Positions 1 to 64,000 of a DNA stretch of 64,000 nucleotides are shown one piece after another. The position numbers and the translations under genes are program-made. The notes beneath the pieces were generated by a model. It had not been told where the DNA came from. It saw nothing but the letters and a program-made list of their open reading frames with translations, and did no database searches. Positions within the stretch are counted from its first letter, which is position 1, and each line of letters begins with the position of its first letter. Origin of the DNA: Flavobacteriales bacterium (GTDB lineage Bacteria > Bacteroidota > Bacteroidia > Flavobacteriales > UBA7430); NCBI GenBank assembly GCA_965662265.1, contig CBFIGX010000003.1, positions 8,608-72,607 on the forward strand, given 5' to 3'.

Positions 1-1473
1 GAGGCAGAGCAAAATGAAAAAGAAAAAAGTACTTTCAAAAAAACATGGCAATTTGAGGCCGAAAATGTACGCGACTTTGGCTGGGCGAGTTCTAGAAAAT
101 TCATTTGGGATGCTATGGCCGTTGATATTTCCGGTAAAACAGTAATGGCATATAGCTACTACCCTAAAGAAGGAAACCCTCTTTGGGAGCAATATTCTAC
201 TAGAGCAGTTGCTCAAACCCTTAAAACGTATTCTAAATACACCATCGATTATATTTACCCACAAGCAACTTCCATTCACGCTAAATCTATTGGAATGGAA
301 TATCCAATGATCTGCTTTAATTTTGGTAGGCCAGAAAAAGATGGCACCTACTCCAAAAGAACAAAATACGGTATGATTGGCGTAATTATCCATGAAGTTG
401 GACACAACTTTTTCCCGATGATTATCAATTCTGATGAACGTCAATGGACTTGGATGGACGAAGGACTGAATACTTTTGTACAGTACCTCACCGAGCAAGA
501 ATTTGAACGAAATTACCCATCACGAAGAGGTCCAGCCCAAAATATTGTAGACTATATGAAAGGCGATAAAAGTGGTATAGTTCCTATTATGACCAATTCA
601 GAATCTGTTTTGCAATTTGGAAATAACGCATATGGCAAGCCAGCAACAGCATTAAACATCTTAAGAGAAACCATAATGGGTAGAGAGCTCTTCGATTATG
701 CCTTTAAAACCTACAGCGAAAGATGGGCATTTAAGCACCCTACACCTGCTGATTTCTTTAGAACCATGGAAGATGCTAGCGCTGTAGATCTTGATTGGTT
801 TTGGCGTGGCTGGTTTTATACTAACGATCATGTAGACATTGCTTTAGACCACGTAAAATGGTTTAAAATAAATACAGGAAACCCAGAAATAGAAAATCCG
901 ATTGCCAAGTTCAACCAAGAAAAAAACAATACGTATATTACAGATATAAAGAATCAAACCTCTATTCCAGAAACAATAGACGAGACTGACGAGGCTTCTA
1001 TAGATTTTTACACTACCTACGATCCGTTCCAGACGACTATTCTTGACAAAGAAGAATTTGCCAACTACATAGCAAGTTTAGATGAGAGAGAGGTAGAACT
1101 ATTACAATCCAACAACAATTACTACGAGCTCCAATTTTCAAACCTAGGTGGACTAGTGATGCCTATACTATTGGAGTTTGAATTTATTGATGGTGCAAAA
1201 GAAATTATTAGAATACCTGCTGAAATTTGGAAAAGAAATAACGAACAAGTAAGTAAAGTCTTTGTTTTTGAGAATGAAGTTAGCCGTATCACCCTAGATC
1301 CATTCTTAGAAACGGCGGATGTAGATCGTAACAATAACTATTGGCCTGCGAGAAAAGAACCTACAAGGTTCCAACTCTATAAAGACAATAGAAGACAGCG
1401 CGAAAACCCAATGCAAAGAGCCATAAGAGCAAATGAAAAAAGTCGTGAACAAAAAGCCAATCAAAACGACTAA
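1..1473 (+). CDS. M1-family zinc metallopeptidase (aminopeptidase N-like); 5' end lies outside the window
   Basis: The frame of the listed ORF is open from base 1, with no stop before the ATG at 115. HEVGHNFF...WMDEGLNTF is the HExxH-x18-E gluzincin signature. Confidence 0.85.
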   Translation, partial: EAEQNEKEKSTFKKTWQFEAENVRDFGWASSRKFIWDAMAVDISGKTVMAYSYYPKEGNPLWEQYSTRAVAQTLKTYSKYTIDYIYPQATSIHAKSIGMEYPMICFNFGRPEKDGTYSKRTKYGMIGVIIHEVGHNFFPMIINSDERQWTWMDEGLNTFVQYLTEQEFERNYPSRRGPAQNIVDYMKGDKSGIVPIMTNSESVLQFGNNAYGKPATALNILRETIMGRELFDYAFKTYSERWAFKHPTPADFFRTMEDASAVDLDWFWRGWFYTNDHVDIALDHVKWFKINTGNPEIENPIAKFNQEKNNTYITDIKNQTSIPETIDETDEASIDFYTTYDPFQTTILDKEEFANYIASLDEREVELLQSNNNYYELQFSNLGGLVMPILLEFEFIDGAKEIIRIPAEIWKRNNEQVSKVFVFENEVSRITLDPFLETADVDRNNNYWPARKEPTRFQLYKDNRRQRENPMQRAIRANEKSREQKANQND

Positions 1474-1476
1474 GTT

Positions 1477-1980
1477 ATGTCGCAGGTACTGGTAATTTTA
1501 TTCTCTCTTTTTGTCTCGACTCATGAATATCATGTTACACACAGCACAATTTATTATAACGCTCACAAAGAGAGCGTTGAAATTACAATAAATGTAGCTC
1601 TAGAAGATCTTGAACTAGCATTGGAAGATCAGACGGATAAAAAAATTAATATAGGTACAGTTGCTGAAACCCCAAATGTAGATTCACTCATAGAAAATTA
1701 TTTTCGTCAACGATTTATTCTTTCCCCGAACAATCGCTTTACACCATATGAATGGGTTGGTAAAGAAGTAAGTGCTGACCTACACAACCTATATGTGTAC
1801 CTTGAAATACCTAATTGCAACCAAGGCGGAATGATAGAGTCTTTGTATGTCGAAAATACCATTTTTACAGATCTTCTTCCAGATCAGGCAAATATTGTAT
1901 TAATTGAACATGGGTCACATTCGCATAATCTTACATTTTCAATTGCTCAAAAGAGCCAGACTGTAATTCTTAACCCATAG
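1477..1980 (+). CDS. Hypothetical protein, possibly DUF6702-like partner of the M1 peptidase
   Basis: Starts 3 nt after the peptidase stop. The N-terminus is hydrophobic and followed by HEYHVTHSTIYYN, resembling my recollection of DUF6702 proteins. Not verified. Confidence 0.5.
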   Translation: MSQVLVILFSLFVSTHEYHVTHSTIYYNAHKESVEITINVALEDLELALEDQTDKKINIGTVAETPNVDSLIENYFRQRFILSPNNRFTPYEWVGKEVSADLHNLYVYLEIPNCNQGGMIESLYVENTIFTDLLPDQANIVLIEHGSHSHNLTFSIAQKSQTVILNP

Positions 1981-2226
1981 CTGGTTTACTTTTCATTAAA
2001 ACCCGCTTTGATCTTTTTTCCATTCGAATTTAAGCTGAGCTTGACAAAACGGCTTTTAGATTTCAACATATGACGTAACTAAGTTGCGTTTGATATATAT
2101 TGTAGCAATTGTTTTATACGGCTTACGTATTTATAACCCTCATTCTTGTATGTGTAACAATAAAAAATGCTGTACAAACTCCATAAAATAATACTTTAAG
2201 CAATCAATAGATTAAAAGCAAGCTCA

Positions 2227-2249
2227 TGTACCAACTAAATATTGGTACA
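2227..2249. promoter_or_regulatory. Perfect inverted repeat TGTACCAA-N7-TTGGTACA (candidate operator)
   Basis: Read directly from the sequence. It lies about 37 bp upstream of the predicted -7 box and about 72 bp upstream of the ATG at 2321. Confidence 0.35.
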
Positions 2250-2285
2250 AGTGCATCAAATGATGTGTTATTGGGTTTAACTTAC

Positions 2286-2293
2286 TATATTTG
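2286..2293 (+). promoter_or_regulatory. Bacteroidota-type -7 promoter box TATATTTG (TAnnTTTG)
   Basis: Exact match to TAnnTTTG, 28 nt upstream of the ATG at 2321. It overlaps the TTG at 2291, which argues against that start. Confidence 0.4.
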
Positions 2294-2320
2294 ATAGAAG
2301 TATCAACCAGCAAACAATAC

Positions 2321-3841
2321 ATGAATTCAATCCTATTAAATATCACGAGATCTATTTTCATATTTGTCTTTTTTAGCGCAACTATAAACCTACATGCTCA
2401 AGTGACTGTTGGAAATACCATCTTAACAGAGCGAGAAGTAATTGGTAACCTTAACATACCTTGGGAAATTAAGTGGGGTTATGATGACTTTATATGGATG
2501 ACAGAGCGGCCAGGAATAATAAGTAGGGTGAATGTAGAGACTGGCGACAAAAATGTTATTTTAGACATACAAAGCACCGTATACTCAGGAAATAATGAAG
2601 CTGGTTTACTTGGGATGGAATTTCATCCAGACTTTGCTGAAACACATCTACTATTTATCACTTACACTTATGTGCTTAACAACCAAATAAAAGAACGATT
2701 ATCCGCATATACTTACAATACCGATTTAGGTGTGTTAGAGAATGAGCAGATTTTATTAGATAATATTAATGGTTATACCACACATATCGGAAGTAGAATA
2801 TTAGCATTAGACGATTATACCATTTTGATTTCTACTGGTGATGCCCAAGACCAACCAGCCTCACAAAATGTTGATGAGCTGACAGGTAAAATACTAAGAA
2901 TGGATATTTCTGAAGCTAATTTTGGAGGTGTCCCAGCCAATAATCCTATTCCAGATTCATACGTTTGGTCTTGGGGACACCGAAACGCACAAGGGCTAGA
3001 ATTGGCGCCTAATGCAATTATTTATAGCTCTGAGCATGGCCCTACAAATGATGACGAACTCAATATTTTAATACCAGGTAGAAATTATGGTTGGCCTAAT
3101 GTTCAAGGTTTTTGTGATGAGCCCACAGAAACTAACTTTTGTGAGGAATACAACGTAGTAGAGCCTATAGTAAACTGGACGCCTACCATTGCACCTTCAG
3201 ATATTATTTGGTATGACCATCCGGCCATCCCTGAGTTTCAGAACACCCTATTAATGACAGTGTTAAAAAATAAAATGTTGGTTCGTTTTGAATTTTCCCA
3301 AGACGGATTAGAAGTAGTTAACCAAACGGAGTTTTTCAATTATGAGTGGGGCAGATTAAGAGATATTTGTGTTAGCGACGATGGTAAAATATACTTGGCT
3401 ACCAATGGTAATACATGGCCAAGTCAGCCACCAAACGAAATTATTGAACTCTCTAATGCCGACTATTATGATGGCGTAATATATGGCTGTACAGACCCTC
3501 TTGCCAGTAACTACAATTATTTGGCAACCGCAGATGATGACAGTTGTGAGTACCTAAATGTAGATTGTTCTAATTTAGAGCTTATAAATATTCCCTTACT
3601 TCTTCCTCAGGGTTGGTCGTTATTTGGTTTTACTTGTTTGGAATCTCAAAATGTGATTTCTGCTTTTGAACCTATTGTAGATCATGTTGTTATTGTTAAA
3701 GATTCTTATGGAAGCGCTTATTTGCCAGATTGGAATTTTAATGGAATAGGAACTTTAGACTATTCGGTTGGCTATCAAATAAAACTAAGTCAGGAGGTTA
3801 CGAATTTTCAATTTTGCCCTACCATAGTTATTACAGAATAA
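2321..3841 (+). CDS. PQQ-dependent sugar dehydrogenase (soluble glucose/sorbosone dehydrogenase family) with an extra C-terminal module
   Basis: Signal peptide MNSILLNITRSIFIFVFFSATINLHAQ. Family-typical motifs GLLGMEFHPDF, WSWGHRNAQGL and EHGPTNDDELNILIPGRNYGWPNV. I chose the ATG at 2321 over the TTG at 2291. Confidence 0.8.
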   Translation: MNSILLNITRSIFIFVFFSATINLHAQVTVGNTILTEREVIGNLNIPWEIKWGYDDFIWMTERPGIISRVNVETGDKNVILDIQSTVYSGNNEAGLLGMEFHPDFAETHLLFITYTYVLNNQIKERLSAYTYNTDLGVLENEQILLDNINGYTTHIGSRILALDDYTILISTGDAQDQPASQNVDELTGKILRMDISEANFGGVPANNPIPDSYVWSWGHRNAQGLELAPNAIIYSSEHGPTNDDELNILIPGRNYGWPNVQGFCDEPTETNFCEEYNVVEPIVNWTPTIAPSDIIWYDHPAIPEFQNTLLMTVLKNKMLVRFEFSQDGLEVVNQTEFFNYEWGRLRDICVSDDGKIYLATNGNTWPSQPPNEIIELSNADYYDGVIYGCTDPLASNYNYLATADDDSCEYLNVDCSNLELINIPLLLPQGWSLFGFTCLESQNVISAFEPIVDHVVIVKDSYGSAYLPDWNFNGIGTLDYSVGYQIKLSQEVTNFQFCPTIVITE

Positions 3842-4084
3842 TACACCATTAGTTTTAAAATGGAAAGTTATTAACAAGCAAAGGAGCCAGTTAGTTTAAA
3901 CATCTTAGTTGAATATTGTGATACTAATTTAGACAACACCACATGATACTATTGTTTACTACTTGACACTAACCTGTTTAGTTTAACGGAAGAGAAATTA
4001 TTTTCTCATAATTCCCTAAGCTATGACAAGAATTCTAATATTCACTTGCTGCAGATACTAAACTTATATCGTTAAACTTTTACC

Positions 4085-4092
4085 TATTTTTG
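4085..4092 (+). promoter_or_regulatory. -7 promoter box TATTTTTG directly upstream of msrB
   Basis: TAnnTTTG match ending 4 nt before the ATG at 4097. This implies a leaderless or near-leaderless mRNA. Confidence 0.4.
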
Positions 4093-4096
4093 TATA

Positions 4097-4558
4097 ATGA
4101 AACATTTATTATACCTGTGTCTATTTACTTTATCCACAATAGTTTTGGCACAAGAGAAACCTAAATCAAATGATACAGTGAAAAAAGATAGAGATTGGAA
4201 AGAAATTCTAAGCCCAGAGAGCTATCATGTCCTCAGAGAAAAAGGAACAGAGCCTCCCTTTTCAGGAGTGTATAATTTACACTTTGAAGATGGTGTTTAT
4301 GTTTGTAAAGGTTGTAAAGCAAAGCTTTTTAAATCAAGTTCTAAATTTAAGTCAAATTGTGGTTGGCCATCATTTGACGCCTTTATAGATGGTGCTGTAC
4401 ACACTCATAAAGATCTTTCACATGGTATGATCCGAATAGAAATAGTATGCGCCAATTGTGACGGACATCTTGGGCATGTTTTTGATGATGGGCCTACACA
4501 AACTGGCTTAAGGTATTGTGTAAACTCAGTATCATTAGATTTTAAAGAAGAGAAATAA
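4097..4558 (+). CDS. msrB: Peptide-methionine (R)-S-oxide reductase MsrB with an N-terminal signal peptide
   Basis: Two CxxC zinc pairs (CKGCKAKLF and [12 protein letters not shown]), GWPSF, and the catalytic RYCVNS. The N-terminus [19 protein letters not shown] looks like a Sec signal. Confidence 0.9.
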
Positions 4559-4616
4559 CACAATAATGAGTCTTTCAAAGACTCATTTCCATAATTATAT
4601 TCTAATCTACTGGCGC

Positions 4617-5498
4617 ATGCCTTTCATACTCAAGAATAAAAATTTCGAAATTTATATAGATAAACCTGAAGAACAGTATAATTTTTCTCGTTTCGACTGG
4701 ACTGGAAAGATTACTAACCTAACATATAAAGGAATTTCGCTAGGATCAAAAGAACATAATCATCACTTTTTAAACGAATGTCACGGTCAAGGGTTATACA
4801 ATGAATTTGACATAGACATGCCTATTGGATTCCAAGAAACTAAAATTGGCAATTGGTTTCACAAAATTGGAATAGGTCTTCTTAAAAAAGAACAAAATCA
4901 CTATCATTTTAATCACAAATATCTTGTAAAGCCTGCAACTTTTTACAGTCAGGTAAAGAATAATACTGTAGAGCTTCATTGTATATCTGATGAGATAAAT
5001 GGATATGCCTATGAATTGCGAAAACACATTATATTAAATGATACATCTTTTTCCATTCATTACGACCTTCAAAATACAGGTAGAAGGTCTATAATAACTC
5101 GAGAGTATACTCATAATTTTTTGGCTATTAATTATCAAAATATAGATGATAATTATCGAGTTAAGTTTCCTTTTAATGTCCGTAAAGAGTCACTAGATGA
5201 CGATTTGAACCCTGAACAAACGCTAATTTTTAAGGACAACGAAATCTGCTTTAATTCCCGCCCTGAAAATGATTTTTTTATGCGTAATTTAGCTATGAAT
5301 AAACTATCTAAGAGCAGTTGGGAATTAAAACATCTTAAAGAAAAAATTAGTATTAGTGAGCGTGTTAACAAACCAACATGTTCAATAAATATTTGGGGAA
5401 GGCAACATGTTATTAGCCCCGAGATGTATATAGAACTGAATGTTAAACCAGGCAAGTCGGGTACTTGGACTCGAACATATCAAGTACGTTTATTATAA
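4617..5498 (+). CDS. Hypothetical protein
   Basis: Long ORF with no family motif I recognise. I prefer the ATG at 4617 (MPFILKNKNFEIY) to the start at 4566. Confidence 0.5.
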   Translation: MPFILKNKNFEIYIDKPEEQYNFSRFDWTGKITNLTYKGISLGSKEHNHHFLNECHGQGLYNEFDIDMPIGFQETKIGNWFHKIGIGLLKKEQNHYHFNHKYLVKPATFYSQVKNNTVELHCISDEINGYAYELRKHIILNDTSFSIHYDLQNTGRRSIITREYTHNFLAINYQNIDDNYRVKFPFNVRKESLDDDLNPEQTLIFKDNEICFNSRPENDFFMRNLAMNKLSKSSWELKHLKEKISISERVNKPTCSINIWGRQHVISPEMYIELNVKPGKSGTWTRTYQVRLL

Positions 5499-5515
5499 CT
5501 AAGCCCATTAATAAA

Positions 5516-6220
5516 ATGAATTTAGCAGGAAAAAAAATAATAGTCACTGGCGGTAGTCTAGGAATAGGGAAGCAAACCGCAAAAGCACTTGTTTTAAAAG
5601 GGGCTGAAGTTGTTATAACAGGTCGCTCGGAAGAACGATTGCGTATTGCTGCAGACTACTGTAAGGCTAAGTGGGTGGTATTTGACATAGCAGATTTAGA
5701 TAATATATCTAGTAATTCAAAAAAATGTATTGAATTGCTGGGTGGGCAGGTAGACGTAATCATTAATAATGCGGGAATAGGAACTTTTAAGCCAATAGAA
5801 GAAGTTAGCTTATCAGATTTTCAAAGGCAGTTTAATACCAATGTATTTGGTTTAGCACTTTTTACAAAGGAGATAGTCCCAATAATGAAAGCTCAAAACA
5901 AAGGAAACATTATTAATATTGGCTCTACAGCAAGTTTAAAAGGCTTTAAAAATGGAAGCGTATATGCAGCATCTAAGTTTGCGGTTCGAGCATTGAGCCA
6001 ATGTTGGCAAGCGGAGTTAAGACCTTATAACATAAGAGTATATCAACTCAATCCAAGTGAAGTTACGACCGCTTTTTATAATACGAATAGTATTGAACCT
6101 GAAGAGCTTGACAATAAATTATCACCTCATGAAATAGCGCATTCTATTGTGTCTATTTTAGAAATGAATGATAAAGGGTTTGTAAATGAATTGTCTGTAT
6201 GGGCCACAAACCCATTTTAA
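5516..6220 (+). CDS. SDR-family oxidoreductase (short-chain dehydrogenase/reductase)
   Basis: TGGSLGIGKQTA Rossmann motif, NNAG, and the catalytic YAASK. The ATG at 5516 avoids overlap with the upstream gene, whereas the listed start at 5465 is a TTG. Confidence 0.85.
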   Translation: MNLAGKKIIVTGGSLGIGKQTAKALVLKGAEVVITGRSEERLRIAADYCKAKWVVFDIADLDNISSNSKKCIELLGGQVDVIINNAGIGTFKPIEEVSLSDFQRQFNTNVFGLALFTKEIVPIMKAQNKGNIINIGSTASLKGFKNGSVYAASKFAVRALSQCWQAELRPYNIRVYQLNPSEVTTAFYNTNSIEPEELDNKLSPHEIAHSIVSILEMNDKGFVNELSVWATNPF

Positions 6221-6271
6221 TACAAGATTAAAAATTAGTTATTTTTCATAGTTTTATTCAAAGCCCATTTA

Positions 6272-6667
6272 ATGGATCGTTCACAACTATTATTAGATTT
6301 ACGGAAGCAGGCTCCAGTATCTACAGCCTCCAAAAATTCATTAGAACAAGAGCAATTTCAAAACACCATTCTTAGGCCCATTCTTAAATTCCAAAATAAT
6401 TTAATTTTGGTTCTTTTTATACATTACGCCAAACGTCATAAATCATTGTTTTTTGAACTCTCACTTATTGAAAAGAAGAACTATATTCAACAATCAATAC
6501 AAAGAGATCAAAAATTAAAAACATTGTATATTGGCACTGTTATAGCGCTTTTTAGTAAAGAAGAATATAAATTCTATACCTTAAATGAGTCTTTATATAA
6601 CAAGCGAATTATTTCAATGGTAATTGTTCGTTTAAAGGATCAGATAATGCATCTAAACGACTCATAA
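6272..6667 (+). CDS. Hypothetical protein
   Basis: 131-aa ORF with normal composition and no recognisable motif. Confidence 0.45.
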   Translation: MDRSQLLLDLRKQAPVSTASKNSLEQEQFQNTILRPILKFQNNLILVLFIHYAKRHKSLFFELSLIEKKNYIQQSIQRDQKLKTLYIGTVIALFSKEEYKFYTLNESLYNKRIISMVIVRLKDQIMHLNDS

Positions 6668-7002
6668 AAGACTACCAAAGGTATAGTTCATATTTTAATG
6701 TATATTTATACACATACACTATACCTCCCTAATTATGAAACCTTAAGTTTTTGTCACTTTATTTGCTTACTTTTTAGTTGTCAGACTCGTGTACAATTAC
6801 AAAATGGCAGTATTTTTCAGACGTCGATTCTTACTGATAAAAAAACTCAGTATATAGTATTATTGAAAAAAGAATATTTTCTCTGAAAAAGGAATGCCCC
6901 GAAATTAGGAGTTTCTTAAGTTGGTATTCATTTTTCAAATGAGATATTAAGAATTTAAGTATTGATATTTTGATGATAGGTTCATAGTTAATTTCAATCG
7001 GT

Positions 7003-7038
7003 CACAAAAAAACCGCCCAATTGAGGCGGTTTTTTGTG
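7003..7038. terminator. Bidirectional rho-independent terminator
   Basis: CACAAAAAAACCGCC-caattga-GGCGGTTTTTTGTG: a GC stem flanked by an A-run and a T-run, 15 nt downstream of the minus-strand stop at 7053. Confidence 0.75.
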
Positions 7039-7052
7039 CTTATTAAATAGGC

Positions 7053-9236
7053 TTATTCTGAAACTACTATCTTTTCAATTATTCGGTGGTTGTCTACTTC
7101 AATACTTAAAGTATATACCCCAGATTTAATATTACCGTGAAGTTCTGATAAATGGAGTTTGTTAGTTCCTGTTGTCAGTGGCAAAGTTTTGTCAAAAATC
7201 ATAGAACCAATCATATTTTGAAGTGACAACTTAACGTCAGAATCTTCATTAAGATATAAATCGATTGTTGCGTCTCCTTTTGAAGGATTTGGATAGATAT
7301 CAATACCCACTTGTTGTGATTCGTCTATATTTAAATCAGTTATCTTACAGATTACAAAGTTATCTATATACAACCAATTACCATTAGACCCAGAAAATTC
7401 AAATTTAATTCTAACATTTTCATTACCTCTGTATGAATTTAGATTTACATTTTCCTCAGACCATTCATCATTTTCTGGAACAAAATCAAATAAACTTGTA
7501 GATGTGCCAATAGTAGATAATTCGTCAGAATCTAAATCAGCTCTTTTAGACCAAATTCTTCCGCAGTCATTAGAAATATAAATTGAAAGATTATCATTTG
7601 TAGCCAGTGTCTTTTTAGCGTATGCAATGTCAAAGTAGGCACGTATAGACTGACCGTTTGATATATTACTAAGATCAATACTAGGCGACGTTAATGTGTG
7701 AATCTCATCATTACTGTCAAAATCAGTTGTTCTAATTCGTATAGAAGCTGAATTAGTACCATTTACAGTTATAGGACTAACATCAGGGCTTGAAGCCGCA
7801 GTGGTTCTTTGCCAACTAATTGAATTCGTAGGTGCATCTATGGTCCAGTCAAGCTCATCATTAGTATTGATAGGGAATGAACTCGATTCAAACGTTTCAA
7901 AGTATGGAGTTATTGCACCGGACACAAAATCAGTAGTCATAATATGATTTGAGATGGTCGATGAAGAGGTTCCATCTGGACTTGTTACAGTAAGTGAAAC
8001 ATCCCATTCTCCTTCTTCGTCGAAAGAGACAATAGGGTTTTGTTCTGTAGACGTCGATGGTGAGCCATTCTCAAATTCCCACTGGTATGTAAGTTCTAAA
8101 TCGGTATTATAAGAAAGGTCATTAAAGCTAAATTCTGAACCACTACATCCTATAGTTTCATTAGTTGCAAAATGTGCTATAGGTTGGCAATTTAGGTCTT
8201 CATAGCCTTCATTTGTTCCAGTTTCTTCAAGATTTGCCTGGCTAACAAGAACAGACCTATATGTGTTTATTGCATTATGCATACGCTCAATTTGTCCAAT
8301 GGTAAACATGTTCATGCATTGATCGTCAGAATAGTCCATGTAATTCATAAACATTTCTCCATTTCCTTGAGGAATAGTTTGCCCTGGAGATGCAGAGCAA
8401 GTCTGTACATGATAAGGGAACGCTCCTCCGTTGGCATCACCATTCATATCACACACCCCATAGTTAGGCTCTTGTGATGTAGGTGTATCGTCAACATTGT
8501 CATCACCACAATCTTGATCTCCCCATATGTGAATTAGATTTAGCCAATGACCCACTTCATGGGTTAGCGTTCTTCCGACAGCACCATTGGCAGATTCTAT
8601 AGACCCACAATAATCATGTCTTAAAACTATTCCATCAGTATCTGTATCTTCCCATAATTGGTCAGGAAATTGAGCAAAACCCAACACCATTCCACCATCT
8701 ACAGAGAAGTTCTCTATTGATTTTACAACCCAAACATTTAAGTATTTATAAGGGTTCCACTGAACAAGTTCTTTAACGTTATTTCTGGCTTCATTGGTAA
8801 GGCTAGAATAGGTTCTGGTAACACCTTGGGTGCAATTTCCATCAGGATCTATTTTTGCCAGTCGAAACTCGATATTTGCAACACCTGCATAGGCAGCGAA
8901 TACAGAAGGAGTATTAGCAGTATCCGGATTTAGTCGTGCAAAATCTTCGTTGATTACTCTGATTTGATCTTCAATTTGAGCCAAAGAAACATTTTCTTCT
9001 CCACCTTCATGTATAACGTGAAACACTACTGGAATTACAAAGCTGTTATTCACATTAGTTTTACTCTCTTTTACATGCTTATTAAATGCTTCGAATCTTG
9101 CTTTAAGCCTTACTGCATCTTCTGGTCTGTCGGCATACATTTCATTTCTTTGTTCAACAGATCCGCACCAATTTTGGGCAGAGCTAGTATGTACTGTAGC
9201 CATAAGGCCAACAAATAATGCGATAATTTTCTTCAT
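7053..9236 (-). CDS. M43-family (cytophagalysin/pappalysin-like) zinc metalloprotease with a PKD-like domain and T9SS C-terminal sorting domain
   Basis: Signal peptide. HEVGHWLNLIH (HExxHxxxxxH). PKD-like YQWEFENGSPSTSTEQNP...VSLTVTSPDG. C-terminus IYPNPSKGDATIDLYL...GVYTLSIEV is typical of a T9SS CTD. Confidence 0.8.
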   Translation of the reverse strand: MKKIIALFVGLMATVHTSSAQNWCGSVEQRNEMYADRPEDAVRLKARFEAFNKHVKESKTNVNNSFVIPVVFHVIHEGGEENVSLAQIEDQIRVINEDFARLNPDTANTPSVFAAYAGVANIEFRLAKIDPDGNCTQGVTRTYSSLTNEARNNVKELVQWNPYKYLNVWVVKSIENFSVDGGMVLGFAQFPDQLWEDTDTDGIVLRHDYCGSIESANGAVGRTLTHEVGHWLNLIHIWGDQDCGDDNVDDTPTSQEPNYGVCDMNGDANGGAFPYHVQTCSASPGQTIPQGNGEMFMNYMDYSDDQCMNMFTIGQIERMHNAINTYRSVLVSQANLEETGTNEGYEDLNCQPIAHFATNETIGCSGSEFSFNDLSYNTDLELTYQWEFENGSPSTSTEQNPIVSFDEEGEWDVSLTVTSPDGTSSSTISNHIMTTDFVSGAITPYFETFESSSFPINTNDELDWTIDAPTNSISWQRTTAASSPDVSPITVNGTNSASIRIRTTDFDSNDEIHTLTSPSIDLSNISNGQSIRAYFDIAYAKKTLATNDNLSIYISNDCGRIWSKRADLDSDELSTIGTSTSLFDFVPENDEWSEENVNLNSYRGNENVRIKFEFSGSNGNWLYIDNFVICKITDLNIDESQQVGIDIYPNPSKGDATIDLYLNEDSDVKLSLQNMIGSMIFDKTLPLTTGTNKLHLSELHGNIKSGVYTLSIEVDNHRIIEKIVVSE

Positions 9237-9406
9237 AATTTTGCGTGATAAAGTGATAAATTCTGTATTAAATTAACTTAGAACTTTCAAGGACTAAATA
9301 GTGTGTCAAATATACATATATAATATAAATTAACTGTGTCTATAATCTCATAGTTATTATGTCGGCACAACCACAAGTTCATTCAATTTGATTACTTTTA
9401 CAGTCG

Positions 9407-11536
9407 ATGAGAAAAAAGTCAAGATCAAAAACCTCCTCCAATTTATCTGCCTTGAAAGAACGGATTGTATTAATTTGTCAATCGTCTACCAAGCCTATAA
9501 GTTACAAATTGTTATGTAGAGAGCTAGGGGTTAAAGATAAGATTACCAAGAGTCAGGTTAAATTTTTGCTAAAGAATTTGTTGGCAGAAAAACGTGTTAA
9601 GGAATTTGAACACGGCCGGTATGGTCTTAGTCAAACAGAAGAGACTCTGACTGGGAGACTGGATAAACGTCCTTCTGGAGCTGCTTATTTCATATGTGAT
9701 TCTCTTGAAGTGGATGCTTATATTTCTCAAAAGAATGCAGGTAAAACACTTGGAGGAGACTTGGTAAAAGTTATTTTGACAGGAAGCTATAAAGGTAAAA
9801 ACCCAGAGGCTCGTGTTGTTGGTATAGTTGAAAGACAACGAACTACTTATGTAGGGAATATACGTATGGACAAAAGACATTGTTTTTTGACACCAGATAA
9901 CAGTAAAGTAGGAACTGATTTTTACATTCCAGCAGACAAAGTCAATGGAGCCAAAGACGGTGATAAGGTACTTGTAGAAATGTTAGACTGGCCCAAGCGG
10001 GCTAAAAGTCCTTTTGCACGAGTGAAAAAAATCATTGGTGTAGCTGGTGAACATCATGCTGAAATTCATGCTATTTTATCTGAATATGGCTTGCCCTATC
10101 AATTCCCAAAAGATGTTGACACCTACGTTGCTGCTATAGAAGAAGAAATTAGTCCAAAAGAAATTGCAAAAAGAAGAGATATGAGGTCTGTTCCAACCTT
10201 TACCATTGACCCTCATGATGCAAAAGATTTTGATGATGCTTTATCGATACAAAAAGTAGAAAGAGGGTGGGAGATCGGAGTTCACATTGCTGATGTTTCT
10301 TACTATGTGAAGGAAGGTACGCCATTAAATGATGAAGCTTATGAAAGGGGAACATCAGTATATCTAGTTGATAGGGTAATTCCAATGTTACCTGAAAAAT
10401 TATCCAATAAAGTCTGCTCTCTTCGCCCAGAAGAGGAAAAGTTATGTTTTTCTGCCGTATTTATTATTGATGAAAAAGCAAAAGTTCTAGATGAATGGTT
10501 TGGTAGAACAGTTATCTATTCAAATCATAGATTTACCTACGAAGAGGCGCAAGAAGTAATAGAAACTAACAATGGCCCATACGCGGAGTCTCTAAGTTTG
10601 ATGAATAATATGGCTAAGAAGATGCGTCGAAGTAGAATTCAAAATGGTGCAATTACTTTTGACAGAGTTGAAGTAAAGTTTAAGCTCGATAAAGATAACA
10701 ATCCACATGGAGTTTATTTTAAGCATGCCAAGGACGCTAACAAGCTTATTGAAGAGTTTATGCTTCTTGCCAATAAAAGCGTGGCAGCCTTTATAGGTAA
10801 AAAGCAAAATGGATTACCCACCAAAAAACCTTTTGTGTACAGGATACACGATGTTCCTGATCCAGAAAAGTTGAGCAACTTCTCCACATTCGTAGAACAA
10901 TTTGGGCATAAAATGACATCACAGTCACCACCAGAAATAGCAAAATCTATGAATAGGATACTAGCAGATGTTTCGGGAAAAAAAGAAGAGAATATGGTAG
11001 AGCTTCTAGCTATTAGAACTATGAGTAAAGCCAAATACACCACCGAAAATATTGGACATTACGGCTTGGGGTTCGATTACTATTCGCATTTTACTTCTCC
11101 TATAAGACGATGGCCAGATGTGATGGTTCACCGATTATTACAGACCTATCTAGATGGTGGAAAGGTAGAAGACAAAGCGCAGATTGAAGAACAATGTCAA
11201 CATGCTTCTGGTATGGAGAAATTGGCTACAGAGGCAGAGCGTTCATCTATCAAATATATGCAAGTAAAATACCTATTAGGTAAAGAAGGTCATCAATTTG
11301 ACGGGTTAATATCTGGTGTTACTGAATATGGTATTTTTGTAGAACTTATTGATAGTTTGTGTGAAGGGCTTGTTTCGATGAGAGATTTAAGAGACGATCA
11401 TTATGATCTAGACAAATCTACCTTTACATTAGTTGGTAGGTCAACAGGAAACAAATTCCAATTAGGAGATTTAGTTCGTATTAGGGTAAAACAAGTAGAC
11501 TTAGTAAAGAAACAATTGGACTTTCAATTGGCATAA
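9407..11536 (+). CDS. rnr: Ribonuclease R
   Basis: RNB catalytic motifs (TIDPHDAKDFDDALS, HIADVSYYV) and a C-terminal S1-like domain (GLISGVTEYGIFVEL). Confidence 0.9.
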   Translation: MRKKSRSKTSSNLSALKERIVLICQSSTKPISYKLLCRELGVKDKITKSQVKFLLKNLLAEKRVKEFEHGRYGLSQTEETLTGRLDKRPSGAAYFICDSLEVDAYISQKNAGKTLGGDLVKVILTGSYKGKNPEARVVGIVERQRTTYVGNIRMDKRHCFLTPDNSKVGTDFYIPADKVNGAKDGDKVLVEMLDWPKRAKSPFARVKKIIGVAGEHHAEIHAILSEYGLPYQFPKDVDTYVAAIEEEISPKEIAKRRDMRSVPTFTIDPHDAKDFDDALSIQKVERGWEIGVHIADVSYYVKEGTPLNDEAYERGTSVYLVDRVIPMLPEKLSNKVCSLRPEEEKLCFSAVFIIDEKAKVLDEWFGRTVIYSNHRFTYEEAQEVIETNNGPYAESLSLMNNMAKKMRRSRIQNGAITFDRVEVKFKLDKDNNPHGVYFKHAKDANKLIEEFMLLANKSVAAFIGKKQNGLPTKKPFVYRIHDVPDPEKLSNFSTFVEQFGHKMTSQSPPEIAKSMNRILADVSGKKEENMVELLAIRTMSKAKYTTENIGHYGLGFDYYSHFTSPIRRWPDVMVHRLLQTYLDGGKVEDKAQIEEQCQHASGMEKLATEAERSSIKYMQVKYLLGKEGHQFDGLISGVTEYGIFVELIDSLCEGLVSMRDLRDDHYDLDKSTFTLVGRSTGNKFQLGDLVRIRVKQVDLVKKQLDFQLA

Positions 11537-11555
11537 AATCCAAATGATAAGCTCT

Positions 11556-12575
11556 TTATGCTTTTGTGAATTGCTCTAGAAAACGGATGTCATTTTCAAA
11601 AAATAGTCGTAAGTCTTTCACTTGATATTTAAGCATTGTTATTCTCTCCAAGCCCATACCAAACGCAAATCCAGAATATTTTTTAGAGTCAATATTGCAA
11701 TTATCCAAAACGTTTGGATCAACCATACCACAGCCTAAGATTTCAACCCAACCAGTATATTTACAGATATTACACCCTTCACCTTTGCAAATATTACATG
11801 AAATATCCACTTCGGCACTTGGTTCTGTAAATGGGAAATAGGATGGGCGTAATCTAATTTGTGTTTCAGCACCGAAAAATTCCTTTGCAAAATGAAGAAG
11901 TGTTTGCTTTAGATCAGCAAATGATACGTTTTCGTCAATGTATAAACCTTCAATTTGATGAAAAATACAATGCGCTCGAGCAGAAATAGCTTCATTTCTA
12001 AAAACACGACCTGGAGAAATAGTCCTTATTGGTGGCGTATTTTGTTCCATATATCTCACTTGCACAGAAGAGGTGTGTGTTCTGAGAAGATAATCCGGAT
12101 TTCTTTGGATAAAAAATGTGTCTTGCATATCCCTAGCAGGATGCTCTTCTGGCAGATTTAGTGCGCTAAAGTTATGCCAATCGTCTTCTATTTCAGGACC
12201 TTCAGATATGGTAAAGCCTAAGCGTGAAAAAATAGTAACAATCTCATTTTTAACAATAGATAAAGGGTGTCTTGAGCCTAACCTCATTGGTTCAGCACTC
12301 ATAGTTAAATCAGTGCCTGAAGGTTTGTTTTCTGTTTGAGATTCTATTGCTTCCTTAAGAGAATTTACTTTTTCTAAGCATTTGTTTTTTAGTTCATTTA
12401 TAGACTGCCCAAACGCTTTTTTTTCTTCCTTTGGCACCTCTTTAAATGACGAAAATAAATCGTTTAGAATTCCTTTTTTACCTAGATATTCTATTCTAAA
12501 TTTTTCAACGTCTGCTATAGCGTCAGCCTCGAATTTTTCTACGATAGCAATGTGCTCTTTGATTTTATTAAGCAT
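11556..12575 (-). CDS. pheS: Phenylalanine--tRNA ligase alpha subunit
   Basis: Class II aaRS motifs: HPARDMQDTFF, GRVFRNE, FPFTEPSAEVD and GMGLERI. Confidence 0.95.
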   Translation of the reverse strand: MLNKIKEHIAIVEKFEADAIADVEKFRIEYLGKKGILNDLFSSFKEVPKEEKKAFGQSINELKNKCLEKVNSLKEAIESQTENKPSGTDLTMSAEPMRLGSRHPLSIVKNEIVTIFSRLGFTISEGPEIEDDWHNFSALNLPEEHPARDMQDTFFIQRNPDYLLRTHTSSVQVRYMEQNTPPIRTISPGRVFRNEAISARAHCIFHQIEGLYIDENVSFADLKQTLLHFAKEFFGAETQIRLRPSYFPFTEPSAEVDISCNICKGEGCNICKYTGWVEILGCGMVDPNVLDNCNIDSKKYSGFAFGMGLERITMLKYQVKDLRLFFENDIRFLEQFTKA

Positions 12576-12622
12576 ATGTTTTGCTTTATTTCAATACGAT
12601 GAATATCGTGAATGAAAATTTG

Positions 12623-12630
12623 TATATTTG
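12623..12630 (+). promoter_or_regulatory. -7 promoter box TATATTTG
   Basis: TAnnTTTG match 41 nt upstream of the ATG at 12671. It lies inside the longer ORF version that starts at 12581, which supports the shorter call. Confidence 0.4.
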
Positions 12631-12670
12631 TCTTTTGCAAGCAGACAATATTACTAAATATAAAGGACAT

Positions 12671-13021
12671 ATGAAACGTAAAATTTACAGTAGTTTAGGC
12701 TTAGTTGCGACCCTTTTTGCTATTATGCTTTCCGCTAGCTCATGCGAAGTTACACATACCTATACAACAGAAATTAGCATAGTAGATATTGATGGGGAAG
12801 CAATGAGTGATGTAACAGTCGAAACATCTATTGAATCTACCCAACCTCATGTTGTTTTTCGCACTGCGCAAACTAATAATTTAGGTAAAGTTTATTTTGA
12901 ATTTGATAATGTGGCAATCCTAAAAGTTACCGCCGATAAAAATAATTATCACGGTGAGGGGCTTGTAGTATTAGAGGAAGATATAAACGTGTTGAAAACT
13001 ATAGTAGTCTACGAAAATTAG
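12671..13021 (+). CDS. Small lipoprotein, hypothetical
   Basis: MKRKIYSSLGLVATLFAIMLSASSC has a lipobox-like signal ending in Cys. Confidence 0.55.
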   Translation: MKRKIYSSLGLVATLFAIMLSASSCEVTHTYTTEISIVDIDGEAMSDVTVETSIESTQPHVVFRTAQTNNLGKVYFEFDNVAILKVTADKNNYHGEGLVVLEEDINVLKTIVVYEN

Positions 13022-13371
13022 AAGATAACACCACTTTCTTCGAAGTATAAAATAGCCGCTTCTTTCATTAAAATAGTTTGCTCGCCCGGTTTTAATGCAG
13101 GAAGTTTTTCGTTTGTTTTATAGTGAGGCCAACCATCCTTGTCTCTGCCCTCCAATTCGTAGTAGCCATAATTACTAAGTAGTCTACAGATAGCAACGTG
13201 TAAAAGATCCATTTTTTCTTCTTTAGAAAACACCTGATACCCTTTTCCTAACTCTTGAATTCCTATTAAAAATAGAATGGCTTGTAGGTCTAATTGCTCA
13301 CCGTCGCCAAACTCGTTTGATACAAATTCTACCAAACGATTCCATTTTAATTTTGATTCTTCGTTTCTCAT
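13018..13371 (-). CDS. Hypothetical protein
   Basis: 117-aa ORF with balanced composition and no recognised motif. Its 3' end overlaps the convergent gene by 4 nt. Confidence 0.5.
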   Translation of the reverse strand: MRNEESKLKWNRLVEFVSNEFGDGEQLDLQAILFLIGIQELGKGYQVFSKEEKMDLLHVAICRLLSNYGYYELEGRDKDGWPHYKTNEKLPALKPGEQTILMKEAAILYFEESGVIF

Positions 13372-13439
13372 AGTCTAATAATTTACAGCAAATTTACAAT
13401 GTTCTTTCGAATCTTGATTTCTCAACGTAACTTTATCCT

Positions 13440-13979
13440 ATGAATTATATCGATTATATCGTGTTGGCACCAATACTTTATGGATTCTATAAGGGCTTTA
13501 CAAAGGGACTTATCCTAGAGTTAACATCACTAATAGCTTTAATTGCAGCAATTTATGGTGCAAGCCATTTATCTGGCCACACCTTTAAGCTGTTAAAAAA
13601 AGTGTCTCAAATTGATCAGGGTTATCTTGAGATGGTCTCCTATGCCTTAACCTTTATAGGGATTATTATAGGGATTAATTTAATAGGAAAGTTACTCACT
13701 TATCTAGTTAAAATGGTTGCTTTAGGATTTGTTAATAGATTGGTTGGGGCTATTTTTGGAGGAGTTAAGGTATTGCTTATTATTACTATTATTTTACACT
13801 TTTTCAATACATTTAATAGTCAGTTTAAGTTGATAAATGAGAAACAATTAAACCATTCACTCATTTATAAGCCTTTGTTAGAGCACTCTCAAAAATTATA
13901 TCCCAATATTGTAGCTCAGTTTACTAAGCGAAAGCATCAAATCAATGAGAGCTTACCAGAAAAGAATAAAAACTTATAA
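13440..13979 (+). CDS. CvpA-family membrane protein
   Basis: Four predicted TM segments. The N-terminus MNYIDYIVLAPILYGFYKGFTKGLILE resembles CvpA (colicin V production) family openings. Confidence 0.65.
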   Translation: MNYIDYIVLAPILYGFYKGFTKGLILELTSLIALIAAIYGASHLSGHTFKLLKKVSQIDQGYLEMVSYALTFIGIIIGINLIGKLLTYLVKMVALGFVNRLVGAIFGGVKVLLIITIILHFFNTFNSQFKLINEKQLNHSLIYKPLLEHSQKLYPNIVAQFTKRKHQINESLPEKNKNL

Positions 13980-14304
13980 ATTTAGGCTGCGAGCATCAGC
14001 AATTTGTTTACTACACTTTATGAGTTTTCCTTTTATGGTATGTGGACAAAGTTGTAGATGTGTCTGATCTAAAAAATTTAAATTTGTTAGCCACCTTTAA
14101 TACTGAAGAAGTTTATCAGTACAAGATCAATTCTCAAATGCAGTTATATGTTCATGTCTCTTTCGTCAATGAGCAAATAGTTGATTTATCAAATGGATAG
14201 AACATGATAGGAGTTTTATCATCTATACCCCAAAACACTCATCTTGTTTTAGTAGAATCTATGTCTGATGTTGTTATTTTAAAAGTTGCCCTAAGAAATC
14301 CTCA

Positions 14305-15495
14305 TTAACATTTAATTGCTCTTATTCCAGGGAGTTCTTTTCCTTCTATATATTCAAGCATCGCTCCTCCTCCTGTAGATACATAACTCACATTATTTTG
14401 CATATTAAAAGTTTTAATGGCCGCTACTGAATCGCCACCTCCAACTAATGAGAATGCACCTTCAGATGTTGCATCAACAATAGCCTGCGCTATATGTTTT
14501 GTGCCTTCAGAAAAAGCAGACATCTCAAAAACTCCCATTGGACCATTCCACAGTATAGTTTTAGAGTTGATGATGACACTTCTAAACAGACTTTTAGATT
14601 TATTTCCGATATCTAACCCCATCCAGTCATCTTTAATCGAATTTATATCACTTACATAAGTGTTGGCATTATTAGAAAATGCATCTGCATTCATTGAGTC
14701 TACAGGAATAAATAATTCTACATGATGTTTTTTTGCATCCTCGATTATAGATAAAGCCATATCGAGCTTGTCATCTTCAACTAAAGAAGCACCAACAGAC
14801 CCTCCAAGCGCTTTAGCAAATGTGTAGGACATCCCCCCCCCAATTATTATTTTATCAACTTTGTGCATTAATTTATTTATAATGGTAATTTTTGAAGACA
14901 CCTTTGCACCACCTAGAATTGCTGTTATAGGCTTTTTTCCTTGATTTAATATCTTCTCAAGATTGTTTATTTCGTTTGCCATAACATATCCAAAACATTT
15001 GTTGCCTAAAAAGTAGTCCGCTATTTTAGATGTAGATGCATGGGCACGATGCGCAGTACCAAATGCATCATTTATGTAAACATCTCCTAGTGATGCTAGT
15101 TGTTTTGCAAATTCAATATCTCCGGCTTTTTCTTCTGGATAGAAACGTAAATTTTCTAACAATAAAACCTTTCCAATCTTTAATTTATCGGCAGCTTCTC
15201 TTACATTTTCACCTATACAATCTGGTATAAATAACACCTTTGTGTTTAGCTTATCAGATAATGTTTTAACGATAGATCGAAGAGAAAATTTTTTCTCGGG
15301 GCCATTTTTAGGTCGGCCTAAATGAGACATCAATATGACTGATCCCCCATCCGTAATTACTTTATTTATAGTTGGTATCGCTGCGCTAATTCGAGTATCG
15401 TCAGTGATGACTAGATCGTCATTTAATGGTACATTAAAGTCTACGCGTATCAAGGCTTTTAAGCCTTTAAAGTTAATCTGATCTATTGTTTTCAT
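14305..15495 (-). CDS. pgk: Phosphoglycerate kinase
   Basis: RVDFNVP, HLGRPK, NLRFYPEE, GGGDS and STGGGA motifs. I chose the ATG at 15495 (MKTIDQINF). Confidence 0.95.
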   Translation of the reverse strand: MKTIDQINFKGLKALIRVDFNVPLNDDLVITDDTRISAAIPTINKVITDGGSVILMSHLGRPKNGPEKKFSLRSIVKTLSDKLNTKVLFIPDCIGENVREAADKLKIGKVLLLENLRFYPEEKAGDIEFAKQLASLGDVYINDAFGTAHRAHASTSKIADYFLGNKCFGYVMANEINNLEKILNQGKKPITAILGGAKVSSKITIINKLMHKVDKIIIGGGMSYTFAKALGGSVGASLVEDDKLDMALSIIEDAKKHHVELFIPVDSMNADAFSNNANTYVSDINSIKDDWMGLDIGNKSKSLFRSVIINSKTILWNGPMGVFEMSAFSEGTKHIAQAIVDATSEGAFSLVGGGDSVAAIKTFNMQNNVSYVSTGGGAMLEYIEGKELPGIRAIKC

Positions 15496-15589
15496 CGTGC
15501 TAATGTAAGGCATCTATCACATTATTTAAAATATTGATTTAGTTGATCTAGAAATATGACACAAGTGAAGAAATATTCGTTGCAAATTG

Positions 15590-15597
15590 TATCTTTG
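15590..15597 (+). promoter_or_regulatory. -7 promoter box TATCTTTG directly upstream of holB
   Basis: TAnnTTTG match ending 4 nt before the ATG at 15602. Confidence 0.4.
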
Positions 15598-15601
15598 AGA
15601 T

Positions 15602-16759
15602 ATGTTGTTTAGTGAAATCATCGGGCACGATAAAATCAAAAAATTGTTGGTTCAGTCTGTTATGGATCAGCGGGTTCCGCATGCGCAACTATTTCTTGGC
15701 GCATCTGGATCTGCTAATTTGGCTCTTGCTTTATGTTTGTCTCAATTTATACACTGCAGCTCCCCTCTTGAATCCGACTCCTGTGGAGTATGCCCTTCTT
15801 GTTTAAAACACAAAAACATTGCACATCCAGACATGCACTTTGCTTTTCCTGTCGCTACAACCACATCCGTTAAAACGAAGCCAATTAGTAAAAAATTTAT
15901 GTCTGAATGGCGACGTATGCTTACCGATAATGCATATTTTTCTATGTATGAATGGCTAAGGCACATAGGAGTTGAAAATAAGCAAGGTATTATTTCTGTA
16001 GATCAAAGTGCTGATATGGTTAAAGATTTAAGTTTAAAACCATATGAAAGTGATACACAGATAATGCTCATTTGGATGCCAGAAAAAATGAATATTCAGG
16101 CTGCCAATAAGCTTCTAAAAATTATTGAGGAACCACCTTCTAAAACTTTATTTTTATTGGTGGCTGAAAGTGATGAAAACATGTTGGCAACAGTCTTGTC
16201 TAGAACACAGCTATTAAAGGTTCCTTCGTATTCATCATTTGAGGTAAGTGTATTTTTAGAGCAGAAAGGTGTGGATAAAACGGAAGCAAAGATGATTGCA
16301 TCTATCTCTGACGGTGACATCAGTAAAGCACTATATATGGCAAAGTACTCGGAAGGTGCTGGTGAAAATATGATGCGATTTATACAGTGGATGCGTTTGT
16401 GCTTTAGTGCATTAAAAGTTAAAGATATTGATAAACTAGTTCAATGGAGTGAAACGATAGCTAAATTAGGTAGAGAATCACAAAAGAATTTTTTGCTTTT
16501 TGCATCAAACTCAGTACGCGATGCATTGTTGAAAAATTATGGTGTAGGGCAAATGATGAAGATGAATGTTGGAGATCAAGATTTTACTATGGACAAGTTT
16601 TCACCATTTATTCATGCAGATAACTGCATAGAAATAATAGAAGAGTTAAATATGGCGCATTTGCACATCGAACGAAATGCAAATCCAAAGATTTTATTTT
16701 TGGATCTTTCGTTTAAAATTGCAAGACTGCTTCATCAAAAATTAAAACAGGCGGTATAG
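15602..16759 (+). CDS. holB: DNA polymerase III subunit delta'
   Basis: PHAQLFLGASGSANLALAL P-loop-like region, CGVCPSCLK zinc module, and KLLKIIEEPP. Confidence 0.85.
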   Translation: MLFSEIIGHDKIKKLLVQSVMDQRVPHAQLFLGASGSANLALALCLSQFIHCSSPLESDSCGVCPSCLKHKNIAHPDMHFAFPVATTTSVKTKPISKKFMSEWRRMLTDNAYFSMYEWLRHIGVENKQGIISVDQSADMVKDLSLKPYESDTQIMLIWMPEKMNIQAANKLLKIIEEPPSKTLFLLVAESDENMLATVLSRTQLLKVPSYSSFEVSVFLEQKGVDKTEAKMIASISDGDISKALYMAKYSEGAGENMMRFIQWMRLCFSALKVKDIDKLVQWSETIAKLGRESQKNFLLFASNSVRDALLKNYGVGQMMKMNVGDQDFTMDKFSPFIHADNCIEIIEELNMAHLHIERNANPKILFLDLSFKIARLLHQKLKQAV

Positions 16760-16775
16760 TCTAAAAAAAATAAAA

Positions 16776-17993
16776 ATGGCGTGTACGAATTGTTCAACAA
16801 CGAGAACCAATAGCCCTGGATGCCAAAGTAAAGGAGCTTGTAGTACCGGTAATTGTGGGAAAATGCCTGTGTTTAATTGGCTTTCAAACATGACTTTGCC
16901 AAACGGCCAAGAACCCTTCGATATATTAGAGGTACGCTTCAAAAACGGGAGAAAGGGTTTTTATAAAAATAAAAATAAACTTAACATTCATATGGGTGAC
17001 ACAGTTGCTGTAGAGAGCAGCCCAGGTCACGATATAGGCGTCATTTCTTTAAAAGGAGAGCTTGTTCGTCTTCAGATGCGCAAGAAAGATGTAGATATTG
17101 AAAGTGAGACTGTAAAAACATTATACAGACATGCTTCAGAAAAGGATATTGAGACATGGGAGGCTGCAAGATCTAGAGAAAAGGAAACTATGTACCGCGC
17201 CCGTGAAATAGCATCTAATTTAGATCTCGATATGAAAATCGGGGATGTAGAATTTCAAGGCGATAACATCAAAGCTATTTTTTACTACACATCTGATGGA
17301 AGAGTAGATTTTAGAGAGCTCATAAAAGTTATGGCTGAAGAATTCAAAGTACGCATCGAAATGCGTCAAATTGGAACTCGACAAGAGGCCCAGTTAATGG
17401 GAGGCATAGGCTCATGCGGTAGAGAGCTTTGTTGTAGTACTTGGTTAAATGATTTTAGATCTGTTACTACCGGTGCTGCTCGATATCAACAATTATCGTT
17501 AAACCCTCAAAAATTAGCTGGACAATGCGGAAAATTAAAGTGTTGTCTAAATTATGAGTTAGACATGTATGTCGAAGCATTAAAACCATTTCCTGGTTCT
17601 AATGTGAAATTAAAAACAAAAAAAGGTGATGCATTTATGCAGAAAATGGATGTTTTTAAAAAACAACTTTGGTATTCATATTATACAGAGCCATCAAATT
17701 TTATTCAATTAAATTTAGATAAAGTCCAGAAAATAGTTAGCCTTAACAAACAAAACACACTTCCGGACTCTCTAGAGATTTTTATAGAAACATCTCAGAA
17801 AGAATCTCCCAAGCATGATTATGAGAATGTTGTTGGTCAAGATAGTATTACCCGTTTTGACAATAGGTCTTCCAAGCGTTCAAATAAAAGACCCAATAAA
17901 AAAACACGACAGAAGGCTAGAAATATCGAATCAAAATCAGCTAACTCTCCAAAAAATGAATCTAAGAGAAAGCAGATAAATAAGCGTAAATAG
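16776..17993 (+). CDS. PSP1 domain protein (RicT/YaaT-like)
   Basis: Cys-rich N-terminus (CTNCSTT..PGCQSKGACSTGNCG), a PSP1-like core (IGTRQEAQLMGGIGSCGRELCCSTWL, CGKLKCCLNYE), and a Lys/Arg-rich tail. It follows holB, as yaaT does in Bacillus. Confidence 0.8.
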   Translation: MACTNCSTTRTNSPGCQSKGACSTGNCGKMPVFNWLSNMTLPNGQEPFDILEVRFKNGRKGFYKNKNKLNIHMGDTVAVESSPGHDIGVISLKGELVRLQMRKKDVDIESETVKTLYRHASEKDIETWEAARSREKETMYRAREIASNLDLDMKIGDVEFQGDNIKAIFYYTSDGRVDFRELIKVMAEEFKVRIEMRQIGTRQEAQLMGGIGSCGRELCCSTWLNDFRSVTTGAARYQQLSLNPQKLAGQCGKLKCCLNYELDMYVEALKPFPGSNVKLKTKKGDAFMQKMDVFKKQLWYSYYTEPSNFIQLNLDKVQKIVSLNKQNTLPDSLEIFIETSQKESPKHDYENVVGQDSITRFDNRSSKRSNKRPNKKTRQKARNIESKSANSPKNESKRKQINKRK

Positions 17994-18004
17994 TTACATT
18001 TTTA

Positions 18005-18499
18005 ATGAGAATAATTAAGATTTTAAAAATAGAATATCGTCAACGACTAATTATACCAACTATGGCTCTGCTATTTATGATATCATGCCAGCAGCCGTAT
18101 GTATATAATGCTTACAAACCTATTCCAAATACAGGATGGCACTTGAATGATACTATTACCTTTGAGGTATCAGGGGTCGAAAATGAACATATCCATGACT
18201 TTTTGATCGCCATTAGACATAATAATGACTACTTATATGCTAATATTTTTTTATACGCCAACGTATTAAATCCAAATGGCGAGGAAACAATAGACACTCT
18301 CCAATACTTGATGGCAGAACCTTCGGGTAGATGGTTGGGAACTGGAGTGGGGGAGATAAAACATCATCTTTTTTTGTATAAAACAAAACAGTCAATGGAT
18401 AGAGGACTGTACAAGTTTTCTCTTGTTCATGGGATGAGAGATAGCGTATTAACTGGTATAGAAGATATAGGCTTTAGAATTGAGAAATCTCACGAGTAA
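18005..18499 (+). CDS. gldH: Gliding-motility lipoprotein GldH-like
   Basis: Lipobox LFMISC, the right size, and a position between the PSP1 gene and PBP1A that matches my recollection of the Flavobacterium johnsoniae gldH locus. Motif-level recognition only. Confidence 0.6.
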   Translation: MRIIKILKIEYRQRLIIPTMALLFMISCQQPYVYNAYKPIPNTGWHLNDTITFEVSGVENEHIHDFLIAIRHNNDYLYANIFLYANVLNPNGEETIDTLQYLMAEPSGRWLGTGVGEIKHHLFLYKTKQSMDRGLYKFSLVHGMRDSVLTGIEDIGFRIEKSHE

Positions 18500-20790
18500 T
18501 GGCTATAAAAAAGAACTTAATAACATGGTTTATACGATTATTTTGGATGGCTATCTTAGTGCCCATTGCTACTATTACTCTGGGCGTATGGAGTGCTTCA
18601 ATGGGTTGGTTTGGACCATTACCCACTTTCGAAGAACTTGAAAACCCCAAACAAAATTTAGCCACTGAAATATATGCTTCAGATGGCGTACTTTTAGGTA
18701 AGTTCTTTTATGAAAATAGATCTCCAGTTACATATAATGAATTATCTCCACATTTAGTTAATGCACTTATTGCAACAGAAGATGAGCGCTACAGAAATCA
18801 TTCTGGTATTGATGTGAAATCTCTTGCTAGAGCCGTTTATGGAGCTTTAACAGGAAATTCTGCAGGAGGAGGGTCTACTCTTACGCAACAACTATCTAAA
18901 ATGCTCTTTACAGATATATCTTATGATAGAGGAACGGGCATATTTAGTAAGGTAAAATATATTGTTGAGAGAATCACTCAAAAATTTAAGGAATGGGTTA
19001 TTTCAGTAAGATTAGAGCGCAATTTTACTAAAGATGAAATTGTAACAATGTACCTCAACAAATTTGACTTTTTATATTTAGCTGTTGGAATAAAGTCGGC
19101 CGCAAAAATTTATTACAATACAACTCCAGCCAATTTAAATATTGAACAAGCTGCTGTATTGGTAGGAATGGCAAAAAACCCTTCTTTATATAATCCTAAG
19201 AGGTTCCCAGAAAACTCTATGAATAGGAGGAATGTTGTCTTGGGTCAGATGTATAGAAATAATTTATTAACGAAGTCCTCATTAGACTCCTTATCCTCAC
19301 TCCCTATAGAACTAGACTTCAAGCGAACAAATCATAATGATGGATTAGCACCTTATTTTAGAGAATACCTTCGTAAACATATGAAGTCTTGGCTTCAAGA
19401 AAATAAAAAACCTGATGGCACACCATATAATTTATATTCAGACGGTTTGAAAATTTATACCACAATTGATTCGCGTATGCAGAAATATGCTGAAGAAGCT
19501 GTTGCCACACACATGCCTATTCTTCAAGATCAATTTTATAATCATTGGGACGGAGATGGTGAAGAATACGCTAACGCACCTTTTGATATGGAGTTACGAC
19601 CAGGGCAAGTAGATACCATATTACTAACTTCTTTAAAAAGATCTGAACGTTATAGAAAATTGCGTGTTGCAAATGCTTCAGAGAATCAAATTAACACAGC
19701 ATTTAATACACCAACAAAAATGAATGTGTTTACTTGGAATGGAGGAGTCGACACAATAATGTCTCCAATGGATTCCATTTTACACTATAAATATTTACTT
19801 CAAACAGGGATGATGTCTATGGATCCACATACAGGTTATATAAAAGCCTGGGTAGGTGGAATAGATCATCATTACTTCAAATATGATCATGTTAAAGAAG
19901 GTAAGCGGCAAGTAGGTTCTACATTTAAACCTTTTGTTTATGCAACTGCTATCGATCAACATAACTACTCGCCGTGTATGACTGTTCCTAACATACAGGT
20001 TATATTCGAAAAGGAAACATGGGGCTTAGAAGAAGATTGGGTGCCTCAAAATTCTAGTAAGAAATACGGTGGTGTGCTAAACTTAAAGGAGGCGTTAGCA
20101 AATTCTGTTAACACTGTGTCAGCTTATATGATGAAGCAAGTGGGACCTAGAAAGGTACGAAGTATGGCTAGGGCTATGGGATTAAAGTCAAGGATTCCAC
20201 CAGCGCCGTCAATTTGTTTAGGAACTCCAGATGTGTCCGTATATGAAATGGTTGGAGCATACTCAACATTTGCTAATAAAGGAGTTTACACCACCCCACT
20301 TTTTTTAAACAGAATAGAAGATAAAAATGGCGTTATATTAGATCAATTTAGTCCGTTTACCAAAGAGGTGCTAAGCGAAGAAAAAGCTTATGTTTTACTA
20401 GATCTCATGCAAGGAGTCACAACTAAAGGATCTGGGGCTAGACTAAGATGGCGTTATGGGTTTAAGAATCAGATTGCAGGTAAAACAGGAACAACTCAAA
20501 ACCAATCTGATGGTTGGTTTATGGGAATAGTACCTAACTTGGTTACTGGAGTTTGGACAGGCGCAGAAGACCGTGCTGTTCATTTCAGGTCTATAACGCT
20601 TGGTCAAGGAGCGAATATGGCACTGCCAATTTGGGCTGAATTTATGACAAGAGTTTACAAGGACAAAGATTTAGGTATTTCATTAGCTAATTTTGATGAA
20701 CCAAACACTCTATCAATAGAGTTAGATTGTGATAACTTTATAAAAGAAACTATTGATTTTGACAACTCCGAAGGAGATGAAGAATTTTAA
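18499..20790 (+). CDS. mrcA: Bifunctional penicillin-binding protein 1A (transglycosylase/transpeptidase)
   Basis: GT51 motifs EDERYRNHSGID and GGSTLTQQL. Transpeptidase motifs STFKPFVY (SxxK), SVN and KTGTT. Its start overlaps the gldH stop (TAATG). Confidence 0.9.
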   Translation: MAIKKNLITWFIRLFWMAILVPIATITLGVWSASMGWFGPLPTFEELENPKQNLATEIYASDGVLLGKFFYENRSPVTYNELSPHLVNALIATEDERYRNHSGIDVKSLARAVYGALTGNSAGGGSTLTQQLSKMLFTDISYDRGTGIFSKVKYIVERITQKFKEWVISVRLERNFTKDEIVTMYLNKFDFLYLAVGIKSAAKIYYNTTPANLNIEQAAVLVGMAKNPSLYNPKRFPENSMNRRNVVLGQMYRNNLLTKSSLDSLSSLPIELDFKRTNHNDGLAPYFREYLRKHMKSWLQENKKPDGTPYNLYSDGLKIYTTIDSRMQKYAEEAVATHMPILQDQFYNHWDGDGEEYANAPFDMELRPGQVDTILLTSLKRSERYRKLRVANASENQINTAFNTPTKMNVFTWNGGVDTIMSPMDSILHYKYLLQTGMMSMDPHTGYIKAWVGGIDHHYFKYDHVKEGKRQVGSTFKPFVYATAIDQHNYSPCMTVPNIQVIFEKETWGLEEDWVPQNSSKKYGGVLNLKEALANSVNTVSAYMMKQVGPRKVRSMARAMGLKSRIPPAPSICLGTPDVSVYEMVGAYSTFANKGVYTTPLFLNRIEDKNGVILDQFSPFTKEVLSEEKAYVLLDLMQGVTTKGSGARLRWRYGFKNQIAGKTGTTQNQSDGWFMGIVPNLVTGVWTGAEDRAVHFRSITLGQGANMALPIWAEFMTRVYKDKDLGISLANFDEPNTLSIELDCDNFIKETIDFDNSEGDEEF

Positions 20791-20799
20791 CGATTATTT

Positions 20800-21498
20800 A
20801 TGATAAACAAAGTAGTAGAAGATGTATCATCAGCTTTAGAAGGTGTTCAAGATGACATGACTATCATGTTAGGTGGTTTTGGTCTTTGTGGGATTCCAGA
20901 AAATAGCATAAATGAGTTGGTAAGAATGGGAATCAGGGGTCTTACATGTATTTCGAATAATGCAGGTGTAGACGATTTCGGTCTTGGTTTACTCTTACAA
21001 GAAAAACAAATTAAGAAAATGATATCTTCTTACGTAGGAGAAAACGAAGAGTTTGAACGTCAAATGTTAAGCGGAGAACTTGAGGTAGATCTCATACCAC
21101 AGGGATCGCTGGCTGAAAGGTGCAGAGCTGCTGGGGCTGGAATTCCTGCCTTCTATACCCCAGCAGGATATGGAACTGAAATAGCACATGGAAAAGAAAC
21201 GCGTGTGTTTAATGGTAAACCTCACATATTAGAGATGGCGTTAGAAGCTGACTTTGCTATTGTGAAAGCATGGAAAGGCGACACAGCAGGTAATTTAATC
21301 TATAAGGCTACAGCTAAGAATTTTAATCCAATGATGGCCATGGCTGGAAAGATAACAATTGCAGAGGTTGAAAATCTAGTGCCAGCAGGAAGTTTAGATC
21401 CAAACGAAATTCATACTCCAGGTATTTTTGTCCAACGAGTTTTTCAGGGCCTTAATTTTGAGAAAAGAATCGAGCAACGAACGGTTAGAACAAGGTAA
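20800..21498 (+). CDS. scoA: 3-oxoacid CoA-transferase subunit A
   Basis: Family I CoA-transferase A-subunit pattern: [12 protein letters not shown] and [21 protein letters not shown]. Confidence 0.85.
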
Positions 21499-21499
21499 T

Positions 21500-22162
21500 A
21501 TGGCTATAGACAAAATAGGTATTGCAAAACGAATTGCAAAAGAACTAAAAGATGGCTACTATGTGAATCTAGGTATAGGTATCCCAACACTTGTAGCTAA
21601 CTATATACCAAACGATATTAACGTTGAGTTTCAATCAGAGAATGGGATTTTAGGTATGGGTCCTTTCCCTTTTGATGGTGATGAAGATGCAGACTTAATT
21701 AATGCTGGAAAGCAAACAATTACAGCACTTAAGGGTGCTGTTTATTTTGATTCTGCAACAAGTTTCGCTATGATACGAGGACAACATGTACAACTAACAG
21801 TATTAGGAGCTATGGAAGTTTCTGAGCATGGCGATATTGCGAACTGGAAGATTCCAGGTAAAATGGTGAAAGGTATGGGAGGGGCTATGGATTTAGTTGC
21901 CTCTGCCGATAACATCATTGTTGCAATGATGCATACCAACAAAAAAGGAGCATCAAAATTACTTAAATCATGTTCCCTACCTCTTACTGGTGTTGGATGC
22001 GTGAAAAAAATTGTCACCAATCTAGCAGTAATTGAAGTGCTGCCACAAGGAGGGTTTAAATTGTTAGAAAGGGCGCCGGGTGTTAGTGTAGATCAGATAA
22101 AGGCTGCTACAGAGGGTAGTTTAGTAATTGAAGGCGATATTCCTGAAATGAATATCACTTAA
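21500..22162 (+). CDS. scoB: 3-oxoacid CoA-transferase subunit B
   Basis: [10 protein letters not shown] and the active-site SENG motif ([13 protein letters not shown]). The ATG at 21500 lies 1 nt after the scoA stop. Confidence 0.85.
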
Positions 22163-22818
22163 GCTCTAGCTAAAGTTAGCATTGAACATACTGTTAAAGT
22201 TTCTTTCTGAATAATAGATGCACATGCTTCCAGTGTTGCACCTGTTGTAAACACATCATCAATCAAGAGAATGTGTTTGTTTTTCAGCAAGGAATTATCT
22301 TGTATCTCAAAAGCATTTTTTACATTTCTCCATCTACTTAATTTGTTTTTTCTAGTTTGACTATCAGTGTCCACTTTTCGGTGAAGTATTGATGTATTAA
22401 TTGGTATGTTGTGTACTTGTTGAATACCAATAGCAATTAACTCACTTTGATTATAACCTCTAAGTTTTTGTTTATCAGGATGTAATGGCACAGGAACCAT
22501 AATGTCTACGTGCCCCATAAATGCCCAATCCAATTTTTTAGCCATACAGTTGCTAACATAAATAGCTAGTTGTTGTTGGTTTTGATACTTTATTTTATGT
22601 ACCAAACCTTGTGTTAGGTCTTCCTTAGAGTAATCCAAGAAGGAATAACCACTATCAATAGCCACTCGTCCTTTTAGATAATCCTTGATGTAAGTTTTGT
22701 TTACAGTTACTTGATGAATCAGATAGAGTTCACACTCTAAACATAGATACTCTTTTGATGAAATGATTCTAGCACATGATCCGCAGAGCTTAGGTAAAAT
22801 TAAATCTATTAGATTCAT
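22159..22818 (-). CDS. ComF-family phosphoribosyltransferase-like protein
   Basis: N-terminal Cys pairs (CGSC...CLEC) and a C-terminal PRTase motif [14 protein letters not shown]. Confidence 0.75.
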
Positions 22819-22937
22819 AATATTTATAAAAAATGTAGTTCATCAAAATAATAATATTTAAGGTGCTATGTTATGAGTAATAACTATCAAATCTTGAACG
22901 ATATTACTTATCTTTTCAGAATTAAACAATTAAGCTT

Positions 22938-23705
22938 ATGCCTAGAATAATTTCTTATAATGTAAATGGAATCCGTGCTGCGTTAAAAAAAAATTGGGAT
23001 AAATGGGCCAAAGATAGCGGCGCAGACGTTATCTGTTTACAAGAAACAAAAGCTCATCCTGAACAAATTGATACAGCTATTTTTGAAAAATTAGGTTATT
23101 ATCATTATTGGTTTTCAGCAGAAAAAAAAGGCTACAGTGGTGTAGCTATTTTAACAAAAGAAAAACCATTAAACGTATGTTATGGTTGCGGTATAGATGC
23201 TTATGATATAGAGGGGCGAATACTAAGAGTTGACTTTAAGAATTTTTCAGTTATTTCAGTTTATATTCCGTCTGGAACTATGGGTGGCCCTAGACAAGTT
23301 TACAAAATGCAATTTTTGTCAGATTTTCAAGAATACATCAATAACTTAAAAAAGGATATACCAAATTTAGTCGTATCTGGAGACTACAACATTTGTCATG
23401 AAGCTATTGATATACATAATCCTATTGCAAATAAAAACTCATCAGGTTTTTTACCTGAAGAAAGAGCATGGATTAGCAACTTTATAGACTCAGGTTTTGT
23501 AGATAGTTTTAGACATTTAAATAAAAATCCAGAAAACTATTCTTGGTGGTCCTACAGAGCGGCTTCAAGAGCCCGAAATAAAGGGTGGAGAATAGATTAT
23601 AATATGATAAGCGAATCGCTACTCCCAAGACTAAAAAGAGCATTAATACTTAGCCAAGCTAAACATTCCGATCATTGTCCTATTTTAGTAGATATAGAGG
23701 ATTAA
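22938..23705 (+). CDS. xth: Exodeoxyribonuclease III
   Basis: IISYNVNGIRA, CLQETK, WSYRAASRARNKGWRIDY and SDHCPI. Confidence 0.9.
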   Translation: MPRIISYNVNGIRAALKKNWDKWAKDSGADVICLQETKAHPEQIDTAIFEKLGYYHYWFSAEKKGYSGVAILTKEKPLNVCYGCGIDAYDIEGRILRVDFKNFSVISVYIPSGTMGGPRQVYKMQFLSDFQEYINNLKKDIPNLVVSGDYNICHEAIDIHNPIANKNSSGFLPEERAWISNFIDSGFVDSFRHLNKNPENYSWWSYRAASRARNKGWRIDYNMISESLLPRLKRALILSQAKHSDHCPILVDIED

Positions 23706-23715
23706 ATAGACACCA

Positions 23716-25818
23716 TTAATTTACAATAATTCTTAAAGTCTGCGTGTAAGATTCTGATTCATAAATAAGCCAATACGAACCCGATTTTATATTTTGTTTG
23801 AGACTATGTAATGAGATGCTGTGAGAGCCAGAGCTATAATGGTTTATTTTGCGCCCTATTTCACGACCTAGAAGGTCGTATAGGCTTAGTTTAATTTTAG
23901 AATTAGTAAGCACTTCAAATGAAATCAAAGAATTTCCATCACTTGGATTAGGATAAATATTAAGATCAGGACCTTTCATTTTTTGTGATTCTATATCTAA
24001 TAAGGGCACACCAAATTGAATATGGTCAATGTAGAGATAATTACCGCCAGAACCACTAAACTCAAATAAAACCTGAACTTCATCATTCCCAACCCAACTA
24101 TTAAGTGACAACCTTTCTGTTTCCCACTCTTCACTAGAAGGTTCAAATGGGAGCAAAAAGTTGTTTGGGTTAGTTTGAAGATCTTCGGAATCTTTCGATA
24201 GTCTCTTTTGCCAAGTTGTACCACAGTTACCTGATATTTTAACAACAAGTTCATCATCAGTTGCTGAATTTCTTTTCACGTAGGCATAATCAAAATAGAG
24301 GTAACTTGGTGAGGAAACATTTGATAAGTCGAAAATAGGTGAATATAAATTTCTTGTCTTATCATCATCAAAATAGAGGCTCCTAATTCTCAAAGATCCA
24401 TCAGAGTTAGTAGAGCTTAAATTGTCCCATTGCCATGTCTCACCATCGTTATCGTCGGAGATATACCATGCATCATTTGGGCTTGTTGATGATAAGAAAT
24501 CAGAATTAGTGAATTTATATTCGGTAGGCGCAACAATACTAAGATCTGCATCCTGAACATGTATGCTATTTTCCATAACTTTAGTTGAAGGACCTCCTTC
24601 GGTAGTAATTGTTAGAGTCGTTGTATAGTCTCCAGCCGAAGTGTATATAACAGATGGATTGGCATCTGTTGATGTACTTGGAACTCCGCCCTCAAATTCC
24701 CACAGATAGCTATATGCAGAATCGTAATTGTAAGAGAGGTTACTCCAATAAACAGGAACGTTTGAACAACTTATTACAGATTGTGGTTCAAAGTCAACAT
24801 AGGCAAGACAATCCGGTTGATTGTAGTTTTCGTGAGTTCCTGTAAGCCATAAGTTTTCATCTGTCCATAAATTAGTTCTTGCAGCATTTGCATATATATA
24901 ACCCACTTCAAGTGCTGCCCTCATTCGGTTTTTTTGCCCCTCCGAGTACATTTTGCCACAAGAAGAATAGTCCATAAAATTTTGAACGTTATCAAGACTA
25001 CCACAAGTATTTTGATTTAGATTACAGCCTAGATTAGATCCAATCGTGTTTGGTGTATCATCTACATTGTCGTCCATATCACAATTTTCCTCTAGATAAT
25101 TATCATTTGTGCTCCCCCAGGTATGTTTTAAATTAAGGTAGTGTCCTATTTCGTGCGTTAGTGAGCGTGATGAAAAATTACCACCATTAGAGGCTCCTAT
25201 ACTTCCAAACTGACTTGACCTGATTACAATTCCTGCATTTAAATCGTTGTTTGGAGCTGCTCCAGGGTAATAGGAATAACCTCCTGCACCACTAGCTATA
25301 TTGTCAACAACCCATATATTTAAATACATTCTAGGATCCCACCTTACTATGTCTTTTACATTTTCTCCAGCATCGTGAGTTAGTATGCTATAATTTCGGG
25401 TAATTCCTTTTGTACAGTTTCCATCAGGATCTAGATTTGCTAGTTTAAATTTGACGCCTATATTGGCTATTTGAGCTTCAAAGTTACTGATGATTTGTGA
25501 TGTGTCAGAATTATTTTTGGTGAAGTCTTCATTTATAATCCGCATAGCATCATGAATTTGCTGATCCGAAATGTTGTTATTGTCATTGGAGTATATGACG
25601 TGAATTACTACTGGTATAGTGTATATTTCGTCATTTTTTGACCAGCCTGAAGCAAGAAGAGCATTGATTTGATTTTCTAACTTCCTTTGATTCAAAATAA
25701 GTTGAGGCTCATGTTCTTGGGCCAACTTTACCATTTCAACTGTACCACAAGTCCTATATTCTTGACCAAAAGAAACGAAGTAGGTTATTAGTAGAAAAAT
25801 AAATGAATTTACTTTCAT
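23716..25818 (-). CDS. M43-family zinc metalloprotease with T9SS C-terminal sorting domain (paralog of 7053..9236)
   Basis: HEIGHYLNLKH. PKD-like YLWEFEGGVPSTSTDANP...TLTITTEGG. C-terminus IYPNPSDGNSLISF...GSYWLIYES. I chose the ATG at 25818 (MKVNSFIFLLITYFVSFGQ). Confidence 0.8.
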   Translation of the reverse strand: MKVNSFIFLLITYFVSFGQEYRTCGTVEMVKLAQEHEPQLILNQRKLENQINALLASGWSKNDEIYTIPVVIHVIYSNDNNNISDQQIHDAMRIINEDFTKNNSDTSQIISNFEAQIANIGVKFKLANLDPDGNCTKGITRNYSILTHDAGENVKDIVRWDPRMYLNIWVVDNIASGAGGYSYYPGAAPNNDLNAGIVIRSSQFGSIGASNGGNFSSRSLTHEIGHYLNLKHTWGSTNDNYLEENCDMDDNVDDTPNTIGSNLGCNLNQNTCGSLDNVQNFMDYSSCGKMYSEGQKNRMRAALEVGYIYANAARTNLWTDENLWLTGTHENYNQPDCLAYVDFEPQSVISCSNVPVYWSNLSYNYDSAYSYLWEFEGGVPSTSTDANPSVIYTSAGDYTTTLTITTEGGPSTKVMENSIHVQDADLSIVAPTEYKFTNSDFLSSTSPNDAWYISDDNDGETWQWDNLSSTNSDGSLRIRSLYFDDDKTRNLYSPIFDLSNVSSPSYLYFDYAYVKRNSATDDELVVKISGNCGTTWQKRLSKDSEDLQTNPNNFLLPFEPSSEEWETERLSLNSWVGNDEVQVLFEFSGSGGNYLYIDHIQFGVPLLDIESQKMKGPDLNIYPNPSDGNSLISFEVLTNSKIKLSLYDLLGREIGRKINHYSSGSHSISLHSLKQNIKSGSYWLIYESESYTQTLRIIVN

Positions 25819-25883
25819 ATCGTTATTATATTTATGATACAAATCTACTAAATTAGTGCGGACAAACATATTAATGCTCTACC

Positions 25884-26819
25884 ATGAATTTAAATTACAC
25901 CATTTTCTTATTACTGATAGCAACCATAGCACAATCGTGTGTGTCTCTCAACAAATACAGAGAACTCGATGGTAAATACGCGATCTCTAGCCAAGCTCTA
26001 GACTCATTGAAATACATGAATAACGAAATATCAATTGCAAATGATGAATTAAGTGAAAATATATTGCGACTAACTAGAAGAAAAAGTGGTTTAGAACAGG
26101 ACACATTAGAGCTTGGAATTGCAATCAGAAAAAAACAACGAGCCTATAATGATTTAAGCACTTCATATGAAGTACTAATTCAAAATAATTCTTCAACAAT
26201 GGCTAAGCAAGCTAAGAAAAATAGAGCTTTGTTAGAACAATTAGGAGAAATGGATTTGGATTTACAAGAAAGAGAGCGACTGTTAGTTCAAAGAGAAGAA
26301 GACTTAAAGCATTTGCGCAGTAAGCTCATCCAAAAAGATAAAGATCTAGAGCAGCTAAAAACTATGGTTAGCTCGGCCCTTCTTAGTTTTCAAGGAGAAG
26401 GGTTGTCTGTTAATCACAGAGATGGAAAACTTTATGTTTCTCTTGAAAATAGCTTGCTTTTTTCTTCTGGAAGCTGGGCAGTAAATGACAAGGGAGTTAA
26501 GGCCATTACTAAATTATCATCGGTTCTTAGCCAACAGCCAGGACTACAAATTATGGTTGAAGGACATACAGACAATGTCCCGTTTAATGGAACGGGTTTA
26601 ATTAAGGATAACTGGGATTTAAGCGTAATGAGAGCTACAGCAATAGTTAGAATTATGGCTAATAATAAGGGCATAAAGCTAGAGAATATAACAGCTTCTG
26701 GAAAAGGAGAAACCAAACCTTTGGTGCCCAATAATTCTTCAGAAAATAGAGCCGTAAACAGAAGAACTGAGATTATTCTTTCTCCAAATATTGATGATTT
26801 ACTCGACTTATTGGATTAA
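25884..26819 (+). CDS. OmpA-family lipoprotein with a coiled-coil region
   Basis: Lipobox-like IAQSC, a long heptad-rich middle region, and a C-terminal OmpA-like motif (GHTDNVP...NWDLSVMRA...NRRTEI). Confidence 0.8.
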   Translation: MNLNYTIFLLLIATIAQSCVSLNKYRELDGKYAISSQALDSLKYMNNEISIANDELSENILRLTRRKSGLEQDTLELGIAIRKKQRAYNDLSTSYEVLIQNNSSTMAKQAKKNRALLEQLGEMDLDLQERERLLVQREEDLKHLRSKLIQKDKDLEQLKTMVSSALLSFQGEGLSVNHRDGKLYVSLENSLLFSSGSWAVNDKGVKAITKLSSVLSQQPGLQIMVEGHTDNVPFNGTGLIKDNWDLSVMRATAIVRIMANNKGIKLENITASGKGETKPLVPNNSSENRAVNRRTEIILSPNIDDLLDLLD

Positions 26820-27616
26820 AGCATGTGCTCTTTTAAATTTATTTTTTTTCCAAAAAAATAAGTGGTGCTTTGCTCAAAAGAACTGGTATAATCAGATACG
26901 AAAAATTCATGGTCAGAATCCAGATCCTTGTTTGATTGAATATGATTTTTTTCAATGATAGATTTTACTCTTTTACCGACTAGTTTAGCAGAGTTAACTA
27001 TCGTTATACGATTATTGTAATACCTTTTAATTTCAGACTCTATCAAAGGGTAGTGAGTGCAAGCAAGAATTAAATGGTCAATATCAGTAAGCTTAGGGTT
27101 AGAAAGATAATTGTTGATGATAGTTTGAGATATTGTATTTTTATAGAAACCTTCTTCAATCATTGGGACCAACAATGGGCTGGCTAATGAACTCGTCTTA
27201 ACTGTTGCATTAAGTGATTCAATCTTTGACGCATAGACACCAGAGTTTATGGTGTTTTTTGTTCCAATTATCCCAACATTTTTCGCGTTTGTGTTTGCGG
27301 TGTAATTCACAATAGGATCTATAACATTAATTGTAATAGCTTTATCCTTACAGAGCTGTTTTACGCTTTCAAATGCCAAAGCTGAGGCCGTGTTGCAAGC
27401 AATAATAATGATTTTGCATTTTTTTTGTAGCAAGAATCGTGTAATCTGCTTGCTGTATCTAATAATTGCTTCTGGAGACTTGTCTCCATAGGGTAGGTGC
27501 TTGGTATCTCCAAAATATATTATTTTTTCATTAGGCAATACATTAGCTATTTCGTGTGCTACTGTTAGCCCTCCTATTCCAGAGTCAAAAATCCCTATTG
27601 CCTGCGAATGATTCAT
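26816..27616 (-). CDS. murI: Glutamate racemase
   Basis: IGIFDSGIGGLTV, and catalytic Cys motifs IIACNTAS and ILACTHYP. Confidence 0.9.
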   Translation of the reverse strand: MNHSQAIGIFDSGIGGLTVAHEIANVLPNEKIIYFGDTKHLPYGDKSPEAIIRYSKQITRFLLQKKCKIIIIACNTASALAFESVKQLCKDKAITINVIDPIVNYTANTNAKNVGIIGTKNTINSGVYASKIESLNATVKTSSLASPLLVPMIEEGFYKNTISQTIINNYLSNPKLTDIDHLILACTHYPLIESEIKRYYNNRITIVNSAKLVGKRVKSIIEKNHIQSNKDLDSDHEFFVSDYTSSFEQSTTYFFGKKINLKEHML

Positions 27617-27641
27617 AAAAAAAACATCCCCGAAGGGATGT
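27617..27641 (-). terminator. Rho-independent terminator hairpin with a UUCG loop, abutting the murI start
   Basis: The minus strand reads ACATCCC-TTCG-GGGATGT followed by TTTTTTT and then the murI ATG. It lies 9 nt downstream of the ompH stop at 27650. Confidence 0.7.
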
Positions 27642-27649
27642 TATATATT

Positions 27650-28153
27650 TTAAATGCCAAGCTTTGACTTCACAAGTGGCATAATGTCATGTGAGTCTTT
27701 TCCGTATACTATTGATCCTAAGCTGATATCAAAGATGTAGGTATAACCGTTTTCTTCTGCAACTTCGTTAATAGCATTTTGAGCTTTTTCTAGTAGAGGT
27801 GCTAAAACTTCATTTCTCTTTTGCTGGATAGATCCTTGACTTGATTGTTGAAATTCTTGAATTCTTACTTCTAAATCTTGAATTTCTTTCACTTTAGCTT
27901 CTTTAACGATATCTGTCATTAAAGCTTCGTTAGCTTGATATTCGCCTAATTTTGTTTGATACTCACCATACATTGCTTGAAGTTGTAATTCTAATGTTTG
28001 GTTGTATTCTTGAATGGCTTTATCAGCATCAGCAGTTTCAGGCATTTCCATTAACAATTGTTCAGAGTGGATGTGTCCAAATTTATCTTGAGCAAATAGT
28101 GCACTTGAAAAACTTGTTAAAACTACGATTGCTATTGCAGTGATTCTTTTCAT
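27650..28153 (-). CDS. OmpH/Skp-family periplasmic chaperone
   Basis: Signal peptide, a Gln/Glu-rich coiled-coil, the right size, and a position downstream of bamA. Confidence 0.8.
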   Translation of the reverse strand: MKRITAIAIVVLTSFSSALFAQDKFGHIHSEQLLMEMPETADADKAIQEYNQTLELQLQAMYGEYQTKLGEYQANEALMTDIVKEAKVKEIQDLEVRIQEFQQSSQGSIQQKRNEVLAPLLEKAQNAINEVAEENGYTYIFDISLGSIVYGKDSHDIMPLVKSKLGI

Positions 28154-28169
28154 TTTTTGTTTGTTATGA

Positions 28170-28682
28170 TTAATAATTATAACCTAGTTTATCTAGAATT
28201 AATTCACTTTTATCAAGGTTTTCATCTGCATATAGCATTAATAAATCACTTGACTTATCAAATATTATTGCATATCTACCTTCTTTGGCAAACTCCTGAA
28301 TGGCATTAAAAATTTGATTTTGAATTGGCCTAATAAGCTCTTCTTGCTTTTTAAATAGGTCACCTTCAGTTCCAAATCTAGTTTGCTGTAGTTCTTTTAC
28401 TGCTTGCTCTTTAGAAATAATTTCATCTTCCCTGGATTGTCTCATTTTGTCGGTAAGAAGAACTTTATCAGTTTGGTATGATCTATAAAGTTGATCTATT
28501 TCTTGATAGGACTCTTCAATTTCCTGTTGCCATTCAATGGATAACTCATCTAATTGGACTTTTGCTTGTTTATATTCTGGTATGTTTTCAAGTATAAATT
28601 GAGAGTCAACATATGCAAATTTTTGTGCCCATAACTGCCCTGAAACCAATGCCAGACACAGTAATAAAATTATTTTTTTCAT
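28170..28682 (-). CDS. OmpH/Skp-family periplasmic chaperone (second tandem copy)
   Basis: Signal peptide, FAYVDSQFIL opening, and coiled-coil composition. It sits immediately downstream of bamA. Confidence 0.8.
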   Translation of the reverse strand: MKKIILLLCLALVSGQLWAQKFAYVDSQFILENIPEYKQAKVQLDELSIEWQQEIEESYQEIDQLYRSYQTDKVLLTDKMRQSREDEIISKEQAVKELQQTRFGTEGDLFKKQEELIRPIQNQIFNAIQEFAKEGRYAIIFDKSSDLLMLYADENLDKSELILDKLGYNY

Positions 28683-28700
28683 AATGCGAATTTATATAAA

Positions 28701-31175
28701 TTAAAATTGTTGTCCAATGGAAAAATGTGTTTGCCAACCACTCTTTTCTAAAGAGCCTGGAAGTGGGTCGAAGCCGTGTCCAAAGTCAACACCTAGTAGA
28801 CCGAACATTGGCATAAATATTCGGATACCGACACCTAAAGAGCGTTTAACCTCAAATGGTCTAAAGGTACTAAAAGAATCCCAGGCATTTCCACCTTCAG
28901 CAAAAGCAGTGGCATAAATTGTTGAGCTTGGATTAAGAGATAGAGGATAACGCATTTCGAAATAGTATTTGGCGTACAAACTTCCTCCGCCAACTATATG
29001 TTGAGACACAGCCTGATTTGCGTAGCCTCTTAGACCTATAACTTCTCTTCCATCCATAACGTAGCCTGTTAGTCCATCACCTCCAATATAGAATCGTTCA
29101 AATGGTGGAATTCCTACTTCAGAGTTATAACTTCTTAGAAATCCGAATTCGCTATGGGTTTTAACCACTAGCTTACCAAGTGGATTAGCGTACCATGTTG
29201 CACTAAGTTTGAGTTTATAATATTCTAGCCACTCGTATTTTTCGTTAGCTGTCATTGTAGAATAGTCTTTACCATTTAATAACGAATACGGTGGAGTAAA
29301 GTGTCCGGTAAGGGTAAATTGAGATCCAGCCTTTGGAAATATTGGGTCAAAAATAGAGGATCGAGATAATACGGCTCTGTAACTGATATTTTTAGAAATC
29401 CCATCTTTAAACCCAGGTACTAATTGTCTATTAGTTAGGTTGTATTGCTGAAAACTAATTGACTGGCTAGTAGAAAAATAATCATCAGGCCATCTAAGTC
29501 TTTTTCCTAAGCCTACATTAACACCAGTAATATCTATTCTATTATCAATTTGATCTGTGCTAAAGTTTTGGATAGAGTGATACAGCGAGAAGCTTAAGGA
29601 ATTGGGTTTATTACCTCCTAACCACGGTTCAGTGAATGAGAATGAATAATTCTGGTAGTAAGATCCGTTAGAACTCGCTCGAAGCTGAATTCGTTGGCCA
29701 TCTCCAGAAGGGAGTGGCGACCATCCACCTTTTTTAAATATATTTTTTAGAGAGAAATTGTTAAATGTAATACCAAAAGTTCCAACAACTCTTCCTGCAC
29801 CCCATCCACCTTGCAGTTCTATTTGATCTGAAGGTTTTTCCTCTACAGAATATTCGATATCTACATTACCAGTTTGAGGATCAGGCTTAGGGTTAACGCC
29901 AAGCGTTTGCGGGTTAAAATAATTCAATCGATTAAGTTCTTCTTGAGAACGCATAATATTAGATCGTCTGAATAATTCTCCTGGTTTGGTTCTAATTTCT
30001 CGCATTATAACATGATCATTAGTTTTTGTGTTTCCAATAACGCTCACCTTATTTATTGTAGCTTGTTTCCCTTCGTAAATCCTGATTTCAAAATCAATAG
30101 AGTCTTCTTCTACAAGTACTTCTACAGGATTCAAGTTAAAGAATAAGTAACCGTCATCCATATATAAAGAGCTTATGTCTGTTCCAGACATACTCATTTG
30201 AAGTCGCTCATTCATCATTTTCTGATCATATTTATCACCAGAACTGATGCCTAGCAACTCACTTAAATACTTGGAGTCATATTTGGTGTTTCCTAACCAT
30301 TTAATATCTCTAAAATGGTATTGATTACCTTCTTCTATTCCAATATTAATACCAATGAGGTTTTCCGAAACATCGTAGGTCTCTTTTTTTGTGATGCGGG
30401 CATCTCGATAACCGTTCTCATTGTAAAGCTTGATTATTTGATCAAGATCATCTTCGAAGGCTTGATCTAAATATTTCGATATTTTAAAAATTCTGAAGAA
30501 TTTTTTTTCTTTGGTATCTTTTAGTTGACGTTTTATCTTTTTCTCAGAAAATTGGCTCAATCCGGATATGCTAATGTTGTCAATTTTAATTTTTTGACCT
30601 TTGTCAATAGCAACATCCAAAATAACACTCGTAGGCGACAAAGAGTCTTGCAATTGGGTAATTTCAACACGAGTATTTAAATAGCCTTTCTCCCTAAAAT
30701 AGTCATAGATAATATGTTTTGTATTGTTAATTAAATTTTTAGTGACAATCTTACCTCGTGAAAGCTCAATTTTAGATCTTAATTTATCTACTTCAGACTT
30801 ACTAGCTCCTTTAAATCCGAATTTTGATAGCCTAGGCAGTTCTTTTAAATGGAGTGATAAAAAAGCATTATTACCCAGAATTTTATCAAGCTTAATCGAG
30901 ACATCTGCAAATAGATTCTGTTCCCAAAGTTTTTTGATGGCTTTTGAGATGGGTTCACCAGGAATCATGATTTTATCACCAATACTTAATCCTGATAACG
31001 TAATGATAGCATTTTTATCAAAGTTTTCAATTCCTTCGACAGTAATACCTCCAATTTCGTATTCCACGGGTCTTTCATATGACACGTTTTCTAACTGATT
31101 TCCTATGTTTATCTGAGCACTAATTGTGCTCGATAACAATAGGAAGAGGCTGTATAATAGAGTATATTTTTTCAT
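28701..31175 (-). CDS. bamA: Outer membrane protein assembly factor BamA
   Basis: POTRA-like repeats, then a C-terminal Omp85 barrel ending HFSIGQQF. The ATG at 31175 (MKKYTLLYSLFLLLSSTISAQ) gives a signal peptide and removes the overlap with uppS. Confidence 0.9.
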   Translation of the reverse strand: MKKYTLLYSLFLLLSSTISAQINIGNQLENVSYERPVEYEIGGITVEGIENFDKNAIITLSGLSIGDKIMIPGEPISKAIKKLWEQNLFADVSIKLDKILGNNAFLSLHLKELPRLSKFGFKGASKSEVDKLRSKIELSRGKIVTKNLINNTKHIIYDYFREKGYLNTRVEITQLQDSLSPTSVILDVAIDKGQKIKIDNISISGLSQFSEKKIKRQLKDTKEKKFFRIFKISKYLDQAFEDDLDQIIKLYNENGYRDARITKKETYDVSENLIGINIGIEEGNQYHFRDIKWLGNTKYDSKYLSELLGISSGDKYDQKMMNERLQMSMSGTDISSLYMDDGYLFFNLNPVEVLVEEDSIDFEIRIYEGKQATINKVSVIGNTKTNDHVIMREIRTKPGELFRRSNIMRSQEELNRLNYFNPQTLGVNPKPDPQTGNVDIEYSVEEKPSDQIELQGGWGAGRVVGTFGITFNNFSLKNIFKKGGWSPLPSGDGQRIQLRASSNGSYYQNYSFSFTEPWLGGNKPNSLSFSLYHSIQNFSTDQIDNRIDITGVNVGLGKRLRWPDDYFSTSQSISFQQYNLTNRQLVPGFKDGISKNISYRAVLSRSSIFDPIFPKAGSQFTLTGHFTPPYSLLNGKDYSTMTANEKYEWLEYYKLKLSATWYANPLGKLVVKTHSEFGFLRSYNSEVGIPPFERFYIGGDGLTGYVMDGREVIGLRGYANQAVSQHIVGGGSLYAKYYFEMRYPLSLNPSSTIYATAFAEGGNAWDSFSTFRPFEVKRSLGVGIRIFMPMFGLLGVDFGHGFDPLPGSLEKSGWQTHFSIGQQF

Positions 31176-31176
31176 A

Positions 31177-31923
31177 TTAACTGTTGAGTTGATCACTAGT
31201 TTTCCCAAATCTTCGTTCTCTTTTTTGATATTCAATAACTGCTTGATAAAAGTCATTTTTTGTAAAGTCTGGCCAAAGCCTATCACAAAAATATAACTCA
31301 GAGTAGGCAATTTGCCACAATAAGAAATTACTTATTCTTTGCTCGCCACTGGTTCTTATTAATAAATCAGGATTAGAAAAATGACTCGTATATAGTTTTT
31401 TATCTAAGTCCTCTTCAGTGATATCTTCAATACGAAGTTGATTGGTCAAAACATCTGACGCGATTGATTTTATAGCGTTTATTATTTCTGTTTTAGAACT
31501 GTAACTGAGTGCTAAAACTAAGTTTAGGCCTGTATTATTTTTCGTTTGCGTTATTACGTCTCCAAGTTTTTTTTGACATCTATCAGGGAGTTGATTTGTT
31601 TCCCCTATAGTGTGTAACTTAATATTATTTGTTTTAAATGTTTCCAATTCTTTGCTTAATGCTGTGACTAATAATTCCATCAATGCATCTACTTCAGGTT
31701 TTGGTCTATTCCAATTGTCTGTAGAAAAGGCGTATAGTGTGAGAGTTTTGATGTTTAATTTAGAACATGCTTCAACAACTTCTCTAACTGCTCTTGTGCC
31801 ATTTTTATGACCTATAGCTCTTAGGTAGCCATTTTTTTTAGCCCACCGACCGTTTCCATCCATAATAACGGCAACATGTTGTGGTACATTGTTCAAAGAG
31901 ATATTTTTTATTAAATCACTCAT
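31177..31923 (-). CDS. uppS: Isoprenyl transferase (undecaprenyl-diphosphate synthase)
   Basis: HVAVIMDGNGRWA, FSTDNWNRP, IRTSGEQRISNFLLWQ and RRFG. Confidence 0.95.
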   Translation of the reverse strand: MSDLIKNISLNNVPQHVAVIMDGNGRWAKKNGYLRAIGHKNGTRAVREVVEACSKLNIKTLTLYAFSTDNWNRPKPEVDALMELLVTALSKELETFKTNNIKLHTIGETNQLPDRCQKKLGDVITQTKNNTGLNLVLALSYSSKTEIINAIKSIASDVLTNQLRIEDITEEDLDKKLYTSHFSNPDLLIRTSGEQRISNFLLWQIAYSELYFCDRLWPDFTKNDFYQAVIEYQKRERRFGKTSDQLNS

Positions 31924-32738
31924 TAAGGTAGTAATGCTTTAGGACACTTTTTAGGTCTATTTTTTATTTTATAACTAATAGTTATTCCTGTAAAGTTATA
32001 CCAATCATTGTTATTTGGATTGCCTCTTGTTTTACCAACAACAACATTTGTTTCTGATTTGTTTGCCATTTCAATAGCTTCTGGATTTAAATAGTCTTCG
32101 CTAACATAATAACCACTCACATCATCCAAGTAATCGGTGCTAGTAGCATGCCAAACCCATTCGACACCTACAGCAAGTTTAGTTCCTATATTTATTTTAT
32201 AGCCTAGACCAAAAGGAATGGTCATACTATTAAGTGAGTATTTGCTATTTGGATTTATCGCACTTCCTTGCCCTTCTGTTCCAAGTGGTTGAAGATCAAC
32301 CCACTCGCCAGCTATATTTTGAGCTTTAGGATTAAATGAAACAAATGATATCCCGGCAAATATATATGGACTTTTAATCGTCTTCCGTTTTCGAATAATA
32401 TATTTTGCAAAATTGAATTCAAAGCCTAGGCTAAGGTCTAAAATGTCTGATTTAAAACTTAAATTTCTATCTTGTCTGTAACTATAATTCGAGTTAATAT
32501 CATCTGCGTTAACAGTTCCCAATTTTACACTGGCTCTAAGACTCAAATAGTCATGAACATTACGTTTATAGACAAATCCAACTGCCTTATTTTGGTATGC
32601 AACAACACTTTCAGCTCTATCATGGCCAATATCACCATAGTAGCCTGAGCTTCCCACAAATAACCCAAACTCGTTTACTTGAGCTGAAGATTGCCCAATT
32701 ACAATAAATAACAAACAAAAAAGACTATTTCTTATCAT
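31923..32738 (-). CDS. Outer-membrane beta-barrel protein (DUF6089-like)
   Basis: Signal peptide with alternating aromatic/Gly beta-strand composition. Its position between nadK and uppS matches my recollection of flavobacterial synteny. Confidence 0.55.
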   Translation of the reverse strand: MIRNSLFCLLFIVIGQSSAQVNEFGLFVGSSGYYGDIGHDRAESVVAYQNKAVGFVYKRNVHDYLSLRASVKLGTVNADDINSNYSYRQDRNLSFKSDILDLSLGFEFNFAKYIIRKRKTIKSPYIFAGISFVSFNPKAQNIAGEWVDLQPLGTEGQGSAINPNSKYSLNSMTIPFGLGYKINIGTKLAVGVEWVWHATSTDYLDDVSGYYVSEDYLNPEAIEMANKSETNVVVGKTRGNPNNNDWYNFTGITISYKIKNRPKKCPKALLP

Positions 32739-32794
32739 GGTTTTCTTACGCTAAAGCGGCTGCAAATATAGTGATTTACTTGTCTTTATAACAT

Positions 32795-33676
32795 CTAATT
32801 ACGTTTGTCTAAACCCCAAAGCAATTTGTTTCTTAATGTGCTACAAAAATCTTGCGTTTCTGTTTCTATCATATTTACCTTGAATGGGCCTTTCTTAATG
32901 GTCAATTCAATACCTGCATCAATTGTTTGAATTCTTGAATCCAGTGCGACAAGAAATTGTGAAGCTCTACCTTCAACTACTACTTTTATTACATATTTAT
33001 CACTAATAACTAGAGGTCGAACATTTAAATTGTGCGGAGCAATGGGTGTTATAATAAAATTATCGGAACCAGGCATTACAATAGGTCCACCACAACTTAG
33101 AGAGTAGCCTGTTGAGCCAGTAGGAGTAGAAATAATAAGGCCATCTGCCCAATAGGAGTTAAGAAATTGATCATTGATATATGTTGTGATTGTAATCATC
33201 GATGTGGTGTCTTTTCTCGAAATTGTCACCTCATTAAGTGCAAAATTAAGTTCTCCAAAAATTGGCTCTTCAGTCTCAAGACACAGCAGTTTACGCTCAT
33301 CAATTGTAAACTTTTTATTTACAAGTTGTTTAATAGTTTTAGGGATTTGATCTTTGGCTATATCAGCTAAGAAGCCCAATCTTCCGGTATTAACTCCAAT
33401 AATAGGAATGCCAGTATCTCTAATTAGTGTTGTTGCATCTAGAATTGTTCCATCACCACCTACACTTATAAATAAGTCTATGTTTTCTTTTAATTCTTCA
33501 TAAGTATTATAGGTGCCTAGGAAAAGATTGAGATTAATTTGTTTAGAAAGGAAATCATAGAATGGCTCATAAACTAAGACTTCCATATTTTCTTTTTCAA
33601 GTTTTTTAAAGAGTTCATGAACAAATGGGGCCACCTCTTGCTGAAATTGTTTTCCGTAAACAGCTACTCTCATCAA
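32795..33676 (-). CDS. nadK: NAD kinase
   Basis: GGDGT motif (ISVGGDGTILD), GVNTGRLGFL and PTGSTGYSLS. Confidence 0.9.
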   Translation of the reverse strand: MMRVAVYGKQFQQEVAPFVHELFKKLEKENMEVLVYEPFYDFLSKQINLNLFLGTYNTYEELKENIDLFISVGGDGTILDATTLIRDTGIPIIGVNTGRLGFLADIAKDQIPKTIKQLVNKKFTIDERKLLCLETEEPIFGELNFALNEVTISRKDTTSMITITTYINDQFLNSYWADGLIISTPTGSTGYSLSCGGPIVMPGSDNFIITPIAPHNLNVRPLVISDKYVIKVVVEGRASQFLVALDSRIQTIDAGIELTIKKGPFKVNMIETETQDFCSTLRNKLLWGLDKRN

Positions 33677-34339
33677 TTAGATGTTTAAGTAATGAATAAA
33701 AGAGTCAAATCGATCATTTAACCCTTTATTATTTATAGTAGTTTGATATGAGGTAATGACATTATATTTATATCGCCTAAATGTTTCAATTATAGCCGAT
33801 AACTCATCGTGATTTATATTTAGTACAACTTCCATACGTGATGAATGATTTTCTTTAGCCATACAGATAGAACTCATAATTTTAGCTCCATTACTCTCAA
33901 CTATCTGAGCTATTTCTGATAAACTATAGTCATTAACGCCTATTTCAAGATGAATTAAACCTTTGAGATGTGAGGTGTTTAGCCAACGACATATTTGATT
34001 AATTATTGAACGAAGTTTAATATACCCAATATATTTGTTGTCACTATTTACAACTGGTAAATAAGATAATTGTGAATCTTTAAAGAATGAAAGCGCTTCA
34101 AAAAGGTGTTGATCTGTATCTATTTTGTTATCTATTAACTTGTCAATAATCGAGCTTATTGGATTTGATGTGTTGAGGTCCGAAATGTCTTCCTTACTTA
34201 ACAACCCCAAAAAAACACCCTCATTTAAAATTGGGATATAGTCCTCATTTAACTCTTCAAACACATGTATTGCGTCAGAAATACGATCAGATACTTCTAC
34301 ACCTATTTTCTTCTCTTGTATTAAATCAACTGTTATCAT
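33677..34339 (-). CDS. CBS domain-containing protein
   Basis: Two CBS-like segments (PILNEGVFLGLLSKEDI and PVVNSDNKYIGYIKLRSI). It abuts nadK with no gap. Confidence 0.65.
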   Translation of the reverse strand: MITVDLIQEKKIGVEVSDRISDAIHVFEELNEDYIPILNEGVFLGLLSKEDISDLNTSNPISSIIDKLIDNKIDTDQHLFEALSFFKDSQLSYLPVVNSDNKYIGYIKLRSIINQICRWLNTSHLKGLIHLEIGVNDYSLSEIAQIVESNGAKIMSSICMAKENHSSRMEVVLNINHDELSAIIETFRRYKYNVITSYQTTINNKGLNDRFDSFIHYLNI

Positions 34340-34371
34340 ACCAGATCACTTCTTACAAACTTAGTATTTTT

Positions 34372-34379
34372 TACCTTTG
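34372..34379 (+). promoter_or_regulatory. -7 promoter box TACCTTTG upstream of pdxJ
   Basis: TAnnTTTG match 25-34 nt upstream of the candidate pdxJ starts. Confidence 0.4.
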
Positions 34380-34412
34380 CTACTAGCTAATTACTACTAA
34401 TAAATGTTAAAA

Positions 34413-35129
34413 ATGACTCGACTAAGCGTAAATATCAACAAGGTCGCTACACTTCGTAACGCCAGAGGTCACAACACGCCTAACGTATTGGAGGTAGCAC
34501 AAGATATTGAACGCTTTGGTGCACAAGGAATAACTGTGCACCCAAGGCCAGATCAACGCCACATAAGATATAACGACGTTATTGAGTTATCATCTTTACT
34601 CAATACGGAATTTAACATAGAAGGCTATCCGAATAAAAAGTTTATTGATCTGGTTTTAAGAACAAAACCAGCACAAGTTACGCTAGTGCCAGATGCTCCA
34701 GATGTTTTAACCTCAAACGCAGGTTGGGATACTGTAAAACATGAGTCTATGTTAAAAGAAGTACTTGATGAATTTAAAGTCAACCAAATAAGAACTTCAA
34801 TTTTTGTTGATACAAATTTGGACTTTATTGAAGGTGCAAAAAAAGTTGGAGCATGTCGAATAGAACTATATACAGAACCTTATGCAAATTTATATCCCAA
34901 TAGTAAAGAGCAAGCGATTAAACCTTTTGTCGAAGCTTCGTTATTGGCGGATAAACTAGGTTTAGGAATTAATGCTGGTCATGATTTAAGCTTAGCCAAT
35001 TTGAAATATTTTGTCAATCGTATTCCTAGTGTTAAGGAAGTTTCTATTGGCCACGCATTAATCTCAGATTCTCTTTATTTTGGCCTGCAAAATACAGTAC
35101 AAATGTACCTTGCTCAACTCAATGAATAA
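34413..35129 (+). CDS. pdxJ: Pyridoxine 5'-phosphate synthase
   Basis: [35 protein letters not shown] and NAGHDL. The start could instead be 34404. Confidence 0.9.
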
Positions 35130-35898
35130 ACTATTAAACTCAAAAGTTATTGGCCAGGGTGAACCTTTAGTTATTCTTCATGGTCTTTTTGGTATGTTAG
35201 ACAATTGGCAAGGTTTGGCAAAACAATTTGGCGTTTTTTTTGAAACACATATTTTAGACCAAAGAAATCACGGTAAATCCTTTCACGACAAACATCATAA
35301 TTACGATGCTATGTGTGAGGATTTGAGATTTTATCTGGACGAAAATCTGATAAAAAAAATAGTTTTAATTGGACACTCTATGGGAGGTAAGACAGCGATG
35401 TTATTTGCAGTAAAATACCCAGAGCGCGTCAAAAAACTTGTTGTAGTAGATATTGCACCTAAGTATTACGAACCTCATCATCAAGAAATTTTAATTGGAT
35501 TAAAAGAAGTTTGTGATTCACAAATTACTTCTCGCAAACAAGCAGATCTCATCTTGTCTAATCATTTTTCAGATATAAATGTCCGACAATTCTTACTGAA
35601 AAATCTTTATTGGAAGTCTAAAAGTGAATTAGATTTTAGATTCAACTTAGATGTTTTAAGTCGTGAAATATTAAATGTTGGCGCTCCTTTATCAAATGGA
35701 TTAAAATTTATAAAACCCGCCCTGTTTTTAGATGGTGAAAAGTCTAATTACATCCTAGAGGAAGACCATGAACTAATCGAAACACATTTCCCGAATTCCC
35801 AGATTATCACGGTTAAAAATGTAGGGCACTGGGTACATGCAGAAGATCCAAAAACATTTTTTGAAATGGTTTATAGATTTTTGATTTATGCCTCTTAA
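35122..35898 (+). CDS. Alpha/beta-fold hydrolase
   Basis: HGLFG oxyanion region, nucleophile elbow GHSMGG, and C-terminal GHWVHAE. The ATG at 35122 overlaps the pdxJ stop by 8 nt. Confidence 0.8.
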
Positions 35899-35948
35899 TA
35901 CCCTAAGCACATAAAATTATATATTTACCGAACAAATTAAAAAAACTG

Positions 35949-37196
35949 ATGGAACATACGCCACTATTTACAAATGATGCCTCTGTATTAGGTATACTTC
36001 TAATTGTGTTAGCATTTATTTTTTATACATCAACATCTAATAATCCTGCATGGAAGAAGTTTTACACATATGTTCCGGCGTTATTATTATGTTATTTTTT
36101 GCCGTCTATTTTGAATTCAATGGGTGTTATATCCGGAGAAACATCTAACTTGTATTTCGTAGCTTCTCGTTATTTGTTACCGGCATCTTTAGTATTACTT
36201 ACTTTAAGTATAGATATAAAAGGGGTTATACAATTGGGTCCAAAAGCAGGAATTATGTTTTTAGCTGGAACTGTAGGGATTGTTATTGGAGGTCCTTTGA
36301 CTATCTTGTTGCTTTCACATTTCGCTCCCGATCTTGTAGGAGGAGTTGGCCCTGATGCTGTTTGGAGAGGATTGGCTACTATAGCTGGTTCGTGGATTGG
36401 TGGTGGAGCCAATCAAACGGCAATGAAAGAAATGTTTGGCTCGAGTGATCAACTCTTTAGTGCTATGATAACGGTTGATGTAATCGTTGCAAATATATGG
36501 ATGGCCTTTTTGCTATATGGAGCAGGGGTTTCATCAAAATTAGACACTTGGTTTAAAGCAGACGCATCATCAATAGAACAGTTAAAAACTAGCTTATCAA
36601 AATATCAATCTAAAGTTGCAAGGATTCCAAGCCTAACTGACTTGATTGTTATTGTTGCTATAGGTGTTGGATTAACAGGTATAGCTCATATAGGGGCAGA
36701 TATAATTGCACCATGGGTTGGTGAGCATGCCCCATATCTTCAAAAGTTTAGTTTGACTTCAAAGTTCTTTTGGTTAATTGTTATAGCAACTACCGGAGGA
36801 TTAATATTGTCCTTTACTAAATTAAAGAAATATGAAGGTGCTGGCGCATCGAAAATAGGATCTCTTTTCTTGTATATTCTTGTTGCAACTATTGGAATGA
36901 AAATGGATGCTCTTGCTATAATAGATAATCCTGGACTGTTTTTAATTGGGATAATATGGATGTTGATTCATGTTACAATATTGCTTGTGGTTGGTAAAAT
37001 AATTAAGGCTCCATTCTTTTTTGTGGCTGTTGGATCTCAAGCAAATGTTGGCGGCGCCGCTTCAGCACCTATTGTTGCATCGGCATTTCATCCAGCATTA
37101 GCCCCTGTAGGTGTTCTATTGGCTGTGTTTGGATATGCATTAGGAACATATGCCGCATGGTTTTGCGCTATACTAATGCAATATGCGGCAGGTTAG
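35949..37196 (+). CDS. Polytopic membrane protein (DUF819-like)
   Basis: About 10-12 hydrophobic segments. The family assignment is from memory only. Confidence 0.55.
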   Translation: MEHTPLFTNDASVLGILLIVLAFIFYTSTSNNPAWKKFYTYVPALLLCYFLPSILNSMGVISGETSNLYFVASRYLLPASLVLLTLSIDIKGVIQLGPKAGIMFLAGTVGIVIGGPLTILLLSHFAPDLVGGVGPDAVWRGLATIAGSWIGGGANQTAMKEMFGSSDQLFSAMITVDVIVANIWMAFLLYGAGVSSKLDTWFKADASSIEQLKTSLSKYQSKVARIPSLTDLIVIVAIGVGLTGIAHIGADIIAPWVGEHAPYLQKFSLTSKFFWLIVIATTGGLILSFTKLKKYEGAGASKIGSLFLYILVATIGMKMDALAIIDNPGLFLIGIIWMLIHVTILLVVGKIIKAPFFFVAVGSQANVGGAASAPIVASAFHPALAPVGVLLAVFGYALGTYAAWFCAILMQYAAG

Positions 37197-37232
37197 TTGC
37201 CACTATGGTTATTATGATAAAATAGTTATTAC

Positions 37233-38201
37233 CTAATAACCAACCTTCTCTCTAACTCTTTTGAGAACAGATTTCGCAATTTTTCGGGCTTTGGCTGCTC
37301 CCTTTTGAAGTTCCACCTCTATGAGCTGATGGTTGTTCATTAAACTATTAAACAGCTCTCTTTCACGGGCATATCTTTCAATAATAAGTTCAAACAGGGC
37401 TTGTTTAGCATTACCATAACCATAGTTGCCTCTTTTGTAATTATCTTCCATGGTGTTAACCTGCGATTCACTAGCTAAAAGTTTATAAAGATTAAATACA
37501 TTGCAATTTTCGGTTTCTTTTGGGTCTTCTAGAGGTGTAGAACTCGTATTTATCCCCATGATTTGCTTTCGTAATTTTTTATTTGGTAGAAAGATGTTGA
37601 TAAAATTATTGTAAGATTTACTCATTTTTTGTCCATCAGTACCAGGGATAATCATAACTCTTTCATCAATTTTAGAATCTGGTTCAACCAGCGTTTGACC
37701 ATAAGTGTGATTAAATGTTTTTGCTATGTCGCGGGTCATTTCCAAATGTTGTTTTTGGTCTTTTCCTACAGGAACGATGTTAGCATCGTATAAAAGAATA
37801 TCTGCAGCCATTAATACCGGGTAAGTGAATAACCCTGCATTTACGTTGTGAAGCTTGCTAGCTTTATCTTTAAAAGAATGTGCATTAGCAAGCATAGGGT
37901 ATGGCGTCAAACAATTTAGGTACCACATAAGCTCACATACTTCTGGAATATCCGATTGACGGTAAAAAATATTTTCTTCAGTGTTGAACCCAAAGGCAAG
38001 CCATGCAGCAGCAGTAGCATAAGTGTTTTCTTTGAGTAATTGAGCATCTCTAATTGATGTTAAAGAATGCATATCTGCTATAAAAAATAAAGACTCATTA
38101 TTAGGGTCCTTAGAAAGTTCGATTGCGGGGATAATTGCACCGAGCAAATTACCAAGATGAGGCACCCCACTACTCTGTATTCCAGTAAGTACTCTTGCCA
38201 T
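37233..38201 (-). CDS. trpS: Tryptophan--tRNA ligase
   Basis: GIQSSGVPHLGN (HIGH-type), GKDQKQHLE and KMSKS. Confidence 0.95.
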   Translation of the reverse strand: MARVLTGIQSSGVPHLGNLLGAIIPAIELSKDPNNESLFFIADMHSLTSIRDAQLLKENTYATAAAWLAFGFNTEENIFYRQSDIPEVCELMWYLNCLTPYPMLANAHSFKDKASKLHNVNAGLFTYPVLMAADILLYDANIVPVGKDQKQHLEMTRDIAKTFNHTYGQTLVEPDSKIDERVMIIPGTDGQKMSKSYNNFINIFLPNKKLRKQIMGINTSSTPLEDPKETENCNVFNLYKLLASESQVNTMEDNYKRGNYGYGNAKQALFELIIERYARERELFNSLMNNHQLIEVELQKGAAKARKIAKSVLKRVREKVGY

Positions 38202-38208
38202 ATATTTG
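38201..38208 (+). promoter_or_regulatory. -7 promoter box TATATTTG for the plsC-like gene
   Basis: TAnnTTTG match on the + strand, overlapping the trpS start codon and 80 nt upstream of 38288. Confidence 0.35.
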
Positions 38209-38287
38209 GTGTTAGAAATATTTGTAAAAATAGAAAAGCCTTTGAGATTCTAACAACAACTTTAGCTTAAAAGTTTATTTTTGCTGA

Positions 38288-39028
38288 GTGAATATTTTAA
38301 TAGTAACATTACAAATCATTTGGAGAATTTGGTTTGCTCTTATGATATTAATAGGACTTACTCTATTCTTTCCCTTTTTGTGGGCTTCTTTGTTACACAA
38401 AAAGTGGTATAATACTTTCCATTATATCTGTATACTTTGGGCCAGATTCATTTTATTTTCTTCAGGGTTCAGACTAAAAGTAGAGTTTGAAGAAAAGCTA
38501 GATCCCTCAAAAGCTTACATTATCTGTCCCAATCATGTATCTTATATTGACATTCCTGTAGTTTATGCTGTAATTCCGTCTGTATTCGTGTTTGTAGGCA
38601 AGAAGTCACTGGCAAAACTACCTGTATTTGGTTGGATTTATAAAAGAACGATGATTTTAGTCGATAGATCGAGTAAAAAAAGTTCATATAATGCCTTTAA
38701 AAAAGCTTCCGAAAGAGTTAATGAAGGCGTGGGAATCACCATTTACCCTGAAGGTGGAATACCGGATAATTCCGTTAAATTACAAAAGTTTAAAAATGGT
38801 GCGTTTAGAATGGCTATAGAGCAAAATGTAGATATGGTTCCAGTAAGTTTTATTGATAATAAAAAGCGTTTTCCCTGCGGTATGCTGGCAGGTAGTCCTG
38901 GTTTGTTAAGAGTATATGTACATAAACCGATTATCGCTGGAACCTACAATATTCAAACAATCAATGAGTTTAAAAGTCATGTTTTTAATGCCTTAGAGCA
39001 AAAAATTAACGAGTATGAAAGTAGATGA
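38288..39028 (+). CDS. 1-acyl-sn-glycerol-3-phosphate acyltransferase family protein
   Basis: H(x)4D motif NHVSYID and the PEGG motif (IYPEGGIP). The start is uncertain: GTG at 38288, with an alternative ATG at 38342. Confidence 0.8.
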   Translation: MNILIVTLQIIWRIWFALMILIGLTLFFPFLWASLLHKKWYNTFHYICILWARFILFSSGFRLKVEFEEKLDPSKAYIICPNHVSYIDIPVVYAVIPSVFVFVGKKSLAKLPVFGWIYKRTMILVDRSSKKSSYNAFKKASERVNEGVGITIYPEGGIPDNSVKLQKFKNGAFRMAIEQNVDMVPVSFIDNKKRFPCGMLAGSPGLLRVYVHKPIIAGTYNIQTINEFKSHVFNALEQKINEYESR

Positions 39029-39305
39029 TCATTTGGTAGAGCATTTAGCCCATCTTTCAAGATTGGAGTTTGACGCCTCTGCTAAGAAAAAAATGAAAGC
39101 TGATTTTAGTAAGATGCTAGAGTTTGTTGGGCAGTTAGAAACTGTTGATACAAAAAAAATAGAACCTTTAGTATATATGAGTGATGAGATAAATGTATTG
39201 CGTTCTGATATTGTTGAAGGAGAAGTTTCACAAGAAATAGCACTCAAAAACGCACCTAAAAAAGACACAGATTATATTCGTGTTCCTAAGGTTCTTAAAT
39301 CTTAA
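39015..39305 (+). CDS. gatC: Asp-tRNA(Asn)/Glu-tRNA(Gln) amidotransferase subunit C
   Basis: 96 aa with VEHLAHLSRLEF...LEFVGQLETVDT, typical of GatC. It overlaps the upstream gene by 14 nt. Confidence 0.85.
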   Translation: MKVDDHLVEHLAHLSRLEFDASAKKKMKADFSKMLEFVGQLETVDTKKIEPLVYMSDEINVLRSDIVEGEVSQEIALKNAPKKDTDYIRVPKVLKS

Positions 39306-39450
39306 AAAAAGACATACAACTATCTAAATTACTGATTTGTACTTGTTACTATAATTAATTTGATTAGGTTCAGATAAAATATTAAGGAGAACTAATTTTC
39401 ATTATTTGGTCTATATAATAAAGTGAAAGCACCTAATTTATTGGCAGCTT

Positions 39451-39894
39451 TTATTTTCTTTTTTGTGCGAAAAATAACTGCATTAACGATTTACAATCCT
39501 CCTCAAGTACTCCTGCTTTTATAACTGTCTTTGGGTGAGTAATTTTCTTACCAAGCAAACTAGCACCTCTTTTTTCGTCTTTGGCCCCATAAACGATTCG
39601 ATCAATTTGTGTCCAATAACTTGCTCCGGAACACATAATGCAAGGCTCCAGCGTAACATATAAATGACATTTTTTTAGGTATTTACCTCCGAGATACTCG
39701 GCAGCAGAAGTAAATGCTTGCATTTCAGCATGTGCTGTTACATCATTAAGTATTTCAGTTAGGTTGTGGGCTCTCGCAATAATATTTCCTTCGGAGACAA
39801 TTACAGCACCCACAGGAACTTCGTCTTTATCAAATGCTTTCAAAGCCTCACTTAGGGCCTCACGCATAAAATATTCATCTGTTTTTTTTTCCAT
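39451..39894 (-). CDS. tadA: tRNA adenosine(34) deaminase
   Basis: CDA-fold zinc motifs HAEMQA and PCIMCSGA, with the VGAVIV opening. Confidence 0.85.
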   Translation of the reverse strand: MEKKTDEYFMREALSEALKAFDKDEVPVGAVIVSEGNIIARAHNLTEILNDVTAHAEMQAFTSAAEYLGGKYLKKCHLYVTLEPCIMCSGASYWTQIDRIVYGAKDEKRGASLLGKKITHPKTVIKAGVLEEDCKSLMQLFFAQKRK

Positions 39895-40013
39895 AATCTA
39901 TAAAGCTGTTCTGTGTAAAATTAATCAATACTTAAAGAAGTACTGGGGTTGATTTACACCTATTTATGGTTAGTTTGGAAGTTTTCATTTGTATATTCGA
40001 CAAAATTTTAAGT

Positions 40014-40946
40014 ATGTCTAAAAAAGAATACGACTCTGGTAAAAGGGTAGGGAAGTCAAAATTGCAGAAGCACGCAGCACGTCAAAAGGCCGCAGATCAA
40101 AAAAAACGTCATTCTGATCCCGACAACCGAAGTCAAGACAGAAGAATGGCCGCTGAAAATAAGAAAAACTATTCTAGAAGGTCTGTAACTGATGCCAGAA
40201 AAGTTTTCAGTAAGCCAAAGTCAGACACCATCAAAGATGGTAGAGTACGCATAAATAAATTTTTGGCACAGGGAGGAACCTGTTCACGAAGAGAGGCCGA
40301 AAAGTTTATAGTTGCAGGTGCAGTAACAATTAATGGAAAAGTAGTTACAGATCTGAGCTATAAGGTGGCATCTTCAGATTTAGTCAAATTTAATGGTCAA
40401 ACGATTAGAGGAGAAAAAAAGAAATATATTCTATTAAATAAACCTAAAGATTTTATTACCACTACATCTGACGATAGAGGAAGGAAAACTGTAATGCAGC
40501 TGATTGAAAAAGCATGTAAAGAGCGGGTATACCCTGTCGGGAGACTCGATAGAAATACAACCGGCTTATTGCTTTTTACAAATGATGGCGATTTGGCAAA
40601 AAAATTAATTCATCCAAAACACAGTGTTCGTAAAATATATCATGTGACCCTCAATAAAAAACTATCTAAACATCATTTATCATCTATATCTAAAGGGGTA
40701 GTTCTTGAAGATGGCCTTGCACCTGTAGACGAAGTTTCATTTATAGATGGTGCACCACACAATCAGATAGGAATAGAGTTGCACATCGGTAGAAACCGAA
40801 TTGTTAGACGAATATTTGAAAGTCTTGGATACGAAATAGTACACTTAGATCGAGTTGTGTTTGGTAATTTGACGAAAAAAGACTTGAAAAGAGGTTCATG
40901 GAAATACCTTGATAAAAAAGAGTTAGATCTTTTACGTATGGTATAA
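40014..40946 (+). CDS. rRNA pseudouridine synthase (RsuA/RluB family) with a basic N-terminal extension
   Basis: S4-like domain (RINKFLAQGGTCSRREAEKFI) and catalytic GRLDRNTTGLLLFTNDG. I chose the ATG at 40014. Confidence 0.85.
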   Translation: MSKKEYDSGKRVGKSKLQKHAARQKAADQKKRHSDPDNRSQDRRMAAENKKNYSRRSVTDARKVFSKPKSDTIKDGRVRINKFLAQGGTCSRREAEKFIVAGAVTINGKVVTDLSYKVASSDLVKFNGQTIRGEKKKYILLNKPKDFITTTSDDRGRKTVMQLIEKACKERVYPVGRLDRNTTGLLLFTNDGDLAKKLIHPKHSVRKIYHVTLNKKLSKHHLSSISKGVVLEDGLAPVDEVSFIDGAPHNQIGIELHIGRNRIVRRIFESLGYEIVHLDRVVFGNLTKKDLKRGSWKYLDKKELDLLRMV

Positions 40947-40981
40947 TTTTTAATACATTAATGTTAAAAATTTAAAAGATC

Positions 40982-41629
40982 ATGTTCAAAAAAGCACTAC
41001 TGGTTGCGATAATACTCGCTTCAGCACAGATATGTGCACAAGACAGAGCTCTATTATCAGGAACAAAAATAGGGACCTCTTTTAGTACTTTTTCAGGATG
41101 GAGAGAAACGAAGCTTCTTACAAGTCCAACTATTGGCGTATTTGTAAACATTCCAGTTTCAGAAAAGTTTTCATTATTAATGGGCGTTGATGTTTGCACT
41201 ATAGGATATAATGAAAAAAATGTAAGCTCTAATGGAGATGTTTCATATAGCCCACAACCAATCGGAGCAATAGCTATACCTCTAATTTCAAAATATTATT
41301 TAACTAAAGGATTTCACCTGCAAGGTGGTGGAGAGTTATCTGTATTGATGGATTTGGTGGGAGAGGACGGGCAATATCATAAGTACAATAGCGGATTAAT
41401 TACAGGTGTGGGATATGACTTTTCAATAATACAAATCTATTTTAGATATATCCACGGAATTACTAATCTTAGTAAGGCTCTAAATTATTGGGGTGGCATT
41501 GCAGAAGAACCAGAATTTTTTGATTTTACCGAAAAAAATAGAGTATTCCAAGTTGGATTAGAGTTTAGACTTTACAAGAAAAAAGAAAGAGTAAAGAATC
41601 AAAAGTTCGGAAAATACAAGAAGCCTTAA
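40982..41629 (+). CDS. Outer-membrane beta-barrel (porin-family) protein
   Basis: Signal peptide MFKKALLVAIILASAQICAQ and alternating beta-strand pattern. Confidence 0.55.
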   Translation: MFKKALLVAIILASAQICAQDRALLSGTKIGTSFSTFSGWRETKLLTSPTIGVFVNIPVSEKFSLLMGVDVCTIGYNEKNVSSNGDVSYSPQPIGAIAIPLISKYYLTKGFHLQGGGELSVLMDLVGEDGQYHKYNSGLITGVGYDFSIIQIYFRYIHGITNLSKALNYWGGIAEEPEFFDFTEKNRVFQVGLEFRLYKKKERVKNQKFGKYKKP

Positions 41630-41655
41630 TAATTCAATTTGTCAAAAATAAGCAA

Positions 41656-42810
41656 ATGCACTTAAACTACAGTCCCACGGGTTTGAACAAATACGCTTTA
41701 CTAGTTATAGCAATACTTATTGGTTTTACTATACTATGGTTTACCAATGATTTGGTTGAAGATTTAAGCGTAGAGGAACGAAATAAGGTGAATATATGGG
41801 CTAAAGCAACTGAGCAAACAACAGATATTGAGCATTTGGATGAAGATGTAAGTTTTGTATTTGAGGTTATTAATCATAATAACACTATTCCTGTTATACT
41901 TACCAATGAAAGTGGTCAAATTTTATATCATAAAAATTTCCCTCCAAACAAAGTTGATAATGATAATTACCTTAATAACCAGCTAGAGTGGATGATTCAA
42001 AATCGCCAGCCAATTGTATTTGAATATGCTGATGGTAAACGTAATAAGATTTATTTTAAAGATTCTATTATACTCACTAAGTTAAGGTACTTCCCGTATG
42101 TTATTTTGTTTGTAGTAAGCTTTTTTGTATTGTTGGCTTATTTAGCATTTAACGCATCAAGAAGATCAGAGCAAAATAAAGTCTGGGCTGGAATGGCACG
42201 AGAAACTGCGCATCAAATAGGAACTCCACTATCTTCACTTATGGGGTGGGTAACAATCCTTCAGGACCAAGGTGAAAATAGAGATATTGCCTTTGAAATG
42301 AATAAAGATTTGTTGCGCTTACAGTCTATTGCCGAACGTTTTTCTCATATTGGATCAATTCCAACACTAGAATTAACAAATATTAGCAATGTTTTAGAAA
42401 AGACATTTTACTACATGAAAGATCGTAGTTCTTCCAAAATAGATTTTATACTAAAGCGACAAGGCACTAATATTAAAACTCAACTAAATCCGCAACTTTT
42501 TGGTTGGGTTATCGAGAATATAATGCGCAATGCCATTGATGCTATTGATGGAGTTGGAACTATAACCGTATCTCTTACAGAAGACAGTTCAACAATATAT
42601 ATAGATGTTGCGGATTCTGGTAAAGGGATTATTAGTAATAATCATAAAAGTGTATTTGATCCTGGCTATACTACTAAAAAAAGAGGCTGGGGTCTAGGGC
42701 TATCATTAGTAAAGCGAATTGTTGATGACTATCACAAAGGCCAGGTTTTTGTTCTTAAGTCTATACGAGAAAAGGGAACGACTTTTAGAATTAAATTACC
42801 TAAAAGCTAA
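41656..42810 (+). CDS. Sensor histidine kinase (two TM segments, no adjacent response regulator)
   Basis: H-box ARETAHQIGTPLSSL. HATPase boxes NIMRNAIDA, DSGKGI and GWGLGLSLV. Confidence 0.8.
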   Translation: MHLNYSPTGLNKYALLVIAILIGFTILWFTNDLVEDLSVEERNKVNIWAKATEQTTDIEHLDEDVSFVFEVINHNNTIPVILTNESGQILYHKNFPPNKVDNDNYLNNQLEWMIQNRQPIVFEYADGKRNKIYFKDSIILTKLRYFPYVILFVVSFFVLLAYLAFNASRRSEQNKVWAGMARETAHQIGTPLSSLMGWVTILQDQGENRDIAFEMNKDLLRLQSIAERFSHIGSIPTLELTNISNVLEKTFYYMKDRSSSKIDFILKRQGTNIKTQLNPQLFGWVIENIMRNAIDAIDGVGTITVSLTEDSSTIYIDVADSGKGIISNNHKSVFDPGYTTKKRGWGLGLSLVKRIVDDYHKGQVFVLKSIREKGTTFRIKLPKS

Positions 42811-43940
42811 TGGCAGGACTATATATTCATATACCATTCTGTAAGCAAGCATGTAATTATTGTGACTTTCATTTTTCAGTATCATTTAAATTAAAACAAG
42901 AAATTATTGATAGCCTTAAAGAAGAAATGATACTCAGAAGGAATGAATTTGAAAATTTAACTGTTTCTAGTGTCTATTTTGGCGGCGGCACTCCCTCCAT
43001 ACTTACTAAGGATCAGATTAATGACTTATTAAATCATATTTATGATTATTTTGATATTTGCCAAAATGCAGAGATTACCCTAGAGGCTAACCCGGATGAC
43101 ATAGACCATTCGATGCTTCAGGAACTAAAACTTACCCGTATTAATAGACTAAGTATCGGAATACAGTCTTTTGTGCAAAAGGATCTAGATTTTATGAATA
43201 GGGCGCATTCCTCTTCAGAAGCGATAGCATCCGTAAAAAGTGCTAAAGATGTTGGTTTTGAAAACATATCTATTGATTTAATATATGGTGTTCCCGGTAT
43301 GTCCAATAAAGATTGGCGGTATAATATTAGTTTGGCATTAAGCTTAGGAGTAAATCACATTTCATCTTATGCTTTGACTGTTGAAGAAAAAACACCTTTA
43401 TACCATCACATAAAAAATAAGAAAGTATCTGCAATCGATGAAGACCAGACGATAGAACAATTTCAGATTTTAATCCACGAGATGGAGAAAAATCAATTTG
43501 AACATTATGAAATTTCAAATTTTTGCAGAAATAATAACTATAGTAAACATAATAGTTTGTACTGGGAAAATCAACCATATATGGGAATTGGTCCTTCGTC
43601 TCACTCTTATAATGGTACAGAAAGAATGTGGAATGTTTCTAATAACATCAAATATATTAATGCAATAAAACGAGGTGTTACTCCTCAGTATCGAGAAACA
43701 TTGACAATTTCCCAGCGTTATAATGAATATGTCATGACGAAACTTCGAACATCGTGGGGTTGTGATACCGTTTATATAGCCCATCAGTTTTCTTCGTATT
43801 ATAAAAAGCATTTTATTGAAATGTCTAAATATTACGTCACGCAAGGTTATTTATTTGTCTCTGGAACAAACTATAAGTTAACTAATGAAGGAAAATTAAT
43901 TGCTGATAGGATAAGCTCAGAACTTTTTGTTATTGATTAA
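42810..43940 (+). CDS. hemW: Radical SAM heme chaperone HemW
   Basis: LYIHIPFCKQACNYCDF (CxxxCxxC), GGGTPS, and an HemN_C-like C-terminus. Its start overlaps the kinase stop (TAATG). Confidence 0.9.
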   Translation: MAGLYIHIPFCKQACNYCDFHFSVSFKLKQEIIDSLKEEMILRRNEFENLTVSSVYFGGGTPSILTKDQINDLLNHIYDYFDICQNAEITLEANPDDIDHSMLQELKLTRINRLSIGIQSFVQKDLDFMNRAHSSSEAIASVKSAKDVGFENISIDLIYGVPGMSNKDWRYNISLALSLGVNHISSYALTVEEKTPLYHHIKNKKVSAIDEDQTIEQFQILIHEMEKNQFEHYEISNFCRNNNYSKHNSLYWENQPYMGIGPSSHSYNGTERMWNVSNNIKYINAIKRGVTPQYRETLTISQRYNEYVMTKLRTSWGCDTVYIAHQFSSYYKKHFIEMSKYYVTQGYLFVSGTNYKLTNEGKLIADRISSELFVID

Positions 43941-44086
43941 TGCCAAACTTACTTAAACCCTAGTTTATTTTGTCTTAATGTATAAAGTTAACTCCTATTA
44001 TGATTCATAAGTTTTTAGATTAAGCGTTCACAATTTCAAGTTCAATGGATACTATATCCTCATTAAAACAGAAAATCAAACAAATA

Positions 44087-44788
44087 CTAAAGGAACTTTA
44101 TGAATTGGGTGATATAATAAATAGGAACAGTAATAAATAGTGCCGGAAGAATATTGCTAACTTTTATTTTGACTAGTTCAAGTATATTTAATCCAATTGC
44201 TAAAATTAAACATCCACCCACTGCTGTTATTTCAGTTATTAGAGCTGCTGGTAAATAAGGTTCTAGAAAAACTGCTGACAGAGTTATAATAGATTGAAAT
44301 AAGAGAAGTGGAAATGCAGAAAATAACACACCATATCCAAAATTAGATGCGAGTAATATTGATGTGATTCCATCCATTAAACTTTTTGTATAAAGAAGTG
44401 TCCTGTCTTGGTGAATTCCTTCTTCTATGGCGCCTACAATTGTCATAGATCCAATACAATATAGAACAAAAGCAGTAATAAGACCTTTGGAAAAGTTTTT
44501 ATTGGTACTCTTTATTTTTATTTTTAGTTGTTCGCTTTTCTTTTCTATAAAGCGATCAATATCAATATATTCACCAATGAGCCCCCCTAGGATTAGACAA
44601 ATGAGAAGTGTTAATAAATTTTGAGAGCTTTGCGCCATTTTAACGCCTAATACAATAGTAAACAAGCCGATACATTCAAAGCTAATACGTTTCACTTTTT
44701 CAGGAAGAAGTTCACCAAATTTGATTCCAATAATACTTCCTATTAAAACTGCTAAAGCGTTTACAATACTTCCTATTGGGATAATCAT
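44087..44788 (-). CDS. DUF554-like membrane protein
   Basis: Multi-TM protein. The opening MIIPIGSIVNALAVLIGSIIG resembles YdfK/DUF554 proteins as I recall them. Confidence 0.6.
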   Translation of the reverse strand: MIIPIGSIVNALAVLIGSIIGIKFGELLPEKVKRISFECIGLFTIVLGVKMAQSSQNLLTLLICLILGGLIGEYIDIDRFIEKKSEQLKIKIKSTNKNFSKGLITAFVLYCIGSMTIVGAIEEGIHQDRTLLYTKSLMDGITSILLASNFGYGVLFSAFPLLLFQSIITLSAVFLEPYLPAALITEITAVGGCLILAIGLNILELVKIKVSNILPALFITVPIYYITQFIKFL

Positions 44789-44814
44789 AAAGTTTATTTA
44801 TAAATCAATAAAAG

Positions 44815-45117
44815 TTAGAGTAATATTTCATCAAATTGCTTACTGTTTAAGCTCACATGTATAATGTTGCTAGGCGAAATATGCAATTGAGTAGATTCAT
44901 TTGCATGCATAAACTCCACATAGGTTGATTTGCATGAAGTGGTAACGTATGAAAACTCTCTGTTATTCAAGCGGTCTTTATAAATAGTAGTATCACTAAT
45001 AATACTAACTGTTTGTATTTTAGGATTCGTTATTTTACGAGAGATGTCAACCTGTATTCTCTCAGATGAACATCCATTAATAATAATAACACTAATTAGC
45101 AATAAAAATTTTATCAT
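44815..45117 (-). CDS. Small lipoprotein, hypothetical
   Basis: MIKFLLLISVIIINGCSS lipobox. Confidence 0.45.
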   Translation of the reverse strand: MIKFLLLISVIIINGCSSERIQVDISRKITNPKIQTVSIISDTTIYKDRLNNREFSYVTTSCKSTYVEFMHANESTQLHISPSNIIHVSLNSKQFDEILL

Positions 45118-45157
45118 AATATGGCTGTGTTAGGCTAATGTACTGAAAAATAAATGC

Positions 45158-46237
45158 TTATTTTTTGCAGTGATAAATGATAAATTTATCATTTTCTTTA
45201 AATACTTCAGTTCTAGAGAAAAGTTTGCTCAAATGTGTATATAAGTTTAAGTGCTTACTTGTTACCATTTGGAACTCTCCATTAAGTACTAATTTTCTTT
45301 TTACTTCTTTAAATAAGTCTAATGCAACTTCGATGTTATTCTCATGATCAAAATGAAAGGGCGGATTTGAGAGGACAAGATCTATAGAATCATCTTCGAT
45401 ATCTTCTAAACAATTATTATAGTGAAATTGAAAATTGCCTTCTTGAATATTTAGTTTCGATGACTCTATGGCAAGAATTGAATCATCTAATAAATGAAAA
45501 TGGGACTTTGGGTTTTGTAAATAGCCATAGTAAGCAATAATTCCATTTCCAGAAGCTAAATCTAATACATTTTTTGCAGTAGGTTTAAGTGTTAAGTTTT
45601 GAATAAAAAACTGACTCGCAAAGTCGATTTTTTTTGCAGAAAACACACCAAAGAATTGATAGAAAATAGATTTATTTGTCAGAGTAATATTGTGCACAAA
45701 GTTTTTTTGAGGGCTTGTTTTTTTATTCTTTAAAAGTAGTAATCTTGATTTTTTCCAAGCCCTAGATTGTTTGTATTCCTCAAAATATTGGTGTACTATT
45801 TTTAATAATTGTGGGCTAAAGTGCTTGGTCATAAAAGCACATACAACAATACCATCGGTTGATAAATGTTTATGTATGTTAGAGAGCTGTAGCTCAAATA
45901 AATCAATAGATTTGGGTATTTTTATAATTGCGAGATTTGATATCCTACTAAAATTTTGCAGTTCATGGATTATGCTAATTTCAGAATTAATATTGTTCGC
46001 TTTAATATTGGCCTGAATTGCTTTTTCTTGACTTTTATAATTACAAATTACTATAGGATTCGTTTTATTTAGGTGTGTACATAAATAACCAAACCTATCA
46101 TTATACACGATAGGTTTGGTTACATAAACATCTTCTTCTTTAAGATATTTTAAGATATGTTCATCTGCAGCACTCCAAGCTTTTAGTGAGCTATTTTTTG
46201 TTGTAGGATATCTTTTTATGGATATGTTCGCGTCCAT
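45158..46237 (-). CDS. Class I SAM-dependent methyltransferase, RsmC/RlmG-like (rRNA guanine-N2)
   Basis: VLDLASGNGII SAM-binding motif and NPPFH catalytic motif. The two-domain size matches RlmG/RsmC. Confidence 0.7.
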   Translation of the reverse strand: MDANISIKRYPTTKNSSLKAWSAADEHILKYLKEEDVYVTKPIVYNDRFGYLCTHLNKTNPIVICNYKSQEKAIQANIKANNINSEISIIHELQNFSRISNLAIIKIPKSIDLFELQLSNIHKHLSTDGIVVCAFMTKHFSPQLLKIVHQYFEEYKQSRAWKKSRLLLLKNKKTSPQKNFVHNITLTNKSIFYQFFGVFSAKKIDFASQFFIQNLTLKPTAKNVLDLASGNGIIAYYGYLQNPKSHFHLLDDSILAIESSKLNIQEGNFQFHYNNCLEDIEDDSIDLVLSNPPFHFDHENNIEVALDLFKEVKRKLVLNGEFQMVTSKHLNLYTHLSKLFSRTEVFKENDKFIIYHCKK

Positions 46238-46260
46238 AATCTATTATAACTAAAGATTTA

Positions 46261-47523
46261 TCAAAGGTTAAATATATCTTTAATTTTAGTTACATAATCA
46301 AGTTTTTCCCAAGGGAAGGTTTCAACTTCTCTACTTATAGTTCTCCCGCCTCCAAGTTCAAAATGAATAGTTTTTCTTTTTGATTGTCTTCCCATATGAC
46401 CATAAGCTGCTGTTTCACTGTAAATAGGGTCTTTCAGTTTGAATCTTTCAACAATAGAAGCTGGTCTCATATCAAAAATGGCATTTACTTTTTTGGCAAT
46501 TTTACTATCACTTTCGCCAATTTTAGAGCTACCATAGCTGTCTATAAAGATGTTCATAGGTTCTGCGACTCCAATTGCATAGGCTACTTGAACAAGTATT
46601 TGATCTGCAACTCCAGCTGCTACCAAATTCTTTGCAATATGCCTAGTAGCATAGGCGGCTGATCTATCTACTTTTGAAGGGTCTTTTCCCGAAAAAGCAC
46701 CGCCGCCATGAGCGCCTTTTCCACCATATGTGTCTACAATTATTTTTCGCCCTGTTAGTCCTGTATCTCCATGAGGGCCTCCAATTACAAATTTTCCTGT
46801 TGGATTTATATGATAGGTAATTTCTGAATCGAACAACTGCACAATATGTGGAGGTAATTTGGTTTTTACTCTTTCAATAAGAATATTTTCGACATCGTTT
46901 TTAATTTTAGCTAGCATAGCGCTTTCTTCACCAAACTCATCGTGTTGTGTAGATATAACTATTGTGTCGATTCTTTCTGGTACATTATTATCTGAATATT
47001 GAATTGTTACCTGAGATTTAGCATCTGGCCTTAGGTAATCCATAGCCGAATTATCTTCCTTTCTAATTTCAGCTAATTCTTCAAGGATTAAATGAGATAG
47101 GCTTAATGCTAAAGGCATATAATTGTCTGTTTCATTAGTGGCATAGCCAAACATCATTCCTTGATCGCCAGCGCCTTGTTCACTGTGTAGACCTTTACCT
47201 TCTTCAACCCCTTGATTGATGTCTTCAGATTGTCCATGTAATGTAGAAATTATGCCACAAGACTCAGCATCAAATTTATATTCAGATTTTGTATATCCTA
47301 TTTTGCGGATTACATTTCTAGCTTGTAATTGAAGATCCACCCATGCGTTAGATTTAACTTCTCCACTGATTACTGTAAGCCCTGTAGTAACCATTGTTTC
47401 ACATGCTACTTTAGATTCTGGGTCCTGTGCTAAAAACGCGTCAAGAACTGCATCAGAAATTTGATCGGCTACCTTGTCTGGATGTCCTTCAGATACAGAT
47501 TCAGAAGTGAAAAAATACGACAT
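46261..47523 (-). CDS. metK: Methionine adenosyltransferase
   Basis: [44 protein letters not shown]. Confidence 0.95.
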
Positions 47524-47560
47524 ATTGTATTCTTATTATAAGTTGATAAAAAATGTAATT

Positions 47561-47632
47561 CTGATTTTGCTTAGCGGTAGGTACTGCTTTAGCCTTTTTT
47601 ATAGTGGTAGCAATCAGTCAAATCTATCCACT
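47561..47632 (-). promoter_or_regulatory. Candidate structured element (pseudoknot-type pairing) in the metK 5' leader
   Basis: On the minus strand, AGUGGAUAG pairs with CUACCACU. The intervening loop segment CUGAUUG is complementary to downstream CAAAAUCAG. Class unassigned. Confidence 0.3.
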
Positions 47633-47639
47633 TTATATG

Positions 47640-47647
47640 CAAATATA
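47640..47647 (-). promoter_or_regulatory. -7 promoter box TATATTTG for metK
   Basis: TAnnTTTG match on the minus strand, 116 nt upstream of the metK ATG. Confidence 0.45.
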
Positions 47648-47694
47648 CTCAATTACTTTAAGTAAAAGTGGATTGGTGAAAAGCGTTGTAAATA

Positions 47695-48594
47695 TTATTG
47701 GGTAAGTTCCTGAAATACGTCTTCTAATTTTTGCTCTTCCATATTCATTTGAAGAACAGAGGTGCTCTGATTAACGGCCAGTTGAAATAATTCAGGTCTT
47801 ACATCATATTTGGAGTCAGTGTAAATTTTGAATTTTTTACTACTTAATTCTACCACCTTTAGAACATTATCTAGGTATTCGATTTTTTTAGAAGGGATAT
47901 GATCACCAAATTCTACTGTAACAATAGCTCGGTTTCCTTTATTTTTTTGTAATGAATTAATGCTTTTATTGGCAACAACATTTCCTTTGCTAATAATAAT
48001 TACTCTATCACATATTGCCTCAACTTCTTGCATTATATGTGTTGATAACATCACAGTTTTTTCTTTACCTATTTCTTTAATTAAAGCTCTAATTTCAACA
48101 AGTTGGTTTGGATCTAACCCAGTTGTAGGTTCGTCCAAAATAAGCACTTCCGGATTGTGTATAAGAGCTTGTGCTAGTCCAACCCTTTGCCTATACCCTT
48201 TTGATAGAGAGCCGATTTTTTTATGCTTTTCATTTTGTAAACCGATTTTGTTAAGCATAAGTGCAATGCTGGTTTTATCGACTTTGTAGATGTCTGCAAT
48301 AAATTCTAAATACTCTACAACAAACATCTCGGTGTATAGTGGGTTATGTTCGGGTAGGTAGCCTATTTTTCTTTTGATTTCAAGAGGGTTTTCTTGGGTG
48401 TCAATTCCACAAATTTTTGCATACCCAGATGATTGAGGTATGTAGCCTGTTAAAATCTTCATCATAGTTGATTTTCCAGCACCGTTAGGTCCTAAAAACC
48501 CTACAATCTCACCTTTTTTAATTTCAAAACATACGTTCGATAAAGCTTTTTGATCTCCGTATATCTTTTCAATATTTGTAACCTTTATAGACAT
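47695..48594 (-). CDS. gldA: ABC transporter ATP-binding protein, GldA-like (no adjacent permease gene)
   Basis: Walker A GPNGAGKST, signature LSKGYRQR, Walker B LILDEPT. About 300 aa with a C-terminal extension, and a stand-alone ATPase as gldA is. The symbol is tentative. Confidence 0.6.
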   Translation of the reverse strand: MSIKVTNIEKIYGDQKALSNVCFEIKKGEIVGFLGPNGAGKSTMMKILTGYIPQSSGYAKICGIDTQENPLEIKRKIGYLPEHNPLYTEMFVVEYLEFIADIYKVDKTSIALMLNKIGLQNEKHKKIGSLSKGYRQRVGLAQALIHNPEVLILDEPTTGLDPNQLVEIRALIKEIGKEKTVMLSTHIMQEVEAICDRVIIISKGNVVANKSINSLQKNKGNRAIVTVEFGDHIPSKKIEYLDNVLKVVELSSKKFKIYTDSKYDVRPELFQLAVNQSTSVLQMNMEEQKLEDVFQELTQ

Positions 48595-48695
48595 ATAGCG
48601 CTAAGATAATTTATTTTGCATTTATTGGTCAATTTTAATAAATTCTATTTGTTACATATCTTATATTTCATACTTGATTGTTTTAGATTCAAAAT

Positions 48696-48703
48696 TATAT
48701 TTG
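48696..48703 (+). promoter_or_regulatory. -7-type promoter box TATATTTG with no downstream ORF
   Basis: TAnnTTTG match about 155 nt upstream of the orphan terminator at 48857. Confidence 0.3.
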
Positions 48704-48733
48704 GGCTATATTTTTCTTTTTTCTACATTTTTT

Positions 48734-48762
48734 TACCGTTAACTAAAGAAATTATACCGTTA
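48734..48762. repeat. Direct repeat TACCGTTAA x2, start-to-start spacing 20 bp
   Basis: Copies at 48734-48742 and 48754-48762, read directly from the sequence, in the gldA/rsgA divergent intergenic region. Confidence 0.6.
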
Positions 48763-48856
48763 AATAAATTTTTTTGGAGTTTTCAAAAAATGCCTTTACG
48801 TTAGAGTCATGTTATAATTAAATGTGTTGTTCTACCATCTATGCAGAATAACAATT

Positions 48857-48887
48857 AAAGGGCTCAAATGGGGCCCTTTTTTCTTTT
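48857..48887 (+). terminator. Orphan rho-independent terminator (AAAGGGC-N9-GCCCTTT followed by a T-run)
   Basis: Perfect 7-bp stem with a GC core, followed by TTTTTTCTTTT on the + strand. No credible upstream + strand CDS. Confidence 0.5.
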
Positions 48888-48943
48888 AACAATTAAGATG
48901 TCAGATATTTTATTTAAATACACTATTCTAATTTACCATGTAT

Positions 48944-48951
48944 TATCTTTG
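48944..48951 (+). promoter_or_regulatory. -7 promoter box TATCTTTG directly upstream of rsgA
   Basis: TAnnTTTG match ending 5 nt before the ATG at 48957. Confidence 0.4.
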
Positions 48952-48956
48952 TTTTT

Positions 48957-49889
48957 ATGCAAGGAGTCGTAATGAAATCTACAGGCAGTTGGTACTTGGT
49001 TCGCTGTGATAATGGTGATTATCATACTTGTCGAATCATGGGTAAATTTCGTGTTAAAAAGCTGAAAAGTACAAACCCTGTAGCAGTTGGTGATATTGTT
49101 ACTCTGAAAAGCGATGGTAATGATTATGTAATTACAGAAATAAAAGATCGGAAAAATTATATTATCAGAAAATCAGTAAATCTTTCAAAGCAAGTACAAA
49201 TCATTGCGTCGAATATTGATCATGCTTTTTTAATAATTACGTTGGCATCTCCAGCAACTTCACTTGGGTTTATTGACCGTTTCTTAGTTACAGCTGAGGC
49301 CTACCAAATACCAACATCGCTGGTGTTCAATAAAATAGATTTATACGATAGTTATGATCAAGAATATCATAATTCGATTGTTTCGATGTATGAAGATGTT
49401 GGGTATGAATGTATAGAAGTATCTGCATTAAATATGTTAAATATTGATTTTCTTATTCAAAAGATGAAAGGATTGGTTACAGTTTTTTCTGGCCATTCTG
49501 GAGTTGGTAAGTCTACTCTTGTCAATGCAATCGACCCTAGTTTAAATCCATTAACAAAAGAGATTTCAAGTACGCACAAAAAAGGACAACACACAACTAC
49601 CTTTGCAGAAATGTATGCTCTTGATTTTGGTGGCTATATCATTGATACACCAGGTATAAAAGGTTTTGGATTGGTAGATATTGATGAATTTGAACTCGGC
49701 GACTATTTTCCAGAGATTAAAGCTTTAAAAAATGAGTGTAAGTTCAATAATTGTTTGCATGTCAATGAACCCCATTGTGCTGTAAAAAAAGCCCTAGAAA
49801 AAGAAGAAATTCATGCTCCTAGATATGAAAGCTATTTGACGCTTATGGAAAATGATGAAAGTCCTTATCGAATTTCAAAATACCACTGA
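48957..49889 (+). CDS. rsgA: Ribosome small-subunit-dependent GTPase A
   Basis: KSTGSWYLV OB-domain opening, NKIDL, GHSGVGKSTL, DTPG, and the C-terminal zinc knuckle CKFNNCLHVNEPHC. Confidence 0.9.
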   Translation: MQGVVMKSTGSWYLVRCDNGDYHTCRIMGKFRVKKLKSTNPVAVGDIVTLKSDGNDYVITEIKDRKNYIIRKSVNLSKQVQIIASNIDHAFLIITLASPATSLGFIDRFLVTAEAYQIPTSLVFNKIDLYDSYDQEYHNSIVSMYEDVGYECIEVSALNMLNIDFLIQKMKGLVTVFSGHSGVGKSTLVNAIDPSLNPLTKEISSTHKKGQHTTTFAEMYALDFGGYIIDTPGIKGFGLVDIDEFELGDYFPEIKALKNECKFNNCLHVNEPHCAVKKALEKEEIHAPRYESYLTLMENDESPYRISKYH

Positions 49890-50341
49890 TGAGAATTGTA
49901 ATACAGAGAGTTTCTAAAGCTAATGTAAAAGCTGACGGGAAGTTTAAAGCAGAAATTTCTCAAGGTTTACTTGTTTTTATCGCAATATCTGACAATGATA
50001 ATCAGCAGGATATTGATTGGCTTTGTAATAAGATAGCTTCATTAAGATTGTTTTCAGATGAGTCAGGTCATATGAATAAATCTATTAATGATGTTAATGG
50101 TGACGTATTAGTAATCAGTCAGTTTACCTTATATGCTAGCATTAAAAAAGGTAATAGGCCCTCTTTTATTAGGTCATCGAGGCCTGAAGTTGCTAGGCCT
50201 TTGTATGATTCATTTGTAGCTTGTCTATCAGACATGATTGATTCTAACGTTAAGACTGGTGTTTTTGGTGCAAATATGAGGGTTGGGATTGTTAATGATG
50301 GCCCTGTAACAATATGTGTAGATTCTAAAGAAAAAGAATAA
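49889..50341 (+). CDS. dtd: D-aminoacyl-tRNA deacylase
   Basis: MRIVIQRV, SQFTLYA and NDGPVT motifs. Its start overlaps the rsgA stop (TGATG). Confidence 0.9.
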   Translation: MRIVIQRVSKANVKADGKFKAEISQGLLVFIAISDNDNQQDIDWLCNKIASLRLFSDESGHMNKSINDVNGDVLVISQFTLYASIKKGNRPSFIRSSRPEVARPLYDSFVACLSDMIDSNVKTGVFGANMRVGIVNDGPVTICVDSKEKE

Positions 50342-50667
50342 TGGAATTAAAAGAGTTGCAAGTAAAAGTTGATCATTGGATTAAAGCTTATGGTGTTCGT
50401 TACTTTGATGAGCTAACTAATATGGCTATTCTTACAGAAGAGGTTGGTGAGGTTGCAAGAATTATGGCTCGAAAATATGGAGAACAGTCCTACAAGGATA
50501 CAGATACTAACAGAGATTTAGCCAACGAACTTGCAGATGTCATTTGGGTTTTGACATGTATTGCTAATCAGACAGGAATAGATCTAGATGAGGCCATGCA
50601 GAATAATTTTCAAAAGAAAACTAAAAGAGATAATCATAGGCATCACAATAATAAAAAATTAACATAA
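50341..50667 (+). CDS. MazG-like nucleotide pyrophosphohydrolase
   Basis: LTEEVGEVARI...ELADVIWVL is the EExxE...ExxD all-alpha NTP-PPase pattern. Its start overlaps the dtd stop (TAATG). Confidence 0.8.
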   Translation: MELKELQVKVDHWIKAYGVRYFDELTNMAILTEEVGEVARIMARKYGEQSYKDTDTNRDLANELADVIWVLTCIANQTGIDLDEAMQNNFQKKTKRDNHRHHNNKKLT

Positions 50668-50699
50668 AAAAATCCTCTTAAGAGTATAAGAGGATTTTT
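50668..50699. terminator. Bidirectional rho-independent terminator
   Basis: AAAAATCCTCTTA-agagta-TAAGAGGATTTTT, a 13-bp perfect stem between convergent genes, with T-runs on both strands. Confidence 0.8.
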
Positions 50700-50719
50700 A
50701 TAATTTTTTTAAAAAACTA

Positions 50720-51376
50720 TTAAAATTTAAGTCCTAGTGAAACTAAAAATTGATTCATCCTTTGATCTGTATTGAAGTTAGTGTTGCCTATAGATATTTC
50801 ATCTCCAAGAGATTGAAGCCCCATTTCATAGCGTAAATCAACAGTAAGAATAGATAAGTCTACGCCTACACCAATTTGAGCACCCAATGAAGAATCTTTG
50901 TAATTAGTTGTAATTTCTGTTGCCGTGTCATATACACCAGCTTGATCTATATCATCACTTAGTACAAGGGTAAAAACTGGCCCAGCGTTAAGGCGAAGTA
51001 TTCTAAAGAATCGTTTACCAATCATTACCGGAATCTCTAGTTTATTTAACTTAACCTCCCCCATTACATCTTCGAGCTCATTTTCAGTTAATACCTTTTC
51101 AAAGGTAATTTCAGATTTAGAATTACTAAATAGAACCTCAGGTTGAATATAAAACCCCAATAATGAAATTCGTGCAAAGGCCCCAAATTGATAACCCAAT
51201 TTTGAATTTGTATTAGAAAGGAGTTTAATGGCGTCATCGGTATTATTAACCGCACTTATATCTTTAAACTTTATTGAGGGAGATGAGACACTCACTCGTG
51301 GACCCCAGGAAAAATCTTGGGCGCATAAGTTTATAGATAAACCTATAGTAATAATAGAAAGAATTAGTTTTTTCAT
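50720..51376 (-). CDS. Outer-membrane beta-barrel (porin-family) protein
   Basis: Signal peptide MKKLILSIITIGLSINLCAQ, beta-strand alternation, and a C-terminal F. It starts 3 nt after the bioB stop. Confidence 0.55.
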   Translation of the reverse strand: MKKLILSIITIGLSINLCAQDFSWGPRVSVSSPSIKFKDISAVNNTDDAIKLLSNTNSKLGYQFGAFARISLLGFYIQPEVLFSNSKSEITFEKVLTENELEDVMGEVKLNKLEIPVMIGKRFFRILRLNAGPVFTLVLSDDIDQAGVYDTATEITTNYKDSSLGAQIGVGVDLSILTVDLRYEMGLQSLGDEISIGNTNFNTDQRMNQFLVSLGLKF

Positions 51377-51379
51377 AGC

Positions 51380-52486
51380 TTAAGATTTTGTTTCTAGTTT
51401 ACGTTTTTCTTTTGCAATTTTTGTGGCTTTGATGTTGGCGTCAATTTTATGTCCAGGTCTAGACCATGAGCCTTTGTCGGTAACATTATTATTTTTATAA
51501 TTTTCATTTACGGATGGTTTATCGCCTTTTTTGTAAGCTTTTCTCGGTTTTAAGCCTAAGGTGTTAAATAAATTCATATCCTTATTAATGTCTGGATTTG
51601 GTGTAGTTAGCAGTTTGTCTCCAGCAAAAATAGAGCTAGCTCCGGCCATAAAACATAGTGCTTGGCCCTCATCAGACATTTGGGTTCTTCCTGCCGATAG
51701 CCTTACAGTTGTTTCTGGGACAACAATTCTAGTAACCGCAACCATTCGAACCATATCCCAAATAGGAATTTGCTTTTGATCTTCCATTGGAGTTCCTTCA
51801 ACGGCTACCAGTGCATTTATAGGAATTGACTCTGGAGCAGGGTTAAGGCAGCTTAATGTAACAAGCATAGCTGCTCTATCTTCAACGGTTTCTCCCATTC
51901 CAATAATCCCTCCAGAACAAACCGTTAATCCTGCTTTTCTGGCGTTGCCGATGGTTTTAATCCTATCTTCATAGCCTCGAGTTGAAATAACTTTTTTGTA
52001 GTGTTCTTCAGAGCTATCTAAATTATGGTTGTAGGCATATAAGCCGGCTTCAGAGAGTCGTTTGGCTTGATTTTCTGTAAGCATACCTAGTGTGCAGCAG
52101 ACTTCCATATTTAAGTCTCTTACGGTTCTCACCATCTCAAGTACTTGATCAAATTCTGGGCCATCGTTAACATTTCTCCAGGCTGCCCCCATACATATTC
52201 TTGAGGAGCCAGACGATTGCGCTCTTAAAGCTTGTGCTTTAACAGTTTGGACCGACATCAGATCGTTTTTTTCTATATCTGTGTGGTATCTAGATGCCTG
52301 CGGACAATAACCACAGTCTTCAGGACACCCACCTGTCTTTATAGATAATAAAGTACTTACTTGAACTTCATTAGGATCGTTATTTTCTCGATGGACTTGG
52401 GCCGCCTGAAAAATTAGTTCTAGTAATGGTTTGTTAAATAATTCAAGAACGTCTTCTTGCGTCCAGTTTTTTCTGTTTTCAATCAT
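51380..52486 (-). CDS. bioB: Biotin synthase
   Basis: Radical SAM CPEDCGYCPQ and CMGAAWR, with the characteristic YNHNLD. Confidence 0.9.
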   Translation of the reverse strand: MIENRKNWTQEDVLELFNKPLLELIFQAAQVHRENNDPNEVQVSTLLSIKTGGCPEDCGYCPQASRYHTDIEKNDLMSVQTVKAQALRAQSSGSSRICMGAAWRNVNDGPEFDQVLEMVRTVRDLNMEVCCTLGMLTENQAKRLSEAGLYAYNHNLDSSEEHYKKVISTRGYEDRIKTIGNARKAGLTVCSGGIIGMGETVEDRAAMLVTLSCLNPAPESIPINALVAVEGTPMEDQKQIPIWDMVRMVAVTRIVVPETTVRLSAGRTQMSDEGQALCFMAGASSIFAGDKLLTTPNPDINKDMNLFNTLGLKPRKAYKKGDKPSVNENYKNNNVTDKGSWSRPGHKIDANIKATKIAKEKRKLETKS

Positions 52487-52536
52487 CGCATAGTCTCTTT
52501 GAACTTCAAATATAAACTTTCTTTTTGCTATGTACT

Positions 52537-53700
52537 TTATTTTGACAAGATGATGCTAACGGCGTTACCACCAAATCCTGTAGCATTAACCATCACAGTT
52601 TTGATAGGTCTTTCTTTGTTTATTTGAATACTTTGGTAAGGAAAATGTATTTGCTTATTATGATGTAGCATAAGAATAGCTAGTTCAATGCTTAGGGCAC
52701 CCGAGGCGCCAAAAGTGTGTCCTGACAAATGTTTTGTAGAGATTAAGTTGGGACACTCTGCTTTAAAGAGTTTATGAATAGCTTTGAGCTCACTATTGTC
52801 ACCTTTTAAAGTTCCTGGGGCATGCATAACTATACTATCAACCGCTTCGATGCCAGCTTTTTTTAAAGCCTGCTTCATAGAGTTATATAAACAGTCAGCT
52901 TCAGCCGATAAGGATACATTGTGTTCGATTAGTTCAGTTGAATAACCAAGCCCTTCAATGCGAGCTAATCGATTTTGATTTTGATCTTTTTCAAGGCAAA
53001 AAATGCCGGCACCTTCACCTAGGACTAAAGAGCTTTTATTTTTATTTTTCAACAATGGTTGACATGGGAAATTGCCTACTTCTTCAGAATATATTCGTAA
53101 GCCCTTCATTTGTGCAATAGTAAAGTCACTTAACGGAGCTTCAGCCCCTCCAGCGATAAATTTTTGACTCATTCCCGATTGAATCCAGGCGATGGCATTA
53201 AGGATTGCATGAAGTGCTGTACTACATGTAATAGAATGAGAAAAGCTGGCACCTTTAATCCCTAAATCATATGCTAACCAAGATGATAGATTTCCTAATG
53301 TGGTCGTAGGAGACACCATTGGGCTTATTCTCTTTTGCTTATTGTCCATAAAGTTTTTATGGTACTTCTCGAATAGTTGTGTGGCTCCTCTTGATGAGCC
53401 GATATTTACACAAGCGTCTTTAATAGTTGTCCACCCTGCATTATTAACCGCTTGCCTTCCTGCAAGTATTGATAATAAAACACTTTTATCTAGTCTTCTA
53501 TAGTGTGGATTTTCTTTCCTTAATTTATCTAATTGTTGTTTTTCTTTACTGAATAGTTTCCCCACATAAGTATCACAATCGCTAAAGCAACAAGTACTTA
53601 TTCGAGGTTGCATAGAAAGGTAATTTCCCCAAACCTCTTCTGTACTACTTCCTAGTGCAGAAATACTTCCCATCCCACTAATTATTACCTTATCTGCCAT
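52537..53700 (-). CDS. Beta-ketoacyl-ACP synthase family protein (KAS I/II-like)
   Basis: Cys-His-His triad candidates: SITCSTALHA, MHAPGTLKGD and KHLSGHTFGASGA. Confidence 0.8.
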   Translation of the reverse strand: MADKVIISGMGSISALGSSTEEVWGNYLSMQPRISTCCFSDCDTYVGKLFSKEKQQLDKLRKENPHYRRLDKSVLLSILAGRQAVNNAGWTTIKDACVNIGSSRGATQLFEKYHKNFMDNKQKRISPMVSPTTTLGNLSSWLAYDLGIKGASFSHSITCSTALHAILNAIAWIQSGMSQKFIAGGAEAPLSDFTIAQMKGLRIYSEEVGNFPCQPLLKNKNKSSLVLGEGAGIFCLEKDQNQNRLARIEGLGYSTELIEHNVSLSAEADCLYNSMKQALKKAGIEAVDSIVMHAPGTLKGDNSELKAIHKLFKAECPNLISTKHLSGHTFGASGALSIELAILMLHHNKQIHFPYQSIQINKERPIKTVMVNATGFGGNAVSIILSK

Positions 53701-53744
53701 ACGTCAAATATAATAGAAATGTGAGCACTATAACATTACAAAAA

Positions 53745-54983
53745 TCAGTTTTTCTTGTGCCAAAGAATTGTTTTTATAGTTTTTTTTGAGTTGATGAATT
53801 GCACATAGTATAAGTCATCTTTAAGGAAGCTAAAGTCAACTGAGGTCTCACCATTTAATTTAATTACGTCAACTAATTTACTGTCAGTAGAGTATATGTT
53901 TATTTGATCGACCATTTTATTTTCCTTCCAGTTTATAAAGCCTGACGATGGATTAGGAAATGATTTGAAATCTGAACTTTTGTCATTTATTAGAAGGTTT
54001 TGAATTTGAATTATATACTCATCCGTGTAACAGCCATCACTTGCTATCAAATTGATCTCATAGTCGCCTGTATATCCATTAAGATTAACAATGAGTGTGT
54101 CGTTAAAGTCGAGAATGTTTTGAGTGATTCCCAGCCAATTAGTTTCAGTGAAATTTAATGACTCATTATAGAATATGATGCTGTCACTCATTATTTCATA
54201 GCTTGCAATAGCTTCTACCTCGGTAAGGAATGATGTTACAGTATTAGTGGTTACTTCGTTTGCATATTTATTCAAACTATCTGCTGTGTAACTGTCAATT
54301 AAGTTGGTATAGTAAACTTCTTGAGCAAGGTCTTCATATAGTATATTGTAAATAACCGACGCAGCAAGATAGGAGCCTTCATAGCTAGGGTGAGACCCAT
54401 CTGTGGCGTAAAGGTTTATGCTCGGTAAGTTGGCTCTAATATTTGCCCACGCGTTTCCAACTGGAGCAATTAATGCCTCATTTGTCTGAGCCATTTCGGT
54501 ATAACTCTCAATTAGTCTGTTTTGCATTCCCTCGTAAGTACATAATGGGGCATAAAATTCACAATTTCCCTGATCTCCATTTTCTCTTCCCCAAGTCGTA
54601 AAAAAAACGGGTTTAGTACAGGAATAATTTTCACGAATGATTTCACATAATTCCATAGCATATGGATAAACATCAGTAGCAACTTGATTTGGAGGAAATG
54701 AAGGCATTTGACTTTGCTCTTGAAGAATAACATAATCCCAATTTTCTGAATTTATAAGATTCGTTAGAGTTGAATTTGCTACATGTTGCATTAAAGTAGA
54801 GCCTCCGGGTGTGTGTGTTTGAAATACAAGAGTGTTGCCATTAGTCTCTGCAATAGATTGAATAATTGAACCTAGGTTGTTGTATGCCGTATAGCTGTTG
54901 CCAATGAAAAGTGCTTTTACATCCGTTTGAGCTGATACTATACTACAATGAATACAAAAAAGTAGAACTATTTTTTTGATCAT
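53745..54983 (-). CDS. Secreted protein with an SGNH/DUF4886-like N-terminal domain and T9SS C-terminal sorting domain
   Basis: Signal peptide. ALFIGNSYTAYNNL (GNSY block) and DGSHPS. The C-terminus FPNPSSGFINW...YYVQFIN is T9SS CTD-like. Confidence 0.6.
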   Translation of the reverse strand: MIKKIVLLFCIHCSIVSAQTDVKALFIGNSYTAYNNLGSIIQSIAETNGNTLVFQTHTPGGSTLMQHVANSTLTNLINSENWDYVILQEQSQMPSFPPNQVATDVYPYAMELCEIIRENYSCTKPVFFTTWGRENGDQGNCEFYAPLCTYEGMQNRLIESYTEMAQTNEALIAPVGNAWANIRANLPSINLYATDGSHPSYEGSYLAASVIYNILYEDLAQEVYYTNLIDSYTADSLNKYANEVTTNTVTSFLTEVEAIASYEIMSDSIIFYNESLNFTETNWLGITQNILDFNDTLIVNLNGYTGDYEINLIASDGCYTDEYIIQIQNLLINDKSSDFKSFPNPSSGFINWKENKMVDQINIYSTDSKLVDVIKLNGETSVDFSFLKDDLYYVQFINSKKTIKTILWHKKN

Positions 54984-54989
54984 TTTAAT

Positions 54990-55778
54990 TTAAATAAAGT
55001 TAGATATAATAGCTATTATCCCTACGCAGAAACAGTAGTAGGCAAAGTATTTAAGCTGGCTTTTTTTTACGAGTTTAATCATCCAGGTGCAAGCTACGAG
55101 CCCTGTAATAAAGGCCGCTATAAACCCTGCAATAATTGGAGTAATTAACGCCGTCTCTAAAACAACTTCACCAGAGATGATGTCTTTAGTCATTTTACCA
55201 AGTATAAGAGGAACTACCATTAAGAAAGAAAATCGTGCAGCACGCTCTCTATCAATACCTAATAATACTGATGTAGAAATCGTAGCACCTGATCTTGATA
55301 TGCCAGGAAGTATTGCTATTGCTTGGGCCATACCAATAACAAATGCATTTTTGTTACTTATACCCTTCTCGGTATTTTTTGCCTGATCTGCAAAAAATAG
55401 AAGCGCTGCAGTAATCACTAGCATAGAACCAACTAACAAGATTTGCTCATTAAATAGTTGGTCAATTTGCTGCTCAAATAGTAATCCTACGAGTGCTGCT
55501 GGAATCATTGAAATAATAATTTTTAAAGAAAATTTAAATTCATCATTCCATTTAAATTGCATTAAACCGGACACTATTTTTACTATATCATTTTTGAAAA
55601 TGTATATCGTACTTAAAGCAGTAGCCGCATGTAATACCACAGTCATTAATAGATTTTGTTCTTGAGTAGCAACACCTAACAACTCTTTAGTAATTTCTAT
55701 ATGACCACTACTACTTACTGGCAAAAATTCAGTAAGTCCTTGGATAATTCCTAGGATAATAGCTTCTATAAGACCCAT
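54990..55778 (-). CDS. uppP: Undecaprenyl-diphosphate phosphatase
   Basis: QGLTEFLPVSSSGH and PGISRSGATI motifs. Confidence 0.9.
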   Translation of the reverse strand: MGLIEAIILGIIQGLTEFLPVSSSGHIEITKELLGVATQEQNLLMTVVLHAATALSTIYIFKNDIVKIVSGLMQFKWNDEFKFSLKIIISMIPAALVGLLFEQQIDQLFNEQILLVGSMLVITAALLFFADQAKNTEKGISNKNAFVIGMAQAIAILPGISRSGATISTSVLLGIDRERAARFSFLMVVPLILGKMTKDIISGEVVLETALITPIIAGFIAAFITGLVACTWMIKLVKKSQLKYFAYYCFCVGIIAIISNFI

Positions 55779-55781
55779 GTC

Positions 55782-56009
55782 TTAATTATTGGGTTTATGC
55801 ATAATAGCAAAAACCTCAATTACGAATCCAATTAAAATCATGATGGGAGCAAGTGTAATTCTACTAAAACTGAAAATTTTAGGATTAAAACTAGTATCAT
55901 CAGGGGCGCCTCCACCCGACATTAAAACAAATCCTGCAAGGATAAAAATGATACCAATAATCATTAATTGATAGTTTTTTTTACTGAATAAGAAGCCTTG
56001 ATTTTTCAT
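55782..56009 (-). CDS. Small two-TM membrane protein (DUF3098-like)
   Basis: 75 aa with FSKKNYQLMIIGIIFILAGFVLM. Its position between ftsX and uppP matches my recollection of Bacteroidota genomes. Confidence 0.6.
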   Translation of the reverse strand: MKNQGFLFSKKNYQLMIIGIIFILAGFVLMSGGGAPDDTSFNPKIFSFSRITLAPIMILIGFVIEVFAIMHKPNN

Positions 56010-56010
56010 T

Positions 56011-56889
56011 TTAGTAGTGTAATTGGTCTGTAGTTAATTTTAAATATTTGCGTACTGCAAAATAGGTGCAAATCCAAGGAATTAGCATTCCGCTAATTCC
56101 AAGGCATGAATACAAAATTATTTTAGCCTGGCTAGTGTGAAGTTTTTGTAACTCCGGAAAAAAGTTAGAACAATAATAAGTCAGAATCTCAACCGAGATT
56201 ATTGCAATAGTAGCAGCGATAAAACCGTGTAAGATACTTTTCCAAATAAAAGGTTTTCTAATAAAGCTTTTTGTTGCTCCTACTAACTGCATGGTTTTTA
56301 TTAAAAATCGTTTAGAGTATATTGTTAGTCTAATAGAACTATTTATTAAAGCTACTGCAATTATCATAAAAGCGAGGCTTAATATCAAAAGAGCATAAGT
56401 TAGTTTTTCAATATTTTCATTAATCATAGTGATTAATGATTTGTCATAAATTACTTCCTGTACAACAGGTACGGCCATAAGTTCTTTTTCTATTTCATGC
56501 AATTGGTTTGTTTTGGTGTAGTAGGCATGAAAATGTATATCTATAGCATCAGTAATTGGGTTAAATCCTAAAAATTGAAGAAATTCTTCTCCTAAGTCTT
56601 TTTCTAAATTTTTAGCAGCGTCTTCTTTTGAAATAAACTTGGTTCGCTTTATGTGTTCACTAAGTTCTAATTGTCGTTGAAACTGTTTCACCATTACAGG
56701 TTTTGAGTCTGTCTTAATAAGGGCTGAAAATGCCACATTTTCTTGAATCTTATTGGCAAGAGATTTAGAGTGATATAACACTGTACTTAGTATTCCAAGT
56801 AAGAATAGAACAAGCGTCATGCTTACAATAACTGAGATGTAAGAAGACCTGAGCCTGTTTTTGTTAAATTTATCTAACTTTTGACGCAT
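56011..56889 (-). CDS. ftsX: Cell division protein FtsX-like permease
   Basis: FtsX topology: one TM, a periplasmic domain, then three C-terminal TMs, with the MQLVGATKSFIRKPF motif. Confidence 0.8.
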   Translation of the reverse strand: MRQKLDKFNKNRLRSSYISVIVSMTLVLFLLGILSTVLYHSKSLANKIQENVAFSALIKTDSKPVMVKQFQRQLELSEHIKRTKFISKEDAAKNLEKDLGEEFLQFLGFNPITDAIDIHFHAYYTKTNQLHEIEKELMAVPVVQEVIYDKSLITMINENIEKLTYALLILSLAFMIIAVALINSSIRLTIYSKRFLIKTMQLVGATKSFIRKPFIWKSILHGFIAATIAIISVEILTYYCSNFFPELQKLHTSQAKIILYSCLGISGMLIPWICTYFAVRKYLKLTTDQLHY

Positions 56890-56943
56890 AACGGCTAATT
56901 TACAAATTCAATCATACTTACACCTCAACTATGTTTAAATATA

Positions 56944-57687
56944 TTAATCGTTAAGAATTTGTAATGGATGTGTTAAATTTTTGTAGCTCACAAGATCCAT
57001 TTTTATAGCGCCCACTAATACTTCAGTTTTGAGTTGTATAGGAATTCTATTCTGATCATCACTTACCCAAATTTTCATACCGTGTTTATCTTTAAATAAA
57101 CGACCAGCTTCTAAAACTGGTGACCAGACTTGACACTCAATATCGCCGAATTTACTTTTAATTGATTGATTGCCTAAGTAATGTATCTCAGATTTAATTA
57201 GTGCATCATCTAAATATACAGACAAGGGTATTGAATAACCAATATATAATGAGTCTAATTCAATAGTTCTTAAATGGTAGAAACTGGTGACAATATCCAT
57301 ACTATTTTCTAGAATACTTATAGTGTCTCTGGTGCTTTCTATTGTATTGTCATTGTAGTTAAAAACCACATTTTCTATTTTTTTGTACTTTCCTTCATTC
57401 ACATCTCTGTGGAAGTATATAGGGTAAAAACTTGCTTTGTCAACTAGGCTATAATACAAGTCCCGGACTTTAAAAAAAACATTAAATAGTCCAGTAGATT
57501 TTCCTGTTGCGGTAAATTTGTATTGACTTGCATTTGGTTCGCTAACTTCCATATAGGCTCGTCCAGCTTCTAAAATTCCATAATGTACCTTATACTCCAA
57601 TTGCTCCCCAGATTTAAATGTTTGGCCCATAACATTAATAATTATGAACTGCGATAAAATGGCTGTTTTTACAAAAGAATATTTCAT
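56944..57687 (-). CDS. DUF3108-like secreted protein
   Basis: GEQLEYKVHYGILEAGRAYMEV resembles the DUF3108 opening. The ATG at 57687 gives the signal peptide MKYSFVKTAILSQFIIINVMG, whereas the listed start at 57705 is a GTG. Confidence 0.65.
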   Translation of the reverse strand: MKYSFVKTAILSQFIIINVMGQTFKSGEQLEYKVHYGILEAGRAYMEVSEPNASQYKFTATGKSTGLFNVFFKVRDLYYSLVDKASFYPIYFHRDVNEGKYKKIENVVFNYNDNTIESTRDTISILENSMDIVTSFYHLRTIELDSLYIGYSIPLSVYLDDALIKSEIHYLGNQSIKSKFGDIECQVWSPVLEAGRLFKDKHGMKIWVSDDQNRIPIQLKTEVLVGAIKMDLVSYKNLTHPLQILND

Positions 57688-57706
57688 GGAATAATCAATA
57701 ATCACT

Positions 57707-57714
57707 CAAAAATA
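57707..57714 (-). promoter_or_regulatory. -7 promoter box TATTTTTG for the DUF3108-like gene
   Basis: TAnnTTTG match on the minus strand, 20 nt upstream of the ATG at 57687. Confidence 0.4.
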
Positions 57715-57744
57715 AAAAAAGCTCTCAAATTTCAGAGCTTTTCT
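57714..57744. other. Orphan terminator-like hairpin between divergent genes
   Basis: AAAGCTCT-caaatttc-AGAGCTTT with an A-run before it and a T-run after. No upstream convergent gene on either strand. Confidence 0.4.
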
Positions 57745-57782
57745 AGCAATTCATCCCCCTAGATACTTCCTTTTTGCACAAG

Positions 57783-57790
57783 TAGTTTTG
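57783..57790 (+). promoter_or_regulatory. Candidate -7 box TAGTTTTG for the LTD / kinase / nucleotidyltransferase operon
   Basis: The only exact TAnnTTTG match I found on the + strand upstream of 57965. It implies a leader of about 170 nt that is very AT-rich. Confidence 0.3.
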
Positions 57791-57964
57791 TAAAAACGTG
57801 TTTTTTATTACCAATTTCAAATCTTATGCCATAGTAATCATTATTCTATACATAAATCTATAAATGTATCTATTTAGATAAATTGAGTATTGTTATACAT
57901 ATTTTAATTGGTCATTATTAGTAAATTAGATTTCATATATAATTTTATCTAAATAATTAATGTA

Positions 57965-60643
57965 ATGAGTCTGGTTTATTATAAATTAAATTCAATAATT
58001 GTTCTTATATTTCTTAATGTTATCTCGTCTTATTCTCAAGCAGTTTGGAGTGAAAATTTTGAGGAATATACTATTGGATCTGGGTGTCTAGGTTCTGATA
58101 CTGGCGTTTATTATGGAGGTGACTATCCCCATTCAATTAGTAAGTGGAATCTTGTGATCGATAGCGCATCATTTTTTTCTGCGAACACACATTTAAAAAC
58201 AGTTCAAATTAATTCGTCTACATATTTAGAAAGTAGACGAGTAGGTGAAGAGGTTATATTTATAACCGAGGCAATACCTATTTCTGGCTATACAGATGTT
58301 TGGGTTGATCTTTTGGTCTCAGAAGTTGGAGCTCATGATGGTGGCGATTTTATAAAAGCATTTTACCAAATTGATACAGGAAGTGAACAGTTGTTCACTT
58401 ATAGTGGATCTTTATATGATGATTTTACGTCAAATAAAATGAGCACCTATGGATTAAATGGTGATTCTTTAAGAGTTATAGTTAAGATGTTGAACAACGC
58501 GAATGATGAAAAACTAAGAATCGATAGTGTTAATGTATATGGCGTAGAAGGTTCAGGATCTATTGTAATTTCTGAGTTGTATTATAAAGATGATAATTCT
58601 GGATTGAGCTTTATAGAGTTACGTAATGTATCCAATCAATCTATAAACTTGAGCCAACACATATATTACGTTTCAATAAAGAATGGTGTGACTTGGTTTA
58701 ATTATCAGTTACAGGGAAGTATTGCCTCTGGAGCAATTATGACTATTAGTAAAGATTCAACAACATTTATAAATGAGTATGGTTTCCCACCAGATTTGGT
58801 TTTTGATTCATTATTTAACCATGGTTTAGATTCTGTTTTATTGTATTCAGGACACACAAATGAATCAGGCGAAATTATTGATATATATGGTCAAGCTAAT
58901 CAAACTGATTTCATCCAAAATTGGAATTACTCAAACATTAGAGCAGTCCGTGATGAGTCGATAACTCGTGGGAGTAGAGCATATGATAGTCTTCAGTGGA
59001 TTATTCAGATAGGGGATGTTGCCGATGCCAGCCCTGGCTCAAAAGAAAATGAATTTCGATATAGTTTAGGTTACTGGAGGCCATATAATATACCTCCATC
59101 AGAGCAAAGTTTTCAAAATTCTGTATGCATCGATCAAGGCGAATTATGGGTTAATTATAATATTGCATGTAAAGAATTACAAATACTTAATAACGGATCT
59201 CTATTCTTAAGCCCAGGTAGTGCTATCACTGTTATAGATAGTGTGGTTTGTGATGGGAATTTGTCCTTGTTGTCAGACTCACTTTTATCTTCTTTTATTG
59301 TCGGGGATACAATAATAGGGAACTTATCTTATACCTTTAATTTGTCTGATAGTTGGCATTTAATTTCAGCACCTGTAATTAATCAAAGTATTTCGGAGTT
59401 CATTCTATCATCAACAAATTCTATTGCTTTATCATCTTCAACAAATAATTACGCAGTTTCTTCGTATAATTCTACTAATCAGTATTGGCAGTATATCCAC
59501 AATGGTTTAGGCTTTACGCCTAATATATCTATTGCTGATTCTGAAAATTTTGAAAGTGGTAATGGCTATGCTATGATGCGCTCTTCGGTTGGTCCAGTGT
59601 CATTTTATGGAGAAAATAATAATAGTGACATAACTCAAGATTTAGTTGCTTCCGAATGGAATTTACTTGGAAATCCGTATCCTAGCTATGTAAGTATAAA
59701 TTCTAACACCCACACAGAAGAAAATATTCTAGATGAAAGCGGGTTGGCTATTGATAATTTGTATGAAGGCATTTATATATGGGATTCTGAGTCTAATACA
59801 TATAAAATTATCAATCAATTAAGCCCTCCGAGCTATTTAAGTCCTGGACAGAGCTTTTTTGTTAAAGCCAGTGCGGAGAATTTAAATTTTTCGATTACTA
59901 GAAATATGCAGTCACATAATTCAGGTAACTCGTCGCAAAAGCAATATAGTGAATATGCCAGTATCTTTGTGGAAGCACAAACAACTCATCATCAAAGTTC
60001 AACATCAATACAATTTAATCCTTTGGGTTCTGATGGCTTAGACATAGGCTATGATGCTGCGATCTGTCCGGTTGGTGGTTCGGATTTTTTTATAGGCACG
60101 CATTTAGTTGATGGTTCTTTTGATAGTATTGATTTCTCCATACAATGTTTAGGAGACTTAAAAGAAGCAAAGAATTTAAGTATACCATTGAATATTTGGT
60201 CTAGTAGTTTACAGTTGGTAGAATTTACTATTAGGTATGACTATGTTTCATCGGATAGAACTCTTTTTTTTGTTGATGATTTAATGGGCACAAAAGCTCA
60301 GTTAACACCTGAAAGACAAGTTTTTTGTTTGTGGGTAGACAGTAGTGCCTATAATACAGATCGGTTTTATATTGAAATAGACTCAGCAAAAGTTCCAATA
60401 TATGATAGTGATCTGCCCCCAATATCACTACATTATAATCGCTATAAAAATTCTTTACAGATTCATAATCCAAAAGGTCAAGACTACATTATTTACGTAT
60501 ATGTTATGTTAGGTCGTTTAATTAATGTAAATCAAATTAAAAACAATCATAATGAAGTAATACTTCCTGAACTAGATGGAGCGATACATGTTGTTAGCCT
60601 TGTTGATAAGGCAGGTTTATTGACTTATAAAATTATTAAATAA
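57965..60643 (+). CDS. Large secreted protein with a lamin-tail-domain (LTD)-like segment and a possible T9SS C-terminal domain
   Basis: Signal peptide MSLVYYKLNSIIVLIFLNVISSYSQA. The LTD-like opening IVISELYYKDDNSGLSFIELRNVSNQSINLS resembles INE...EFIELyN...dLsg. The C-terminal roughly 80 aa are beta-rich and CTD-like but lack the PNP motif. Confidence 0.7.
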   Translation: MSLVYYKLNSIIVLIFLNVISSYSQAVWSENFEEYTIGSGCLGSDTGVYYGGDYPHSISKWNLVIDSASFFSANTHLKTVQINSSTYLESRRVGEEVIFITEAIPISGYTDVWVDLLVSEVGAHDGGDFIKAFYQIDTGSEQLFTYSGSLYDDFTSNKMSTYGLNGDSLRVIVKMLNNANDEKLRIDSVNVYGVEGSGSIVISELYYKDDNSGLSFIELRNVSNQSINLSQHIYYVSIKNGVTWFNYQLQGSIASGAIMTISKDSTTFINEYGFPPDLVFDSLFNHGLDSVLLYSGHTNESGEIIDIYGQANQTDFIQNWNYSNIRAVRDESITRGSRAYDSLQWIIQIGDVADASPGSKENEFRYSLGYWRPYNIPPSEQSFQNSVCIDQGELWVNYNIACKELQILNNGSLFLSPGSAITVIDSVVCDGNLSLLSDSLLSSFIVGDTIIGNLSYTFNLSDSWHLISAPVINQSISEFILSSTNSIALSSSTNNYAVSSYNSTNQYWQYIHNGLGFTPNISIADSENFESGNGYAMMRSSVGPVSFYGENNNSDITQDLVASEWNLLGNPYPSYVSINSNTHTEENILDESGLAIDNLYEGIYIWDSESNTYKIINQLSPPSYLSPGQSFFVKASAENLNFSITRNMQSHNSGNSSQKQYSEYASIFVEAQTTHHQSSTSIQFNPLGSDGLDIGYDAAICPVGGSDFFIGTHLVDGSFDSIDFSIQCLGDLKEAKNLSIPLNIWSSSLQLVEFTIRYDYVSSDRTLFFVDDLMGTKAQLTPERQVFCLWVDSSAYNTDRFYIEIDSAKVPIYDSDLPPISLHYNRYKNSLQIHNPKGQDYIIYVYVMLGRLINVNQIKNNHNEVILPELDGAIHVVSLVDKAGLLTYKIIK

Positions 60644-60654
60644 TAAATATTAAA

Positions 60655-61782
60655 GTGAGTTATCTATCTGTTCCCATTCAAAATAAATATTTGTTGTGGT
60701 TTCAATCATCTCATAAGTTCTTGTGTGTTAATAAACAAACATATCAGTTGTTCATCGAATGTGTTGAAAGACAGGACTTATCATTTACAAGATCGTATTG
60801 TTTAGACACACTATTATTAACTAATAAACAAACAGATCATTTAATTGACATAATAGTCTTTTTATTTAGTGAAATGTTATGTGATAAGGATGCCGATGAC
60901 ATTGTCAAATACCAAGAAGTATCCTTGACAAAATCATTGGTAACCATGTGCTATAGATTTGGAGATGTAATCACAAATATTTGTTATTCAAACACAACAA
61001 TTTTTGATCAAATTCACCCTAAGTTTAGCCATTTATCAGTAGATAGAACAGATAAAAAAATATCAGATTTAATTCATTTGTCGTATGATAACAATCATTA
61101 TTCTATTTATTTTAATCATCGTTTTGTAGGCTATTGGCATAAAGTAAATTCTGACCAGTTTATGGGTAAGTTGTCCATGGTTTTGTTAAACTCATTTTAT
61201 AAAACTCAGACAAAGGATTGGGCAGCTACCTTTCATGCATCTTCGATTTACAAAAAAAAGGATGCTATCACTTTTATAGGAGATTCTGGCGCGGGTAAAA
61301 GCACAGCTGTTTCAATATTAGTAGCGAATGGATATCATTTACTTGCTGATGATTTCGTTCCTATGTCTTCAAAAGGTCAACTATGTTCTTTTCCAGCAGC
61401 ATTATCTATAAAAACATCTAATCGAATAAATTTTAATGCACTATTCCCTAATGCATCTTGGTCGCAAGATCGTGTTAAGCTTCATAAAGTTAAATACAAA
61501 TATTTATACCTTCAAAACTCTAGCCCTCCGAAGACTATAGAGAAGAAATGTAAAGTAATCATTCATATTAAGTATGAAGAAAAAATAAAAGGACGCTATA
61601 AAGTACTTCGCGCGGATGAGTTACTTGAATTATTAATTCCACAAGCATGGTTGTCAAGAGATCCAAGTAAAGTTAAAGTATTTATGAAGTCTATTTCTTT
61701 GTGCAAATGCTATAGATTAACATACTCCGATCCTGATGACTTAGTGTCGATTATTAGTCAAATAGAATCTGATGACCTATAA
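60655..61782 (+). CDS. HPr kinase/phosphorylase C-terminal-domain-like P-loop kinase with a possible PqqD/RRE-like N-terminus
   Basis: FHASSIYKKKDAITFIGDSGAGKSTAVSILVANGYHLLADDFV parallels the HprK catalytic core (GxSGxGKS...G-H-x-L-v-ADD). GTG start 11 nt after the upstream stop. Confidence 0.7.
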   Translation: MSYLSVPIQNKYLLWFQSSHKFLCVNKQTYQLFIECVERQDLSFTRSYCLDTLLLTNKQTDHLIDIIVFLFSEMLCDKDADDIVKYQEVSLTKSLVTMCYRFGDVITNICYSNTTIFDQIHPKFSHLSVDRTDKKISDLIHLSYDNNHYSIYFNHRFVGYWHKVNSDQFMGKLSMVLLNSFYKTQTKDWAATFHASSIYKKKDAITFIGDSGAGKSTAVSILVANGYHLLADDFVPMSSKGQLCSFPAALSIKTSNRINFNALFPNASWSQDRVKLHKVKYKYLYLQNSSPPKTIEKKCKVIIHIKYEEKIKGRYKVLRADELLELLIPQAWLSRDPSKVKVFMKSISLCKCYRLTYSDPDDLVSIISQIESDDL

Positions 61783-62887
61783 AGAGACTCGTCAACTTAT
61801 ATGTGATTGCCTAGCCTTATCAATAAATCCCAGATTATTGTTTCAGCTTAAGCATAAGCTAAAATCAAAGCAAATAAATTGGACTAGAGTAGTGTCTTTA
61901 GCCTCTAAGCACTATGTTTTAATAACACTATATCAAATCTTAAAGAAATTTGAATTACATCAATTCCTTCCTTCCGATTTAGTCGTTTACCTTGAAGATT
62001 TATCGTCATGGAATGCAACAAGAAATAAACATCTTTTGATTCAATTAAAAGAGATTAATTGTTTGTTAAATAAACATCATATCGTACCTATTTTTCTCAA
62101 AGGATCAGCACATATTATTAGTAATCTTTATCATACTTCTTGTGAACGAATGATTGGCGATATTGATTTTATTGTGCCTGAAATCGACGTAATAAAAACA
62201 GTTAATTTACTGTTATTAAATGGCTATATCTCTACCACAGATCCCAACATATATAATTTTCAACTAGCAAGACACTACCCTCGACTAATTAGCGCAGATA
62301 AGATTTTTGCAGTTGAAGTTCATAAATCAATCATTAAAAATATAAATACGAAGCATATTAATTATGATACAATTGTGAAGCAAAGCAAAGTAATAAATGC
62401 ATTTAGAATTCCTTCCATTGATCATCTATTACTGCACAATATGATCAATACTCAAATTAATGATGAAGCTTATTGTTACGGTGATATTAATTTGAGGCAG
62501 CAATATGATTTTTTATTGTTATCTGACTTACATGACTTAGCCTCAACAGTCAATGCTGGGTCTTTTGTGAGAAATGAGTTTCTTGCATATGTACATAAAA
62601 CAGAAGGCTTGTTTTCTAAGCAACTAATTACTAAGAGTGATCAGAATATTACTCTTAAATATATAGTTGCTACAAGGCAGTTATTTGGAAAGTACATGCC
62701 TAATTTGATAATGTTTTTGACTCAAACTCTCTATTTATCCATAACATCGTATCGATATGTAAGGAAGCTTTGTGAAATTATTATGTCTAAAAATAAAATT
62801 AATAAAAGCTATCTTAAACTTAGGCAAGTAGGTTATCTAAAAGCTGTTATTTCTCGTTTGTTTAATAGGTCGTATGTTGATATATAA
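61772..62887 (+). CDS. Nucleotidyltransferase family protein (uncharacterised NTP_transf_5/PF14907-like)
   Basis: IFLKGSAHIISNLYHTSCERMIGDIDFIVPEIDV matches the lKG...Y....R...DiDllV pattern of that family as I recall it. The ATG overlaps the kinase 3' end by 11 nt. Confidence 0.65.
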   Translation: MTYKETRQLICDCLALSINPRLLFQLKHKLKSKQINWTRVVSLASKHYVLITLYQILKKFELHQFLPSDLVVYLEDLSSWNATRNKHLLIQLKEINCLLNKHHIVPIFLKGSAHIISNLYHTSCERMIGDIDFIVPEIDVIKTVNLLLLNGYISTTDPNIYNFQLARHYPRLISADKIFAVEVHKSIIKNINTKHINYDTIVKQSKVINAFRIPSIDHLLLHNMINTQINDEAYCYGDINLRQQYDFLLLSDLHDLASTVNAGSFVRNEFLAYVHKTEGLFSKQLITKSDQNITLKYIVATRQLFGKYMPNLIMFLTQTLYLSITSYRYVRKLCEIIMSKNKINKSYLKLRQVGYLKAVISRLFNRSYVDI

Positions 62888-63827
62888 ACAAGCTTAGCCA
62901 GACCATTATTACAATATTTAGCCAATTTCTATTAGAATGGTAATATGCATAATTACTAATTATGGCTCCAAAAGGTGCGGCGAGTAGGATAAGTATTTCA
63001 TTAGTAAATACGCCACGAACCATTGTAAATAATAGACTGAACACAATCAGCCAAATAAAAAGAATATAAGATTTTCGGGATCTAATATTTTTTCGTTTAA
63101 AACTAATAATTAGTTCGAATAATGATAAAACAAAAATTAATGCCATAAATATGAGTACTATTCGTTCAGGCCATATCATGTCTACATAAGAAGCGGTGTT
63201 ATTGATAATGTAATAAAAATGATTTATGTACAGATGATCAAATTCGAAATACATACCAATAGTGATTATTATAAACCATGGGGATATTAATCCTAAAATA
63301 CTTAAGAGCCAATTTTTCATTTTCATATGCGAAAATATTGATAGGCTTATCCATACCATTGGATAAAAAATAATTATTGGCGGGTGAATTATGCTTGCTA
63401 TGCTGATATAAAAAGCGCTTTCAAAAATTGAGCTTTGTGCATTAATTTGCGAGTATGAGTTAAGTGTTTTTTTGACAAATACCAACATAAAAAACGATGC
63501 AATAAGTGTAGGTGAAAGGGCAATGGAAGCAGTATTTGAACTAATGATTAAAAAATAAAATAATGCTGGGAAATATGTGTTGTTGCTGAGGACTTTTTGT
63601 TCAATAACAATATTATTAAATAAGTTGCAGTTCCAAAATATAAACAATGCTGTTAATATTTTAATTACAATACCTGACCCTAAATTACCTATACTAAAAA
63701 TAGGATTTGTTCTAATAGTTTCCTCATTTATTATTGAGTTGTAAAGCCCTATCCACACGATTAAGGAAGCGATTAAAATACTTATAATAGAAAAAGCTTG
63801 AGTATGTCTAAACAATTTTAAGATCAT
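62862..63827 (-). CDS. Polytopic integral membrane protein, hypothetical
   Basis: About 9-10 hydrophobic segments across 321 aa. Its 3' end overlaps the convergent nucleotidyltransferase gene by 26 nt. Confidence 0.6.
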   Translation of the reverse strand: MILKLFRHTQAFSIISILIASLIVWIGLYNSIINEETIRTNPIFSIGNLGSGIVIKILTALFIFWNCNLFNNIVIEQKVLSNNTYFPALFYFLIISSNTASIALSPTLIASFFMLVFVKKTLNSYSQINAQSSIFESAFYISIASIIHPPIIIFYPMVWISLSIFSHMKMKNWLLSILGLISPWFIIITIGMYFEFDHLYINHFYYIINNTASYVDMIWPERIVLIFMALIFVLSLFELIISFKRKNIRSRKSYILFIWLIVFSLLFTMVRGVFTNEILILLAAPFGAIISNYAYYHSNRNWLNIVIMVWLSLFIYQHTTY

Positions 63828-63841
63828 CTCGTAAAAATATG

Positions 63842-63849
63842 TATTTTTG
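63842..63849 (+). promoter_or_regulatory. -7 promoter box TATTTTTG
   Basis: TAnnTTTG match 31 nt upstream of the ATG at 63880. Confidence 0.4.
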
Positions 63850-63879
63850 TGTTCCTTAAAGAAAACAATACTTAAAGTT

Positions 63880-64000
63880 ATGAATGATTTACTTTGTGCT
63901 GTAGGAGAAATTTTCCAAGCCTCATTCCAAGTCCTAGAACTTGCAGGCCAAATGCCAAATATTATACTTTCATTAGCAGGGACAGGGGCTTTAGCATTTT
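63880..64000 (+). CDS. Hypothetical protein, 3' end outside the window
   Basis: An ATG at 63880 opens a frame that runs to the window edge (MNDLLCAVGEIFQASFQVLELAGQMPNIILSLAGTGALAF), preceded by a promoter-like box. Confidence 0.4.
   Translation, partial: MNDLLCAVGEIFQASFQVLELAGQMPNIILSLAGTGALAF

Follow-up and report, generated by a model that had tools for sequence, protein, structure and literature searches.

Gene organization of the locus

The window, a 64-kb stretch of DNA from a member of the Flavobacteriales, contains three consecutive genes on the forward strand, encoding a type IX secretion (T9SS) cargo protein, a P-loop kinase and a nucleotidyltransferase (Table 1). The cargo and kinase genes are separated by 12 nt. 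The kinase and transferase ORFs overlap, the shared stretch being read as ...GAT GAC CTA TAA in the kinase and as ATG ACC TAT AAA in the transferase. The identical 11-nt overlap is found in 59 of 67 related loci from both Flavobacteriales and Bacteroidales, which bears out the translational coupling proposed in an earlier note on this DNA. No convincing terminator was found between the three genes, and the stretch 5' of the cargo gene contains no conserved small ORF. Promoter scans (sigma-70 type and TAnnTTTG) were uninformative; the single TAnnTTTG motif, at 57783, is not above chance.

Table 1 Features of the cargo-kinase-transferase locus. Positions are those of the window.
Feature	Position (nt)	Strand	Residues	Remarks
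Intergenic stretch 5' of cargo gene	57706..57964	+		Sole room for a promoter of cargo, kinase and transferase
RemA/RemZ-family type IX secretion cargo	57965..60643	+	892 aa	The "LTD" gene of the earlier note
Cargo, N-terminal part				Variable; sub-threshold LTD match at aa 197-310
Cargo, conserved RemA-like module	59201..60409	+	aa ~413-815	
Cargo, predicted type-A C-terminal sorting domain (CTD)			aa ~816-892	
RRE-fused HprK/PEPCK-fold P-loop kinase	60655..61782	+	375 aa	GTG start
Kinase, RRE	60661..60876	+	aa 3-74	Predicted N-terminal PqqD-like domain
Kinase, middle domain			aa 96-190	
Kinase, kinase domain			aa 191-375	Bears GDSGAGKST and LADDFV
Kinase-stop/transferase-start overlap	61772..61782	+		11 nt; translational coupling
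PF14907 (NTP_transf_5) Pol-beta-fold nucleotidyltransferase	61772..62887	+	371 aa	ATG start; catalytic KG(S)...GDID...E.H

The kinase carries a predicted fused peptide-binding domain

We reproduced the coordinates of the kinase ORF and the quoted motifs, contained in FIGDSGAGKSTAVSILVANGYHLLADDFV. The GTG start is supported by 28 homologues, whose N-termini align and whose M1 is invariant, and the sister locus (L086) agrees. Both the Walker-A motif GDSGAGKST and the h-h-A-D-D segment HLLADDFV are present, at positions that are invariant across the kinase family. The order GxSGxGKS followed by h-h-ADD, as well as the fold, is common to HprK/P and ATP-dependent PEP carboxykinase. In agreement, the AF2 model (pLDDT 87) matches PEPCK (1e-6) and HprK/P (2.5e-4) in Foldseek. 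The window protein is thus predicted from motifs and model to be an HprK/PEPCK-fold P-loop kinase, as its description as HprK-like had implied.

The assignment to a named family is a different matter. Hpr_kinase_C (PF07475) gives 19.5 bits (E 7e-4) over aa 206-241 only, below its gathering threshold of 33.3. Over the kinase domain, TIGR04352 is the top match in NCBIfam (48.2 bits, E 7e-13, aa 191-369), and TIGR04355 reaches 18.1 bits; the curated cut-off of these HprK-related kinases A and B is 200 in both cases. A Tenacibaculum homologue scores 61.5 bits against TIGR04352. The kinase lies below every named curated HprK-type cut-off and therefore outside the HPr-rel-A equivalogs, a system to which the locus had been likened. 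In the HPr-rel-A system the PqqD-like protein is encoded by a separate gene; in the window it is fused to the kinase. The protein also differs from HprK/P in its N-terminal domains and in the lack of an HPr context.

The N-terminus forms a β3-α3 unit in the AF2 model (E3-8, E11-16, E21-26, H27-39, H42-52, H57-74; pLDDT 82-92). A three-stranded sheet followed by three helices is the winged helix-turn-helix order expected of an RRE. An N-terminal profile of the kinase family matches TfuB1 (6jx3_B) with E 0.023, and one homologue has a weak match to the PqqD-family WgkC model (E 0.0065). The Pfam PqqD model (PF05402), suggested earlier as a check, is matched by 14 of 39 family N-termini (best E 7e-4), but not by that of the window kinase itself, in which two near-invariant RRE residues are changed (N20 to H, Y22 to F). 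The predicted fused RRE had escaped notice in the first reading of the sequence. The window kinase belongs to a separate family with a fused PqqD-like RRE, which comprises about 600 clusters at 50% identity.

The partner is a PF14907 nucleotidyltransferase

For the transferase ORF, which contains FLKGSAHIISNLYHTSCERMIGDIDFIVP, coordinates and quoted motif were likewise reproduced. The protein scores 95.5 bits (E 5e-27, aa 34-252) against PF14907, above the gathering threshold of 31.2. Among the models named in the earlier note, PF14907 is thus passed, whereas Hpr_kinase_C, TIGR04352 and TIGR04355 stay below their cut-offs. Together with the TIGR04352 E-value of the kinase, this score places the family matches of both proteins far beyond chance. 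A Pol-beta-type catalytic pattern (G[SG] ... DxD ... E) is present. Residues K110, G111, G129, D130, E182 and H184 are invariant, and D132 is kept in at least 90% of the family. Foldseek matches of the AF2 model (pLDDT 88) include MenT1, JHP933, ANT(2'')-Ia, LnuA and TglT, with a weaker match to FKRP (E ~0.2). The window transferase is a PF14907 nucleotidyltransferase, as had been proposed.

The upstream gene encodes a RemA/RemZ-family cargo

The upstream gene had been described as an LTD gene. Its LTD match reaches 32 bits, below the threshold of 34.3, and the conserved part of the protein points elsewhere. Over residues ~410-891 it aligns (blastp E 1e-20 to 1e-43) with the last ~480 aa of practically all proteins whose genes precede, in related loci, the peptide gene described below. 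A profile of this cargo family (A5), the first row of which is the window protein, matches RemZ (8gl8_D, E 1.7e-37) and RemA (8gl6_D, E 2e-34) over positions 5-471, its full length. The window cargo alone finds no match in the PDB by phmmer. At the profile level, the homology to RemA and RemZ of Flavobacterium johnsoniae (PDB 8gl6, 8gl8; PMC10994853; Shrivastava et al. 2012) thus covers the C-terminal ~470 aa together with the type-A CTD. The N-terminal parts differ, with an LTD-like region in the window cargo and a lectin domain in RemA.

The sorting domain model PF18962 is matched by 35 of 36 aligned members of the cargo family. The window cargo has no match to TIGR04183 or PF18962 at E ≤ 1; its C-terminus aligns with the family throughout and keeps the invariant Lys (K889), the counterpart of a conserved Lys reported in the CTD of RemZ (PMC10994853). 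By its sequence, the product of the "LTD" gene is classed as a RemA/RemZ-family, adhesin-like type IX secretion substrate.

Kinase and transferase are the enzyme half of a four-gene cassette

In the neighbourhood survey, kinase and transferase occur together in 66 of 82 loci. The pair is co-conserved, as the earlier note had anticipated; a strictly obligate pairing does not hold, since the transferase is dispensable in about 11 of the 82. Sixty-two loci with at least 4 kb upstream of the kinase were informative for gene order. A scan of these orthologous loci for small ORFs found a gene for a 50-60 aa peptide, annotated only as "hypothetical", just 5' of the kinase in 36 of the 62, in the order cargo-peptide-kinase. 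Eight more have the cargo or the peptide within 6 kb, and in about three quarters of the informative loci a same-family cargo is located directly upstream of the kinase or within 6 kb. In 14 of the 62, the kinase (with or without the transferase) has no cargo nearby. The full cassette consists of a RemA-like cargo gene, ~19 nt, the putative precursor gene, ~67 nt holding a terminator-like hairpin, the kinase and the transferase with its 11-nt overlap.

By gene order and homology, the kinase-transferase pair is the predicted enzyme half of a four-gene cassette (cargo, peptide, kinase, transferase) in marine Bacteroidota. The pair had been called a minimal system; it is a reduced form of the four-part cassette. 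The accompanying guess, that a very small unannotated peptide or the upstream secreted protein could be the substrate, anticipated the picture seen in the relatives.

The peptide family has a signal-peptide-like leader and an invariant serine

The leader of the peptide is strongly conserved and signal-peptide-like (ITRKEALKKIG.YGKYAALTALGTYLILNPKKAQA), with the n-region consensus I[TS]R[KR]EA[LI]KKIG... across the family. Its Tat-like motif is RK in nearly every case (181 copies), with RR found in only 4. An AQA cleavage site is present in 175 of 184 peptides and is followed by Gln at +1 in 56%, in line with the Bacteroidetes Q-rule for signal peptidase (PMC5837995). The core of ~10 aa (mostly 10-11) has the pattern xSPExPGxGF and starts Gln/Ala/Ser-Ser-Pro. 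The Ser at core position 2 is invariant in 183 of 184 sequences, and positions 7-9 hold no Asp or Glu. PorU-type transpeptidation onto the N-terminal amine of the peptide is disfavoured, as the +1 Gln found in 56% would cyclise (Q-rule, PMC5837995).

At 90% identity the family falls into at least 7,379 clusters; neither Pfam nor NCBIfam has a model for it. Two odd-length cluster members (P0047 and P0293) look like clustering or gene-call artefacts. The peptide gene almost always follows a T9SS cargo gene with the RemA/RemZ-like C-terminal ~470 aa, and such cargo-peptide modules are found far from any kinase. Among metagenome loci that are anchored on the peptide and at least 5 kb long, the kinase is directly downstream in only about 8 of 51; among peptide copies with at least 1.5 kb downstream, in 19 of 62. 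Whether the kinase gene is adjacent or distant, leader and core Ser of the peptide show the same degree of conservation. As the peptide gene is far commoner than the kinase, the adhesin appears to be the primary partner of the peptide, and the peptide might need no modification.

The window lacks the peptide gene but its enzymes are under selection

We searched the window, its own extended locus (L001), L008 and the other peptide-less loci for the peptide gene with an HMM profile of 63 sequences run over all six frames (--max, E up to 100). Nothing better than E 2 was obtained in the window, and no peptide gene was found there, in L001 (which adds 10 kb on the right), in L008 or in the sister locus L086. 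The claim that the window has no obvious precursor ORF stands. A comparison of the window with L086, L008, L006 and L009 turned up only DUF3098 and one unrelated 53-aa ORF near purD as conserved small ORFs. Kinase and transferase directly follow the cargo in the window, L086 and L008. One genome combines a peptide-less kinase locus (L018) with a second locus that has the peptide (L057), and a decayed peptide remnant is seen in L065.

The sister locus L086 is 82% identical to the window and keeps the same arrangement at a dS of ~0.35-0.45. Between the two, kinase and transferase each have a dN/dS of 0.26; neighbouring housekeeping genes are lower, at 0.07-0.16. Within the kinase, the RRE is the most constrained part (0.15, compared with 0.26 for the kinase domain). 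Both enzymes are intact and under purifying selection, and on this basis they are predicted to be functional.

Discussion

To our knowledge, lasso-peptide clusters of Firmicutes and Proteobacteria, where it plays an accessory part, are the only known setting for the pairing of such a kinase and transferase. There, HprK-type kinases phosphorylate a Ser of the lasso precursor, and a nucleotidyltransferase then adds a hexose to the phosphate (PMC8498205). The lasso tailoring kinases of the PadeK/ThcoK type and PsmN of pseudomycoidin represent the same combination of an HprK-fold kinase with an "uncharacterised nucleotidyltransferase". In contrast to these systems, the cassette has no cyclase, protease or ABC exporter, and its kinase has its own fused RRE. 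The putative target Ser is at core position 2 instead of at the C-terminal residue. The cassette is found in Bacteroidota, is linked to T9SS adhesins, and its peptide has a signal-peptide-like leader, predicted to be cut by signal peptidase I. A second parallel is offered by type-B CTD cargo, whose cognate PorP/SprF shuttle gene lies immediately downstream (PMC12618676). In both cases the gene after an adhesin-type T9SS cargo gene encodes a dedicated small partner; the cassette cargo, however, has a type-A CTD, and its partner is a signal-peptide-bearing peptide of 50-60 aa rather than an outer-membrane β-barrel.

We propose, with a probability of about 0.5, that the pair are tailoring enzymes of a RiPP-like peptide-modification system genetically tied to RemA/RemZ-type T9SS adhesins, acting in trans in the window organism. 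The analysis shows how the genes are built and arranged, their folds and families, their synteny and the selection that acts on them; each chemical step, the substrate and the part played at the cell surface we infer. In the cytoplasm, the PqqD-like RRE of the kinase would bind the conserved n-region/leader of the precursor, and the HprK-fold domain would phosphorylate the invariant core Ser. The PF14907 transferase would elaborate the phosphoserine, perhaps by adding a glycosyl or nucleotidyl group to the phosphate, as is reported for PsmN in pseudomycoidin. The leader would double as a Sec/Tat-type signal peptide with an AQA site and +1 Gln, so that the modified precursor would be exported and cut by signal peptidase I. 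A modified peptide of ~10 residues would be freed in the periplasm, where it may work with the RemA-like adhesin module. Modification in the cytoplasm would have to compete with export. A signal peptide serving as a RiPP leader is unusual, and we found no such paper in a literature search. The rarity of RR in the Tat-like motif, the two changed RRE residues of the window kinase and the missing PqqD match of its N-terminus also weigh against the proposal.

For the window enzymes, the most likely substrate would be a precursor encoded beyond the 64 kb and modified in trans, because the cargo-peptide modules of the relatives are dispersed and as a rule have no kinase nearby. Such action is plausible given the equal conservation of leader and Ser, the dispersed modules and the genome that contains both L018 and L057. 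More tentatively, the ~55-aa precursor could represent a new class of Bacteroidota ribosomal peptides, a possibility to which we assign rather less than even odds. Its members would have a dual leader, at once the handle for the RRE and a Sec/Tat signal peptide, and a Ser that is phosphorylated and nucleotidylated or glycosylated in the cytoplasm. Once freed by signal peptidase I, they would serve as dedicated periplasmic or surface partners of RemA-type gliding adhesins (ligand, cap or anchor element), and RiPP-style chemistry would thereby be linked to type IX secretion and gliding motility.

The pair might instead modify the RemA-like adhesin or some other protein, the cargo being the substrate in the window lineage. 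This would suit the window, L086 and L008, where the peptide gene is missing, the purifying selection on cargo, kinase and transferase alike, and the frequency with which a same-family cargo accompanies the kinase. We consider it unlikely, as the RRE fold is a short-peptide-binding module and the N-terminus of the cargo is unlike the conserved peptide leader. The cargo is also Sec-exported, and any modification would have to come before export. Moreover, the peptide gene stands between cargo and kinase in the majority form, and 14 kinase loci have no cargo nearby. It is still less probable that the window pair is an evolutionary remnant, its precursor lost and its enzymes substrate-less and decaying or idle. 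Full-length ORFs with intact catalytic motifs, an arrangement kept in the sister species and a constraint on the RRE (omega 0.15) that exceeds that on the rest of the kinase argue against decay, even though no peptide gene is present in the window or its flank, L065 has a decayed peptide, some loci have no transferase, and both enzymes evolve with a higher dN/dS than the neighbouring housekeeping genes.

A role in defence, unrelated to the adhesin next door, was considered as well. In type VII toxin-antitoxin (TA) modules (MenA3/MenT3, TakA/TglT), a kinase neutralises a nucleotidyltransferase toxin. The pair is a tightly coupled two-gene unit, and MenT1 (8an5) and TglT (6j7q) are among the best structural neighbours of the transferase. 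PF14907 is, however, not the MenT/AbiEii family, and neither protein matches PADLOC. The kinase-only loci are not expected of a TA module, in which the toxin alone should be lethal and the antitoxin alone useless. Taken with the RRE of the kinase, the consistent neighbourhood of peptide and adhesin genes, and a stable chromosomal slot between trkH and mpl across genera, this makes a TA module quite improbable. We regard an ordinary lasso cluster that is merely dispersed, with cyclase and protease elsewhere in the genome, as very improbable indeed, although both enzyme types are known from lasso tailoring (PMC8498205). The earlier note had seen no lasso core enzymes in the window, and none of its 10 largest ORFs, which include all those of at least 450 aa, is Asn-synthase-like. 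The Pfam-annotated neighbourhoods (L001-L005 and L086-L089) contain no Asn_synthase, transglutaminase-type or separate PqqD gene. A lasso core has at least ~13 aa and an Asp or Glu at position 7-9 for the macrolactam; the peptide cores are shorter, have no such residue and so cannot form a lasso, and their leader is a signal peptide.

Sugar salvage by a kinase and an NDP-sugar pyrophosphorylase beside mpl, similar to AmgK/MurU, was rejected: the transferase has a Pol-beta fold and not a Rossmann-type fold, and the kinase has an RRE. The position beside mpl is itself convergent, being limited to Polaribacter and Tenacibaculum; the corresponding neighbour in the window is DUF6427.

Our literature searches on PF14907, RRE-kinase fusions in Bacteroidota, signal-peptide or Tat-type RiPP leaders and RemA partners returned no description of the cassette, and the papers searched on RemA-type proteins yielded no link to a small peptide, kinase or transferase. 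Most likely, the cassette represents a previously undescribed form of RiPP-type tailoring that is linked with type IX secretion adhesins. The kinase-transferase pair occurs here in marine Flavobacteriia and Bacteroidales without lasso machinery, with a kinase fused to its own peptide-binding domain and a genetic tie to RemA/RemZ-like T9SS adhesins. If the proposed tailoring role is correct, it would constitute a new route to modified peptides in which a signal peptide serves as the RiPP leader, and it would explain the persistence of "orphan" kinase-transferase pairs such as that of the window. RemA-type adhesins would gain a dedicated small partner that is genetically testable.

Sequence and fold of the kinase and transferase

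Both ORFs described earlier from the sequence alone, with the motifs quoted for them, appear in the ORF listing, and the 11-nt overlap between them is present (GAT GAC CTA TAA against ATG ACC TAT AAA). The G+C content of the region, ~30%, is ordinary for the window. The families proposed in the earlier note held for the transferase only, a clear PF14907 member (95.5 bits, threshold 31.2). The kinase stays below the cut-offs for PF07475 (19.5 bits, threshold 33.3), TIGR04352 (48 bits, cut-off 200, covering only residues 191-369) and TIGR04355 (18 bits); judged by these scores, its resemblance to HprK is a distant one only.

Structure prediction and a fold search, as suggested in that note, covered both proteins. 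The AlphaFold2 (AF2) model of the kinase (pLDDT 87, pTM 0.85) consists of three strands and three helices (residues 3-74), a linker, a middle domain and a P-loop domain. Foldseek matches it in the PDB to ATP-dependent PEP carboxykinases (E ~1e-6) and HprK/P (E 2.5e-4). The transferase model (pLDDT 88) has a Pol-beta nucleotidyltransferase core with the invariant residues KG...GD(I)D...E.H, and matches MenT1, JHP933, ANT(2''), LnuA and TglT, with FKRP weaker (E ~0.2).

We read the kinase N-terminus as a fused PqqD-like RiPP recognition element (RRE), because its profile finds the lasso RRE protein TfuB1 as best PDB match (E 0.023), 14 of 39 family N-termini match Pfam PqqD, and one homologue weakly matches a PqqD-family chaperone model. 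The assignment draws on predicted structure and marginal sequence scores, the topology supporting it well and the sequence weakly. The N-terminus of the window kinase alone does not match PqqD, and two near-invariant RRE residues are replaced in it (N20 to H, Y22 to F), for which a diverged ligand may be the cause.

A word-indexed search returned 28 kinase clusters, all named "hypothetical", from Tenacibaculum and unnamed Bacteroidota, while an exhaustive HMM search gave ~597 (50% identity, E <= 1e-30). Scanning GTDB species representatives with a single peptide pattern, which the window's own kinase (DWAATFHASS) does not match, yielded 188 kinase loci. The best 80 of these 188, the only ones examined further, belong to Flavobacteriales (Polaribacter, Tenacibaculum, Kordia, Flavobacterium, unnamed families) and Bacteroidales (Draconibacterium, Mariniphaga); genes in the loci were called by simple longest-ORF heuristics.

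Features of the window and of comparison loci (L-numbers)
Feature	Locus	Position	Strand	Remarks
Cargo ORF	window	57965-60643		892 aa; stop 12 nt before kinase start
Kinase ORF	window	60655-61782	+	GTG start; 375 aa
Transferase ORF	window	61772-62887	+	ATG start; 371 aa
53-aa ORF (MNDLLCAVGEIFQASFQVLELAGQMPNIILSLAGTGALAFCMKVATAEKNICE)	window	63880-64000	+	runs past window end
53-aa ORF	L001	13226-13387		complete
M43 peptidase, PKD and T9SS C-terminal domains	window	7053-9236	-	paralogue 1
M43 peptidase, PKD and T9SS C-terminal domains	window	23716-25869	-	paralogue 2
T9SS-tailed protein	window	53745-54983		412 aa
Second RemA-like gene	L008	17881-19302 and 19308-19649		split over two frames
Secreted phage-tail-collar-domain protein	L012	6819-7511		PF07484, 101 bits; just 5' of RemA-like cargo
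Terminator-like hairpin	L064	9922-10000
Decayed peptide copy	L065	9799-9894		leaderless remnant 5' of kinase
Truncated peptide copy	L067	11478-11567		29-aa fragment 3' of kinase
Truncated peptide copy	L084	2116-2205		29-aa fragment 3' of kinase
RemA-like cargo and peptide	L087	5827-8171		end of Polaribacter starch-utilisation locus
RemA-like cargo and peptide	L088	5828-8180		end of Polaribacter starch-utilisation locus

A precursor-like peptide in related loci

The neighbourhoods of two distant homologues contain ORFs of 55-70 aa between big Por_Secre_tail proteins and the kinase, and an HMM built from these ORFs locates the same ORF directly 5' of the kinase in most loci. The consensus is an M-K-rich n-region, I[TS]R[KR][ED]A[LI]KKIG.YGKYAALTALGTY[LM]ILNP[KQ]KAQA, then a core. 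Of 184 parsed peptides, 175 have AQA ahead of the core, 161 have a core of 10-11 aa, 183 carry Ser at core position 2, and 151 end in GF. The leader is built like a signal peptide, with a basic n-region, a ~15-residue h-region, a Pro and then AxA. Gln at position +1 (103 of 184) fits the Q-rule for Bacteroidetes signal peptidase I substrates (PMC5837995). The Tat-motif-like n-region carries RK in 181 peptides and RR in only 4, so export may go by Sec or by Tat. The family comprises at least 7,379 clusters at 90% identity, is named "hypothetical" in every source, and has no Pfam or NCBIfam family, only weak Tat-target-like matches (E 0.02-0.05).

Variants were also observed. Some loci (L095, L109, L117, L118, L125, L139, L161, L163) carry two tandem peptide genes 5' of the kinase with longer cores, either of 37 aa, in which RINTGALEKIIDQQNEDIYEGIGDMYD is added to the canonical decapeptide, or of 17-18 aa (e.g. 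SSPNSGLIAPGADGFFD). In Bacteroidales peptides (L004, L032) the core is ~30 aa long and contains two S-P-x-D-P repeats.

The upstream cargo has a RemA-like module

Residues ~410-891 of the window cargo align with the last ~480 aa of practically all proteins encoded just 5' of peptide genes (E 1e-20 to 1e-43); with its L008 counterpart it shares 34% identity over the full length. A profile of this C-terminal module (A5) matches the F. johnsoniae gliding adhesin RemA (E 2e-34) and its homologue RemZ (E 1.7e-37) over the whole module. A type-A T9SS C-terminal domain (CTD) is found in 35 of 36 members, and the invariant C-terminal Lys (K889 in the window cargo) is the counterpart of a conserved CTD Lys of RemZ, for which the RemZ-translocon structure shows a contact with PorV (PMC10994853). 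The LTD domain earlier attributed to this gene does match, in the variable N-terminal part, but below threshold (32 vs 34.3 bits). Elsewhere in the window, the pair of M43/PKD paralogues and the 412-aa T9SS-tailed protein indicate a T9SS-rich chromosome. The Tenacibaculum loci L013, L014, L016 and L017 encode ~218-230 aa counterparts of the L012 phage-tail-collar protein, so that this protein recurs 5' of the RemA-like cargo in that genus.

Organisation of the cassette

The kinase-transferase adjacency, whose conservation the earlier note proposed to survey, is kept in 66 of 82 kinase-anchored loci, and 59 of 67 loci share the exact 11-nt overlap. Contig ends cut off ~4 of the 82; in ~11 the transferase is counted as truly absent because the kinase abuts mpl, which makes it dispensable in ~13% of loci. 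The kinase lies directly 5' of mpl, with no space for a transferase, in L010, L018, L020, L026, L030, L038, L050, L053, L078 and L079. The position of the cassette is constant in Polaribacter and Tenacibaculum, with trkAH on one side and mpl on the other.

Of the 62 loci whose upstream sequence reaches 4 kb or more, 36 are arranged cargo-peptide-kinase, 8 have cargo or peptide non-adjacent but within 6 kb, 3 are of the window type (cargo-kinase, no peptide between), 14 have the kinase alone, with or without transferase, and 1 has peptide-kinase with no cargo called. Median gaps are 19 nt from cargo to peptide and 67 nt from peptide to kinase. A strong hairpin resembling a terminator lies in the latter (median z -3.2; z < -2 in 74% of loci), which suggests that cargo and peptide form one transcription unit, with kinase and transferase expressed by read-through or separately. 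The hairpin comprises an A-run, a GC stem such as AAAACCTCGA...TCGAGGTTTT and a T-run, as in L064, L027, L015, L017, L055, L043 and L079.

Anchoring on the peptide in metagenomes, in a sample of the best 80 of >485 matches biased to Polaribacter-/Tenacibaculum-like peptides, a RemA-like gene precedes nearly every peptide gene. Only ~8 of the 51 loci that span 5 kb or more have a kinase directly 3' of the peptide gene, and a kinase is present for 19 of the 62 peptide copies with 1.5 kb or more of sequence on that side. Adhesin plus peptide is thus the basic unit. The leader and the core Ser show equal conservation whether or not a kinase adjoins; where a kinase, with or without transferase, lies beside an adhesin-peptide module, it is plausibly trans-acting. 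L087 and L088 have SusD/SusE and a T9SS-tailed alpha-amylase as neighbours, and no kinase or transferase near.

Constraint without a peptide gene

The window, its 10-kb rightward extension L001 and the sister locus L086 (82% identical) are all cargo-kinase-transferase and contain no peptide gene; L008 is arranged alike. The second RemA-like gene of L008, ~7 kb 3' of the pair and split by a frameshift or sequencing error, is likewise not followed by one. The small unannotated peptide considered in the earlier note was not borne out in the window locus, where the scan found no other small ORF that is conserved. The 53-aa ORF, unannotated between a DUF6427 gene and purD and without a Pfam family, is conserved in L086 (84%) and in L008, L006 and L009 (47-55%); it probably encodes a genuine small membrane protein and is a synteny neighbour, not part of the cassette.

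Despite the absent peptide gene, cargo, kinase and transferase are constrained, with dN/dS against L086 of 0.21, 0.26 and 0.26 (neighbouring housekeeping genes, 0.07-0.16). Within the kinase the values are 0.15 for the RRE, 0.44 for the linker, 0.28 for the middle and 0.26 for the catalytic domain; of these the RRE is under the tightest constraint, an argument that it has kept a binding partner. A functionless remnant is less well supported as an account of this locus, as is direct modification of the adhesin that adjoins the enzymes. Less well supported, too, are a dispersed lasso cluster and a toxin-antitoxin-like pair; MenT1 is among the transferase's fold matches, but neither protein matches PADLOC.

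The best-supported reading is that the window and its relatives encode a RiPP-like tailoring system, with the following proposed chemistry. The kinase RRE would bind the leader, the kinase would phosphorylate the invariant core Ser, and the transferase would elaborate the phosphate, for which lasso kinases and PsmN offer precedent (PMC8498205). The precursor would be exported through its signal-peptide-like leader and cut by signal peptidase I, and the mature peptide would work with the RemA-type adhesin. For the window's own kinase and transferase, the probable substrate is a precursor supplied in trans from a gene beyond the 64 kb.
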